64,000 nucleotides of DNA from Corallochytrium limacisporum Hawaii (GCA_002811645.1 PDIP01000017.1:186001-250000); one strand, 5' to 3'. Numbered from the stretch's first letter, positions 1 to 64,000 are shown. Notes: a model not told the origin generated them from the sequence alone. Made by a program: numbers and translations.

Positions 1-2
1 GG

Positions 3-821
3 GATAGAAAGAACACTGACTCACTAGTAATTCACTATGCGGGCACTGGAGACCATAACTTCTGGCGGCGACGCATTATGTATGCGAAACCCATGGCAGA
101 GACACATAGTATAGCTAGTATCATCTTTGAGAATCCATTTTACGGACTGAGGAGACCCCGCGACCAATTTCGCAGCAGCTTGCGCTATATGTCCGATCTC
201 TTTAGTATGGGTGTCGGACTGGTGACTGAGACCCACAATATCTTGCACTGGGCGAGGGACCAAGGATGGCATCGCCAGTGCCTGACAGGCTTCAGCATGG
301 GCGGCATCATGGCGTGTCTTTCGGCCAGTGCATGGCCACACCCTGTGAGTCTAGTGGGTTGTGTGACCCCGGTTAGCGCCTCCCATGTATTCACAAAGGG
401 TGTCCTCAGTAACTTCTGCGCCTGGCCGGTATTGATCAGTGAATTGAAGGAGCATAGGCATGCAATCGGTGACATTGTTCCGAATCCAATCGCTGAAGAG
501 ATCAGACGGTGCCTTGACTCAGGGTCCACAGAGGACGAGAAGCAAGGGGCTGTATTGTTTATGAGGCATGTTATGGACGAGTTGACGGATTTGAATGGAT
601 ACCCTCGACCTGCGCAACCGAATGCCATTATCTTCTTGACGGCGTCCGAGGACAACTACGTTCCTGTTGAGGATACAAGGACAATCAAGACTGCGTGGCC
701 GGGGATAGACTTCCGTGAACACGCTGGTGGTCATGTCTCCAGTCACTTCGCAAACGAGATGTATCGCCAAGCTATCCTCGAGAGTCTGGACCGCTTACCA
801 TCCATGGAACTTGCAGCATGA
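3..821 (+). CDS. ABHD18: Alpha/beta hydrolase ABHD18 (C4orf29)-like, 5'-partial
   Basis: The frame is open from the window start (DRKNTDSLVIHYAGTGDHNFWRRRIMYAKPM...). It shows ABHD18-type motifs HxAGTGDH..WRRR and ENPFYG.RRP.DQ, nucleophile elbow GFSMGG, and candidate Asp (EDNYVP) and His (GGHVS). The true start lies upstream of the window. Confidence 0.85.
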   Translation, partial: DRKNTDSLVIHYAGTGDHNFWRRRIMYAKPMAETHSIASIIFENPFYGLRRPRDQFRSSLRYMSDLFSMGVGLVTETHNILHWARDQGWHRQCLTGFSMGGIMACLSASAWPHPVSLVGCVTPVSASHVFTKGVLSNFCAWPVLISELKEHRHAIGDIVPNPIAEEIRRCLDSGSTEDEKQGAVLFMRHVMDELTDLNGYPRPAQPNAIIFLTASEDNYVPVEDTRTIKTAWPGIDFREHAGGHVSSHFANEMYRQAILESLDRLPSMELAA

Positions 822-885
822 TATTTTGTCAAAGCTAAAAAACTATTACTAGAACCAATATGATACATATCTTTCTTCAATGCAT

Positions 886-2505
886 TCAAGATTGCGCATC
901 TGCTTTCTTCTGCTTGAGGGTCTCTATGGCCTCAAGCAACGGCTTCCGCTTCACGTCGTACCGACTCTTCAGGGAAGCAGCACGTTCCTCCATTTCCGGA
1001 TCGATTGCTTCCAGTTGCTTCTTCAATTCCTCTAGCCGAGCAACAATGGCAGGATCCAAACCATCGGACTTGTCCGAGTCGTTCGATTTCAAACTGTCCT
1101 GAGGTTCATTAGCGGCATTGGGATCGAAGATGTTCATAAACGCCGGTCGATATTCACCCTTCTTCTTGCTTGGCTTAAAAGTGTCTGATTCTACCATTGT
1201 GCCGCTATTGCTGATCATGGTACCACTGGTCACCATAGTCCCAGTGTCGTTCTGCACCATTGTTCCCGAGTTACTTATCATTGTCCCAGACTTGTTCACC
1301 ATTGTTCCTGTGTCGTTTGTGATCATTGTTCCTGTGTCATGGGCTATCATCGTACCAGTATCATGCGTGATCATGGTCCCCGTGTTATGGGCTATCATCG
1401 TACCAGTGTCATGAGTGACCATGGTCCCCGTATTCGAGACCATTGTGCCAGTGTGCAAGTTCGGTGTCGACCCAGAACTTCGTCCACGAGGGGGAAGTGG
1501 TGGTGGCTTGGCCGTACCGCTGACACCCGGCTTCATGGTGCCAGTGTCCGCTGAACTGGCTGCTCCCGGTTTCATTGTGGCAAAATCTTGTTCATTCTCG
1601 TCCTCCTCGTCAATGCCAATGTCAAGATCGAACTTCATGGTCGCAGCTTCCTCAATTGCTCGCCTCATCGCAAACTTATTAGAGATCTTCTTGACAAAAA
1701 CGTGATTCAACAATTTGCCACATTTCTGTCTTTCACTCGGTTTTTTCTTCAAGCAACACTTCAAAAAGTCCACGAGGTCGGGCGAGACTTCATCTGGATT
1801 CTGGAGTCCAGGCGCCGGCCTCCCGGGGATCATGAACAGGGCTCGCATGGGATGGATATTTGCCAACGGTGGCATACCCTCGATCATTTCTATACACGTG
1901 ATTCCCAGAGACCAGATGTCTGCCATTGTATCGTATCCCACTTCCTGGACTACTTCTGGTGCCATCCAATATGGTGTACCAATCAGCGTGTTCCGTTTGG
2001 TAACTTCCTCAGTGATCTGTGCAGTGACCCCAAAGTCTGCAAGTTTTGCGACGCCATTGTCCGTTAAGAGGATATTGCCAGCCTTAATGTCTCTATGGAT
2101 CTTGCCAATGCTGTGGAGGAACTCCAGTCCCTTCAGGGAGTCACGCACTACCAATTTCAATTCAGCCTCTGACAATGTTCTTTTCCGCAAATTCATCAGA
2201 TCCGTTACACTGCCTCCCCCCATGTATTCCATAGCAATCCACAAATGCTCACCTTGAAAGAAAGACCCGAAGTATTTGATGACACAATCATGCCGACAGT
2301 CTTGCATGATTGCAACCTCTTTGACCAGGCTCTTAATGTCTGAAGAAGCCACCGGCACCTTTTTAATGGCTACAACATCACCTGTCCGCTTGTATATTCC
2401 TTTGTGAACTTCACCATAGCTGCCTTCACCCAGTTTTTCCAGAATATCGAAGGCTGTGCTGTCTGAACGAGCAACGTCCTCCGGTGCCAATTTGTCAAGC
2501 ACCAT
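886..2505 (-). CDS. STK3/4: Hippo/MST1/2 (STE20 family) Ser/Thr kinase with C-terminal SARAH domain
   Basis: Kinase motifs GEGSYG, VAIK, HRDIKAGN, DFG and KRNTLIGTPYWMAPE. The linker is rich in TM motifs and contains RPAFMNIF. The C-terminal ELKKQLEAIDPEMEERAASLKSRYDVKRKPLLEAIE matches the MST SARAH helix. First ATG is at 2505; the ORF-track start at 2550 is GTG. Confidence 0.93.
   Translation of the reverse strand: MVLDKLAPEDVARSDSTAFDILEKLGEGSYGEVHKGIYKRTGDVVAIKKVPVASSDIKSLVKEVAIMQDCRHDCVIKYFGSFFQGEHLWIAMEYMGGGSVTDLMNLRKRTLSEAELKLVVRDSLKGLEFLHSIGKIHRDIKAGNILLTDNGVAKLADFGVTAQITEEVTKRNTLIGTPYWMAPEVVQEVGYDTMADIWSLGITCIEMIEGMPPLANIHPMRALFMIPGRPAPGLQNPDEVSPDLVDFLKCCLKKKPSERQKCGKLLNHVFVKKISNKFAMRRAIEEAATMKFDLDIGIDEEDENEQDFATMKPGAASSADTGTMKPGVSGTAKPPPLPPRGRSSGSTPNLHTGTMVSNTGTMVTHDTGTMIAHNTGTMITHDTGTMIAHDTGTMITNDTGTMVNKSGTMISNSGTMVQNDTGTMVTSGTMISNSGTMVESDTFKPSKKKGEYRPAFMNIFDPNAANEPQDSLKSNDSDKSDGLDPAIVARLEELKKQLEAIDPEMEERAASLKSRYDVKRKPLLEAIETLKQKKADAQS
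1193..1455 (-). repeat. Coding tandem repeat: 12 x (T/S)GTM(I/V), 6-8 aa units, in the Hippo linker
   Basis: HTGTMVSNTGTMVTHDTGTMIAHNTGTMITHDTGTMIAHDTGTMITNDTGTMVNKSGTMISNSGTMVQNDTGTMVTSGTMISNSGTMV; near-identical nucleotide units such as atgggctatcatcgtaccagt occur twice. Confidence 0.95.
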
Positions 2506-3066
2506 ATTTGTGGATTTAAACGTCTGCTTGATAACCCACAAGTAATTCACATCCTTTTGTTACCTGGAACAGCCTATGGATTCGAACCGACACGATAGAG
2601 ACCTGCGCACAACAGCGATTAGGAACCAATTGCCTTAACGTACCTTTATAAAATGCAGTCCTTCTCGGGTCTCATGATATCTGACCAAGTCGTTCTACAT
2701 CCAACTCGCCTCAATCTCCCGACCCGCATTCTCCCCGCGGTTCCAGTAGAGTGAAAGCATTGGACCGCTGGTATTGGCTGTTCATTCCATTCGTGTTCGC
2801 TAAACGTTTTGCCACTCGTTTCAATTACGGAGGGTCGCAACGCCATGGAAAATCCTACAGCGACGTAGGGTTCCCTATCGAAGATCGCGCCAGACCGTTT
2901 GGCTCCACCGCCAAAAAGAAAGAGGAAAAATGGGCGCCCTCGACGGGGCCTATAAAGGGCGCAGCCAGTGGGAGAAGAGGGAAAACCTACACCGTTATTT
3001 GTACTGTTTATCAATATTATTGATTAACACGTCAAGAACCTCTGAAGATGACTTTGAATCTGGGCC

Positions 3067-3528
3067 TTACACTGCCAACGAATATGATGCAATCCACGTG
3101 AACATGAACAGTCCGAAGCAGATCTGTCCACCCTCCGATAGCACTTGCAAGCGAATGGAATTCAGCCTCTCTTCAGTGAGAGAGCTGACTACTGTGTAAT
3201 GCACACGCACAACGGTCATGGTCAAAAACAGAGCTCTGTTTGTTTCAAGATGGGGCTGAAGAGAAAGACGTTATGGTTAGTATACTGGCGTCACAAACTT
3301 GCCTTGGTACCACAAACAGTGGAGTACTTACAATGAAAATGCATTGAGCCCTGTGAACCGAATTTGTCCCCAGATAATGCCGAGAATGGGCACAAACATA
3401 ATTTTGAGCCAGTAGTAGACCTCAATAATCTCCTGGTCTGTTGCACCGTTAAGATCCATGAGCAGTGCTCCGGGCATGCTATAGTCCTTAGGACTAGCGG
3501 TGGCCGGTGCTGATTTCTTCGGCGGCAT
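3067..3528 (-). CDS. RAB5IF: RAB5IF/C20orf24 (OPTI, GEL-complex subunit; EMC6-like) small membrane protein, 2 exons (3528-3332, 3235-3067), 121 aa
   Basis: Exon 1 EIIEVYYWLKIMFVPILGIIWG resembles RAB5IF 'EFLDVIYWFRQIIAVVLGVIWG'. Exon 2 ...VLSEGGQICFGLFMFTWIASYS resembles 'TKEGFMTSFALFMVIWIIFYT'. The exons join in frame through a GTAAGT...TACTAAC...CAG intron. Confidence 0.8.
3236..3331 (-). other. Spliceosomal intron (96 nt) of RAB5IF-like gene
   Basis: Donor GTAAGT at 3331, branch TACTAAC at 3282-3276, acceptor AAACAG ending at 3236; restores the reading frame. Confidence 0.82.
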
Positions 3529-4006
3529 GGTAAAACTCGTTTTACTTACTCAACGATTCCCTGGCTATGACATCTATGTCACCAGGTGTTATTGTTTACA
3601 TGTCTTTATTTGAAGTACCTCCTCCCTCAGACTGTAGGAGATCGTTTTCACCCCACCCCCAGACGAGGAGGGGGCCGTCCAGTGGCGGTCCCCAGTCAGT
3701 CACCGGTTCCTGAGTGGCGGATTGCGCCTGTATTCGCGATACAAAGAGTAGGGGGACTAAACGGATCACTTGTCTAAGGGAAGTTTTCATGAGTACTCCG
3801 ATAATTTCTTTACAGAATGGTGAACCGAGCTGACATCGTGTTGGATGGCATAGAGGAGATAGCGGAGGAGATCCTTGCCTGCATTTTGGAGATCGATCGT
3901 GTTCAAGTGGACACCTCTGCGATCCGAGCGATCTGAGGCACGATACGAGCTCTCCAGAGTATAGCTACGGAGCAGGTGGTATCGGCAATGTATTCGCTTG
4001 TTGTTG

Positions 4007-4975
4007 TTAGTCGATATCATCGACCATGGGATCGGAAGCAGCTCCACTGCTAGAAGCACCCGCACTCGGGGGAGCCTGGGGACCTAACATACCGCCCATG
4101 AACTGTTGCATTAGGGCCTGCATCGGGTTCTGCTGAGGACGCTCACCGAAATAGATTTGACCAATACTCTCGACGGACACCATAAACTCAGGATCTCTGG
4201 AGATAGCACCCTGATACTTTTGCTTCAGTACTCGCCACAGAGGTGCAGCATCACGCTCGCAGGTTAAGAGCATGAACTTCAGAAAGTTCATGAGCGGAGT
4301 CACAAAGTTCGGTTCCGTACGTCGCGGGTGTGTCATGAGGAAACCCTCGTAAACATTATTTGCATGCTTCATGTCCATCATCAGCAAGTAGTCGAAGACT
4401 GCCTTTGCCAGGATCATATCATACTCGTCAGGGTTAGCTGCCTGGCTCCACGCGATCAGCACCTGCACTAATTGAGCTGCACCTTCGTCTCCGCCCATGA
4501 TTAGGTGCTCCATCGCAGTTGAGAAATTACCAGAGTCGCCTTCAATCTTGCCTGCCCAGTACTGTAGGTCTTCGTCCCCTCTTGTGTTTCGACCACACTT
4601 GATGGACCATTGTATACTCTGGTGGAACAAACGTCTACGTTCGACAGTGTCTTTCTTGGAGGCTTTGAACAAGGACAAAAGGCGATTCTTCATTTCATCA
4701 TCCACAGGCAGTCCTAAGTTCTGATATCCTTCGGTTACCAACAAAGCTAAGTCTCCGCCGCTGGTCCACTGCTCGACTTCCAAGAGTGCAAGCGCGCCAC
4801 GGTATCCGAGCTCGATCGCTTCCTTGAAGGATCCTGCAGCCTTGTAACGGTGATACACAGTACGGTATACTTGGTGGGCCTCATAGAATTCCTCATTATC
4901 CAATTTTGTCTGAGCCTTCTTCAATGTCTTCTCCAGCGTATTCGCCGTCGACTGCGGTCCACGTCGGCGACTCAT
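4007..4975 (-). CDS. GET4: Golgi-to-ER traffic protein 4 (GET4/TRC35)
   Basis: N-terminal FYEAHQVYRTVYHRY, SGGDLALL, PLMNFLKFMLLTCER and LKQKY....RDP...IGQIYFG are GET4 hallmarks. Confidence 0.93.
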   Translation of the reverse strand: MSRRRGPQSTANTLEKTLKKAQTKLDNEEFYEAHQVYRTVYHRYKAAGSFKEAIELGYRGALALLEVEQWTSGGDLALLVTEGYQNLGLPVDDEMKNRLLSLFKASKKDTVERRRLFHQSIQWSIKCGRNTRGDEDLQYWAGKIEGDSGNFSTAMEHLIMGGDEGAAQLVQVLIAWSQAANPDEYDMILAKAVFDYLLMMDMKHANNVYEGFLMTHPRRTEPNFVTPLMNFLKFMLLTCERDAAPLWRVLKQKYQGAISRDPEFMVSVESIGQIYFGERPQQNPMQALMQQFMGGMLGPQAPPSAGASSSGAASDPMVDDID

Positions 4976-5520
4976 GATCTGAAAATTACTTGTATAATCA
5001 GTGTCTTATCCCTTTCCCATGACTAGAGTTGTCACATTTGCCTTGGTCATGTGCGGTAGCAGTCAGGTAGTCAGGTGTGCTTTTATAGTATGAAATGAGT
5101 GGCGTACACAAAATAGCTTTGCTCCTCCACCAATACTCACACCTCCCATGTTGGATCATCAACGAATGCACCAACACAAACGGACCCGTCCCTCTGCTTC
5201 CATAACCGCTTTACCTCACCCCTTCCCCAGCGATACACCGCGCAGTAGCCGCTGCTGGCGAGCAGCCACATTGAAACATAAACGCGAACAGACGGCGCCA
5301 AGTCGGCCGCTCAGGAGTCCTGAGGAGGAAAGAGAGAGAGAGGGGGTGGTGTGGAAGTGACGTGAGTTCGTGGAGGTGTTCCGATCAATGAGGGCGAGTG
5401 AGGGTCTGATCCAGCACGGCGACCCAGGAGAAGACTGAGCAGAATGCCACCCGTAGGTGATTAAACAGCAAGGAGATTCACATTGTCTTGACGGATATAA
5501 TATTCATGGACTCTTACTTA

Positions 5521-7800
5521 CTACAGATGGGTGCGCATATCACTCAGGGATGGGAAGTCCTGCTTTCCTTGACCGCGGTGATACTTCTCTCCGTGACGGA
5601 CCATGTCTCGCATGCGGACTTGCACTCCACACGTTTTGCAGGGCTTGAACTCATTCTCTCCAGACCACGCTGACTGTTGCTTAACTGCGCCCCTATTTGC
5701 GTGCTTGCCGCGTTGCTTGCCCATTTTCACATTGGCGCCGGCCCAACGCGTGGCAGCGGCCAGCACCTCCGCGTCCTCACGTTGCTTCTGTGCAATCTTT
5801 GCCTTCTCACGGGCTCTGAGAAGTTCTTCCTGCTTATCCGGATCTGGCATCATCTCCACTAGTTCAGAGTATAGACCATGGGATGATCTAGGCACGAGTC
5901 CAACAAACCGATCATAGAACTCGTCTGCATCGATTTCTCCACTCCTGAAAAGAGCCCCGTCTTCTTTGAATGCTTGGAACCGATATCCGTCACCGCCCAG
6001 GGCTGCCTTGATGCCTGCAATCATGTTTGCATTGCGCTCCTTTAGCTCCGGTGGAAGCTCGTACTTGGGTAGATTTTGCGCTACATTGGGAGCCACATCA
6101 CGGGGTATCTCAGACTGAGATGCAGATCCGCCAGGGAGTGACGATCTGGATGGGCTTGTACTTGGACCACCGCCGAGGGTGGGGAACGCCTCCTCCGGTT
6201 GTCTGCTTGGGGGAGCTTGAGGTGCCGGCCGTCTCTGCGGAACCGGTCGCGTTTTCCTAACCACTGGGTTGCTACCGAACATCAATCGATGGTCCACACG
6301 CCTGTTAGCGGCAGTGACCTGGCGATGCTGTGCGTGCCCCCAATTACCTAGGCGTATGTTTGCGTTGGGCCTGGGAGAGTTGCTGCGCCCGGAGCCCAGC
6401 TCCGGAAATTCGGCGCCTCGGCTACCCATCGATCCACCGGCAGCAGATGCCCATCGGGTGCTGGATGACTTGCCGGATCCAGACCGACTGTTCGCTGCGA
6501 GCCCTGGGAATGCCGCCTCACTGAGCCCGCCCTGACTGTTGTTGGTTTGTGCCAATGCTAGATTGGATGTAGCTTGGGGGCCACTATTCAGCTCCTCCTC
6601 GAAATCCTCAGCCACTCCCTGGGGTCCGCTTTCCAGATTATCGATACTCCGACTTCTCTGTGCCTGGCCTCCAGCGCGCACACCACGACTGCGATCACCA
6701 CCTCCTTGCCGGCGATTGGATCGTTCGTTGCGAGGCGAGGCGCTGCCACTGCTTCCGCCTCCGTAATTGAATTGGACGTCCAGCTTCACAGCCTGTTTCT
6801 TGGCAGCCCGATCCATGGCTCTGCCATGCTCCTGAGCTTGATGCGCTTTGAAATCAATCTCAGAGTCAAAGACCACAAACTTCTTCTCTAGGCAGTCCCG
6901 CTCCTTACAGAGGAAATGGTCGGAATCAAAGTGATTCTCAAGATCTGCGTAATTTTTGTAGTATTGATTCATAACCCCATTCCTACGACACAGGTGACAT
7001 GATTCATGCTGCTTCCGCAGGTGATCGAACAGATCGTCATTGTCAAAGTAGTACCTGCTGCAAAATTTACAGAACGAGTGCCCCTTCATACTGGCGTCAT
7101 CTGGGTCACCTTTCTTGCGATGTCTGGTCAAGTCCTGTTTGCTGTAGTATCTATACTCGCAAGGAAATATCTTGATGTGTCCAACACAAAGGTCACAGAG
7201 AAAAAGCTCGTGCTCCCGATTCAAGTGCTTCTTCAGATCCTGAAGGGTACTACAAATGACCGCATTATTGGACTCTTGGCACTTGGTACATACGAAGTCA
7301 AAATTTGCTTCGCATTCATTACGCAATGATTTGTTCTGATACCATATTCCTAACCGTGAATCATGGAAATATGAATTCTTCAGCTTGCTATTTCCGAAGT
7401 CCGTATCAAAGTCCTTTATCACATCCCACTGCGAAGTATACGCTACCTCCGGACAATCTGTCCTGCATTGTGGGCAGGATTTGTTTTCTAGAAGCCCACG
7501 TAAGCGTAGCGAGCAATTGTGGCAAACCACTCTATGGTTACAAACACCGATGCAAAAGTACTGCATTTCTTCACCACAAACGACGCAGGGACTCCCGACC
7601 CCAACTTCAGCATCGTCGTGAACTGTTTCTGGCTTTGGATCTGGCTTCCATGTGGGAACTGTCTGGAGAGCCGGGTCCTGTTCTGTTGAGATTTCTGGGG
7701 TGTGGGTCTGTGGTACATCAGAGTCCGGGCCAGTATTCGCTCGTCTACTGCTACCCGCTGATACACCTTTGCCGCGCCCCTGACGGCGCCGCGGTGGCAT
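5521..7800 (-). CDS. ZNF598: E3 ubiquitin ligase ZNF598/Hel2 (collided-ribosome sensor)
   Basis: N-terminal RING (CVVC...CNHRVVCHNCSLRLR...CPQCR), tandem C2H2 fingers (GHSFCKFC..YFDNDDLFDHLRKQHESCHLC; HFLCKERDCLEKKFVVF), low-complexity region with FPxL motifs, C-terminal helical domain and zinc finger. Confidence 0.93.
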   Translation of the reverse strand: MPPRRRQGRGKGVSAGSSRRANTGPDSDVPQTHTPEISTEQDPALQTVPTWKPDPKPETVHDDAEVGVGSPCVVCGEEMQYFCIGVCNHRVVCHNCSLRLRGLLENKSCPQCRTDCPEVAYTSQWDVIKDFDTDFGNSKLKNSYFHDSRLGIWYQNKSLRNECEANFDFVCTKCQESNNAVICSTLQDLKKHLNREHELFLCDLCVGHIKIFPCEYRYYSKQDLTRHRKKGDPDDASMKGHSFCKFCSRYYFDNDDLFDHLRKQHESCHLCRRNGVMNQYYKNYADLENHFDSDHFLCKERDCLEKKFVVFDSEIDFKAHQAQEHGRAMDRAAKKQAVKLDVQFNYGGGSSGSASPRNERSNRRQGGGDRSRGVRAGGQAQRSRSIDNLESGPQGVAEDFEEELNSGPQATSNLALAQTNNSQGGLSEAAFPGLAANSRSGSGKSSSTRWASAAGGSMGSRGAEFPELGSGRSNSPRPNANIRLGNWGHAQHRQVTAANRRVDHRLMFGSNPVVRKTRPVPQRRPAPQAPPSRQPEEAFPTLGGGPSTSPSRSSLPGGSASQSEIPRDVAPNVAQNLPKYELPPELKERNANMIAGIKAALGGDGYRFQAFKEDGALFRSGEIDADEFYDRFVGLVPRSSHGLYSELVEMMPDPDKQEELLRAREKAKIAQKQREDAEVLAAATRWAGANVKMGKQRGKHANRGAVKQQSAWSGENEFKPCKTCGVQVRMRDMVRHGEKYHRGQGKQDFPSLSDMRTHL

Positions 7801-8629
7801 GTTTCTCTATCTTCCCGAACACGACACTTCCCGAACACCTACATTCTTGGGAACTACAGCGTCTTGATTTAAGTAGATCCTTCAGACGTTAACAGTGCAC
7901 GGTCAGATGATTCAGTCTTTGAAATAGTGGTGCATAAGCGGACCACAGAAGTACTGCCAAGCCTGTCCCCGTGGGGTACACAGTAGGGGAGTCTTAGCCC
8001 TGCATCGGCTCATAGTCCCCCCGGGGTCAGTATTACAAGAAGAAGAAATCGAATATTGATCAATTGACCATTCCCCACCCGCCGGGGGGGGGGGACAGTT
8101 GGCGGGGAGCTAAAAAACACACACAAATTGCAGGCAACTTTTTAACACACAATTTTCGTGTATAGTTTTTGGCCATTTATGTTGGAATTGGAGAGAAAAT
8201 TTGTATTTCGTTTGTTGGCGGGTTCCCATACCTAAAGTATTGGCAACTGCAGTGAACTGGCGGCCCTGTATGTAAAGTATGGCCATATAACTCACTTGGG
8301 AATAGGTAGGCTACAGACCGCGAAGCCTATGGCGACTCACCTCTCCTTGGCAAAACCTTTACAGTGGTACATTGGGTATATCTCGCAGAGGCAACACTAT
8401 CTGGCACTGCCCAGGGCTCATTGCTGGACTTCTAGTCATGTTCGCCATCTTCAGGGCTTCCCAATGCATTGTCATCTTCACTATATAGCCTTATGTGATG
8501 AGCCTCATTATTAAGTGATACTGTGACTCCCAAATGGTACTTGATCGAAGGTATTTGTGAGGATCTACTGAAAAGAAATAGACCGGTATTCTATCAGGTC
8601 TGCCAAAGTTTTGTAGATATAGATTCAAA

Positions 8630-8908
8630 ATGGCTAAACGCACTCGGAAGGTCGGAATTGTCGGTAAGTACGGCACCCGCTATGGTTCTTCTCTTCGTAA
8701 GATCGTGAAGAAGATGGAGGTGACCCAGCACGCCAAGTACACTTGCTCCTTCTGCGGTAAGGACGCCCTGAAGCGCACTGTTGTCGGCGTTTGGCACTGC
8801 AAGGGATGCAGGAAGACCATTGCCGGAGGCGCATGGACCCCTGGTACCACTGCCGCTGCTACTGTCCGCTCCACTATGCGTCGTCTGCGTGAACTGGCTG
8901 AGCAGTAA
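8630..8908 (+). CDS. RPL37A: 60S ribosomal protein eL43 (L37a)
   Basis: [24 protein letters not shown]...YTCSFCGK...GVWHCKGC...AGGAW; intronless. Confidence 0.99.
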
Positions 8909-9111
8909 ATTATTCATTACGGTTATGACATAGCGGGACCTTGGGGATCAAAATATGATGTCGGGTCTCTTATTTCCATTAGCAATTTTACCGTCATCAC
9001 ATGACAACGTATCGTTCAGAGACATAGCACAAAAGCATACATTACAGTAAAGCACCATATTTTTGCACTTTTTACAAAGGGGTTTCGTTCTATTGGGGGA
9101 GAATAAACAGG

Positions 9112-11394
9112 TCAAAGGCCTTTGCGCCAAGTCGGTACAGCACGCCTCGGTAAGGATGCATGGAAGCCAATTTGCTGATATGTGCCAGCCTCAGATAAGT
9201 CTGCAGCATTCTTGTTTTCGCTGGCCTTTGTTGCCTTCAATAAGCGAGATCGGTCGGCGGCAACAACCGGCTTAAGAGTTGCCGTGGCTGCCTTCAGGCG
9301 CTCTGCTTTCTCCCTTTCTGCTTGTAGCTTCATCTCCTTCGCCTCTCTTTGTTTCCTTGCCCTTTCAAGATCACGAGTGGCCAATCGCGCCAAGTCTTCG
9401 GCTGAAACATGTTTACGAGGTGTAGATCGTGCACTGGATACCCTTGAAGACGTCTCGTCTACAAGGCTCTGCTGGGATTCCCAAAAGCGCTTCAGTTCCG
9501 CCTTCTGTTGCTCACGACGCTTGCTTTTGATCATGCGCTCGTGTTTCTCCTGCTCTGTCTTAATCTTGGCGACTTCCTCGCGTGCCTCCTTCTCTTTCTG
9601 CTTTTTCAAGCGCCATGCTCGTAGTTTTGCCTTCTTCTCCTGGCGCTCGGCTTTCGACATGGAGTCTGGGGTCTTCTTCTTCAAATGGGCAGGAGTGGTG
9701 CCTCTCGGCGTGTCATCACTGTCTCCCACAACCCGGGCCTTTTCTGCTTCCCTTCTTTTTCGCCATTGGTGAATGGCCCCCTTCTTCTGATCTCGCAGAG
9801 CAAGGTATTCTGCATACCATTGTTCGTGTTGCATCACTTCATCATATGGACGACCCTGCATCTTCTTCACGACTTGGTCCGGGGACCAAGCATTGCTCAT
9901 AAGTGGCTTGCGAAACTTTAGAAAGAGCAGGTGGTCTCCTTCGTTCCATCCCCCGGTGTGTCCACCGTGCTCCAACAGGTAGTCCTCAAATTGGATTATC
10001 TCTGGAGGCAGTCCCTTGTGGCACAGCGATTTACTGGTGTTCCTAGCATGAGACTTAGCTTTGTTTGGTGGTTCCTGGAAGAGTCTTTCTGCTGCCGTAT
10101 CCCATTTGAGCATTTGCTGTTCAAACATGGCAAGATCTCCTTGAAGCCTGGACTCATTCTCCAGTAGCCCATCGTACGCCCTACGCTGGGTATGACGGAT
10201 GGCCATGACGCTCTTTTCGACTTCTTCTAGCAAGGTTCTTACCTTTCCTGGAATATCTTCATCGCCAGGCCTGACAGCACGCAGTAGTCTGAACACATCT
10301 TCCAATTTCTTCCTCGCGCTACCGAGTTCTCCTTTCAAACGCTTCTCCTCTTCGCCATACTCGAATATTGTACGTTCCCAGCGAAATTTCAAGCCTTCGG
10401 CGACATCGGTGGGAAGCATGCCGCGACGTGAAGTTCCATCACTTCCAAGTGTCCTATTCAGTTCCCGCTCGCAGTTTCGTATCTGAACCAAACCCAAACG
10501 AATCTTGTCCTTTAGGTTCTTTCGGTCTTGTCTCTTGAGTTTCTCTTCTTTGCTTTCTGCACATGCCTTTGTCGGGGCGGCCAATTTGGCCATCGCATGC
10601 GGTGATGGAGACCTTGGCTGCACAGCAGCTATGCGTCCAGGCGAGGAAGTTTTTGATCTTGATTGCGGACGATCAATTTCCTCTTCTGTGAAGTCTTTCG
10701 CGATGTACACCCGGTTCGGACTGGTGCTCTGATACGTGTCTGGTGTTGCAGGACTTCGCACTGGTGAAATGACTGTGGGACGGCCTATAGGAGTCGGACA
10801 ACCTGTGGAAGCACATGCCGATTTTGGTCGAATAGGACAACGCGGTACATCTATCTTCCTCGTCCGTGACCAGTCCACACTACGGCCTAACGATTTTGTA
10901 TCGGAACCACAGGATCCGCACGAGCCATCTAGCCGGCTTGGGCTGATAGCATGGACATCCGTAGGAAAACCTTGTGGTCGCGTCCCAGGTTGTACAGTTG
11001 ATGTGATTGCAGCGGGAGTTGGTCTGCCAGCTGCATGAGTACTGTTTGGTCTCTCGTAGTTCAAGAATGACGACAGCGCTGCGAGTGAGGATCCACTTGT
11101 TGCTGGCGAAGTTTTTTCATATTCCAGCTCTGTTCCGGTTCGACCTGACTCAATGCTGCGATTCAAAAGGTCCTCCAGGGCAAGATCAATGTTCAGTGTT
11201 CGGGACCTCGTCGGAACGACCATGAATGACTCGCTCAGCCCCGTGGAATTGTGCTCGTCTTGCGATGATCCGACTGTCCGTACCGGGTTTGGGCTCCGTC
11301 CTCCACACCTTAACAATTTTTCCAGTTCGTCTTCACCAGCTGGAGCTAGAGTAGTGTTTTGTGACTTCTGTCGAAGGGCGGCAAAATACGACAT
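9112..11394 (-). CDS. CCDC112: Coiled-coil protein CCDC112-like with a long low-complexity N-terminal extension
   Basis: LPPEIIQFEDYLLEHGGHTGGWNEGDHLLFLK, EVMQHEQWYAEYLAL...KKGAIHQWR, DRSRLLKATKA and C-terminal RRAVPTWRKGL match CCDC112. First ATG is at 11394; the track start at 11445 is TTG. Confidence 0.8.
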   Translation of the reverse strand: MSYFAALRQKSQNTTLAPAGEDELEKLLRCGGRSPNPVRTVGSSQDEHNSTGLSESFMVVPTRSRTLNIDLALEDLLNRSIESGRTGTELEYEKTSPATSGSSLAALSSFLNYERPNSTHAAGRPTPAAITSTVQPGTRPQGFPTDVHAISPSRLDGSCGSCGSDTKSLGRSVDWSRTRKIDVPRCPIRPKSACASTGCPTPIGRPTVISPVRSPATPDTYQSTSPNRVYIAKDFTEEEIDRPQSRSKTSSPGRIAAVQPRSPSPHAMAKLAAPTKACAESKEEKLKRQDRKNLKDKIRLGLVQIRNCERELNRTLGSDGTSRRGMLPTDVAEGLKFRWERTIFEYGEEEKRLKGELGSARKKLEDVFRLLRAVRPGDEDIPGKVRTLLEEVEKSVMAIRHTQRRAYDGLLENESRLQGDLAMFEQQMLKWDTAAERLFQEPPNKAKSHARNTSKSLCHKGLPPEIIQFEDYLLEHGGHTGGWNEGDHLLFLKFRKPLMSNAWSPDQVVKKMQGRPYDEVMQHEQWYAEYLALRDQKKGAIHQWRKRREAEKARVVGDSDDTPRGTTPAHLKKKTPDSMSKAERQEKKAKLRAWRLKKQKEKEAREEVAKIKTEQEKHERMIKSKRREQQKAELKRFWESQQSLVDETSSRVSSARSTPRKHVSAEDLARLATRDLERARKQREAKEMKLQAEREKAERLKAATATLKPVVAADRSRLLKATKASENKNAADLSEAGTYQQIGFHASLPRRAVPTWRKGL

Positions 11395-12123
11395 GTTCAC
11401 TGTGGTCCTGCGTTGCGAATCTACATGGTTGCAGTGCGTTTCCAAAAGCTCTAACTTTGCAGTCGCTCCATCGGCATATTTTCAGTGTTCGTGAGCACTC
11501 TAAGACTAGGATTTACAACCATCATACGGCCGCTCCGCTGAAATAGATCTCGATTTTGAGCCAGAAAGGGGGCCACCGAGAGTCTTGGTTGCCCTCTGCT
11601 CAGCGAGTGTCCTAATGCCCTCCCTCGTCGGTGCCGCAGCCACCAGGGCTGTAGTACTGTAGCACCGCCTTCGAGGTTCGCAATCCATCCTCACGGCCAC
11701 TCCACACACACTCTCTCTCCCGAGCTGGGTGGTGCGGAAACCGTCCCGACGGGACCCGACTGACGACACGGCAGCGCCAGCAGAGTGGCACCCACAATTG
11801 ATCAACCAAGCGCAGCCGAGGAGAAAACCCCCTGCGTCTGCTTCTTGGCTGGCAACCATTTTTTCCCCGCCAAGGCCAAAGGAGGGGAGGAGCTGTGTGC
11901 TTTGTGGAATGGGGAGAGAGGGCTGCTGCGCACAGTAATTTTGGGCGCGAAGGATTTGCAGCCATGAGCGGAGGGACCAGACTCTACAGAGAATCGGGAA
12001 ACCATAGAACGACATACAACCAAAAGGTACTCGAGGGTTGAGGCCCATGTAGATGCAACATGGATCAGTTTCACTTTGATAGTCTATTTATGCCCTTGCA
12101 CTGAGAGTGTACGGTTAACAACC

Positions 12124-12732
12124 ATGCCATCAGTAGAACCAATGCAAATTGATGAAGGTGACTTGGGGGCGGCGCCCTACTCTGTGCCACAGATCCCCAT
12201 GAAACCTATGCCAGATGTGGAGAGCCCGGAAGAGGAAGCTCTTTTAACTGAAGAGGATTTGAAAAAACGTGCGTGGGTGAAGCAGATGCGTCTGAAGTTC
12301 TCAGTGCGGCCGTTAAAAATGCCAGAGACTAAGTACATCTGTGACGAAGAAGGGCGACTAAACCTTGAATATTGGGTCTCCCGACACAAGAAGGAAGTTG
12401 CACGTAAGTGGACAGATAAGGAAAAGAACCTATTGATGAAGGGTATAAGGGAGTATGGTATTGGTAATTGGCCCCCGATCACCGAGCGCTATCTTGAATT
12501 GTGGTCGAGCAATGACCTTCGTGTGAAGACCATTCGTTTGATAGGACGCCAGAACCTTCAGCTGTACAAGGGATGGAAAGGCGACGAGAACATGATCGCA
12601 AAGGAGTACACGTACAACAAGGAAGTTGGAGAGCGATACAATTGCTGGAAAGGGGGTGTCCTGGTGACCGACGATGACGGCAAGGTGGAAGCAGCACTCC
12701 GCGCCAAGCCCTATGCATGCAGATCGCTTTAG
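12124..12732 (+). CDS. Myb/homeodomain-like HTH protein; resembles the p2 (AMTP2) subunit of the MTA1c/AMT1 N6-adenine DNA methyltransferase
   Basis: KWTDKEKNLLMKGIREYGIGNWPPI is a Myb-like HTH. Flanking WVKQMRLKFS...ICDEEGRLNLEYW and DLRVKTIRLIGRQNL..YKG match my recollection of ciliate p2. ATG at 12124. Confidence 0.7.
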   Translation: MPSVEPMQIDEGDLGAAPYSVPQIPMKPMPDVESPEEEALLTEEDLKKRAWVKQMRLKFSVRPLKMPETKYICDEEGRLNLEYWVSRHKKEVARKWTDKEKNLLMKGIREYGIGNWPPITERYLELWSSNDLRVKTIRLIGRQNLQLYKGWKGDENMIAKEYTYNKEVGERYNCWKGGVLVTDDDGKVEAALRAKPYACRSL

Positions 12733-12820
12733 CCCATCCAAAGAAAGACGCAGAAAACAAATAAAGCACACAGTGTATGATTATGCTACATGAATATGGC
12801 CTGACTATTATTCTAATTAC

Positions 12821-13258
12821 CTATGAAAGCTTGCGCATCATTGCGAAGTACCGTTTGTCAAGTTCAAGTTCCGAGAGGTTTCGAGCTTCACCCCTGAGAC
12901 ATGCCAGCAGGCCTCCGAAAGAAATGAAAATCTTCAGCTGCTGCCCCGAGTCATCGACAACCTGATAGCATTTTCCGTACATGACATAATCAAACTGGTC
13001 AGCTTTCGACGGCCGAGTATCTGTGGGATCGAACTCACCTTCCATAGGTTTACCGTCTTTCCTAAGCGTAGTCGTTAACGCGAAAACAAACTTATCGCCG
13101 ACCAGCAAAGGGTACAGCTGGGAGTTCAAGTCAATGATCAGCTCACACTCATAATTTTCTGACTGGCATGTGAAGCGTGACACACGCTCAAATTTCTTTC
13201 CGTCTTTGTCTACTTCCTGAACATCAAAGATGTCCTCGAAATTGTTGCGTGCTGCCAT
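12821..13258 (-). CDS. POLR2H: RNA polymerase I/II/III shared subunit RPB8 (RPABC3)
   Basis: FEDIFDVQEVDKDGKKFERVSR...DLNSQLYP...ADQFDYVMYGKCY...ISFGGLL.L.G; ATG at 13258. Confidence 0.97.
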   Translation of the reverse strand: MAARNNFEDIFDVQEVDKDGKKFERVSRFTCQSENYECELIIDLNSQLYPLLVGDKFVFALTTTLRKDGKPMEGEFDPTDTRPSKADQFDYVMYGKCYQVVDDSGQQLKIFISFGGLLACLRGEARNLSELELDKRYFAMMRKLS

Positions 13259-14401
13259 GGTTGTTCTGTGGTGCTTAAGCTCTGAAATTTTCTGAGGCAA
13301 ACTATTGCATGGTCCTTTCCTAAACTAATTTAGATCCTTAATAAAACCTGAAGCTTTACGAACGTGTTTGCTAGGTTCATGATCCTTTATGGCCCGAACA
13401 GCTCTCCTGCTTGAAATACCCAACCCCAATTCGAAAACACAATTCGCAAGTGGGTGGGCGGTATCTCTTGTGCAGCAGCACAATGGGCAGGCAATGTTTC
13501 CATCCGTTTCACCACCCCCCCTCTCCCCCATGTGTGCTGATAATCCCGATATTTAAAATGTAGGTATGTCTTAAAAGTCTGTTGATTCTGTATGTTATAG
13601 ATTATGCCTGATGCGACGGATCCGTCTGTTTCATGGATGCTAGAAAATAGTATTTTCAATATAGTATATCAATAAGTATATCAAATTTCCAACGGCGCGC
13701 CCTCCGTTCATGTTATATGAATGACCGGACGGATCTGTTGAACAGAGAGGTTAGCGCAATAACCCGGAACCCGCTGCGAGTATAGGAATTGGGGAGTTTT
13801 GGCGGTCAATTGTGTATGGCAGGCGCAAACAGGTATGGAATAATGCCCATACTCTCAACACTTTGCACAACAGTGAAATCACAAAAGGTCGTTGCTATCT
13901 CCCACTTTCCTTCCGTTAAAAAGAGAAAGTTGCAAATCCTGCGACGAAGTAGTCATAGACCCACTGTCTCACTCGCAGGCAAGCACGGCCTGGCAGGCAC
14001 TTGGGATAAGGCTTAATGACCGGGACGGATGTGGCGGAGCTGGGGTCTGAATAGGTTCAACCCACAAGAAAAGCACCCCTCCCAAACACGGCAGCGGCCA
14101 CCCTGCATAAGGCCAAACAGAAATCGCATAGACAGAAGAATCAAAAAAAAAATTATGGGTCCAACCGAAGCAGCAAGCGCCCCCAAAGCACTGCGCACAA
14201 CCCCCGTACCTGTCGTTCCTGTCCCTCCCTATATCGGTTGACTGATATATCTTGGGCCCGGGTAAACACTGTGGGCACATCCGTAAAAAGTGGGGGAAAG
14301 GGGTGGAGAGTGGGAAACGATGAAGGCGTAAAAGATAAAGGGTTTCCCGGGAGGGAAGGAAGTAGAAGACCAAAGAGGGAGAAAAAGGAAAGTGAAAAGC
14401 T

Positions 14402-14409
14402 TGTGTGTG

Positions 14410-14441
<32 letters not shown>
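14402..14441. repeat. (TG)n microsatellite
   Basis: tgtgtgtgagtt followed by about 14 TG units. Confidence 0.95.
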
Positions 14442-14442
<1 letters not shown>

Positions 14443-15438
14443 CACCGGAGTGGGCAACTCGGATTTCCCCCAGGGGCGTTTTCAAGGAATTTCGACTGAC
14501 GAAAGCGGAGTCGTGCTGCCGCAGCAGAGACTCTGGGTTCATTCGATTCCTCTCCTGGTTGCTCACGGCGGCTGTAAAGAGTGTCCCGGATCGAATCCTG
14601 GCACCAGAAATATATTCACTATGGAGCCGGACGCGTCATTCTCCCAGCTTTGCCTTACTTTCTGTCCACTCGGAATAGGATTGTATGCTCGTTTCAGTTC
14701 CTCCATTTTCCCTCATTGAAATCCTCGGTTGCCTTTGTTTGCGAGCCATCCGGGTTTCGATTGCCGTGAGCTTTGTGTGCTCGGGTGAGACTTGGTTACT
14801 ATACCGTTGAGGGTATTGCCTATTTCTTTTTCTTTTTAACACTTTTTCTTATTTTTGGTGACCATTGGAAGTGGGTTTAAGGGGCGTTCTCCTGCGGTAG
14901 CGGGGGCACCAGAAAACGTGAGCAGCGGTCTTTCCGCAAGTGGCTCCTCTCCCCCCTCCCCTTCCCTCCCTCCCCCTTTCGGGGCCCCAGTTGGATCTCA
15001 TTCTCCGACGCCGTTGGGCTAAACTGGCTGCACTACTGCTGCACTGCGCGGGCCCCCGGAAGGAGGAGGAAGAAGAGGGGAGGGGTCCGGGGAGACGGTG
15101 ACCGGGAAGGCACAGGACCTGGTGAAAACAATAAAGGGGCCGTGAATAAATGGACAAGAAACCGTGACTGTGCACGCCAATCATTTCAAATTTCGGTGAT
15201 AACGGTATCTACAGGAGGATCCCTGCAAATTAAATATAAATATTGTAGTTGGCTATTTCAATGAGATGTTGCTCAAAACAGACCTGGAGGACATGGGTTC
15301 TACGCAATTGATGTTGATAACCCCTTAATCGATTGAAGAGCGGACTGATTGCAGAATATAGGAAGTTATGCAGACCAAGTGAATTGAATCTGATCGCCGT
15401 GGTATACGGATTATTGACAAACACATACTTGAATAGTC

Positions 15439-17010
15439 ATGGTAAAGTTGTGGCAAAGCATATTGGCACTCTTCGTGCTGGCCACGAGTGTCTTTGCAGT
15501 CCCGGGCGAGGACACCACGCCATTTGCATATGTCAGCGCAATTGATTCAGAGAATTTCCTCCAGGCACGCGTGCTTGGGCAGTCCATTCGGGACTCTGAT
15601 ACAGAACAGGACATGGTGGCGCTCTGTTCCGAAGATGTGACGGCGGGTATGCGCAAAATTTTGACCAACGAAGGCTGGCAGGTACGTGACATGAAGATTC
15701 TTGCTTATGATTCAACGGGGTCACCAGGTGTGAATCTCAGAGATTTTCCGCGTGTGTACGCCTGGACCTTGACGGAGTATGAAAAAATTGTTTACCTTGA
15801 GCCAGGCATGCTGGTATATCAGAATCTTGATGATCTCTTCCGCTGTGAAGATTTCTGTGCCGCATTTGAGGACTCTGACCTGTTCTCGACGGATGTCATG
15901 GTTGTTCGCCCGTCCACACAGACCTTCAGGACAATGATTGCAGAAATAGCTGGCTCGAAGAAATATGCGGTTCAGAATGATATGATCATCATCAACCATC
16001 ACTATATTGATCTCAAGGAGATGGGCATGTTTGACAAGAACGGAGCACACGAACCCTGCAGCGAAAGGAACCGTGACGAGGGTAGTCTAGAATACTTGCA
16101 GTATTGCCGCTACCAGCGCCTGCCTGCAGGATACCATGCCAGTTCTAGCATTTACTATGCGAAGGGAAAGTGGATCATGCCGGAGTCTGAGCTTTTTGTT
16201 ATCAACTTTGACCTTGATTTTGCGCAGCCTTGGCATTGGGCAACATATGCCTTGTTTGACCTCAACTGGTTCTGGCTGGATTTTAGACGTCGTCTACCTA
16301 CACATGAGGCAGATCATCTCATCCAGTACACGGCAGAGGTTGAGAGCAGCATTTCTCCTTGGGGTATCATGCCCCTAGTCATTGCAATAATAGGCTTCAT
16401 TACTCGGGTGTTCTGGTGGCCGTACTGCCAGATCGTGTTCGAGGATCCCTACGTGACCAATGTTCTTCGGAGATACGTGAACCAACAGTCAGTGTGGTGG
16501 ACACACTACGGACTGCTGGCCTTCTTTGTGTCCTTTGTGTGGGCCTTTGAGCAAATTAGTCCAACGGCCTGGCCGTGGATTGCCTGGATTTATCTTATTC
16601 TCTGGATGAGTCTCATTTTTGGCACAATAACTGTATTTATGTGCCGCCATGCTTATGTTCTGGGTGGCTACAGTCGCATTGAAGGATCCGTAACTAAGCT
16701 CGAAGTGGAGTTCCTGCACTCTCGGGCCATCCTCGAGTCGGTGGTGTGGGCCCTGGCCTGGATCTTGATGTTCTATACTAGCATCTTCATTCCCTACAAC
16801 ATAGCCAGATTCTGGACGAGAGTTCAGGCATTTGCATGTCTCTTAGTATTCTACATGGCACTTATCCACACTGGTAGCCGCCGCCTGCTCACCATCTGGT
16901 TCCAGCAGGGTATGCAGAGTTATACAAGCGTACCTCGCACCCGAGGAGATGGCGTAGTCCGCGGTGGTCGGGAAATTTACCACCACGGAAATCTTCATCG
17001 CCGGAGCTAG
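15439..17010 (+). CDS. GT8 glycosyltransferase, IPUT1/PGSIP6-like, with signal peptide and C-terminal multi-TM region; catalytic motifs degenerate
   Basis: Signal peptide; ARVLGQSIRDSDTEQDMVAL and TEYEKIVYL...QNLDDLFRCEDFCA..VMVVRPS align with plant IPUT1; about 5 hydrophobic helices follow. The DxD position reads EPG. Confidence 0.72.
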   Translation: MVKLWQSILALFVLATSVFAVPGEDTTPFAYVSAIDSENFLQARVLGQSIRDSDTEQDMVALCSEDVTAGMRKILTNEGWQVRDMKILAYDSTGSPGVNLRDFPRVYAWTLTEYEKIVYLEPGMLVYQNLDDLFRCEDFCAAFEDSDLFSTDVMVVRPSTQTFRTMIAEIAGSKKYAVQNDMIIINHHYIDLKEMGMFDKNGAHEPCSERNRDEGSLEYLQYCRYQRLPAGYHASSSIYYAKGKWIMPESELFVINFDLDFAQPWHWATYALFDLNWFWLDFRRRLPTHEADHLIQYTAEVESSISPWGIMPLVIAIIGFITRVFWWPYCQIVFEDPYVTNVLRRYVNQQSVWWTHYGLLAFFVSFVWAFEQISPTAWPWIAWIYLILWMSLIFGTITVFMCRHAYVLGGYSRIEGSVTKLEVEFLHSRAILESVVWALAWILMFYTSIFIPYNIARFWTRVQAFACLLVFYMALIHTGSRRLLTIWFQQGMQSYTSVPRTRGDGVVRGGREIYHHGNLHRRS

Positions 17011-17192
17011 AAAACTGCGCCATGCTGGCCGTAGCGCAAGTAAGGGGAGTTCTTCCTGCATCCATATAATAGAAGCCACGGATTTTCTTTTGTAATTGAG
17101 ACCTCGGCGAGTACTTTGAAATTTGATTTATTTGATATTGTGTAGTGCCCTCTGAGCATGATCTCCCATGGGAATGTGAGCTTTGGTCTGTG

Positions 17193-19217
17193 TTAACGTC
17201 GGCCGATGCAATTGTCCTTCTCCCAGTGGTGGCCTCCCATCAGTCCATGGGCACTGAAACTAGGGCCACCATGGTAGACCATCTGAACATTGTGACGGGC
17301 ATCTGATAGCGGACGACGATTTGGAGAGCCGGCGAGCTGACTTGTGGTCTTCAGAGCGGCAGCAGTCTTGGCCTTTCGAGCAGGAGACTTGCGCGTGGGA
17401 GTCTTGGCCTTCCGCGATGGTGACTTCCGCGTCGGGGTCTTAGGCCTGCGCTTCACGGATTCATAGCCGTCTTCGCTCTGTCCTTGTGACGCCTGAGAGG
17501 AATACTGTTGCGAAACCTGAGAGTTCTGCATGGCAACCAGAACATCGGCCCCGGACTTGTCCTCTGCATCAACGTTTCCGCGGCAAAGGTCAAAGAAGCC
17601 ACCAGAGTCCTTACCAACCCAGCGGTAAGCAGGCTTCTTGGAGTGCTTATCTTTGGCGCGGTTGAGCTCAGGGACGTGCTCCTTAGAAATCAGCCCAAGG
17701 GACTGCAGAACATTGGCAATGTCATACAGACGGCGTACCTTGGTGCGCATCTTTCCTCCAGCCTTCTCTACAAGGTCTTCGTCACCAATAAGTAATGCAG
17801 TAGCAAAGTCCATAGAAATTACGGGCTGCTTGGAGGTAAGGAAAAGCTTCACAAATTTTTCACTCATCAAATGCAGAGAACGGTCACGGCGGTTCTCGTC
17901 ATCGGGACCACCCTTCCTCTGCCTTTCGATTTCGCGATTCCTGACGTACTCCAGGGCCTGCTTGGGAGGTAGAATGAATTCTTCCTCATCAGGATCACGG
18001 TTCTTGACATGCTCCAGAGCCTCAGGAAGACAGCTACGTCCAATCCACTTGTACCTTGACTTTGCCTGCTTCACAAGCATACCAATGGATTCGAGGACAT
18101 TGACGATATCATAGATCCGACGCCTGGGGACGTCCAGAGTGGCCGCAGTTTCATTGAGATCAATATTGTGTGGCCGTTCGGTACCGTACATGTTGAGAAA
18201 ACGGTTGCACAGAAGACCGAGGGACTTGTCCTTCCGGCTGTAACCCTTGGTTGTGGATTCGCTGGCAGTGACTGAGGGTTGCTCTTCGACAGCTTCCTTG
18301 ATGGCAGACAGTTTGGCCTTCTTTGCCCGCGGCTGCTTCGGAGGTTCAACACCTGCTGCCCGTGCTGCCTTCGCTTCAGCCCGAGCTACCCGGCGTTCAA
18401 CTTCCGAACTAAACGGCCCGTTCCTACTCCGTGCATAGCGAGACTCCTTTTTCTGCTTGCGGGACACGTCAAGGTACTCACTTTCAACGATCACCTGCTC
18501 CTCTCCCGAATCGTCTTCTTCAGGTTCTTGAAGCTTACGTTTGCTAGATTGAGATTTCTTTGCTGCCTTAGGAGTGCGAGTCTTCCTACCCTGCGGCCTT
18601 ACGTCCAATTCTGCTGCCTGAGAAAGGGCTCTCAATGCTGCGTTCGGGGTGTCTAGAATGAATGCTGTGCCATTCGGCGTTGTCTTCGGTTTCTTGTTTC
18701 CTTTCTTGGAAGTCGAAGGCTGTGGCGTCTCAAAGTCAGCAACAATCATGTTGGGAGGATCACTACGAGGCTCATCACCGTGCAGATGGGCATTGCCACT
18801 TAAAGCAGACGGTGCCGCGTGAGGGAAATGACTGTACGGAGGCAAGATTGCATCCATCCGTTCTGACCCTTCGTCTTCAAAGATGCCACTGGTATCAATT
18901 TGTCGTGACTCTTCATCGGTAGAAAGAAAGGGATCCTCTGCAGGGTCGTCATGGACCATATTCCCATGTTGGTTGTGGTGGGCTACGTACTGCTCCGGCG
19001 CGAAACCAGGGTACTTCAATTCCTTCACTTCGTGGAACCGAGGCGGCTCCGGGAGCTCCCGCTCCTGCCTTTCATTTAGCACTGTTGCACCATATGACAG
19101 TGGCTTGTAGGTAAGAAATTCCTTCTCCTCGCCACCAATGTGTGCTTTCCCCGGTGAAGGTCGGACACGGATGCCTCCACGCTTCGAGGGCGTGACTGTT
19201 ACTCCAGAGATTGGCAT
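17193..19217 (-). CDS. E2F7/8: Atypical E2F transcription factor (E2F7/8, DEL) with two DNA-binding domains
   Basis: DBD1 YSRKDKSLGLLCNRFL...RRRIYDIVNVLES; DBD2 RRDRSLHLMSEKFVKLF...TKVRRLYDIANVLQSLGLI...KPAYRWVG; no DP-dimerisation domain seen. Confidence 0.93.
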   Translation of the reverse strand: MPISGVTVTPSKRGGIRVRPSPGKAHIGGEEKEFLTYKPLSYGATVLNERQERELPEPPRFHEVKELKYPGFAPEQYVAHHNQHGNMVHDDPAEDPFLSTDEESRQIDTSGIFEDEGSERMDAILPPYSHFPHAAPSALSGNAHLHGDEPRSDPPNMIVADFETPQPSTSKKGNKKPKTTPNGTAFILDTPNAALRALSQAAELDVRPQGRKTRTPKAAKKSQSSKRKLQEPEEDDSGEEQVIVESEYLDVSRKQKKESRYARSRNGPFSSEVERRVARAEAKAARAAGVEPPKQPRAKKAKLSAIKEAVEEQPSVTASESTTKGYSRKDKSLGLLCNRFLNMYGTERPHNIDLNETAATLDVPRRRIYDIVNVLESIGMLVKQAKSRYKWIGRSCLPEALEHVKNRDPDEEEFILPPKQALEYVRNREIERQRKGGPDDENRRDRSLHLMSEKFVKLFLTSKQPVISMDFATALLIGDEDLVEKAGGKMRTKVRRLYDIANVLQSLGLISKEHVPELNRAKDKHSKKPAYRWVGKDSGGFFDLCRGNVDAEDKSGADVLVAMQNSQVSQQYSSQASQGQSEDGYESVKRRPKTPTRKSPSRKAKTPTRKSPARKAKTAAALKTTSQLAGSPNRRPLSDARHNVQMVYHGGPSFSAHGLMGGHHWEKDNCIGRR

Positions 19218-22200
19218 TGCTGGTAATGTGACTCCAAATTGTTATATATGCCAATGTTTCTATATGTTTGTACCTATCATGAGACCTCGGCCATTCTTCA
19301 ACAATCTATTTTCTCTGACACAATTATTGGCTGCTATCAAACACTCCGTTGACCCTATGACCTTTTTCATGTCACTAGGTGCAATAGATCAGTGGCCTAC
19401 TTGATGCATGACTGACAAATACCTTCTACGAATGTAACCAGAAAAACGTTCATGGAATCGCCATACCTGCGCGACACTGCAATCGACATTCAACACGACC
19501 TGTACCGCTCTACAATTCCCAAAAAAATCACATCGGTCTGTGAAGACTGGAACAAAACCTTCACCAGGTTCAGTCCGGACTCTCGCCCGCAATCCCGTCT
19601 TACTAACTCCCTTGTTCCCTGTGCACTTCTCCCGCACCGTCCCAACCTTCGAACTTGTTTTGCGCCGTTTCAGATTTCTTGCGCCAAAATATGGCCCGAA
19701 ACGATCCATATATTTAGTACTGAACAGGCCACTACTCAACAACGCTTGGACCGCTTTGACCTGTCCCTCCCCTGCCAACTGGTAAATTCTCCCCTTTCAC
19801 AGTGCCCCCCCCCCCCACACCAAGGAGGGGTGAGCGGACGGGAGAGGGGAGGGGGTTGGGGGTTGGGACATAGGCAATGGACCAAGCCAGGGGCTCCCAA
19901 AAGTGTTCTCTGGCTGATATTTTCGCGCCAAATTTTCCCCATATTTTCAGTATAGGACAGTTTGGCCATACCCAAACAGGAGGAAGGAGAGGGAGGGGGG
20001 CCGGAAAGGCCGCCAGAGCAAATGATCATGGGGGCCTCAGTTAAAGAACCTGTGCAGCATCCCATCGATCAACGGGGTCCAGCATCCACAGGCAACTCCG
20101 CGCATCAGGCGTTGCGTTCCATTTCCTAAATTGAAGGGAAATTTACTGTAGGATTGGTTACCGATTGCAATGTTACAATAGCCGTTTATGCAGCCAGTGT
20201 TAGAGCATCAATAGAGACCACAACCCACAACCATAAGATGCATAGATCAAGGATACGATCAAAAGTAGGAGAATTACAATCAGAGACTTCACAGACATCC
20301 ATACCAATTGAGCTCTCGGTGTTGCTGCTGTTGTTGATGTCTAAAGATGTTCAAACTGAATCGTTTAGACTGTTGTCATCTCGGCGTTCACCCTTTTTGT
20401 GCCAGCCCTCACCGAACTTTTGGCGCGCAGGAATTTGCAGCGGATTGGTGGAGGTGGTTCTTTGCCCTGGATCCCTTTCATGCATACTGAATGGCCTTAA
20501 TAAAATTGATTGCGTTTGGCGTCTCCCTCGGCGTTATCTCTCCAAATTTTGGGGACGCAAGTGATTTGGGGGAGGGAACGGTGACACCCTGAGTGTGGCA
20601 TATAATTAGTGAACTCCGCGTCACATGTCACCCTTGCTGCCTGCCGGAGAGGAAACGGACTCTGGCCGTGCATCCTTACGGGGTTGAGCCATCAATCGCC
20701 AACTTTTAGGCGCATCAGAATCGCCCTTACCCCGGTTGTCTAATTTTTTTGATCATTCGCAATGAATAGAGGAGCAAGAAATCAAAAGTTGGCGGCAGCG
20801 AGAGCACCAACAGCCAGTTAGTCTAGGGACCAGGGTTTGGCGCTTTTGCTTATTCAACTTTCGCGCGAAGTTTTTTTGACCGCGGGCCGTGTGGACCACG
20901 GCCATCATACCGGGGCCTCAATTCCTGGCCATCAATAGGAATATTGATCAAATGTTCGGGCCAACCCGTCCGCCCCAGGGGAGGGCCCAAGTTGGAAATT
21001 AGACTCCCTCCTATCCAATCGCCCTCCCCACTGGGCCCAGGGTTGAAAACTTTGCATAGCAACTTGCATAGATATAAAAAAGAGAAAGAAGGGTGAATAT
21101 ATTTACTATCAAAGCAATGAAAATGAGAATGCACTGCCCAGTCAGTTTTTGCGCCATGGGAAGTCACAATTCCAAACGGACTGTGTGCGGCAAAGGATTT
21201 CAAGGAATTACAGGATGAAATGGCCATGTTCCAGTCATGGTCGTCTCCGAAAGTACCTTTCTTCAAAGCTTTCTCTTCGACACTGCTTCAGGTCTCATCG
21301 AGAGGTGATACTAAGGGTTCTCCACTATAGCATTGAGACCAAATGTCAACCGCCAATGAGAGTGCGCGTTCTTGCGCTTTGGACGCGGGTGATCATTGAA
21401 GAGTGAAGAGCAGAAGTTGAGCCTGCACCCGTGGGGAAAGGGCCCGTTTTCTTTGACTGGCGAGCACGGGGCCCGTGCGCACCAAAGCTACCGCGGGTGC
21501 TTTCATAGTGAAACAGCTGCAAAAAGGTATCGAAGACAGCAACAAAATCGAGGACGGGGACGGAACTATCCCTCCACAGCGGGGGAAGTAAATAATAGCA
21601 GCGCCAATTTGAAAGGCAGCAGAGCACCCACGCCCACGAGAGGACGACGGTGTCGGCCAGTAATTGGATATTCTGCTTCTGTTGCCGAGAGTTGTGTCTG
21701 TGGCCGTGTGTGCTGAGCCCAAATCTTCAATGAGTGAAGCCAAATCATTGACTGTTGCTTGGTTTGGCGCAATGGCTGTTCCACCCCCAAAATTTCAAAT
21801 TCCATTCAGGTCTTTCGAGGAAGTTCCACTGACATGGCTGTACATGCATGGTGAGGCCACTTTGACCACTTGCTATCTGCTTCTTTCTGCAAGGGTGACG
21901 TGTTTCTTCTACCTAGTCTCCCTCTTTCCATACTACCCCGATACGCTTCGTCGTCATAATCCAGTCAGGGATTTACGGGGTGTTACTGGTTGGCAAGCGG
22001 CCCAAGTAGATTTTGGACCCGGGGAAGGAAAGGAAGGCCACTGCCAGGGGAAAGGGGGGGACGGGACACGGATCCAGTATGGAGTGCAACAATGAGAGAG
22101 CAAGAAAGGCAGAGATCTGATGGAGGAGTCTAGGAAACAGAAGTGTTCAACGAACACCCCGGAGGCGAAATCTTGGCCTGATTGAGTGTCGCTCCCTTCC

Positions 22201-22551
22201 ATTGAAAAAAAGACTAAGTTGAGCGTGCTTCTGTTCGCTATAAGGCAATACAGCCACGGTGTATGAAAGGTTCGATTGTGGATGCCCTCCGTCTTCGTTG
22301 AATTGGTGACGGCGCATCAGATAATCTATGCGCAGAGTTCATATAATATTTGGAACGTTTTTCTGACGAACGAGGATCCAACTGCGACTTTATGAAAGGT
22401 ACGTGACTTCACCAAGTTTTTCAAAGGTTCGAATGTTTCTGTGTTTTATAGGTGTGACGCAGATGGCGCACAAGTGATCAGACATAGGATTACTAAACAA
22501 TTCATGATAATTAAAATGGCAGTCATGTAGGGGTACAGGCACTGGGTAGCC

Positions 22552-25500
22552 ATGCATCCTCGTGGACTTTTAAATCTTCCTGGCCGAGAGCCAGGAACCA
22601 TGTCACGGTCAAGAAGTGCTGCTTCAGTTCAGGGAAACTTGCAAACTAGTATTGCAGGCACTCGTAGTTGTTCTGGCAGTCGCGCTGGAAGTCGTGCAAC
22701 ACTTGTTAGCAGCAAGTCGAGCACACGGACGCACGTTCCTGATATGACCGATGTTCCGGGAAATACACTTGACAACTCTCTGGCTGTCCCTTCGAAAACT
22801 GAGCCTCTGAATATGGCAACTGTTGTTTTAACAAGTACATCCCAGTTTCGGAGTGCCTCAGCTGGATCGTTGCGCCCTCAGAATCATCATAGTAGTCGTA
22901 CAAGCATGGGTAGTGGTCTGCTTGACACTAAAACAAAGGCTGCGATACACAATAATCCAATTAGGACCCGCTGCTATGCCATCATTTGCAACGTATGGTT
23001 CGAGCGGTTAATCTTGCTCACTATCCTAGTCAATTGTGTATTTTTAGCCATGTTAAATCCACCCGCGGAAGCAGAATATGTATTCACGGCAATCTTTAGT
23101 TTGGAACTGGTCTTAAAGGTCATTGCACTGTCCTTCCCAATATACATTAGGGACCATTGGAACAAGCTGGACTTCGCGGTTGTGCTCTTGGCATATGTTT
23201 CCTTCATTCCGGGAGTGTCAAACTATTCAGCGGTGAGGGCGCTGCGGGTTTTGAGAGCTCTCAGAGCTATCACAGTGCTGCCAGGACTGAAGATTATTGT
23301 CAATTCTGTCCTTGCCTCACTGCGACCCCTGCTTGATGTCCTCATCCTAGTAACTTTCTTCCTGGTCTGGACAGCCATTGTAGGGGTACAGCTGTTTCAA
23401 GGATCTTTGCGACAAAAGTGTGTGGTACAAGGTACTGTACCCGATGGGACAACTTCGCTTGGTGGGTATGGGGTTGCCACAGTGGACGGAGTGTACGCTC
23501 TGCAAGAGGAAGGTGAATTTAAACTCTGCGGATCATTCCTTTTCACAATCCAGTGCCCTGACTCCGTCGATGGTTTTGCACTGAGATGTGAAGCCATAGG
23601 CGAAAATCCATCTTATGGATTCCTAGGCTTTGACAATTTCCTCATGGGATCTCTGGCGTCGTTCCAGTTGATCACTTTGGATTTTTGGGAGAGCATTTAT
23701 GACGCTGTGAATGCGACAGCGGGCTGGATCTATGTCCCATTCTTCATCATTTCCGTGTTTGTAGGTGCGTTCTTTGTAATCAACCTCATGCTTGCTGTAG
23801 TAGCACTGGCGTATGAATCACAAGTTGAAGAGGATCGAATGCAGAAAGGCAGAGATCTTCGTGCAGCCGAAGCGGAAGCACGCGCTGAGGGAGACTCGAA
23901 GTCGCTTGCCGAGATTGCAGCATCGAGAGACACCCTAAAGTCCGTTTCTAATCGCAATCGCAATCTTGATGTCCCAATGCCTCGACTAACTGCCGAGGAC
24001 TTTGGTGGAAATCTCATTATTTCCCGCCTACGGGACTGTTGCAATCGGATAATCATCAACGAAGTTTTCCAGGCTGTTATTGTCTTTTGCATCCTTGCAA
24101 ACACCATTGTTCTTGCTCTCGAGTACCCCACTATGTCAGACTCATTCAAAAGAGTCACAGAGGGACTCAACTATTTCTTTATCGCGATTTTCGCTCTAGA
24201 AGCTCTTTTGAAGATTGGAGGCCTGGACTGGAAGAACTGGTGGGCTGACAAATTTAATCTCTTCGACTTAATCATTGTTACTATCAGTTTTGTGGAGCTT
24301 GGGATTGCGGGGGCTGGCAACCTCAGTGCTCTTCGCATGCTCCGTACGCTTCGCATCTTTAAGATGGCGAGGAATTGGAATACTATGAGAAAATTGATCT
24401 CGATCATGGCAGCATCTATCGGTGCCTTGGGTAACCTCACGCTCGTGTTGGCAATCATAATCTACGTGTTCGCCGTCGTGGGCATGCAACTCTTTAATGA
24501 CTACAAGCCTGAAGACTTTGGTGGTAGTGTTCCTGCTTGGAACTTCTCCGATTTCTATGCCAGCTTCTTGATGGTATTCCGCATCATGTGTGGAGAGTGG
24601 ATTGAGCCTCTCTGGGATACCATGCACGCCTACAACCAGGCTGCAGTTCTATTCTATATTCCTGCCCTATTTATTGCCAATTTCCTTCTCCTGAACTTGT
24701 TCTTGGCCTTGCTTTTGAGTGCATTCGGCGACATGACACACAGAGAGGAGCAGGTCAAGCAAAATTTCTTGGCAAGTCGTCTCAGTGCCATGTTGGCCAA
24801 GATCAAACCATCTATGAGGCTCTCCCTGCGAAAGACTAGAAACACCTCAGAAACTGACGGAAGCCGGTCAGCAACATCTAGCGCATTGCAAGCAGTTCCG
24901 GAGGCTTCTGAGCCCCCGTCAGAGTGCCGCATGACAGACGGAGGGGCCACTCTCAGAAGCACTACCTCGACCCTGGAGCCATCGCAGAAGTTTACACCCA
25001 AGAAGACAATTCATCGGATGTCTCTAGTTGACCCGGGATTGCGGGTCTCGCCAAATACTGTGGTTCATGTGGTAAGTCGGAAGGAGAAGAAGCCTGTACG
25101 AGAATTTGTGAAGATGGTAGTAGAGCACAGATATTTTGAATGGTTCATCATGTCAATCATTGCTCTGTCCTCCCTTGCACTGGTCTTTGAGGATTCAAAG
25201 CTTCCTGATCGCCCGGTATTGGAAGATGTACTGAATGTTGCAGATGTGATCTTTCTTTGCATCTTCTCTCTGGAAGCAGCCATGAAAATCTATGCCTTTG
25301 GACCCTCAAACTACTTTGGCAACGGATGGAATCGTCTTGATTTTGTCATTGTTGTCTTTGGTATCATTGGAGAGATTGCGCAGAACAGTAACCTTGTTGC
25401 ACTGCGAGCTGTCCGAGCGCTACGTGCCCTGCGTCCTTTGAGAGCGATTTCGCGGTGGGAAGGGATGAAGGTTGTGGTTGATGCCCTTCTTAAAGCCTTT

Positions 25501-27903
25501 CCTGCCATTGGAAATGTCCTTCTGGTTTGTGCAGTTCTCTGGCTTATCTTCAGCATCATGGGAGTTGGCTTGTTTGGAGCTCAATTTAAGAAGTGCATCG
25601 ATGCGGATGGAGACCTCTTCCCGACGTCGCAAGTCAATGTGTTGAGTGAGTGTGAAGGTGCGGGTGGCACCATTGAAAACTCAAAAGTGAATTTTGACAA
25701 CACCTTTAACGGCTTTATTGCTCTCTTCCAGGTAGCCACTTTTGAAGGCTGGATGGAGATCATGTCGGATGCAACAAGCGCTCGGGGTATCGGGTATCAA
25801 CCAGAAGAGAATTCCAATCGGGCCGCCTACGTGTACTTTGTCGTCTTCATCATTGTGGGTTCCTTTTTCACCCTTAATTTGTTCATTGGTGTCATCATTG
25901 ATGAATTTGCAAAGATTAAAGAGGAGTGTGATGGGAACGCGCTTGTGAGCAAAGAACAAAAGGAGTGGTTTGGGATGATGAAGCACCATCTGGACAATCG
26001 CCGGGAACAAGGTCGTTTGCCGAATAAGCCGCCAAAGCAAGCATGGCGTGTGGGATTTTTCAACCTAGCTGAGTCCGTTCACTTTGAATTCTTCGTCATG
26101 GGTGCAATTTGTATAAGCATGGTGGTGATGGCTCTGGAACATTATGAACAAAGTGACACTTTCACGCTGGTTCTGAACATTTTCAACGCTGTTTTTGCCG
26201 CAACCTTCATAGTTGAGTCGCTGATCAAGATTACTGGTCTTGGATGGAAGCAGTACTGGCGGTCAGGCTGGAATCGGTTTGATTTCTTTGTCACCTACGT
26301 CAGTCCCATTGGGAGTATTTTGGGCTTCGCTATCAGCGGTTTTGGGCTTAACCTGAACATATTGCGGGTTGTTCGAATTCTTCGGGCTCTGCGCATCCTG
26401 CGGTTGGTGCGGTCGGCTCAGGGTATTCGTCGATTGATGATGACCTTATTGTACTCGCTCCCCGCCCTCATGAACATTGGTACCCTGCTCACTCTGGTCA
26501 TTTTCATTTATTCTTGCCTTGGAATGTCTCTCTTTGGCAATGTGATCCAAAACGGGGCTATCAACGAACAGGTCAACTTCAGCACATTCGGGTATGCAAT
26601 CCTACTTTTGTTCCGTCTCTCTACGGGAGCTGGATGGAACGACATCATGGATGCCACAATGGTCAGTGAACCGAATTGTGATCCGAACTACAACAATTTG
26701 CCGAATGGTAACTGCGGTTACTATTGGTTCTCACTGTTGTACTTCGTTTCATTCATCTTCTTCGCATTCTTGGTGGTGGTTAATATGTATGTTGCCGTCA
26801 TTTTGGAGAATTTCACGATTGCCAAGGAAGAGGATGAGGTAAACGCATCATTTGATGAAGAAGATCTACAGGCCTTCCATTCCCGGTGGGACGAGTTTGA
26901 TCCGGAGGCAGACTTGCATATCCACGTGAACGAATTGAAGCCGTTCCTGGAGGGATTACAGGGACGTCTGGCCCTTCCAGCCGTATCTGACAGTGTTATC
27001 GCAAATCTTGCGTTTCCAATCTACGGAGACCAGATATTGAAGTGGGACGTCCTCAATATTCTACTCGCTGAGGCGTTGTCAATTCCGGAGATTCCAATTG
27101 AGGCACAAGCGAAGCTGCGGACAATCGTGCTAAAGCAATATCCTGTGGTAAAGAGGTTAAATGCTCCACATACAACTGTGGAGCTACATGCGGCAATTCT
27201 GATCCAGAGATGGGTCCGCAAACGCCTGAAGACGAAGAAATGTAGAAACGAGAGCTGTTCACCGTCTGGTGTGTCTTTCGCAAGCATGCCTTCAACACTG
27301 AGCCCAGTCGCATCCAGAGAACCCAAGGACCTTGATCCTTTATCGGTAACAATCTCTACTGACCTTGTGCTTTCCATGGATGGGATAGACGAAGGGATTC
27401 AGGAACCAAGCCCGGTAGCAGTCAGTTCACTGCCGCCAACGGAGTCGATGGAGGGACTGGGAAACACAGATCTGGCGAGCTCGCAGAATCTTGAAGCCGT
27501 ACAAGCACCCATCCTTCAAGAGTCCGCGCTCTCTCTGGCAGACGTACACGACCCTTCCACAAGTCCTCAGTCGACATCATCAAAGCATTCTATCCGTCTG
27601 CCGGCAGGCATCCACTTTCACGATGACGATGGATTGGCGTCCCAAAGGAGTGCGAGTGCACCCGTGGGATTGTCTGAGAATGACTCCAGCTCTGACAACG
27701 GGCACCAAAGATGCTCGGGTGGCCCGGAAACTGATGGCTCTAATGTGCCAGTACCGGGTCCGCCACCCTCTTTGAGCTCGCCGCGACAGGTCCATGTCAG
27801 TGAGATGTCACACAATGAAGAGCAGACAGCTAACCAAGACGATACCGGATGGAAACACTCCGCGCTCTCTCTTGACCCTGAAACTTCAGGACGATCAGAG
27901 TAG
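22552..27903 (+). CDS. Four-domain voltage-gated sodium-channel-family alpha subunit (Nav2-type, DEEA filter)
   Basis: Four 6-TM repeats with Arg-periodic S4 segments (RALRVLRALRAI; RMLRTLRIFKMAR; RAVRALRALRPLRAISR; RVVRILRALRILRLVR). Pore loops LITLDFW, RIMCGEWIE, VATFEGW and LSTGAGW are Nav-like. EF-hand-like C-terminus and IQ motif (ILIQRWVRKR). Single exon, 1783 aa. Confidence 0.95.
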   Translation: MHPRGLLNLPGREPGTMSRSRSAASVQGNLQTSIAGTRSCSGSRAGSRATLVSSKSSTRTHVPDMTDVPGNTLDNSLAVPSKTEPLNMATVVLTSTSQFRSASAGSLRPQNHHSSRTSMGSGLLDTKTKAAIHNNPIRTRCYAIICNVWFERLILLTILVNCVFLAMLNPPAEAEYVFTAIFSLELVLKVIALSFPIYIRDHWNKLDFAVVLLAYVSFIPGVSNYSAVRALRVLRALRAITVLPGLKIIVNSVLASLRPLLDVLILVTFFLVWTAIVGVQLFQGSLRQKCVVQGTVPDGTTSLGGYGVATVDGVYALQEEGEFKLCGSFLFTIQCPDSVDGFALRCEAIGENPSYGFLGFDNFLMGSLASFQLITLDFWESIYDAVNATAGWIYVPFFIISVFVGAFFVINLMLAVVALAYESQVEEDRMQKGRDLRAAEAEARAEGDSKSLAEIAASRDTLKSVSNRNRNLDVPMPRLTAEDFGGNLIISRLRDCCNRIIINEVFQAVIVFCILANTIVLALEYPTMSDSFKRVTEGLNYFFIAIFALEALLKIGGLDWKNWWADKFNLFDLIIVTISFVELGIAGAGNLSALRMLRTLRIFKMARNWNTMRKLISIMAASIGALGNLTLVLAIIIYVFAVVGMQLFNDYKPEDFGGSVPAWNFSDFYASFLMVFRIMCGEWIEPLWDTMHAYNQAAVLFYIPALFIANFLLLNLFLALLLSAFGDMTHREEQVKQNFLASRLSAMLAKIKPSMRLSLRKTRNTSETDGSRSATSSALQAVPEASEPPSECRMTDGGATLRSTTSTLEPSQKFTPKKTIHRMSLVDPGLRVSPNTVVHVVSRKEKKPVREFVKMVVEHRYFEWFIMSIIALSSLALVFEDSKLPDRPVLEDVLNVADVIFLCIFSLEAAMKIYAFGPSNYFGNGWNRLDFVIVVFGIIGEIAQNSNLVALRAVRALRALRPLRAISRWEGMKVVVDALLKAFPAIGNVLLVCAVLWLIFSIMGVGLFGAQFKKCIDADGDLFPTSQVNVLSECEGAGGTIENSKVNFDNTFNGFIALFQVATFEGWMEIMSDATSARGIGYQPEENSNRAAYVYFVVFIIVGSFFTLNLFIGVIIDEFAKIKEECDGNALVSKEQKEWFGMMKHHLDNRREQGRLPNKPPKQAWRVGFFNLAESVHFEFFVMGAICISMVVMALEHYEQSDTFTLVLNIFNAVFAATFIVESLIKITGLGWKQYWRSGWNRFDFFVTYVSPIGSILGFAISGFGLNLNILRVVRILRALRILRLVRSAQGIRRLMMTLLYSLPALMNIGTLLTLVIFIYSCLGMSLFGNVIQNGAINEQVNFSTFGYAILLLFRLSTGAGWNDIMDATMVSEPNCDPNYNNLPNGNCGYYWFSLLYFVSFIFFAFLVVVNMYVAVILENFTIAKEEDEVNASFDEEDLQAFHSRWDEFDPEADLHIHVNELKPFLEGLQGRLALPAVSDSVIANLAFPIYGDQILKWDVLNILLAEALSIPEIPIEAQAKLRTIVLKQYPVVKRLNAPHTTVELHAAILIQRWVRKRLKTKKCRNESCSPSGVSFASMPSTLSPVASREPKDLDPLSVTISTDLVLSMDGIDEGIQEPSPVAVSSLPPTESMEGLGNTDLASSQNLEAVQAPILQESALSLADVHDPSTSPQSTSSKHSIRLPAGIHFHDDDGLASQRSASAPVGLSENDSSSDNGHQRCSGGPETDGSNVPVPGPPPSLSSPRQVHVSEMSHNEEQTANQDDTGWKHSALSLDPETSGRSE

Positions 27904-29261
27904 GTGATTCAAAGACAACGACCCTCCTTTTTCAATAAGAAGGTCGAAACCAGAGAAGGTGTCGGATTCGCAATGCTTCACACATATGACGTATGTACAA
28001 TATGATACAATAGTAGAAAGTAAGATACAACGCACGTCTTATCACAGTCAGCAATCATGTGTGGGTATCGAGACTTCGGAACGCATATTTGTCTGCCCTT
28101 ACAAACTTAGCGGTCGGAAGCATGTGATACCATAGAGGCAGACTAGTATGGCAGCAAAAGCAGCCAAGATCGTGTTAAGGGCCACCTCTCGGGTCTCCCA
28201 TCTGTGTTGGAAGACCAAGTCCCGTTTCTACCCAGAGTTCTCGCGCACGGTTTCGTAGGGACCTCGGGTCCCGGAGTCGGCAGGGCCAGTAATGGGGTCA
28301 AATTGGATTTGTCAGCTACTTCAGCGGGGCCCGGGGCTGGTGCTCCTGCGTTCCGTCATTTGGGGTAAGGAGGGTAGTTCATTCCCTTTCCTCTCCCCCC
28401 CCCCCTTGACTGAAAGAAAGCGGAGGAAGAGGTGAGCAAAAACGGCGTGGCCCCCCCCTTTCTCCTCCTCTTCCCATCTCGCCCACATCCGGCCCTCATT
28501 CATAGTTCATTGTCCCGGTTCCCCTCCTTATGCCACACTCGCTGCGTTGGCCAACCTATGGAGATAGTGAAGGCCAAACTCCCATCATACAAAGTGCAAA
28601 ATGGCCCTGCTTCCCTTTTTATTGCTGCTGGGTGTGCATGGGAGCATAAGTGTCGCGGGTTTGCTTGTGGTCAATATCAGCGGAAAAGCGGATGATACGG
28701 CCCCCAGTGTGTGTAAGTGGTGCTGGGTGCTCTGGAGCATTCCCATCCAGCGATCCGCCCCCTGGGTACACGGGGGCCGTGTGCTCAACCCGGGCAACAT
28801 TAGGAGATTTCTCTGGGACGATGAGTGGGGTTTTGTGTGACTCCTGGCAGGCCAAACTGGCACGCAAGATGAAAGCCCCAAGCAGGCAGGCGTGCGCTAC
28901 CGCAACGGCAAAACCCGGCGATGGCCGTGTTGGGATAGAAGCATGAAAAAGGGGGGGCGGAAGGAGGTGTCGATGGACACTCTTGGGGAGAGACGAGAGA
29001 GTGGGTGTCGGGGTGGGGCGGTCGCGAAGGAAGTACGCAACAACCAACAACCAAGACCTAACCCTAGACACCGGTATGAGGGCCAAACCGCCGTGAAAAA
29101 AAAAAGAGAAGGAAAAAAAACTTCTGACGGACAATAAGAGAAAACGGGAAAAAGATATTTGACAGACATAGAGGGGAAAATGCGCACGTAGGGCTAACAA
29201 ATTCGCCAACTTTTTTTTCAGGCGTTGAGTACTCTTCTCTCTCGCTTATTAGAACTCTCAT

Positions 29262-29286
29262 CCCCCCCGGGGGGGGGGTGGGTGGG
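29262..29286. promoter_or_regulatory. C7-G10 dyad (cleanest example of the recurring intergenic C-run/G-run element)
   Basis: cccccccggggggggggtgggtggg about 380 nt upstream of the CaMK ATG; similar elements at 8017-8095, 19805-19867, 50033-50060 and 58490-58521. Regulatory function is inferred. Confidence 0.4.
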
Positions 29287-29662
29287 TTTCGGGGTTGTGT
29301 GCGCTATGCTGCGCAGTGGGGGAGCCAGTAATTAGGGGTCAATCAGCGGTTCAGCAGAGTGGGGAAAGCACAATGAGACTACTCAGGTGTCGGCCTGCTG
29401 CTGTGGGCATAGTGGGTGCATGGCAGGACAAGTATTTTAAATAGGCATCTGGACACATCCCTATTAAGTACTGTTTGCGATCATGGTGCTGCTTTGACAG
29501 ACGGTAGTTATGCAGCGTTCCTCTAGGGAAGACTACATCAAAGCGGCCATCCTCTGACTTGGTTACATTTCTGTCCCTATCGTCTGTGTGAGCCGGGTTT
29601 GTGTGGCGATTAGTGTCCAGGTAGCAGCAAGGTTTCTGGCCAAGAGCCCCCATAATCTCGAA

Positions 29663-30772
29663 ATGTCGAAAAGTGAACGTTACGTCAAAGATGCAATTGA
29701 GGGCAATCCTTCTCAAGACTATGACATCAAGCGCCTTTTGGGTAAAGGTGCCTTTGGGCACGTCAGTCTCGGCCGCAGTAAGAAAGATGGAAGCAACCGT
29801 GCACTGAAGCAAATTGTGAAGAGGAAGCTCAGCTGTGCCAACGACATTCTTGCTGAGATCAATACCCTGAGAAGAGTCAATCATCGACACATCGTAAGCC
29901 TTTTCGAGACTTACGAAGACGACAAACAGATTGTTCTAGTAATGGAGCTGGTCACGGGTGGTGAAATGTTTGATCGTATTGCGGCTCGGGGCTCTTACAC
30001 AGAAGAAGATGCTGCAGTTGCTGTGACTCAAGTCCTGAGTGCCGTATGCTACCTGCACGCTCAAGGTATTGTGCACCGCGATTTAAAGCCGGAGAACATT
30101 CTATACGCCAATGCTAAGCCTACATCAGACATTAAGATTGCCGATTTCGGTCTAGCAGGTGCTCTGGAGGGCGATGAAAACAGCATGACAGGTATGTGCG
30201 GCACTCCAGGTTACGTCGCCCCAGAGGTTCTGCTGAGCAAGCCATATTGAAAGCCGGTTGATATGTTTGCCATCGGTGTTATTGTCTACATTCTGCTCAG
30301 TGGTTATGAGCCATTTCCTGGCCAGAGTGATGTTCAGATTCTCGAGAATGTCATCCGCTGTAAGTACAAGTTTCCAGATGATCTGTTCGGTGACATTAGC
30401 CCCCATGCTATTGACTTTATTACGTCACTACTGCAGAAGAACCCAGACAACCGTTTGACTGCTGCTGGTGCTCTCCAGCATCGCTGGTTGAAGTCCGGAT
30501 TCGATGCCACAGCACCTCAACTGGCCAAGACTCTAGAGAATATAGAGGCATTCAATCGCCGGCGCAAAATGCGTCGCGGTATGGTGGCAATCAGCGCCAT
30601 CAATGCCTTTTCCAAGGCGGGTAAAGCCTTTGCCCTGCGGAGACAGTCAAGTGACAGCTCGGCACCATCGGACAGCTCGGCACCATCGGAGAGCGAGAGC
30701 AGCAGTCAGCGCAATAGTGTTGAGGAAGGAGTGATTCCCGCGAGCATCTCTGAAGGTGTGAACGTCTATTGA
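29663..30772 (+). CDS. Ca2+/calmodulin-dependent kinase (CaMKI/IV-like) interrupted by one in-frame TGA at 30248-30250 (pseudogene, sequencing error or recoding)
   Basis: GKGAFG, ALK, HRDLKPEN, DFG and CGTPGYVAPE, then KPY*KPVDMFAIGVIVYILLSGYEPF continuing in the same frame to a CaM-binding FNRRRKMRRGMVAI. The ORF track splits it into 29588-30250 and 30263-30772. Confidence 0.88.
30653..30688 (+). repeat. 18-bp perfect tandem duplication (DSSAPS x2) in the CaMK tail
   Basis: gacagctcggcaccatcg occurs twice in tandem. Confidence 0.9.
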
Positions 30773-30939
30773 AGACGCAGTAAGGTCTCTATGCATCAAA
30801 ACTATTTCCATCATTAAAACTTGTCACATGTCACTTGACTACTAAGAACGACTGCTGTATGTTGCTAAAATGGATGTAATGAAAATGTAGTATGCAAATG
30901 ATGAAATGTCGAATGTTTTAAGCCATACAAGTATTGGAT

Positions 30940-32496
30940 CTAAAGGACGGGTGACCTTTCCAGGGACAGGTTCATGTTATGAAGTCCAACAATCATGGCA
31001 TGCCCCGAAGAATCCTTCGCCACTTTCTGACTGTCGCTACGGCGCAGTGCCAAGGCGTCCAGATAATTGCTGTCGACGTTGCCAGTAACATAGCAGCCAG
31101 AGAAAACACTGCAGTCAAAGTCATTGATGTCAGGGTTCAGTTTCTTGACACATTCCTTCAGGTCTTCCTCGGTTTGGTAAAAGACCTTATCAGCTCCAAT
31201 TTCTCGTGCCACCTCAGCCTCGGTGCGGCCATAGGCGACCAGTTCCTCAGAGGTGGGCATGTCAATGCCATAGACGTTGGGAAAACGAATTGGTGGTGCA
31301 CAGGATGCAAAGTAGACTGCCGTAGCTCCAGCCTCACGAGCCATGTTGATGATTTCTTTCGAGGTGGTGCCACGCACAATAGAGTCATCAACCAACAAAA
31401 CCCGCTTGCCATTGAATTCTTGCGGCATTGCATTCAATTTGCGGCGCACAGACTTCTTGCGCATAGCCTGACCAGGCATGATGAAAGTTCGCCCAATGTA
31501 GCGATTCTTTATGAAACCCTCCCGGTAGGGTTTCTCAAGATAGTAGGCAGCTTGCAGAGCAGCAGTGCGGCTTGTGTCAGGAACGGGGATCACAACGTCG
31601 ACAGAGTTTTCGAGACTTTCCTTGATGCGCTTAGCAAGGTACTCTCCCATATTCAAACGGGCTTGGTACACGCTGATCTTGTCAATGATGCTGTCCGGGC
31701 GAGCAAAGTAAACATACTCAAAAATACAGGGATTCAAGACCGGCTTGGAGGCACAAATCCTCTTGTGCATACCACCGCCGGCAGGGAACACGATGCATTC
31801 TCCAGGCTTAACATCGTCGACGAGTTCGAAGCCCAGTGCCTGCAGTACCACACTCTCAGATGCTACACAGTAGTCGTAAGCATTCGGGATCTTCATGCTA
31901 GGACGACGTCCATACACAGCAGGTCGAATACCCCAAGGATCGCGCATGACATAAATACCATAGCCTGCAATCATACCGCAGCAGGCCCAAGCTCCAACAC
32001 AACGTTCGTTCACAAAGCTGACAGCGCGGAAGACATCCTCATGGTTAACCCGGTCCTTATTCACGTTCTGCAGCTCACAGGCCAGCAGGTTTAGCATGAG
32101 CTCACTGTCAGAGTCTGTGTTGATGTGGCGATGGATAGTGTGGTCGAGGAAGTCCTTCAACTCGTCGTGGTTGGTAATGTTACCATTGTGGGCGATCGTC
32201 ACACCATACGGAGAATTCACATAGAAGGGCTGTGCCTCGCTCATGTTGGAAGAACCAGCAGTAGGATAACGTACATGACCAATGCCCATGGGCCCAACAA
32301 GGTGGAGGAGTTCCTGAGGTCCAAAGACGTCACGCACCATTCCATTGCCTTTTCGTTGGAACAGGCGTCCTTTCAAGCAAGTAAGAATACCAGCAGCATC
32401 CTGTCCACGATGTTGAAGTATATTCAATGCCTCATAGATTTCCTGCGAGCATCCCTGACTACCGTCAGCATTGATGATACCGAAGATTCCGCACAT
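30940..32496 (-). CDS. ADE4: Amidophosphoribosyltransferase (ADE4/PurF)
   Basis: Starts MCGIFG (N-terminal Cys nucleophile); QHRGQDAAG, GHVRYPTAG, HNGN, CIFEYVYFARPDS and the PRPP loop VDDSIVRGTT are present. ATG at 32496. Confidence 0.97.
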   Translation of the reverse strand: MCGIFGIINADGSQGCSQEIYEALNILQHRGQDAAGILTCLKGRLFQRKGNGMVRDVFGPQELLHLVGPMGIGHVRYPTAGSSNMSEAQPFYVNSPYGVTIAHNGNITNHDELKDFLDHTIHRHINTDSDSELMLNLLACELQNVNKDRVNHEDVFRAVSFVNERCVGAWACCGMIAGYGIYVMRDPWGIRPAVYGRRPSMKIPNAYDYCVASESVVLQALGFELVDDVKPGECIVFPAGGGMHKRICASKPVLNPCIFEYVYFARPDSIIDKISVYQARLNMGEYLAKRIKESLENSVDVVIPVPDTSRTAALQAAYYLEKPYREGFIKNRYIGRTFIMPGQAMRKKSVRRKLNAMPQEFNGKRVLLVDDSIVRGTTSKEIINMAREAGATAVYFASCAPPIRFPNVYGIDMPTSEELVAYGRTEAEVAREIGADKVFYQTEEDLKECVKKLNPDINDFDCSVFSGCYVTGNVDSNYLDALALRRSDSQKVAKDSSGHAMIVGLHNMNLSLERSPVL

Positions 32497-33868
32497 GGTC
32501 TTCACTTTCCGATAGTTCCACGGTTCTTTTTCTGTACACCTACGTCCCGAACTATGCCAAATTCATTGCCATATACCCAGACGTATAGCAGAGCGTAAAG
32601 CGGAAGACATGAATTGAGTTTGCTTGGCAACCAAGAGCTTGCTTCCGGTCTAAGGCCTCGAGCAAACGCGTGCTCGCCCAAGTACCCACCTTGCCCAGCC
32701 CTCCCCAACACCCTCACCCCTCTCGTATTCTCAGGCCATCACTCTGCTCTGCCTTCCCACACGCAGTCCACCCCAAGCAGAACTTTGTGAAGCCGCAGCG
32801 GACAATATACTTCCGCTCTCAAAAAGACAGGCGTCCCTGTGGGAGTGGTTCCGCAGGGGGAGGGCCCCCGCGCTGGGAATTGGGGGGATTGGGCCCCTCG
32901 GGTAAAAGCGGTATTGGCCTTTTCTTCTTCTCTCCCGAATGGCTCTTGTCTACTTAAACAAGCAAGACACACGCGCACAAGAGTGCGCGCGATGTCACGA
33001 AACGAATTACTTTCACAGCAATATTGCATGTTCATGATGTGCTAATAGCGTTTTGTATGAAACTAGCACAAAGTGGGACGTGGGCCATGAAACATGATCA
33101 TCACCTCATATCGCGAATCAAACAACGAAAAGAAGGCCGGCTTGCTGACATGGCGTGAATCCAAACACAGAGGCAAGAGTTTTATGATTTCCACTGACTT
33201 GCCTTCCAGAGACCCGGGGCGCCAACTAAACAAGAAGTGGGCTCTGAACTGCGTGGCCTCAATCAGCGTTCAATCTTTGCGTGTTGAGAGTGTACCGGCC
33301 TGCCACTCTGCGCCCTTATCGTTTGGTCCAATAAATCAATATATGATCAATATATGGTAAATCTATTCTATTGATATAATACGTCCTCGGACGGGCGCGA
33401 AAAGTTCTAAATTTGATTTTCAGGGTGGTTGCGGGGACCATATGCGCACCCCTCGCTTGCTCACACCCTTCACCTTCGAATGCCCTACATCCACCATACA
33501 CTGACCTTAGCGTCTGTGACTTTGCCTCCTCTCCCTGTTGTGCCGCTCTTCCTTCGTTTGGATATGAAAAGGAGCAGGACACTCATTTTTTTTCTCCCTT
33601 TTTCCGGTGGCGGGGGAAGGGGCAGGCGCACACGTGGGGGTATTGAGATGCTTGGTGGGGAGGGGGGGGGCGGGGCAAGGACTGGCGTGCAAACCCAGGT
33701 GGCACCCCAGTCAGGGGTTGGCTGCCCTGCCTCACTCCTCAGCCTCAGCTGTGAAGAATCTCTAGTCTTTTGATAAGGAATGTAATAGATCATGTAGCAT
33801 GAAAATATGGAGGAACTATTGGCGAAGGGATTGTCATGTACATTCCAAGGGGGACAAACAGCTGCAGC

Positions 33869-36800
33869 TCAAGCCTTAGTGGGCATGCAGCTCTGTCCGA
33901 CACTTTCGAACAGTTTCTCCAGCTCCGGAGCAATCTTGACGAAGGAATGCTCCCAGAAACGGTACCGCGGATTCTTGATCAATTCAATGAATGTGATGAG
34001 AATACCCCACGGGTGAGGGCGGTTAACAATCAGGCGCTCCAGAAGAATCCGGGTGATCTGTTCACGAATAATCATGGGTTCTGAATCTGAGAACAGATAC
34101 AGCAAGATGCAGCTGAAATAGTGCGTGTGACTGTTTGGATAGCGTAGCTGGTTCGTCATCGCATTCAAGAAGTGATAGCGACCCTCAGCATCAAGATCGT
34201 GAACCAGATGTTTGAAAATATCCATGGCAGTCGTGTTGGTCAAAGGCTGACCCTTCATGTTAGCAATACCCGACATTCCTACATGAAGCACCAAAGAGTT
34301 AATCAACGGCACATCATACTTTGTGCCACGGTTGATTGCCTCATTGGTGTCCTGGAGCAGCAGCTGTGACTTGAGGCTGCCCAGGAACGTTGACGGTTGA
34401 CGATCACGGAGGTAAGAATCAAGATCTGGCTTCAGTCCACTATTCTGCAGGATCATCGGATTCTTGCCCAGGATACGCGGTGCCTGCTGGATCTCAGGCA
34501 GCAGATCAACCTTCAAATTCTGGCCAAATGGATCGGGTAGACGCATGTTCCGCGGGAATGCAGACAGGATCAGATTGCGCAACTGAATACACGTCTGAGG
34601 AATAACGTCGCAGAGACTGAAGTGGTAGTCGCACAAAAACTCAGGGAAGTCGTGCAACAGCACCAACAGAACACGCACAGTACCCTTATACAATTTTCGA
34701 GTTGCCCGATTCATGTCTGCGCGGCGCAGGAAAGGTCCCAAGAACGTGAACAGGTCAATAAGATGCGTATGGAACAAGGGCCAACCTTTCTGCGACTTAA
34801 TCAACAGCAACTTCACCATGAATGTTCTCTGGGAGATGAGGTCTAGCCAAGCAAAGGCAAAGCCAGGCATATGCTGCGGTGCGAGAACTCGATGGAAGAC
34901 GATACTGAAGAGATTCAGCGCCTGGAAGTTGATGGCTTCTAGAACCGCATCAGCGGCGTTCAGCTCCTTTACCAGACTCCTCAGAATGCGATAGTACGGC
35001 TTCTGGTTAAAGTTAACCTCTCGCTTCTTGACATCCTGTGTGATGACGCTCACTAACGATTGCAGGGCTTGGGCAACAGTCTTGATCTTGATGTTTTGGT
35101 TGCCCATGTTGCTGTTGTCACCGAGGAAGCGGACCAGAAGGACGACCATCTTGGACCACGCATCGACAACGCTATAGCGCATCTCGGTGGAGGGGATGCC
35201 AGCGTTGTTCTGTCGGGTCGAGCCATACATAATTGTGTAGTACGCCTCGACAGCAATCTCACAAGTCACCCGGAAGTAGTGAGCATCAATGCCTTCAGCA
35301 CCAAGCAATCCCTTCTGTTGCAGGTTCTTTGTCAGGATAGCATACGCCCTCTCACCAATGACAGCATGGTTAAGGAACTCGTTGAAGATTTCCTTGCAGT
35401 TCTTTGCCTTGACTGCATCAATAGTGTCCATGTTCGGATTCGTGATCTCAATTTCGAGCTGACGCTGCTCACGATTCAATGTGTTCAAAAAGCTGTGAAG
35501 TCCCGGGGCCTGCTTTGCTGTAGTCTTTGCTGCCAGATTGTCCAAAATCTGTAGCGTGTTGAGGAAATCAGCGGCAGTAAGATGTGTGATCTTCTCTTCC
35601 AGTAAGCAAGCTGTGATAAGGTTCATTGCATATTGCAGAGCCTTTGCATTTCGGCCACCGTCTAACTCATCGGCAAGCCGACTGTCCACTTCGGGAGTGT
35701 TAACAATCACATACTTGATCAGGAACGACATCGCCTCGAAGGGGAAATTAGGCACCCCATCTCCAATGACCCAGTAAGTGACATCCCGGGCCACGCGTTT
35801 GTGCTTATCGCGCAGTTTGCGCAGGATGGCAGCGTAGAATTCACGTTCAACATCTGATCCAGACTTGTATAACAATTTCAAGATCTCCTGAGCGAAGGTG
35901 TATCCCATGGTGTCATCCATGTGTCCCATGATATAGCTCAACTGTTGGAACAGGGTCTGAATCTCAGCGTTGGGTTGCGATAAGCTTTGAACCATTGGAA
36001 GGAGCTTCTGGGCCTCCGTAAAGAACATGTTAATGGCATTGAAAACCTGTTCAGGGTACGGAGAGCCTGCGACCTCTTGTCCGCCGGTTGGCTGTTGTCC
36101 CTGTGGTGCACTAGACTGCTGCACAGCTTGAGCACTCGGCTGCCCGTGCGACTGACTGCCCATGATACCCTGCGGCCCAGTACCCATGCCAGCGGCACCA
36201 ATCTGTGTAGGAGATCCGTTCGCAGAATAGTTCGCAGACATGCCAATCTTGGACTCATCAAAAGCAGCTTCAGCAGTAGCTCCTCCAAGAACGTCATAGA
36301 CCCGCATTTGTTCCGGTCCAATACTCTGCTTGTACTGCCTGAGTATCGGCGGTAGGCTGTAGGTCGGGTTCTGCATATACCTTTGCCCTCGCTCACGGTA
36401 GCGAATGCGGATCTCATACTCCTGCGCTAACTTCTCGTCCACATCGGCGAGAGTACGCTCAATTGCTGCCTGCTCCAGAATGGAAGTAGCCAAAGTAACA
36501 TTCTCATCAGCGACTACGTTCGCAGCATTTTCAACAACAGCTTGGACCTCAGGACCAATCTGTTGCGCAATGTTTCCGTTCAACAGTTGATCAAGAACAG
36601 AGTGCTTCAAGTTGTTGGCAATGGCATTGCGCACGAAATCACGGGCAGTCGCAGAAATCCAGTTGCTGGAAAGGTACACAGCAGCATGATGAGCAGCCTT
36701 TGCCAGTTTTGTCTCATCTCCGTCCATCATGAAATCCTTGACCACGAGCTCGTACACGGTGACACTTACAATGGTTGATGTGCGTTGCAACAATCCGCTC

Positions 36801-39800
36801 TGTTCACTCACAGCCTGTTCAATTGCAGGGGCAACAAAATTGCGCAGATTCGGATATTGCTGGAAGAGCACTAAAGAGGATGGAATCACAGGACCCCTGG
36901 CGACATTCTGTTGCTCGGTCGTTGCTTCCGCGGCAGGTCCATGAAGAATGGTCTTCGGCACCTGTTTGCCAAGCAAATTACCGGGTAAAATCTCGTCCAA
37001 GTTCACAGCAATGTTCTTGCACATGACCTCTATCTCAAACTTGAGCGTCATCTTAATCCCAGTGTTGTGGAGATCCTTCAGAACTCGCAGAATGCTATTG
37101 ATATAAGGGCTGCGATCAGTGAAAATCCGAGACTCTCGGCATCCTTCGAGAACCTTACACACCAGCGGCACAACAAAGATTAGCGGAGACTTTGCACCGT
37201 CCTCCTTTCCAGCCTGTCTGGCCATATTGTAAGCATCTAGCATAAGGTCCTTGAGAGACAGATCCTTGTGGAAGATAGGCTTGTTCCTCCGGAGAGTGAT
37301 CAAACCGAGCCACATACCAAGATTCTTCAAAATGGTCCGCTCACTGGATTTTTCGATAATTGCATCAGATAGCATCATGATCTTCACGTACTTGATGGTG
37401 CTTTCGTACAGCTTCTTCCACAGCTCCTCTTCGTCCCACTCCTCCAAGAATTGAATGAATTGAGGGTGGAAGTTTGGTTCAAGGCAAGCCCGTTTGATCA
37501 CCAGATACTGTGCAAACCATGGCAGGTACTGCGGAGTGATCAATTTCTTCGCTTCTGCCACTTTATCTTGCATGTTGATCTCTGAAAGATTGTTGAAGAC
37601 AAAACGAATCTGCTCCTCGAGCTCCTCGTCAGGAACGTAGTTCTGTGACAATTCAGCAGCCGCGATAAGGGAACTGTTGGTGGCACCAGAAAGTCCCACG
37701 CGTCCAGTGCCACTTGACTGAGGACTCTCGCCTCGCGCCGCAGCTTGCAGTGTACGCTGCTTGGCTTGCGGCATCTGACTAAATCCTTTGGTTGAGCAGA
37801 TGCGTTGGGCAAAAGACTGCATTTCTGGCAGCCTGTCCTTGAATCGTTCAATGGCAAGGTCGGCAAAGGCAACCAGTTTCGGGAACCCAGACTCCATGCA
37901 TTTTTCCAGATACGGAAGTGCAAACTGGAGCATGGTACGTCCAAACAGGCCAGCATTGATAAGACCACCAAAAACTTCCGCAGTTATCATTAGCTGCTTT
38001 TCAGGATAGTCGTTGAAATATTTGGACTCGTCAAAGAGGTTGTGGACTAGACACATAAATACCTGGTTACGGTTCGGATCCGCCTTTAGGTCTGCTGCTG
38101 TGCTGATGAAATCCTGCACACTCAGCTTCTGGTTGAAGAGACTCTCAAACATGGAATGTGTTTCCTTCTCGACATCGTCAGGGAACTGACCGCCCTGGAG
38201 AGATCCATCGTCCGTGGATGCCCTTGGATGCATACTCTGCACAATGTTGGCCAACTGAGGCATTAGTTTAGCAAGGTTGACAAACGTCTCCCTGATCTTG
38301 GTGACCTGTGACTGGTTGCAGGATGGGGCCGCTGACTTCAAATTCTCTATGATGATGGACGCTGCATCGACCGGAAGCTTTTGTTGATTAGCCTTTGAAG
38401 TCGCAAATCTCAAGAGGACCGTCACAAAATCATTGATACTTCCGTCTTCGACAGCCAAATTCTTACGACTACTTAACCACTGTTGGAAATACCGCATATC
38501 TCCTTGTCCTCTGAGCAAAGCGAGGTCAAACACCATCGGATATGCAGAAAGTGAGAGTAGGCGATCCGTTGCCTTCAATTCACCTGCGAGCTGCATAACC
38601 CTTTGAGCTTTGTTGGTGTCGTCACTCTCATTGTAATACCGAACCATGCTCAGCAACACCATCGGCTGCTTCTTCTCCCAAAGCATCCGCCAAAGTGCCA
38701 TAGCACTTGTGTGATGGTGGATGAAGTGGCGAATGAGTACCTGCCAGATTTCGTCATATGTTTTCGGAGAGATGGTTGGGTCACTCATTCCCATGCCAAT
38801 GAGCAGCGCTTCAGGACTTGTGTCCAGAGCTTCCAACAAAATCTGTCTCACCGCAATGTCGCTACCACGGCGGGCCAATGTCAGGAACCGCTCAATTAGA
38901 TCCTTTGATATCCAATTCGGCCCTCCCGGGAACAGACGCTGTAGTTGTTCTTCGTTTAGGTCCAAGTCCTTCGTCACACGCGGTTGCTTGCTCTGCGCCA
39001 GGGGTCTAAGGATTGCGATCTGAGAATCACGGAGCTTCCACTCGCCAAGCAGAAGTCCCAATGGCAGACTCTGTGCTCCAGTAGCGAGCTGGTAGATATG
39101 TTCAATGATCCGAAATCCCTCATCACCATTCACTACTAGATCCGGATAGTCCAACGCTTTGATCACTTGGTTCCAATTCATTTGTGGCGCAGCTCTGTTG
39201 ATCCCATGTGTGAATACATCGAGATCCCATGCGGCTGGCTGTGTGTTCACGGTCTCCGCGGACCCACTCGCATCGCCCCCATTTTGCATGCCAGGCTGCC
39301 AAGAAATACTGTTCGGAACCCCATCTGGGTATTTGGCCATCACACCCAGAGCATGTGCTACAGCGGTTGCACTGAAAGGCTTCACCTCATCTAGGAATTG
39401 GTCAAAGACTTCCGGTGAGCTCATCACAGATGCTCCAGTATCCTTCAATACTTCTCCAAACATGGACCGCTGTGTTCCCTCAGACAAACTCATTTCTTTA
39501 AAATCCATCGATAGAGTCTTGTTCGGTGGTTGATTCATAAGGTGCTGTACGTACCACAGTGGCTGCCTGTCTTGAGAGGCGCTTGTATCGTAGTAGAATG
39601 CTATCAATTGAGTCCACTTCTCCGAGTCCAATCCAAACGTACTCCACAACCGATGTAAAAGAACCAACACTTGTTCCAAAATACGATTGTCTACCCGTTC
39701 GTTTCCTCTGTCCTCAGGAATGAGGGAATCGTGCATTAACTTCTGCACCTGAACCCTTGCTGCCTGGGCTAATTTTACGCTTGCAGACTCACAACAAACT

Positions 39801-40192
39801 AAAGCAATTAAAAGTGAAATTTCAAATGGATATTTTTGTCTTTCACCAACCCCTACGAATGCGTCGGCTGCCCCGCGAGCACCAGAAGCTGTGTACCGTT
39901 CACCAGCTCTGCCAATACTAGATGTTGTCGCCCCTGGCGCCAATGCACAGCCTTTTATTGTCTCTAGTAGCGCGTGACGATATGATTCCTGTCCTCGATC
40001 GCTCTCTAAGAGTACTGAAACTAGCCCATAAATTGCTTCTTCGTATACGCGTTCGTAGCTGGACTGTGCTAATGCATGCAATTCGGATATGGAGTTCTGA
40101 AACTCTGCCGACGTTGAATCGTTTGGCAACTGTGACACAATGAGCTCGACTTGCGATGATACTACCGCCCGAGGGTCGAGAACCCGTGTCAT
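33869..40192 (-). CDS. CNOT1: CCR4-NOT scaffold subunit NOT1
   Basis: CLVHNLFDESKYFNDYPEKQL, IRFVFNNLS, RACLEPNFH, LKNLGMWLG, PGFAFAWLDLIS, LLVLLHDFPEFL, QLRYPNSHTHYF, RLIVNRPHPWG; 2107 aa, single exon. Confidence 0.98.
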   Translation of the reverse strand: MTRVLDPRAVVSSQVELIVSQLPNDSTSAEFQNSISELHALAQSSYERVYEEAIYGLVSVLLESDRGQESYRHALLETIKGCALAPGATTSSIGRAGERYTASGARGAADAFVGVGERQKYPFEISLLIALVCCESASVKLAQAARVQVQKLMHDSLIPEDRGNERVDNRILEQVLVLLHRLWSTFGLDSEKWTQLIAFYYDTSASQDRQPLWYVQHLMNQPPNKTLSMDFKEMSLSEGTQRSMFGEVLKDTGASVMSSPEVFDQFLDEVKPFSATAVAHALGVMAKYPDGVPNSISWQPGMQNGGDASGSAETVNTQPAAWDLDVFTHGINRAAPQMNWNQVIKALDYPDLVVNGDEGFRIIEHIYQLATGAQSLPLGLLLGEWKLRDSQIAILRPLAQSKQPRVTKDLDLNEEQLQRLFPGGPNWISKDLIERFLTLARRGSDIAVRQILLEALDTSPEALLIGMGMSDPTISPKTYDEIWQVLIRHFIHHHTSAMALWRMLWEKKQPMVLLSMVRYYNESDDTNKAQRVMQLAGELKATDRLLSLSAYPMVFDLALLRGQGDMRYFQQWLSSRKNLAVEDGSINDFVTVLLRFATSKANQQKLPVDAASIIIENLKSAAPSCNQSQVTKIRETFVNLAKLMPQLANIVQSMHPRASTDDGSLQGGQFPDDVEKETHSMFESLFNQKLSVQDFISTAADLKADPNRNQVFMCLVHNLFDESKYFNDYPEKQLMITAEVFGGLINAGLFGRTMLQFALPYLEKCMESGFPKLVAFADLAIERFKDRLPEMQSFAQRICSTKGFSQMPQAKQRTLQAAARGESPQSSGTGRVGLSGATNSSLIAAAELSQNYVPDEELEEQIRFVFNNLSEINMQDKVAEAKKLITPQYLPWFAQYLVIKRACLEPNFHPQFIQFLEEWDEEELWKKLYESTIKYVKIMMLSDAIIEKSSERTILKNLGMWLGLITLRRNKPIFHKDLSLKDLMLDAYNMARQAGKEDGAKSPLIFVVPLVCKVLEGCRESRIFTDRSPYINSILRVLKDLHNTGIKMTLKFEIEVMCKNIAVNLDEILPGNLLGKQVPKTILHGPAAEATTEQQNVARGPVIPSSLVLFQQYPNLRNFVAPAIEQAVSEQSGLLQRTSTIVSVTVYELVVKDFMMDGDETKLAKAAHHAAVYLSSNWISATARDFVRNAIANNLKHSVLDQLLNGNIAQQIGPEVQAVVENAANVVADENVTLATSILEQAAIERTLADVDEKLAQEYEIRIRYRERGQRYMQNPTYSLPPILRQYKQSIGPEQMRVYDVLGGATAEAAFDESKIGMSANYSANGSPTQIGAAGMGTGPQGIMGSQSHGQPSAQAVQQSSAPQGQQPTGGQEVAGSPYPEQVFNAINMFFTEAQKLLPMVQSLSQPNAEIQTLFQQLSYIMGHMDDTMGYTFAQEILKLLYKSGSDVEREFYAAILRKLRDKHKRVARDVTYWVIGDGVPNFPFEAMSFLIKYVIVNTPEVDSRLADELDGGRNAKALQYAMNLITACLLEEKITHLTAADFLNTLQILDNLAAKTTAKQAPGLHSFLNTLNREQRQLEIEITNPNMDTIDAVKAKNCKEIFNEFLNHAVIGERAYAILTKNLQQKGLLGAEGIDAHYFRVTCEIAVEAYYTIMYGSTRQNNAGIPSTEMRYSVVDAWSKMVVLLVRFLGDNSNMGNQNIKIKTVAQALQSLVSVITQDVKKREVNFNQKPYYRILRSLVKELNAADAVLEAINFQALNLFSIVFHRVLAPQHMPGFAFAWLDLISQRTFMVKLLLIKSQKGWPLFHTHLIDLFTFLGPFLRRADMNRATRKLYKGTVRVLLVLLHDFPEFLCDYHFSLCDVIPQTCIQLRNLILSAFPRNMRLPDPFGQNLKVDLLPEIQQAPRILGKNPMILQNSGLKPDLDSYLRDRQPSTFLGSLKSQLLLQDTNEAINRGTKYDVPLINSLVLHVGMSGIANMKGQPLTNTTAMDIFKHLVHDLDAEGRYHFLNAMTNQLRYPNSHTHYFSCILLYLFSDSEPMIIREQITRILLERLIVNRPHPWGILITFIELIKNPRYRFWEHSFVKIAPELEKLFESVGQSCMPTKA

Positions 40193-40890
40193 TATGCCAT
40201 ATAGCTAAATATGTGCTGTGAATAATGTACAAATTCCTACATATTGCACAAATTGTATGTGACTTATTGAAAGCGCCCTCCGCGTGATCTAGTAAGAGAT
40301 CCATGTCTGAAATAGTCACAAGACCTGGCCAATGGTCCATTGCATTATAGTGGCCAATGCGAGGGACACTATCCCATATGGAGAGATCGTGAGACCTCTG
40401 TTATGCGTCCGGAGCTCCCATACGTGCATAGTCGCGCATATGATGGCGCTCTTTTTGCCTTTTCCGAAAACGCTCAGCTCTTCTCTGCACAAAATAACGA
40501 TCATCTCATTCCGTGCGGCCCCCAAAAAAACATGAATACTTTCGCTCCCTTTTCTTATCTGCACCCGGGAACGGAGGGTTCAAAAAGGCCACAGGACCAT
40601 ACTGCAGAAATTGCGGTGGGGAGAAAGGAAACAGATTTTCGTGAGGCCTTCTATACGCAGCGAATGGGTGAAGCGCAGTACATTCAGTATGCACAGCGCC
40701 GTCCTCACCCACATGAGGCAGTTGTGGCTCTCGCTGTCTCGGGTCCGCACCCCCTTCATTGAGTACTGCGACGTGCCCACCCTTTCCGGTACAGTGTACT
40801 CTTTGGCGCTCTGGCTTTTTGGTCCTCGCGAGCCATTACGCAGGACCCAGCAGTCAGGAACGCCAGCCGAAAAAAAGAGTAAACACTGAC

Positions 40891-41114
40891 NNNNNNNNNN
40901 NNNNNNNNNNNNNNNNNNNNNNNNNNNNNNNNNNNNNNNNNNNNNNNNNNNNNNNNNNNNNNNNNNNNNNNNNNNNNNNNNNNNNNNNNNNNNNNNNNNN
41001 NNNNNNNNNNNNNNNNNNNNNNNNNNNNNNNNNNNNNNNNNNNNNNNNNNNNNNNNNNNNNNNNNNNNNNNNNNNNNNNNNNNNNNNNNNNNNNNNNNNN
41101 NNNNNNNNNNNNNN
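40891..41114. other. Assembly gap (N run)
   Basis: 224 N in the divergent NOT1/MRT4 intergenic region. Confidence 1.
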
Positions 41115-41559
41115 CCCCCCCATGTCTCTGTTTCAACACCTTCCCTCCCCCCTCTCTTCCGTATTCCTTCGTTCTCCCTTCTCCATTGCTTCCGTAGGGC
41201 TCTCGATGCGCCCTCTCCGTCTCCCTTCATCATCCCCGAGGCGTTCTACACAAACTGTTGCCCTAATACTAGGCTCATTGTCCCCATTTTATGATTTTAT
41301 TGATTAGTAGCGCCCACTCGTGGGGTTGGGGAGCGCCCATGCGACTCGCAGAGACAAGATGGGTTAGAGGGTGCAGTTCACAGCCAGGCGGGTCTCTCAG
41401 GTGTGGGATTCAGTGGTACGGCAGGCATTGCATACCTGTGGACTTTGGAGCGTGTGGAGCAAAGCTAGAAATGGGCCCATTGATCGTGTCATTTGGAAGA
41501 ACTGGTGTAAATTCTGAGTATGAGGTTCGTAGCTAATCGATGTAGTACACACTGCGGAT

Positions 41560-42317
41560 ATGCCGAAGTCACGGAGGAACAAGATCGTCAATCTGACGAA
41601 AACTGAAAAGCGTACACGCAATACGAAGGGAGACTTTATCTCAGAGCTGAGAGAACTAGCTGAAAAGTATTCATACGTTTACGTTTTCCAGTTTGAGAAT
41701 GTCAGAAATCAGCACGTCAACAATATGCGCATGGACTGGCGTCACAGCCGTTTCATCCTGGGAAAGAACAAGGTCATGACTGTTGCCCTGGGCAAAACCC
41801 CAGAAGATGAACTGCGTAAGGACCTCCACAAGCTTTCAGGCCATCTGAAGGGAGACCGTGGTTTGCTGTTTACAGACAAGGATCCGGAAGCAGTGACGGA
41901 GTTGTTCGCAGAACATCGCGACAAGGACTTTGCCCGCGCTGGATTCGTTGCTACACAGACTATTGAGCTGCCTGAGGGACCTTTGCCGGACTTCCAGCAC
42001 ACACAAGAACCCTTCCTTCGCAAATTGGGGATGCCTACTGTCTTGAATAAGGGTGTTATTGAACTGCGCCGTGATTTCACGGTCGCCACTGAGGGCAAAG
42101 CCATCACGCAGAATGAGGCAACTCTTATCGTAAGTATTTCGTTAATTCTGAAAACATTTTGCTACCACCATGTGGGACTTATTACTAACCATGCAATCCT
42201 GTATTTACGTCATTCTTTTGTCACTAACAGAAGCAACTCGGCATCAAACTTGCTGAATTCAAGGCCTCAGTCGTCGCAGTTTGGCACGATGGCCGTGTCC
42301 GCGAATATGAAGATTAA
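41560..42317 (+). CDS. MRTO4: Ribosome assembly factor MRT4 (uL10 paralog), 2 exons (41560-42129, 42231-42317), 218 aa
   Basis: MPKSRRNKIVNLTKTEK, SRFILGKNKVMTVALG, DFARAG and EPFLRKLGMPT. The splice restores the conserved EATLI|KQLGIKLAEFK...W end; the track ORF reads into the intron. Confidence 0.93.
42130..42230 (+). other. Spliceosomal intron (101 nt) of MRT4
   Basis: GTAAGT at 42130, TACTAAC at 42183-42189, acceptor ..ACTAACAG ending at 42230; phase 0. Confidence 0.9.
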
Positions 42318-42356
42318 GGTTCCAAGATAGCTCATAGTATACATCATCATCTGAAT

Positions 42357-42797
42357 TTAATTGGCTTGTTCTGCCTTGGACCCGAAGTGACCGGAGAACA
42401 GCAAGACATTAGAGTACGTCATCATAAGGACCATGAAAACGAAACTGTAGGGTTGGGAATTGACAAGGGGAATTCTGTTAGTTCGCTGTTCTGCATCTTC
42501 CATTTTTCAGGGGAGGCCATAAATCACGTATCATAGCACATCTGTGTCAAATACTTACGAAAAGTTCGTCATTGTCTGCTGTCTTGACTTGTCAGTGTTC
42601 TGCATCTTTGTGAATGTGTTGGCAAGCATGAGCACACATGACCATGCCAAGGTCTTAGATTTGTAGACTGTTGACAACAATCCAAAGACAAGTAGGAGAA
42701 TACTGGCAACGTCACCCGAGCTGTCAGCCAGATCATAAGGTGGAGTAAATGGCTGAATCTTATCAGCATTGATCTTTGATGTTTTTGAGGTGGACAT
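42357..42797 (-). CDS. WDR83OS: PAT-complex subunit Asterix (WDR83OS/PAT10), 2 exons (42797-42559, 42444-42357), 108 aa
   Basis: KIQPFTPP...D.ASILLLVFGLLSTVYKSKTLAW...FTKM...QQTMTNFS|FVFMVLMMTY matches the Asterix pattern; ATG at 42797. Confidence 0.8.
42445..42558 (-). other. Spliceosomal intron (114 nt) of Asterix
   Basis: GTAAGT at 42558, AACTAAC at 42483-42477, acceptor CTACAG ending at 42445; restores the frame. Confidence 0.82.
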
Positions 42798-43404
42798 GTT
42801 TACGTCTGTTGAGGCATCCAATCCGATTCTCCCGTAACTATTACTGACTGTGCGATAGTTTTGCCATCAAGCTTGTTGACTGACGGTCATGTCACTAGGT
42901 ACCTTCAATCGACCAGATGTCTAATGCCGCCTTTGGTAATGAGAAAACCAAACCTTTACGTCGGGCACCACCAATCCACAGCAGGGGTTTCCCAATGGTA
43001 TAGGTTCTTTTGAACTTAGGGGTGAGCCTTACTATCGCGGAAATAGGCCGGGCCTCCCGTGTTTACGTTTGGCCGCGGGGGCCTATTTTCACTGACTGAA
43101 ACGTGAGACCGTGTCATTGCGCGCGGGGAGACATACGGCGGCGGCGATGGCAACAGTGGCTAGTTCTCGTTGGCTGGGCCGGGGAGGGGGCCCCCGGGGA
43201 GGTTGGGGGTGGAGGGATTCCTGCGCGTCCATACGCAGTGAGAGATCGCCGGCAGGAAGGACCCAACCCTCCAGTCGTTGCGTATTTGTGGAGCACTGAG
43301 TGATATAGGCAGCGCCGTGTGGGATCTGACCGTGTGTCATGGGCTCTGTTCGTAGAATTGGGAAATATGTAGAGGTCCACGACGACAATCAAAAATAGAG
43401 GACA

Positions 43405-46400
43405 ATGAAATCTGTCCCGCTGTGGTTGGACAAGATCCAAGACCGAGAGGGGACTTCCCAACCGGTACACTGCGTGGCTTTCGAGCCTGGTGGTGACGCG
43501 CTGCTTGCTGCAGCGGGAAACCGCGTATTTGTTTACAGTGGGAGCGAAGGAAATCTGATAGAAACCTTGAAGCGTCATGAGACCAGTGTGTATGCCTTGG
43601 CATGGAGCTATACAGGAAACTACTTTGCCAGCGGCAGCGCAGATGGCCAAGTGTTGGTCTGGAGCCCAACTCAGATGAAAGTAGTTATGAAATTCAGGCA
43701 CAATGATGCTGTTCAACACTTAGCGTTTGATCCGACAACGAATTTGTTGGCGTCAGGAGCGGTTATCGACTTCCGCTTGTGGAAGGACGACCAGAAGAGT
43801 TCCTCTCGACACAAAACCGATGCTCGTATCTGCTCGATAGCATGGAGCTTCGACGGACAGTACTTGGCCTTTGGCCTGTTCAATGGCAAGATTAGCATTC
43901 GGGGGTCGGATGGTGTAGAGCGTGTGAAGCTGGTGCACGGCCAGCGCCCAGTATGGACTCTCAGCTGGATGCCATACGGGGAGGTGTACAAGTTGGAAGT
44001 GTTGGTGGCGGGAGACTGGTCAAATATTCTGAAATTTTATCAACCATCGGGAAGGATTCTGCATGGAGTGGAACTCGAAGACTCCATTTCATCACTTGAA
44101 TTCTACAACCATGGAGAATTTTTCGTAGGTGGAACAACGAAAGGAAAATGCCAACTGTACAAAAAGGATGGCACGAAATTGGCTACTATTGGTTCCACAG
44201 ACGGATGGGTGCTGAATAATAGTATTGCCAACGAACGAAATCTGGTAGCATTTGGTTCGACTGAAGGCTACGTTGGTGTGTATCAGATCGGGTTCAATAC
44301 TGTCCACGGTTTATGGAATGATCGATATGCATACAGGGAGGGCCTAACCGATGTCATTGTGCACGACTTGGCAAAGGACACCAAAGCTCGTATCCAATGC
44401 CGCGACATGGTGCACAAAATTTCCAAGTACCAGAATCGATTAGCTATCCAGTTGTCTGACAGGATCTTAATTTGTCGACCTGATATTGACAACCGCCAAG
44501 GTCTCAAGTATGTTGTGAAGCAAAGCCTTAAGTTGAGGGAGACTGTAGCATGCAATCTTTTGGTGGTATTGTCGCAAAATATTGTACTTTGTATTGAAAA
44601 CCGTCTGGTCAATTATGACTTTGAGGGGAAACAGATTTGCGAATGGAATCTTCAATCCGTAGTACGTTACATCAAGGCTATTCCGGGTCCACCAAGTCAC
44701 GAAGGTCTCTTGGTTGGTCTCAAGAACGGGTTAGTCCTAAAGGTCTTCATTGACAACCCATATCCATCGATAGTAACTCGGATTGACTCTGTTATTCGCT
44801 GTCTAGACATGAATATCAGCAAGACAAAGGTCGCCATTATAGGTGATACAGCTGAGCTGATTGTCTACGATTTAGTCAAAAAGAAGGTAGTATACAAGGC
44901 CGGGGGTGCAACAAGCGTGGCCTGGAATACGCAGTTCCACGATATGCTATGCTACAGTGGACCTAAGGGTCTCTATATCAAGACTGCAGACTTTCCAGTT
45001 CATCTGCAGAAGTATTCGGGATTTGTTGTAGGCTTCCAGGCGAGCAAAGCCTTTTGTCTAACGAAGTACACTGTAACTGCTGTGGACATCCCTCAGTCAC
45101 AGTCTATGTACGGATATTTGGGTGCGAACGACTTTGAGAAGGCATATGAGGTTGCATGCCTAGGGGTCACGATTTCCGACTGGAACGCACTCGGCCACAA
45201 GGCTATCCTTGCAATGAATTTTGATATTGCACGAAAGGCTTTCATTCGGTTGAAGGACACAAAATGGCTTACTTTTATTGACGAATATGGTCATGAAGAG
45301 GAAGGCGTTGTTCGCGGCTACTACTTTGCTTTTACCCGAGATTTTGTGAAGGCAAAGGATGCATTCACCACGGCCGGGTACCGCGGCCTCTATGATGAAG
45401 TTGAGCAGGATCTTAATGAGGATGTTGCAATCAAGGCGGCAAAAGCAGTTTCGAAGGAGCCGAGACCAGTGTCCAAGTCTACGGAGCAAGGTAGCGAAGT
45501 TGCTCGTCCTCCTCCAGAAGATGTCACAAACAGCATGGAAGCGAACGACAGCGGTGGAAGTAAGCTGCTACCCATGACAAAGGTTGTGGACCCAGTGAAG
45601 AAGAGAATCATTGTTCCTTTGGAAGATGTAGAATCTATGGATATTGAAGAGCTCTTGCAGGGGGACGTCATGGGGGCAATTCAAAGGCTCGGAGAAACTG
45701 GGGATGTCAAAGGACTAGTCGAATTGATGCGCCGACTGCCAATCGACAAGTTGCAGGCTTTCCAGGAATGCGGGCTTTGGTTCGCATACCACGGTAAAGT
45801 TCAGAATCAGTTGGAAGCTTTCCAGAAGTGTCGGGATATTCCAGGCATTGTGCACTCCAACGCCCTCCTTGGAAAGCCCAGAGAGGCACGTGCCGTGGTC
45901 ATGGACTATCATGATCGGTTTCAAGACCACCAACAGCGGCAAATCTACCTCAGTGCAGAGGCTAGTGATACGAAGGCTTGTTTGGCTATCGCCGCCAGCC
46001 AAATGGGCCAGCTCACGTGCTGTCGAACGGTTTGCAGCCTCATTGAGCGCAAAATTACGATGCGGAGGTATGCCGATGGATCGTACCTGTGCTGGTTGCT
46101 GGCACAGATGATGAAGATAGGTTCCGTTTCTTTCATTGCCACTCCGCTTGGAGGTGCTGGTCAAGAAGACCAATCAGCAGATTTCTTCCTGATGCTCGCT
46201 GAGGTGTATGCAGCATACCAAGTTGTACTACAATTCATGGAGCAGCCATTCACTGACTTCACGCCATTGCAACTGATGCATGCAGCACGATTCCTGAAAA
46301 CTAAATGTCTCCGAAACACACCAACAGGTATCTCACAATCAGCCATCATGTTCACTTTGGCACAGAATGCCAGGATTAACGGAGGCTTTGGTACCGCGAA

Positions 46401-46968
46401 GACTGCGTTTGCCCAGTTGCAGACCTTGCGGGTCCCTTCACACATCCTCGTTGTAGCGTCTCTAGCTACTGCCCACTCTCATGGGGATCCGAGTGAGGAT
46501 GCTCTGGATGTCCTGCCGGTTTGCCCACGATGCCAACGGGATAACCCCGTGCTCACAGACTGTGGCAATCGTTGCATCCATTGTGCTAACGGGTTTATTC
46601 ACTGTCTGCTGACATTCACCATCTTGAATGTGGTTGAATGTGTCACAACCGGTGTATCGGTAGCAGAAGCTGAGAAACTACTTGCTGCTGGAGGTTCCTC
46701 CGACGAAGGCATTCGAGAGCTGCTGGATGTGGCATTCAAATCATCATCCTGGGATGCAGAAGTACCGTCCTCAGTGTTGCGCTCTCTAACTCTCGCGGAC
46801 GTGTTCATCGTAGAAGAAAGCTCACATGGTTTGCGTTATATGGTCAGCTGTGACCCCCAGGAAGCACTCCAGATGTGTCCGTCATGCCACAAATTGTTTT
46901 TATTGGGTCCTTTCGAACGGCAGCGGGTCGAGAAGGGATACTGCGCACATTGTCGCACGTTCCTCTGA
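43405..46968 (+). CDS. IFT122: Intraflagellar transport protein 122 (IFT-A core)
   Basis: N-terminal WD40 repeats (AAAGNRVFVY, FASGSAD), FNTVHGLWNDRYAYRE.LTDVIV, CNLLVV, GLLVGLKNG.V.KVFIDN, AYEVACLGVT.SDW, ARKAFIRLKD, and C-terminal CxxC zinc ribbons. Confidence 0.95.
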   Translation: MKSVPLWLDKIQDREGTSQPVHCVAFEPGGDALLAAAGNRVFVYSGSEGNLIETLKRHETSVYALAWSYTGNYFASGSADGQVLVWSPTQMKVVMKFRHNDAVQHLAFDPTTNLLASGAVIDFRLWKDDQKSSSRHKTDARICSIAWSFDGQYLAFGLFNGKISIRGSDGVERVKLVHGQRPVWTLSWMPYGEVYKLEVLVAGDWSNILKFYQPSGRILHGVELEDSISSLEFYNHGEFFVGGTTKGKCQLYKKDGTKLATIGSTDGWVLNNSIANERNLVAFGSTEGYVGVYQIGFNTVHGLWNDRYAYREGLTDVIVHDLAKDTKARIQCRDMVHKISKYQNRLAIQLSDRILICRPDIDNRQGLKYVVKQSLKLRETVACNLLVVLSQNIVLCIENRLVNYDFEGKQICEWNLQSVVRYIKAIPGPPSHEGLLVGLKNGLVLKVFIDNPYPSIVTRIDSVIRCLDMNISKTKVAIIGDTAELIVYDLVKKKVVYKAGGATSVAWNTQFHDMLCYSGPKGLYIKTADFPVHLQKYSGFVVGFQASKAFCLTKYTVTAVDIPQSQSMYGYLGANDFEKAYEVACLGVTISDWNALGHKAILAMNFDIARKAFIRLKDTKWLTFIDEYGHEEEGVVRGYYFAFTRDFVKAKDAFTTAGYRGLYDEVEQDLNEDVAIKAAKAVSKEPRPVSKSTEQGSEVARPPPEDVTNSMEANDSGGSKLLPMTKVVDPVKKRIIVPLEDVESMDIEELLQGDVMGAIQRLGETGDVKGLVELMRRLPIDKLQAFQECGLWFAYHGKVQNQLEAFQKCRDIPGIVHSNALLGKPREARAVVMDYHDRFQDHQQRQIYLSAEASDTKACLAIAASQMGQLTCCRTVCSLIERKITMRRYADGSYLCWLLAQMMKIGSVSFIATPLGGAGQEDQSADFFLMLAEVYAAYQVVLQFMEQPFTDFTPLQLMHAARFLKTKCLRNTPTGISQSAIMFTLAQNARINGGFGTAKTAFAQLQTLRVPSHILVVASLATAHSHGDPSEDALDVLPVCPRCQRDNPVLTDCGNRCIHCANGFIHCLLTFTILNVVECVTTGVSVAEAEKLLAAGGSSDEGIRELLDVAFKSSSWDAEVPSSVLRSLTLADVFIVEESSHGLRYMVSCDPQEALQMCPSCHKLFLLGPFERQRVEKGYCAHCRTFL

Positions 46969-49596
46969 GACTTGGCGCCAAGACAACATCTATCAGCGGC
47001 AACATTAATGACAAACATGGAAGTGTTTACACCATGATTTATGCTGTACATCAACGACCGCAATTGACTAGGCAACAGGTTCTCCGCACCCAAAACCACC
47101 ATCTCCCTTTGCCCTGACCCATCAATTGACAGCCACCACTTCCTTCTTGTGCCGCAACCCGCCAGTTTTACCTGCCTTTTTGGGCGACGATTTTGCCCTC
47201 AGTGGCCGTTTCGATAGGGAAGGGCTCGAAATACCATTCCGTCCCCCTTCGCTGGGGGAGTAGATGATTCTTCCACCCACAGTATGTCCCGCACGAGTCC
47301 AGTGTATAAAATCCTTCCACACCACTAAGATAATTTGCCATACTGTCTTGAACTTCAGAAAGAATTGATCAGTGTAGCTGCGGCGGAGGGGAAGAAGCCA
47401 CCGACACCTTCCCTTTCTTTAGCGGCCAGTGCCTGTTTTGTCGAGAACTTGTTTTTTGATTGTACTATGCTGGACTACAGATTTCTGGGTGACGAAAAAA
47501 TATTCTTCCCCTCCTTCTCCCCCCCCCTTTGCTAGTGGTGGCCCTTTGTACTGCCTGCGGCCACCTTTGCCACAGACGAAGGTCGGTACTGAACACTAAC
47601 CGTTGTTCGGTATTGTAAGTACTACGCTGAAACGCAGTTCTCAAGTGTAAGCCATCTGTGCTTTCAGGTTGATGTAGGCGCCCAAGATGGTGAATATGGT
47701 GATCCAGTGTGTCACAGACCAGACATTCCGCAATCTAGTTCAAGTAGCTACCACCAGATTTTCCTGATCGCATACACAGTGGAATGTAATCATCAGTTGT
47801 CAACAGGAACCATCCGGCTCTGCTGGCAAACGACGAAGCAAGTCTGCTCCGGTGGGCACTGGAACACCTGCAACCCCGTCCGTATGTTTGGGGAGTCGAA
47901 ATCTTCATGACAATATCTGCAACGCGGGGACGAGCATCTTACCGATATCCTAAACAGTCGCCCAATCGTTTGAGATCAAAGCACGTGTGCAGCAGTCGGT
48001 CGTTAATGTACATGACCAGGCACTGTGAGACGGTGACCATCCGGTCGAGGCCCACCTCAAAGCCACTCCCGTGACACACTGCTTCTTGCCTCCCCCCGGC
48101 CTCCAGGCAGGGGGACTTGCCTAGCCGAAGAATTGGGGGAGGTCCGTTGTATGCACGGGTTTTGCACTCAGCCGCTGAAGCATTCGGAGGGCAGCGGATA
48201 GCGTGGCAGCGGTAGCAGCGGAGGACAAAACCGACCAGGGGGTGTCCCATGTAAGGACTAAAAGGGAATGGGTGTTTGCCCCTTTGCCACAATTTTCATC
48301 ACTTTTTCGGCTCCGCCCCGTAGTTTTCTATGGCAAACCACACGAACCTGTCACCGCGACGCGCAAAGGCCCCGGAGGGGTGGGGAAGGGGACCCCGACC
48401 CACCACGAAATTCTTTCGGTGGTATTTTTTCTTGTTTTCCCGCGAGGAGGGGTAGATGCTCAGCAGCGATCCAGCAGCTCGTTCCGACAGGCGTCATGCA
48501 CAAAGGCCGCGTAGCAGGAGCCTGGTCATCCTCGGTGGAGACCATCCCTCGGTCAAAAACACCAATCGACTAAAAGCGGAGCCGCAGTTCGTATGCAAAT
48601 TTTGCGTCATCGCCGGTGTGTGGAACCAATAGTTTTGGACTGACGTTTGTGGTCGGAACTTTTTCCGCTTTGAGTTCTGCCCTGCCCAGTTGGTTAATGC
48701 AAATTCGAGATGATCCCTGCGAGAGGATGGTACTGAAAACGGACTCCAGTTCAATAGAAGAGGTTTTGCTATACTTACTGTGCTGTTGATATAAGCCATA
48801 GAGGGGATATCAGGGTAAATCTCTGGGCCTTCTCTCTCTTTCCGTGGTATCGCTCTGCTGGTCCTTTTGAGTTGCAACGAGGAATTCATACTGTACAGGA
48901 GTGCGCTGCTTATACATACTTTGTTCAGACTGGAAGCCACGAAAAGATGTAGATATGGAAGAGAAAGGACAGAGAAAGAGATGATGACATTATCGACCGC
49001 GCACACTGGTAGGTGATGCGCCGCATCGTTTTGTTTCTTGGCGCGGGTGTTTGTAAAACGGACACTCGTGGTAGTCAACATTGTGTTCGTCCGGCCATGG
49101 TGCTTGCAGTCTATGTCAGCGCAGCGTCACCGAGGCGCGTGTCGTAGCTTTGATAAGTGGAGGATGACCAGCGCTGGGCGAGTGTCGTGCCATTTATGTA
49201 TGATATATTAAGGGGGTGGTCATAATAACGTTGTGATCGGCCTCCTAGAGAATTGCATCAGTCCGATCTAGCTCCACACAGCCTCCACTTATTGTATTTC
49301 CCGACCTTCTGTACAAAATGTACGGGAACAGGGAGTGTCGCGAGATGGTATACCCTTTCAACTGATGACGGGTGATAATGCTTAGTCTACACTTCCGATC
49401 TTGTTTCTGTTTCGTCCAGTCGCTGGCAATAGTGATATCCCCTTATAATTTACATGGATTGTCCCGACCGTTGGGACAGAACGGAGACCCGCCCGGTGCA
49501 CCGTGCACTGTGTGTCCACACGTCCCTCCTTTCGCAAAGAGGCAGCCAGTCGTCCATAATACGCACGAAATGCGGCAGTAAAAGACCGCGAAGGTG

Positions 49597-49888
49597 NNNN
49601 NNNNNNNNNNNNNNNNNNNNNNNNNNNNNNNNNNNNNNNNNNNNNNNNNNNNNNNNNNNNNNNNNNNNNNNNNNNNNNNNNNNNNNNNNNNNNNNNNNNN
49701 NNNNNNNNNNNNNNNNNNNNNNNNNNNNNNNNNNNNNNNNNNNNNNNNNNNNNNNNNNNNNNNNNNNNNNNNNNNNNNNNNNNNNNNNNNNNNNNNNNNN
49801 NNNNNNNNNNNNNNNNNNNNNNNNNNNNNNNNNNNNNNNNNNNNNNNNNNNNNNNNNNNNNNNNNNNNNNNNNNNNNNNNNNNNNNNN
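49597..49888. other. Assembly gap (N run)
   Basis: 292 N upstream of the 50332 gene. Confidence 1.
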
Positions 49889-50331
49889 TTCATTTTCTTT
49901 TTCTTACTTGCCTTCTTTTTCGTGAACGGTGACCGGCGCTGGGCCCGCTGCGACGAAGCGCTCTTCCAAAAAATCAAGCATTATCGCGAGCGAGCAACAG
50001 CGCAGTGAGATGACAACCACCAACCACTGAGGCCCCCCCCGGGCGGGGGAGGGAGGGGGACTTTGCTGAAGAGGATAAGTGGCCTTCCCAACGATGTAGT
50101 GCACATCCCGCACAGTAGTACGTTCTGACCAACAGTATGCTTCATTGCTAGAATACGAAAGGTATACAGAAGATCTACAGTCCCAAACAATCAATGAGTA
50201 GAACTAAACTCTAAAACCGGGACCGCGGAAACAAATACTATTACGAATCAAGAAGAGCCAGTATATTCCATTTCATTCGCAATGACAAGTTCCTGATTGT
50301 GTTCGGAGGAGGTTTGAAATATTAGTTTAAC

Positions 50332-53300
50332 ATGCCTGAAATCTGGAATGGATTTTACATGACGGGCAAGCCGTCAAAGAAGGACTTGCAAACCATGCTT
50401 GATAATGTCCGCAAGTCGGCTACATTGGGCACACACAGCTTGGAAGTCTTCCCCGAAGGTATAGACGTCGAGGAAGTAGCTCTGGACTCTGAGACTGTTC
50501 GCAACGCTCTGCAACACATTACTAACCTGTCAAACAAATTCAACAAAAGTCACGCAGTTCTCTTCCGAGGATACCCAAGTAGAGTCAGGTCACGAGCCTT
50601 TGGAGACTTCATGCGAAACTGTGTGACCTCGCATTACCAGAGCAAGAACCGGGGATTTGGTGATAAGTTGAATTCTGCAATCACCTTCTTGGAGCACTTA
50701 TCTGGTATCGACTCGGACAAGATTTTGACTACATATGCATCTTGGAGATTGTACCTGGAGGAGAATGAGGCAGGTGCGGGCACTGAAATTCTCCATGGTG
50801 CCCAGTTCTACTTCGCAGTTGTGAGCGGGTCTCTGTTCTCATATACGAGTGGCATCATCCCTGATATCCTCTGGGCATTTCTGTATGGATGCCAAGACAG
50901 GGGAATCCGGTCGGCCTTCCAATTGGATTTGTTGTGTGAGCCAGACCCTGAAAAGAAGCAAGCTGGCATTGAGGTCTGGGGTTCTTTCTTAGACCTTGCA
51001 CAGCAGCTGGGTATTGATGAGCAGATCATGGTCCGCACTCAAAGGATTTTTGCGGTGATCCTCCACACCCTCTTCCTGGAATTCGATGCCGATGACCATG
51101 GCAACGCGGTTGTAATGGGCCACATGGACGTGCTTTCACGACTTATGGACGTCAATCCATCGGACTTGAATCGGGCCTTGACAAGAGTTGAAATTGATTT
51201 GGGTGATGTTGTGGAAAATGAACCCATGAAGTTAGATGTAGCAATGCAGAATCAGCTTCAGTTTGTTCAGATTCTTTTCCATGCAATGTATTTTGTTCTT
51301 GTTGAAGAAGTCAATCAGAGCCTTGCGACGGATATGTCTCAGAGCGTGGACTACCACACCGTCGATATTATCAACTGCAGAGAGGCCCAGTTGGAGAATG
51401 AATTTGGTGGCTGGAACGACGCTGCTGGTGAAGTTCTGTCTGTGTTCCTTCAGAACTACGTCATTGAAAACCTTGATGAAATGTCAGCTGGAATCCCAGA
51501 CCGTGAGGTCTTGCGAGCCAGGGATGCTGCTCGCTTCTGGTATAATACTCCCGACAGTGTTCTGAGAATCACAGGTGAGTGCTTCGAGAGACACATGTTC
51601 TCACAAAAGGCATTCAGTCAGACTTTCCGCGAAGCAAATGACGACAAAGAATATGACAGCATGGTGTTTAGTATGAACGGTACTCACCTCGATGTATCTC
51701 GGGACGGGCATCTCAGGAAATACGAGACGAAAGAATTCATCAAAGACAACCAAATGTTTGATCTGGAAAAAGCAAAGGGGGCCCTTCTGAAGGTAGCCAG
51801 GCATCCTGAGCTCCTGTGGATTCCGCAGACCTTCACCTGTGAGTTTGGACTGATTTCTAATCTTGAACCTGCGAACGACAGGGGAATGTCAGCTCGGGCC
51901 GAATCCTCTGCGGGAAATTTGATGCGTCTAATGGCCGCCATCAAATTGCACCACCGATCCTTCGATCCGGCAATATTCTACTTCTTCCGCAGGGGAACGG
52001 TACCATTGGACATCCAAGCGCGTCACCTCGGAGTTGATCTTGCAATCTACTGTGAGCACAATGTCAAGGTTGAGATTTCAACGGAATACTTGTCCAAAAT
52101 GATTGGCGACCAGGCCGCAGTCAAAGCGGTGTTCAAGCAGATCGGCATCAGGTACGAACCAAGTGGATACGGAGTATTGATTCCTCCAATCGCTCTTCGT
52201 ATGATCGAGGCTAGAAAACCGGCTCCTAAAATGGCACCATCTGTAAAGCCCACTGCAGCAGAAGAGAACGGTAAATACACAGAGAAGGAAGGCTCAGCTC
52301 TTCCTGAAGCACAGGCTACGTACGGCAACCTAGAAACTGGAGTTGCCAATCTTTCTGTGAAGGACGCGCCTGGGCAGGACGGAAATGTGTACGGAAATAT
52401 GGACATTATCAACAACGGATCCCCGAAAGCAGTCACGCACGCCGCACCTGTGCAGTCTGGGGCAGGTCCTGTATATGGCAATATTGACGACACGCGAGGC
52501 GGTGCCCCCAGTGAGCCCGCGTCCGGGCAAGCTCCGTCTCCTCCCTCGGGACCAGTGTATGGCAATGTTGACCCAGCGAAAGCTGCTGTGGCTGCAGCTG
52601 CTGTGGCCGCGGGGTCTTGCAGTAGATTGACCCAGAATGTACAGCCAGTCTATGGTAACATGGGACAAGTGCAGAAGCCTGGTCCATTGCAGGCCAATCA
52701 AAATGGCCCAATGTACGGAAATCTAGACTCGCCGGCTGCAGGCTCTGCCGCTGGTGCGGGGAATCACGGACGAGGCTCAATGCATGACACGTACATGACC
52801 CCTGACGAAATTGATCGCAATACCCCTCCTGAAATTGGAATCCAACCAGTGGTACAGACTCCACCTGAGGAGCACCGAAAGCGGCCGTCTGAGAACTCAA
52901 CTGTCTCCGGTGGCACCCACCGACCGCGCATGCCGACCTTGCGTCTTACTATGCGGTCCAATGCCAGTGGTGAGGCCTCGAGCCATAGTTCGTCTCCACG
53001 AATAGGCCGGCGACACATGTCAGTCTCTTCGGCAGCCAGTGGACGCCCTGATTTTGGCAGCTTTGACATACGCCAGATCTACCCAAACATGGAGCGAGGT
53101 GAAGCTGAACGGGTCCTTGCGGAATACCCAAACGGAATTTGCTTGATTCGGTCCAAGCCGGGACAGGATCGCAAGTATCCATTGAGCTACAAACTTTCTG
53201 AGGGTGTGGTACGACACTTTATTGTCCATCGTGATCCCCGTTCTGACACTCCGTGGTATATGCATGAGACCGCCCAGTTTCGAGCACTTGGAGATCTCCT

Positions 53301-53772
53301 AACATTCTACACAGAGACTCCCCTGGATGATGACAACCATGTCATCCACGGCTATGCTTGGCAGACGAGGCCTTGGCGTGCACCGGATCACAGGCACACG
53401 GTCTCGAACACAAACATTGCGACTACGGCACGTACCCCCAGCCTTGGCAGTGGTGCAGCATCTGTGAACAGCGACATACCTCCAAATGAAAGAGTTCGCC
53501 GCCTTGACGCGGACATTGCCTCCTTGCGTAAGAGCATCGATCTGCAGCGCGTGCGAGAGAATCTGCATCGCGAGAAGCAGGCCAAGCTCGGCTTCTTGCA
53601 ACGTAAAGAGAAAAGGCAACTGCAGGCAATCATCGATGAAGCCTGCGAAATGCAATTGCAGTACAGGAATCGCATTGCCAGCATGGAGAAAGAGAAGTAT
53701 CGCCTGACTGCGGGTAACCGCGGACAGGGAAGTTCAATGCAGGACATGACCAATTTCCGCCCGTTCCAGTAA
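50332..53772 (+). CDS. Degenerate myosin-motor-like domain + YGN tyrosine repeats + SH2 domain + coiled coil (putative phosphotyrosine adaptor)
   Basis: aa ~60-625 follow the myosin head segment order but lack the catalytic motifs. Six YGN motifs lie at aa 664-795. SH2-like segment MERGEAERVL...GICLIRSK...YPLSYK...VRHFIV...FRALGDLLTFY at ~53075-53370. C-terminal heptads. Confidence 0.75.
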   Translation: MPEIWNGFYMTGKPSKKDLQTMLDNVRKSATLGTHSLEVFPEGIDVEEVALDSETVRNALQHITNLSNKFNKSHAVLFRGYPSRVRSRAFGDFMRNCVTSHYQSKNRGFGDKLNSAITFLEHLSGIDSDKILTTYASWRLYLEENEAGAGTEILHGAQFYFAVVSGSLFSYTSGIIPDILWAFLYGCQDRGIRSAFQLDLLCEPDPEKKQAGIEVWGSFLDLAQQLGIDEQIMVRTQRIFAVILHTLFLEFDADDHGNAVVMGHMDVLSRLMDVNPSDLNRALTRVEIDLGDVVENEPMKLDVAMQNQLQFVQILFHAMYFVLVEEVNQSLATDMSQSVDYHTVDIINCREAQLENEFGGWNDAAGEVLSVFLQNYVIENLDEMSAGIPDREVLRARDAARFWYNTPDSVLRITGECFERHMFSQKAFSQTFREANDDKEYDSMVFSMNGTHLDVSRDGHLRKYETKEFIKDNQMFDLEKAKGALLKVARHPELLWIPQTFTCEFGLISNLEPANDRGMSARAESSAGNLMRLMAAIKLHHRSFDPAIFYFFRRGTVPLDIQARHLGVDLAIYCEHNVKVEISTEYLSKMIGDQAAVKAVFKQIGIRYEPSGYGVLIPPIALRMIEARKPAPKMAPSVKPTAAEENGKYTEKEGSALPEAQATYGNLETGVANLSVKDAPGQDGNVYGNMDIINNGSPKAVTHAAPVQSGAGPVYGNIDDTRGGAPSEPASGQAPSPPSGPVYGNVDPAKAAVAAAAVAAGSCSRLTQNVQPVYGNMGQVQKPGPLQANQNGPMYGNLDSPAAGSAAGAGNHGRGSMHDTYMTPDEIDRNTPPEIGIQPVVQTPPEEHRKRPSENSTVSGGTHRPRMPTLRLTMRSNASGEASSHSSSPRIGRRHMSVSSAASGRPDFGSFDIRQIYPNMERGEAERVLAEYPNGICLIRSKPGQDRKYPLSYKLSEGVVRHFIVHRDPRSDTPWYMHETAQFRALGDLLTFYTETPLDDDNHVIHGYAWQTRPWRAPDHRHTVSNTNIATTARTPSLGSGAASVNSDIPPNERVRRLDADIASLRKSIDLQRVRENLHREKQAKLGFLQRKEKRQLQAIIDEACEMQLQYRNRIASMEKEKYRLTAGNRGQGSSMQDMTNFRPFQ

Positions 53773-53883
53773 TTTGCACACATGAGTTGAGAAAAGTGAG
53801 GGACACTTGCTTTAAAGAATTAGAAATCCTACACTTTATTCTAACAAAGGTATGTTATTGAGCTGACTTAGTTTTCTTGTCAC

Positions 53884-56800
53884 TCAAGGACGGTAGCACA
53901 TCTGTGGCTGCAAGGTATGCGGCTCATTGAGCTTGCGGTAGGCAAGGTGCACCCAACGGCATGCAAGTGGCCTCGTGTACCTGGGATCGATAACTTCTTC
54001 CACGTTGAACGCAGCGGCAGCCCGCAGCGGGTTGCGGACAGGTTCGAATTGTTCCAACAGGGCATCCTTAACAGCCTTGGGATCCTCTGCGGCTTTCAGT
54101 TTCGCTTTGTATGCAGCCTCAATGCCACCTTCAAGGGGGAGGGACCCCCAGTCACCGGACGGCCAGGCCACACGGTAGTTTGGATCACCCCGATCAATGA
54201 ATGCTGCCCCAGCTACACCGAATGCACGCCGGACAATGGTTGTGAAGAAGGGTACGGTTGCCGTGTACAGTGATGCCATTGTTGTGGCGCCTTCACGAAT
54301 GACACCGCTGACCTCAGCCTCAAGGCCCACCGCAAATCCTGGCTGGTCCACAAGGTTCAAAATCGGTAAATGGAAAGTCTGACACAGGTCCACATGGCGC
54401 CTGACCTTCCGTGCAGCATTAGAGTCGAGCGCACCTCCCAAATGCTCCGGATTCTGTGCCAAAACGCCCACAGAGTACCCATCGAGTCGAGCCAAGCCCA
54501 CTATCATACTGCTTCCCCATTCCTTGCCAATTTCGAAGAATGATTCACGATCAACAACGGAATCGATAATCTTCCTCATGTCGAATGGCGAGCCACGTGT
54601 CTTTGGCACAATAGAAGCCAAGCCATCATCCGTGCGTTTCGGATCGTCTTTCTGCGCATCAGCAAGATTTCGTGGCGCTAATTCGTAGGCATTCGTCGGC
54701 AAATAGCTGAGGAATTTCCGCACATGCTTAAACGCTTCTTCCTCGCTTTCAACTACCTGGTCTACAGATCCGTTGGTACCAGAGATGCTCCAGCCACCCA
54801 GTTGCTCCTTGGTAAGGCTCTGATGGGTTGCGTACTCTACCACAGGCGGACCAGCCACAAACAGCTGGCTCAAACCGCGCACCATGACACTAAAATGAGT
54901 CATCATCGCCCGGGCAGCGCCTAGTCCAACCACAGGGCCGAGGAGTAGACCACACACGGGGGCGACGTTGAGGATGTCCACTTGCGCCCTCCAGCCCACC
55001 AGTGGCGGTGCGTAGGAATAACCTGCATCCAGCATGGTAGTAACTGATCCACCTCCCGAACTGCCGTCAAGCAAGCGTACCATGGGAATGCGGAAGTCCA
55101 GAGCCAACTTCTCCATTTGAACCTGCTTCAACCAGATAGCACCGTCGGCATGGCCGCCGCGTATGGTAAAGTCATCTGCACCAACCATGACCTCTCGGCC
55201 ATGGATTCTACCCTGTCCGCCAATGTAGTTAGCAGGGTGTGATTCGATCTCGTCTCGGCCCATATTGGCATACACTGTCTTGCCGGCAATGCTACCGATC
55301 TCGTAAAATGAGCCCTTGTCGAGGAGCAAGGCAATTCGGCTGCGGGGATCCAGTTTACCAGCGCTATGCTGGCGCTGCAGACCCTTCTCACCGCCCATTT
55401 CGAGGGCACGTGCGCGGCGGCGATGAAGTTCATCGATGGCATCTTTCCATAAGTTGTCTGCGCTCGGGGCAATTTCTGGATGCTCATAGCTTTCCTTGAT
55501 GTGGTCGTACAGAACTTGCAGTCGTTTGTTGGCTTGGGATGCTGACGTGTCAGGCTCCAAAATTAGAATTGGTTCGCCCTTTTTCACTAGCGACCCAGCA
55601 GATATCACGACCGAAGCTACCCTACCCTCCTCCATTGCACGGATGCTGTGCTCCATTTTCATGACATTGATGTTGCCAACAACAGTAGAGCGGGACACCG
55701 ATTCTCCCTTCTTAACATTGAGCTGACTAAGCATGCCACTCATCGGTGCTCGCACAGCAAGTGCACCATCAGCAGCAGCTCCTTGATCTTGTAAGGCAGA
55801 TGGATCAGAACCACCGACAATCTCCTCCAGCAGGGTCAAGCGTCCATCGTTGGTGAGTACAGCACGTCGCTGTGATAGAGCTTCTCCAGGAGCCTCTGGC
55901 TGTCGGGGCGCCAGCTGCGGTCGGATGGATCGGTCAAAATGCTCGTAGATGCGCTCGCCATCTGTTGTGGTCACAGTGTCCTGCACTACTGTTGGGTCTT
56001 GGAGAACTGCGAGGATCATGTCACGGTTTGTGGAGATCGGACCCACGTGAAGTTCACGCAGAGCTGCAGCCATCCGTTGCAGACCATCTGCCCGTGTACT
56101 TCCTCGGCAAATGACCTTCAAGAGCAGTCGATCATAGAATGGAGGCACTTCCTGGCCAAGCACTACACCAGAGTCGATGCGAGTAAAGGGTCTCAATGGG
56201 TAGTGAAGGCGGTTGATTCCAAGGCTCTCCGTATGACTCTCCATGTTGATTCGGGCCTGAACAGCCATGGTGCCACGATCTGGTGTTTTAACATCATGTA
56301 GGCCCAATTCCCGCAGAGTCGCACCTTGACCGATAAGCAACTGATTTTGCACAATATCAACTCCAGAGAATTCTTCAGTTACTGTATGCTCCACCTGGAC
56401 GCGTGGATTGACTTCAAGGAAGTAGTATTCTCCACTAGTTACATCAACCAGAAATTCTACAGTTCCAGCGGATCGATAATCTGCTGCCCTTGCGATTGCG
56501 ATGGCAGACTCCCAGAGCTTCTCACGGATCTTCAAAGGTACACCATCGGCGGGAGCAAACTCCAGAAATTTTTGACGCTGAAGCTGCAAACTGCAGTCCC
56601 GATCCCATAAATGAATCACATCACCTGTTTGATCCGCAAGCACCTGAACTTCGACATGTTTTGCCCGTGCGATATACTGTTCAACAAAAACACTAGGATC
56701 CCCACTGCTGGCCACACCTTCCGCTGAACACTTCTGGAACACGGGCTCAAGTGCATCAGAGCTTTCCACGACTCCAATACCTTTGCCACCTCCACCGTTC

Positions 56801-57324
56801 ACCGCTTTCAACAAGAATGGATAGCTGACTACTCCTGATGCCTCCTGTACGATGGACTGCAGTTCTGGGAACGTCCTTGCGCTCTGCCCGCTGGCCCAAG
56901 GAACGGGGATCCCCAGAGTTTGTGCAACGGCCTTGGCCTGCAACTTGTCACCCAGCATGGACAAGGTCCGGGCCTCCGGTCCAATAAAGACGACTCCAGC
57001 ATCTAGACATGCTTGTGCCAACTTAGGGTCCTCGCTGAGGAATCCGTATCCTGGGTGGAGCGCATCTGCACCCGCTTGCTTGACTATGCTCATGATGCCT
57101 TGAAGGTTCAAATATGCAGAGCTCGGATGAGGCATGGTTTGACCAGGGGGTGGCGGTGGTGTTGGAAGCTCAAAGCTTTGCGTTGCTTCATACCTGTGCG
57201 GTGATTGACTGTCCTCTTTACCGTAGACTGCTATGGTACGAATGCCCAGTTCTTGAGCTGCGCGAATAATCCGAAGGGCAATCTCCCCTCGATTTGCGAC
57301 TAGCAGTTTCGTGATCTTTGGCAT
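53884..57324 (-). CDS. Single-chain biotin-dependent acyl-CoA carboxylase (BC-BCCP-CT), long-chain acyl-CoA carboxylase-like architecture
   Basis: BC motifs ANRGEIA, HPGYGFLSE, GGGGKG, RDCS, EVNPRVQVEH; BCCP APMSG...VMKME; CT motifs DDFTIRGG, LFVAGPPVV, VDQPGF, RRAFGVAG, EEVIDPRYTR. Confidence 0.9.
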   Translation of the reverse strand: MPKITKLLVANRGEIALRIIRAAQELGIRTIAVYGKEDSQSPHRYEATQSFELPTPPPPPGQTMPHPSSAYLNLQGIMSIVKQAGADALHPGYGFLSEDPKLAQACLDAGVVFIGPEARTLSMLGDKLQAKAVAQTLGIPVPWASGQSARTFPELQSIVQEASGVVSYPFLLKAVNGGGGKGIGVVESSDALEPVFQKCSAEGVASSGDPSVFVEQYIARAKHVEVQVLADQTGDVIHLWDRDCSLQLQRQKFLEFAPADGVPLKIREKLWESAIAIARAADYRSAGTVEFLVDVTSGEYYFLEVNPRVQVEHTVTEEFSGVDIVQNQLLIGQGATLRELGLHDVKTPDRGTMAVQARINMESHTESLGINRLHYPLRPFTRIDSGVVLGQEVPPFYDRLLLKVICRGSTRADGLQRMAAALRELHVGPISTNRDMILAVLQDPTVVQDTVTTTDGERIYEHFDRSIRPQLAPRQPEAPGEALSQRRAVLTNDGRLTLLEEIVGGSDPSALQDQGAAADGALAVRAPMSGMLSQLNVKKGESVSRSTVVGNINVMKMEHSIRAMEEGRVASVVISAGSLVKKGEPILILEPDTSASQANKRLQVLYDHIKESYEHPEIAPSADNLWKDAIDELHRRRARALEMGGEKGLQRQHSAGKLDPRSRIALLLDKGSFYEIGSIAGKTVYANMGRDEIESHPANYIGGQGRIHGREVMVGADDFTIRGGHADGAIWLKQVQMEKLALDFRIPMVRLLDGSSGGGSVTTMLDAGYSYAPPLVGWRAQVDILNVAPVCGLLLGPVVGLGAARAMMTHFSVMVRGLSQLFVAGPPVVEYATHQSLTKEQLGGWSISGTNGSVDQVVESEEEAFKHVRKFLSYLPTNAYELAPRNLADAQKDDPKRTDDGLASIVPKTRGSPFDMRKIIDSVVDRESFFEIGKEWGSSMIVGLARLDGYSVGVLAQNPEHLGGALDSNAARKVRRHVDLCQTFHLPILNLVDQPGFAVGLEAEVSGVIREGATTMASLYTATVPFFTTIVRRAFGVAGAAFIDRGDPNYRVAWPSGDWGSLPLEGGIEAAYKAKLKAAEDPKAVKDALLEQFEPVRNPLRAAAAFNVEEVIDPRYTRPLACRWVHLAYRKLNEPHTLQPQMCYRP

Positions 57325-57701
57325 TGTTCAGCCGTTTAGCGCACTATTGACTTCCCAAACCAATATTTCACAAATTGTAGGCTCTTCGTGTAGAAATGAG
57401 TCTGAGATACCTGTCCGACCGCAACATCAGATCTTTCTCGAGGCCGTGCGCAGCACACCCGGGGAGGAGGGGGCTCTGCAGATCCTCAGCTGACCCACAC
57501 ACACTACCGAACACAGCAGAGTGCGTAGTTTGATTTTATTCTTAGTATACCACTGGACCGCTTTCGACACCACACTGGTGCGGGATCTATAAATAGGAGA
57601 GGGGCTGCGCTCCAGGCCGACTCTTTTCACTTTAGAAAATATTGATCTTAGAGTATATGATTGATTTTAGTTTTTGGAGATTATATTGATATGCAATGCA
57701 G

Positions 57702-57914
57702 CTGTATACGAAAGTAGAAGGCATCCACAGAGATGTGTTAGTTTGAAGGTCTCGTGCCCAAGGTGTGTACACAAATGAGAAAATGGTGGTTTTACGTCAG
57801 GTTGGTTGCTCCTGGAGCATTTTCGTCAACGTCTTTGACTATCGAAGACCGTCGTGATTGGTATCATCATTCTGGTAACCACTATCAGATCCCAAGAAAA
57901 TTACAAAAACTTAC
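57702..57914 (-). other. Probable 3'-UTR intron (213 nt) of the uL14m gene
   Basis: GTAAGT at 57914 (10 nt after the TGA), AACTAAC at 57743-57737, pyrimidine-rich tract and ATACAG ending at 57702; same signal spacing as the three coding introns. Confidence 0.6.
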
Positions 57915-57924
57915 CATTGCAATG

Positions 57925-58242
57925 TCACTTGTACTCGTAGTATGGGCGTTGCATCAGTCGGGTTCCGATGACCTTTTCGTCTCCACGACGCATTAAGATG
58001 CAGGCCGCACCATCGTCGGCTCTCCGTCCCATACCAGTCCGGGTGAGCGTGTGTGTTTTTGTCCGGATGACTCGCGCTAACGTGACATCGCTGCGCTTTA
58101 CCCTAGCTTTTGTCACATTTGGGTTGTCCTGTTTGATAACGACTGTGGTGATCTCGCCCAGTTTCACACCACGCTCTCTGATGCACTTGGCCAGCCTGCC
58201 GCCAGAATTATCGGCGACGCGCATAACCTGTCCGAATGTCAT
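57925..58242 (-). CDS. MRPL14: Mitochondrial ribosomal protein uL14m (bacterial-type L14), divergent
   Basis: MRVADNSG..AKCIR, G...VVIK, A.VIRTK...R..G...D..A..L, GTRL; the C-terminus looks shorter than usual. Confidence 0.8.
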   Translation of the reverse strand: MTFGQVMRVADNSGGRLAKCIRERGVKLGEITTVVIKQDNPNVTKARVKRSDVTLARVIRTKTHTLTRTGMGRRADDGAACILMRRGDEKVIGTRLMQRPYYEYK

Positions 58243-61180
58243 GGTTGACCTTTGCGAGTTTCTCGTAAGTGTTAGTTCCCAACGAATTTCACATACAGGA
58301 CTCGTCTACTCCTTCGAACAATACACACTGTGTCTTCCTGTATGTTCTATTCGCTTTTCTATGAATTCATCTTATGACCTTGGATTTTTCGAATTCGTAT
58401 GTAGCATCACATGCGATCTCTCTCGAATACCCATGCAGCGGCGCTCTGGTGAAACCTGCGCGCTCCCCGTGTTGGCCAGTGTGGCTCATCCCCCTTCCCC
58501 TCATGGGGCCGGGGGGGGGGGCAAACAAATGAATGGAGTGGCTGTAGTGGCTTGTTCGCGATAAAACTGAATACCTTGTTAAATGCATTGAATTGGGCGA
58601 CAAGTCTGAAACTACGAATAGCACAGTGTTCACGTACAGGCGGAGCCCGTTCACCAGGGCCATCGCTGTTGAACATGGCCTGCTCAAATTGTCCATCGGT
58701 ACATGACTGCAATAACATTCATCAAACACTGCGACATCGTCCAGAGACAAGCATGAAGTGTTCCGTTTGTGATTGGAATATTCCTGCTGATGCTAGCATG
58801 AGTTCGCAGGAGGATTCTCATGCCTCGAATGATTTGACGCACATTCAGGTTTGTTTCATTCGTGGACTCTGTGCATGCCGTTGAGCGATCACAGTCTCTC
58901 AGCAAGCCCATCTGTATTACGTAGAATAGGGTAGCAAAAGAAGACGGATGAAGATGACAAAGTCCAAAGGAACAAACACCACACGCAACCAAAATCGGGA
59001 GGACCTCGAAGGCAGCACAGCGGCTTCAATCTCAAGGGCCAGGTAGAGGTGTAATTTGCTGCGTTAAGCACTTCCATGGTTGCTTCGTTTCAATCAGTTT
59101 GGAACCATGATGAAACCTGCCTGCCTGTACCGACTTGGGATATCTTCTGTTCGACGTCAAATGTGCGATGTGTCAGTGTCCACGGTAGTACACCGACCAA
59201 TGGCAGAAAGGAGGCTTTTTTTGGGCCCTGAACTGAAATAATCGTATTCCCTGCTTGCTGCTTGCTGCACATAGGTCAGGTAGTGTGCCATGTCCTTTGG
59301 ATGGATTGTGTAGTGCAGAGAGCTGATATCACCAGCGTCTGGCTCTGCCTGACGAAGAAGACGTGGAGCATCGGGCTTCTAGTCCAGTCCGGGAGGAGAT
59401 GGTAACGGATGCCTACAAGATACAATCTACTACTGCCCACGGTGCGATGTATTTGGTGTAGGCGGTGGCTCTTAGGCACTTTGAGCGCAAACTGGGAGGC
59501 CCATTTTTTAGGATCGTCTCCGCGCCCACCCTACTCGAATTGGGGAGGGGAAATAGAGGGCGCTGATTGGCCCAATTTTGCAACACCGTCCCGGAGGGGG
59601 GGCTGACCCGGTGTAGGTGCAAAGATGCACAGTCATGCACACCAGCCATTCCTAATATTTTCCATTGGAAAGGGATTCAGATCGCAAGTGGGCGCAGGGA
59701 GAGCTATCTGTTGATGCCATCGTGAGAATATGAAGGGTAGAATTAACTGCCGGAAAGGCTGCTCATGCTGGCAGCCATGGCTAGGGATCGGTACAGAAAT
59801 ACGGAATGGACAGTAGTGTGAACAGGGAGTCGTACCTGAACGTCTCCAAAGCAGCGAGCGAACCCGTTCTATGGGAAGCATACCCACATTTGCAAGGCAG
59901 CTTTCTCTCAGCGCCTGGGAGATCGAAATTCTTCTTTAATGTTATCGAGCACTCCAGCAGGCAATTGTATGCCATCTCCCTTCACGAGTATAAAGTACGT
60001 CAACTATAGCAAGTATAAGGTATATTTCCTTCACTGCAACTCCACCTTGCATTTTGCAACCGTGTGACGTGGACTGGCGCCTCTAGCCAGTCATCCCAAG
60101 ACTCCTACTGAGCCCTTAGATATCCTTGCACATCCGATGAAGGAAACAAAAGCAGGGATCGTAGGAACCTGGTAATTATCTCCGAGACCGTGAATTCATG
60201 CCCCAACAGAATAGCATACACAAAGCGATGGGATTTGTCCATGTCAAATGCACTTTGGTCCTTCGGACCCGGTTGATGAGTGAAGCAGCCCAGTTACACC
60301 TCTAACTCCTCCCAGGGAGGGCCAAAGCGTTGCTGCGGCAATGGACAATAGCCGACGGACATAGACCGAAGAAGGGTGTGTAAGGGGTGGGCAAGAATCG
60401 ATGGGGGAAATAATTCATGAATGGCGCCGGCTCTCTCAATCTCTCCATCGAGCGGACAACTAAGAACCCCCGTCTTCGCATTTTCTACCGCCTGGGGCTC
60501 GTAGGGACGCAAAAGGGGTGCACTCGTCCCGTATTTCGTTGCTTCACTCTGTATAGAAAAGTGAAGAGTGTGACGATAGCCAAGAGAGGAAAGAGAGACC
60601 CTCCGAGGGGGGAAGGGCGCCACGGAGTGAGAGTGTAAGACAAAACTGGTCGTGCCCGTAGCTCGCCTGGTCCACAGCAACCGCTTTCTGGACAAAGTGA
60701 TTTCTTCGTGGACAGCAGGGCAATACATTTGATACTTACAACGAGAGTTTAAAGGCTTCGGTGAGGACCCCTGGCCAAGATCCCCGTCATTGTCTCGTTC
60801 AGCCATTGAGCAGACGGGGTCTCTGCCAGGGAAGAGTGATCTACGAGCTGCTACCGGTCGACTAAATGACAACCATTCATATGTGGCTGGAGACATTGAT
60901 GCTAGAAAGTCTGTGCACTCCCTTGGCACGAATCATAGATATGGGTGTAGAGACAATGGTCAGTCACCTCGGAAATCCCATGTAGTCTACCTTCGCAGGG
61001 GTATTTGCGATCGTAGAACTCTAGGCAAACCCTGTCACCATCAGGGAAAAACGCGAACTCTGGCTTTGTGTAGCCAAGCCAGCAAAGTGTAAAGTGTGTG
61101 TAAGTGTGTGAACAAGTCGTAAAGAATAGGAGAAAGCGAGAGTACACCTCTCCTGACAGATCTGGGAAGTCAACAGAATT

Positions 61181-64000
61181 ATGAAAGCTCTTCTATGTGG
61201 CACTGCCGCATTGGCATTGGTATCTGTTGCCAGAGGGCATGTGGGTCATCATGCACCAGAAAATCAAAACCATCTTGTGCATGAAAACGAACACGTGTGC
61301 ACAGGTGCAGTTGACGGTGGACTGGATCCGAACTTTCTCCGTGCACCGCAGGCGTACAACTCCCACATTCAGCGCCGCGATGGGGTCTTTGGAGGGGCAT
61401 ACACAAACCTGCGAATCACTCCAGTCTACGCCGACATTAGTGGTCTGAGTGCTGCTGAACAGGATGTCCTGACTAACCAGGTAATGCCAGGTGCAATCAC
61501 ATACCTCGAAAATGCCATGGGTGTCATTCCTGTGAACGGAAACCTTGGTCTCCCTTCCGACAGCCGCTGCCAAGGGTACTACACAAGCGGCACATACGCT
61601 GGCAAGTGTGCATCCGCCAGCAACAGTGACGTCATGTGCCGAGATGTGGCTATCGATGAGAGCATGCTGGCCCCTCTAGAGGTGTGCAGCGTTGCCGATG
61701 GTTGCTCAATGCAAGGAGGTGGCGAGGGTGTTGCAGACACTGACTTCGTCGTCTTTGTCACATCCGTGTCGGAGCCTGGCTCGACCTGTGACCCAAACTC
61801 GTCAACTTTGGCTTACGCGCTTAGCTGTGGCCTGGATCAAAATGATCGTCCCGTGGCTGGCTATATTCGATTTTGTCCAAGCAAATTCAGTGCCAATGAC
61901 TCTGCCATCAATCAACAGATTGGTACTGCTGTCCACGAGCTGTTGCACGCACTCGTATTCAGTCCCAACCTCTACGCGTTCTTCCGGGACGACAACGGCA
62001 ATCCCCGCACGGCCCGTGATGCACTGGGATACCCTCCGTATAATGCTACCGGTTGGATTGCTGATGAGAACACCATTAAGGCGTTCGAAGAGCGTGGACA
62101 TACCGTAACTAAGATTGTGACCCCCCGTGTGGTGGAGGCTGTGAAGCGCCACTTTGACTGTCCAACTTTGAATGGAGCGGAGCTCGAGGACGGTGGTAGT
62201 GGAGGTAGCGCTGGTGCCCACTGGGAAAAACGTCAATTCTACGAGGACGTCATGATTGCTGTTTCGACTCCGAACTATTACCTCTCTATCATGGATTTGG
62301 CACTCATGGAGGACTCTGGCTGGTACAAGGCGAACTGGTCTGTCCAAGAAACCTTACCGTGGGGTTTCCACGAGGGGTGTAGCTTTGCGACTGATGAATG
62401 TATCTCTGACACTGGTGAGGCACTTGATGATGCCCATTTCTGCACCACGACCACTGATGGGTGCAGTGCAGATTACACAGCCAAGGCCCGCTGCAATGTT
62501 GTTAACTACGGTAGCGATCTACCTGGACAGTTCCAGTGGTTCGAAGAGAGCACACAGGGTGGCCTGAACCAATTCTTTGATTACTGCCCGTACTACTGGG
62601 CATTTTCAAATGGTGACTGCCGCAACCCATCGAATGAGGGAGCCAACGCTGCACTCTATGGCGAGACCTATGGCAGTAATTCAATTTGTCTCACTGGAAC
62701 CCTTCTGGATGATAGCTATGTTCCTGTGGACACCGCCAGTGGTCTGTGTATGGAGCATCGCTGTCTGTGGGTCGACTACAGTGTTCAGTTGGAAATTCGC
62801 CCAGTTGGGGGTGTGTGGAAAGAGTGTACCCCTGGTGGAAGCGTTAGTTTCCCTGGGTACACCGGATCCATCGATTGTCCTCCCGCAAATGAAGTGTGCC
62901 AGCTATGGAAAAATGATATTTGGAACCATCAGAACCTGCCAGCGGGTGTTGTCGCCGTGGAAGAAAATGTCAATGAACCTGCTGCCGACTGGACACCTAA
63001 TGGGTTGGTGACGGAAACTACATCTTCTACCACCCCTGTTGAGGAGAGCACTACTACATCAGAGACCAGCTCGGCAACCACAGATCCGACTACCACCACC
63101 ACTACGGATCCGACCACTACCACCACTACGGATCCGACCACTACCACCACTACGGATCCGACCACTACCACCACCACTACGGATCCGACTAGCACTAGCA
63201 CTACGGATCCGACTACCACCACTACTACGGATCCAACTACCACCACCACTACGGATCCGACTACCACGTCGACGACGACGGAGGATCCAACCACTACCAC
63301 ACCCTCCTCTACCACTGAGGACCCGACATCTACAAGTACCACGTCCACCACAACAGAGGATCCGACCACGACCAGTGAACCGACGACTATTACCAGTACC
63401 TCTGAGACCACAGTCACCACAACAGTCACCGAAGACCCAACCACAGCAACGACAACAATTTCCACGACGATCACCGAAGATCCGACGACGACAACAACTA
63501 CAGTTTCAACGACTGTACCCACGACAGTCTCCACCACCACCACCTCCACCACGGTCGTCACGGAGACTGTGACGGAGCCCTTCACAGATTCTGAGACTTC
63601 ACCAACACCGCTTGAGACTCCCCCTGAGACCACTGCCACAGAGACCACTGTAACACCGGAGATTGACTTTGACGTCAATGACAAGATCGACCCTGATGAA
63701 TTTGGATATGCTGCTCCCCTTCGTGAAGAGGATGATGAGATGGTCGCCCTCTACATTACTGGCATCAATCGTACTGCGTTTATTGCGGACGAGACCGTGT
63801 ACCGTTTCCGATTGGCAGATGCCATTAGTGCTGGTACTGGTACTGCTTTTGACGGCAATGATGTAAAGATTCGCCAGGTGAATCAGCAGCTTATTGGGAT
63901 TCAGGTCAGCATCACCGTCCGTGACCCTCAGGGCAATGTCCAATCTGCAAGTCTTCTGGTCCGTGTCCTTCTTTCCGTCCTTAATCTGCTAAACGATGCA
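61181..64000 (+). CDS. Leishmanolysin/GP63-like M8 metallopeptidase with signal peptide and Thr-rich mucin stalk; 3'-partial
   Basis: Open frame from ATG 61181 (MKALLCGTAALALVSVARG) to the window end, missed by the ORF track because it has no stop. It contains DRPVAGYIRFCP, zinc motif HELLHAL (His at 61934), GAELEDGGSGGSAGAHWEKR, LALMEDSGWY and DYCP. Confidence 0.93.
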   Translation, partial: MKALLCGTAALALVSVARGHVGHHAPENQNHLVHENEHVCTGAVDGGLDPNFLRAPQAYNSHIQRRDGVFGGAYTNLRITPVYADISGLSAAEQDVLTNQVMPGAITYLENAMGVIPVNGNLGLPSDSRCQGYYTSGTYAGKCASASNSDVMCRDVAIDESMLAPLEVCSVADGCSMQGGGEGVADTDFVVFVTSVSEPGSTCDPNSSTLAYALSCGLDQNDRPVAGYIRFCPSKFSANDSAINQQIGTAVHELLHALVFSPNLYAFFRDDNGNPRTARDALGYPPYNATGWIADENTIKAFEERGHTVTKIVTPRVVEAVKRHFDCPTLNGAELEDGGSGGSAGAHWEKRQFYEDVMIAVSTPNYYLSIMDLALMEDSGWYKANWSVQETLPWGFHEGCSFATDECISDTGEALDDAHFCTTTTDGCSADYTAKARCNVVNYGSDLPGQFQWFEESTQGGLNQFFDYCPYYWAFSNGDCRNPSNEGANAALYGETYGSNSICLTGTLLDDSYVPVDTASGLCMEHRCLWVDYSVQLEIRPVGGVWKECTPGGSVSFPGYTGSIDCPPANEVCQLWKNDIWNHQNLPAGVVAVEENVNEPAADWTPNGLVTETTSSTTPVEESTTTSETSSATTDPTTTTTTDPTTTTTTDPTTTTTTDPTTTTTTTDPTSTSTTDPTTTTTTDPTTTTTTDPTTTSTTTEDPTTTTPSSTTEDPTSTSTTSTTTEDPTTTSEPTTITSTSETTVTTTVTEDPTTATTTISTTITEDPTTTTTTVSTTVPTTVSTTTTSTTVVTETVTEPFTDSETSPTPLETPPETTATETTVTPEIDFDVNDKIDPDEFGYAAPLREEDDEMVALYITGINRTAFIADETVYRFRLADAISAGTGTAFDGNDVKIRQVNQQLIGIQVSITVRDPQGNVQSASLLVRVLLSVLNLLNDA
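63079..63560 (+). repeat. Coding tandem repeat (TDPTTTTT)n / Thr-rich mucin-like stalk
   Basis: Repeated ~24-27 nt units of acggatccgac(c/t)ac(t/c)accaccact, degenerating to TEDPTT variants. Confidence 0.95.

Follow-up and report, generated by a model that had tools for sequence, protein, structure and literature searches.

The locus lies in a 64,000-nucleotide stretch of Corallochytrium limacisporum Hawaii (GCA_002811645.1 PDIP01000017.1:186001-250000), hereafter the window, and consists of a single-exon open reading frame on the plus strand (50332..53772) that encodes a protein of 1146 residues. The ORF call on the window recovers the frame given in the original prediction, and an in-frame TAG at 50323-50325, three codons 5' of the ORF, rules out an unspliced N-terminal extension. 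The assembly contains long open frames without introns, in line with the 0.0 introns per coding kb reported for C. limacisporum (PMC5560861). The identity of the organism is settled by the myosin I of this genome, which over the stretch displayed is identical to a Corallochytrium contig from the data file of PMC3942036. Each of two probable RNA runs assembles into a gap-free, unspliced contig that spans the whole ORF (50224..53781, annotated on the plus strand with the ORF); these contigs fix neither the strand nor the exact transcript ends. One RNA run differs from the assembly at 10 positions in the ORF, 8 of which are synonymous (p=0.003 against the share of 0.33 expected for transitions). 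All four differences inside the head are synonymous, and both replacements fall outside the folded domains. The gene is intact and expressed, and the synonymous excess between strains indicates that it is under purifying selection. A decaying pseudogene or assembly artefact, as the orphan status and extreme divergence of the protein might suggest, is largely refuted by the open 3.4-kb frame, the full-length RNA contigs in two runs, and the synonymous excess, and retains almost no probability.

Residues 1-630 (50332..52221, +) form a degenerate myosin-head-like region recognized by language-model features, a colinear alignment, and an alignment-seeded structural model. Its core, residues 224-339 (51001..51348, +), comprises the upper 50-kDa subdomain, the CM-loop hairpin, and helix O, and is firmly assigned as homologous to the myosin head by Pfam, hhalign, shuffle comparisons, and pLDDT. 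The profile match to the myosin head is found in this core only: Pfam PF00063 (Myosin_head) matches at E 7.3e-6 and 25 bits, short of the curated cut-off of 33.3, hhalign gives 93.7% (E 1.9e-7), and a profile built from the genome's nine intact myosins matches at E 5e-11. In a segment-wise test with a profile aligner, the core exceeds its shuffles with z about 14 and residues 340-633 are marginal (z 1.9-2.9), while neither residues 1-223 nor the converter segment alone scores above shuffles (z -0.6 to 1.5). The original prediction matched about residues 60-625 to the myosin head, with its elements in the same order. The global alignment is colinear and without large gaps, as this claim implies, but its statistical support is confined to residues 224-339.

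Language-model features of residues 1-630 have myosin motor clusters as all ten of their best matches, the top one scoring 0.92 with 175 features in common. The alignment-seeded model has a mean pLDDT of 53 and is confident only over residues 231-330, with values of 83-97 across residues 231-320 and above 90 in the CM-loop hairpin. This model superposes on myosins over about residues 157-540 (Z about 16), a result that is biased rather than independent because the model was built from myosins. A single-sequence AlphaFold model (pLDDT 36) has no fold match. The order of helices and strands in the latter, low-confidence model resembles the Dictyostelium Myo1E pattern in a qualitative comparison (PMC5583752), and TM-based Atlas alignments of the seeded model span residues 5-590.

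The whole of residues 1-630 is probably a degenerate myosin head and not a fragment of one. It is improbable that only the 50-kDa part, about residues 160-540, comes from myosin and that the N-terminal 220 residues are unrelated and hold no degenerate P-loop. Such an origin would fit the shuffle-level scores of residues 1-223 and their location mostly outside the structural superposition; it fits poorly with the length and helix pattern of this segment, which agree with the myosin layout (PMC5583752), and with the reach of the Atlas alignments, albeit of a seeded model.

Each of the nine intact myosins in this genome (9/9) has a P-loop (GESGAGKT in active motors), a switch I (NxxSSRFG), and a switch II. 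Here, all 1146 residues contain neither a Walker A motif ([AG]x4GK[ST]) nor the SSR of switch I, so that the loss of motor chemistry is independent of any uncertain alignment. The expected P-loop position reads GYPSRVRS (50569..50592, +) and sits between two predicted helices; colinearity makes this placement plausible, as originally proposed, but the segment does not outscore shuffles and thus has no statistical backing. Switch I had been called unrecognizable, in keeping with the missing SSR, and NEAGAG (residues 145-150; 50764..50781, +) can be proposed as its position by colinearity, likewise without statistical backing. Switch II reads DIINCRE for DIxGFE (51364..51384, +) and starts five residues after the firm core, which anchors its register; the Asp is kept, the Gly is lost, and no Glu stands in register. 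Neither a canonical IQ pattern nor a Pfam match to IQ follows the head, which agrees with the predicted lack of an IQ lever arm. Every peptide quoted at the outset was recovered where it had been placed, with GYPSRVRS, DIINCRE, and CLIRSK at residues 80 (50569), 345 (51364), and 937 (53140), respectively.

Judged by these motifs, the head almost certainly does not hydrolyse ATP, and the description of the protein as myosin-derived and ATPase-dead, with an SH2 domain next to a tyrosine array, is supported. A head that hydrolyses ATP slowly or binds nucleotide at a non-canonical site, with Arg residues at the P-loop position replacing the Lys, would be compatible with the two Arg and one Ser found there and with the retained switch II Asp. 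It is very improbable with the glycine-rich loop, the switch I SSR, and the switch II Gly all missing, and Drosophila myosin-18, whose changes are far milder, binds no ATP (PMC3122231).

No homologue of the protein was found in searches of sequence libraries, metagenome and viral contigs, and the organism's own genome. Word-index searches with the head and tail regions, which scored 8000 candidates among proteins of 0.55-1.75x length and are silent on fragments and longer fusions, returned no orthologue, only the protein itself. A library of 1.84 billion representatives held no orthologue and gave one weak Vav-like SH2 match and one low-complexity match; metagenome and viral contigs yielded no homologue, and the genome itself no paralogue. 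The protein is not mentioned in the available portions of surveys that include Corallochytrium (PMC3942036, PMC4342544), nor were its peptides found in the accessible part of a 2014 myosin data file.

A phylogeny with the myosin classes, as suggested originally, was built with classes I, II, V, VI, VII, X, XV, and XVII and includes no class III-like sequences; within this set the placement of the protein is unsupported (33/53). Its branch measures 4-5 substitutions per site against a median of 0.7-0.8. The core leans weakly to class I, with 25% identity and Myo1c as the best PDB match (E 0.007). Origin from a chitin-synthase head was considered and rejected, as there is no phmmer match to the genome's two such proteins, 14-16% core identity, and no tree support.

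By analogy with other dead myosin heads, the chances that this head tethers F-actin independently of ATP are about even. A head that has also lost actin binding would instead be a structural or protein-binding module, making the protein a phosphotyrosine adaptor with no direct actin link. The extreme branch length, the only marginally myosin-like lower 50-kDa region, and the existence of myosins with reduced or missing actin-binding sequence (PMC5583752) lend this reading some weight. It is unlikely, however, in view of the confidently modelled CM-loop hairpin, the hydrophobic residues of the helix-loop-helix region, which stay in register in the global alignment, and the known dead heads that still bind actin (PMC3122231, PMC4425547). 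The genome's two myosin-chitin synthases also have heads without Walker A and SSR, and the stretch best kept in the present protein also persists in those two heads; this stretch alone does not, therefore, show an actin interface.

The head is followed by a 272-residue linker rich in Ala, Gly, Pro, and Ser that contains six Y-G-N-[LMIV] motifs (52321..52725, +). All six of the repeats first reported were located, at residues 664, 687, 715, 743, 774, and 795, spaced 21-31 residues apart, and they hold six of the eight linker tyrosines. Shuffled linkers with six YxN numbered 0 in 100000, a figure that overstates independence in that the copies derive partly from internal duplication. Four copies are still alike in DNA, which indicates that they arose by duplication and not as independent events. 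The motif is kept in every copy, with the Asn at +2 invariant in 6/6, whereas the copies have come to differ in their spacers and in synonymous codons. When the genome was scanned for pairs of YGN codons, the array came up together with one other in-frame case among those inspected. That second case is the low-complexity, GGYGN-type tail of an ANTH/AP180-like gene, and YGN repeats can thus arise in other ways.

The Grb2 SH2 domain has the consensus pY-X-N-X, whereas that of PI3K p85 is pY-X-X-M (PMC3787023). All six motifs fit the Grb2 pY-x-N pattern and two of the six are also YxxM. The array has Gly at +1, unlike the higher-affinity Grb2 form pY-(L/V)-N-(V/P) (PMC3787023). Src substrate peptides contain I-Y-G-x-F (PMC10065799), and the V-Y-G-x-hydrophobic context of the array matches them, minus the upstream acidic residues of classical Src sites. 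The genome encodes a Grb2 of SH3-SH2-SH3 layout (224 residues) that keeps FLVRDS, VQHFK, and a Trp matching human Trp121. It also encodes a Src-like SH3-SH2-kinase, Nck, an SHP2-like phosphatase, PLC-gamma, RasGAP, and STAT, and has 13 RasGEF-domain matches; no p85-like protein occurs among the SH2 genes scored, a set that is a lower bound. Together, motif, context, and encoded partners support each YGN motif as a predicted Grb2-type pY-x-N site in a kinase-substrate-like setting.

It is rather likely, on these grounds, that the array is a substrate of a tyrosine kinase, either Src-like or of the receptor type, and that it recruits Grb2 and its SH3-bound effectors. The repeats might instead be ligands of the protein's own SH2 domain, serving autoinhibition or self-assembly, ligands of another reader, or unphosphorylated low-complexity sequence, and not a Grb2 platform at all. 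The presence of SH2 domain and array on one chain, the GGYGN-type repeats of the unrelated tail, and the two YxxM sites point that way. This is a fairly unlikely outcome, since the protein's SH2 domain carries His where Grb2 has its specificity Trp, the +2 Asn never varies among the copies, Tyr is otherwise scarce in the linker, and the lower-bound SH2 set includes nothing p85-like.

The SH2 domain itself spans residues 914-1008 (53071..53355, +) and is recognized by Pfam on the isolated segment (PF00017, 29.2 bits against a cut-off of 21, E 1e-6) and by its pocket residues. The predicted phosphotyrosine-binding Arg in CLIRSK is confirmed as Arg940 (beta-B5), and Arg922 (alpha-A2) and His962 (beta-D4) are kept as well. 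At the positions of the phosphate-contacting Grb2 residues Ser88, Ser90, and Ser96, the domain reads Lys, Gly, and Pro. The PLC-gamma1 C-SH2 domain likewise has basic residues at Grb2-type phosphate-binding serine positions, so phosphotyrosine binding is still plausible here; overall, the domain probably binds pTyr. Its closest relative within the genome is the SH2 domain of Nck (26.6 bits versus 18.7 for the next), which is a weak hint. In a Pfam scan of the whole protein, both the head and the SH2 domain fall below detection.

The C-terminal end is a predicted long helix of about 75 residues (about 1052-1125; 53485..53706, +) that could be a coiled coil or a helical hairpin. For the coiled coil of the original prediction, the heptad signal is only moderate, with 59% hydrophobic a/d positions in the best register. 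A Gly lies mid-helix, and no Pfam family matches. The helix may fold back as a hairpin instead of forming a coil between two chains, and dimerisation through it is somewhat doubtful. The possibility that the SH2-helix end is homologous to the PI3K p85 iSH2 was set aside as unproven (feature score only 0.82, no Pfam match).

The reading that we narrowly favour is that of a myosin-derived, motor-dead phosphotyrosine/Grb2 scaffold, not a motor. A Corallochytrium myosin gene would have lost its motor chemistry and been retained in this scaffolding capacity. Once phosphorylated, its V/T/M-Y-G-N-hydrophobic sites would dock Grb2 in multiple copies, and the SH3 domains of Grb2 would in turn bring RasGEFs or other proline-rich effectors. 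The SH2 domain of the scaffold could dock onto a receptor or a kinase that bears phosphotyrosine, or fold back on the scaffold's own sites. In the manner of chitin-synthase heads and myosin-18, the head would tether the complex to F-actin without ATP, and the C-terminal helix would dimerise the protein. The full chain of these steps, actin tethering included, is a tentative proposal that is unlikely to hold in every part.

The small phosphotyrosine toolkit of this early-branching holozoan has catalogued writers and readers but few known targets, and the present protein is a candidate for one such substrate that is also a scaffold. The strongest version of the scaffold reading is speculative and on balance unlikely: the head would have been converted completely into an anchor that binds actin without ATP and carries a multivalent, LAT-like Grb2 platform, and phosphotyrosine-Grb2-Ras clusters would assemble on actin. 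If true, it would place Grb2-Ras clusters on actin in a lineage that branches before choanoflagellates and filastereans. Should the head turn out to descend from class III-like/SH2 myosins, the fusion of myosin and SH2 would go back to the holozoan ancestor. Irrespective of this version, the protein would represent a third way, independent of the chitin-synthase heads and of myosin-18, in which a motor has become a pseudo-motor, and the first one found coupled to a multi-site Grb2 array and an SH2 domain. The gene also illustrates, through its whole-protein Pfam scan, how profile cut-offs miss such genes. Its weight is limited by its status, so far, as a single-species orphan.

Several known systems share parts of this architecture. 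Drosophila myosin-18 has a head without ATP binding or ATPase activity and is a proposed actin tether (PMC3122231), and thus resembles the present protein in lacking ATP-using chemistry. It differs in belonging to a recognizable, conserved class with a PDZ domain and a long coiled-coil tail, whereas the present head is far more diverged and is joined to a Tyr array and an SH2 domain; neither a PDZ domain nor a long, myosin-II-like tail is found, the helix being about 75 residues. In the class XVII chitin-synthase heads (fungal CsmA, CsmB, and Mcs1), motor activity is dispensable or absent and actin binding is retained (PMC4425547); unlike these enzymes, the present protein has no chitin synthase domain or membrane part. 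More generally, myosins whose P-loop is non-functional have been noted (PMC5583752). Comparison with myosin I gives the weak class-I lean of the core and no TH1 tail.

Myosin III-like proteins with a C-terminal SH2 domain occur in choanoflagellates and filastereans and, in the available part of the source, are reported as Filozoa-specific (PMC3942036). They share with the present protein a myosin head, a C-terminal SH2 domain, a unicellular holozoan host, and a link to tyrosine-kinase signalling. As reported there, their distribution excludes Corallochytrium, and the same portion of that survey describes neither a dead motor nor a YxN array. In Myo16/NYAP3, a Src-family kinase phosphorylates tyrosines of the disordered tail, to which an SH2 protein is then recruited (PMC7464383); it is similarly a myosin with tail Tyr sites for SH2 proteins, although the sites here are predicted. 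Myo16/NYAP3 binds PI3K p85 through two YxxM sites, carries ankyrin repeats, binds actin in an ATP-dependent way, lacks an SH2 domain, and is animal-specific; the present protein has neither the NYAP homology motif nor any match to ankyrin or a further Pfam family, and its six sites are all YxN, including the two that are also YxxM.

In LAT, NTAL, FRS2, and Gab, multiple pYxN sites within a disordered linker recruit Grb2 multivalently, and the anchor is a lipid, a membrane helix, or a PTB or PH domain. The present protein likewise has several YxN sites in one linker but shows no sequence homology to these adaptors, and its candidate anchor is a dead myosin head. The protein would work like a blend of the known myosin systems, and shows the full set of defining features of none. 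No report of a dead motor combined with a YxN array and an SH2 domain was found in the literature, and the combination is apparently undescribed. Motor-dead myosins and SH2-bearing myosins are each already known, so it represents a new combination and not a new principle.

The pseudo-myosin gene (window 50332-53772, plus strand) is convergent with a minus-strand gene for a single-chain biotin carboxylase-BCCP-carboxyltransferase (window 53884-57324), which ends 111 bases away. On its 5′ side, about 440 bases upstream and within its promoter region, lies a run of Ns (window 49597-49888) that is either an assembly gap or a masked stretch. The window also carries an intact, single-exon IFT122 gene (43405-46968, plus strand); to our knowledge, no flagellated stage of Corallochytrium has been described. 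Short, near-identical pieces of the pseudo-myosin gene are found in a marine metagenome and a coral-reef metagenome (sequencing runs X5 and X10, aligned to window 49900-53900), and Corallochytrium or a very close strain is therefore present in both.

The genome encodes a 224-aa Grb2 orthologue (L050:1547-2218, minus strand) that retains the specificity Trp, corresponding to human Trp121. Another candidate adaptor is a 327-aa protein (L051:2096-3076, minus strand) that matches PH weakly and carries an SH2 domain at its C-terminus. YGN repeats recur in a gene assigned by eye as ANTH/AP180-like (L062:1374-3101, minus strand), whose Gln/Gly-rich tail contains GGYGN repeats and numerous NPF motifs.

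One further myosin (L047:1591-6402, plus strand) clusters with class V sequences but lacks a DIL domain, and its N-terminus bears a long extension. Two minus-strand genes, L048:1869-7016 and L049:2135-6928, encode myosin-head chitin synthases; PMC3942036 mentions one such gene in Corallochytrium. The genome's motor-dead myosin heads number three, because both chitin synthase heads, like that of the pseudo-myosin, lack the Walker A (P-loop) and SSR (switch I) signatures of active motors.
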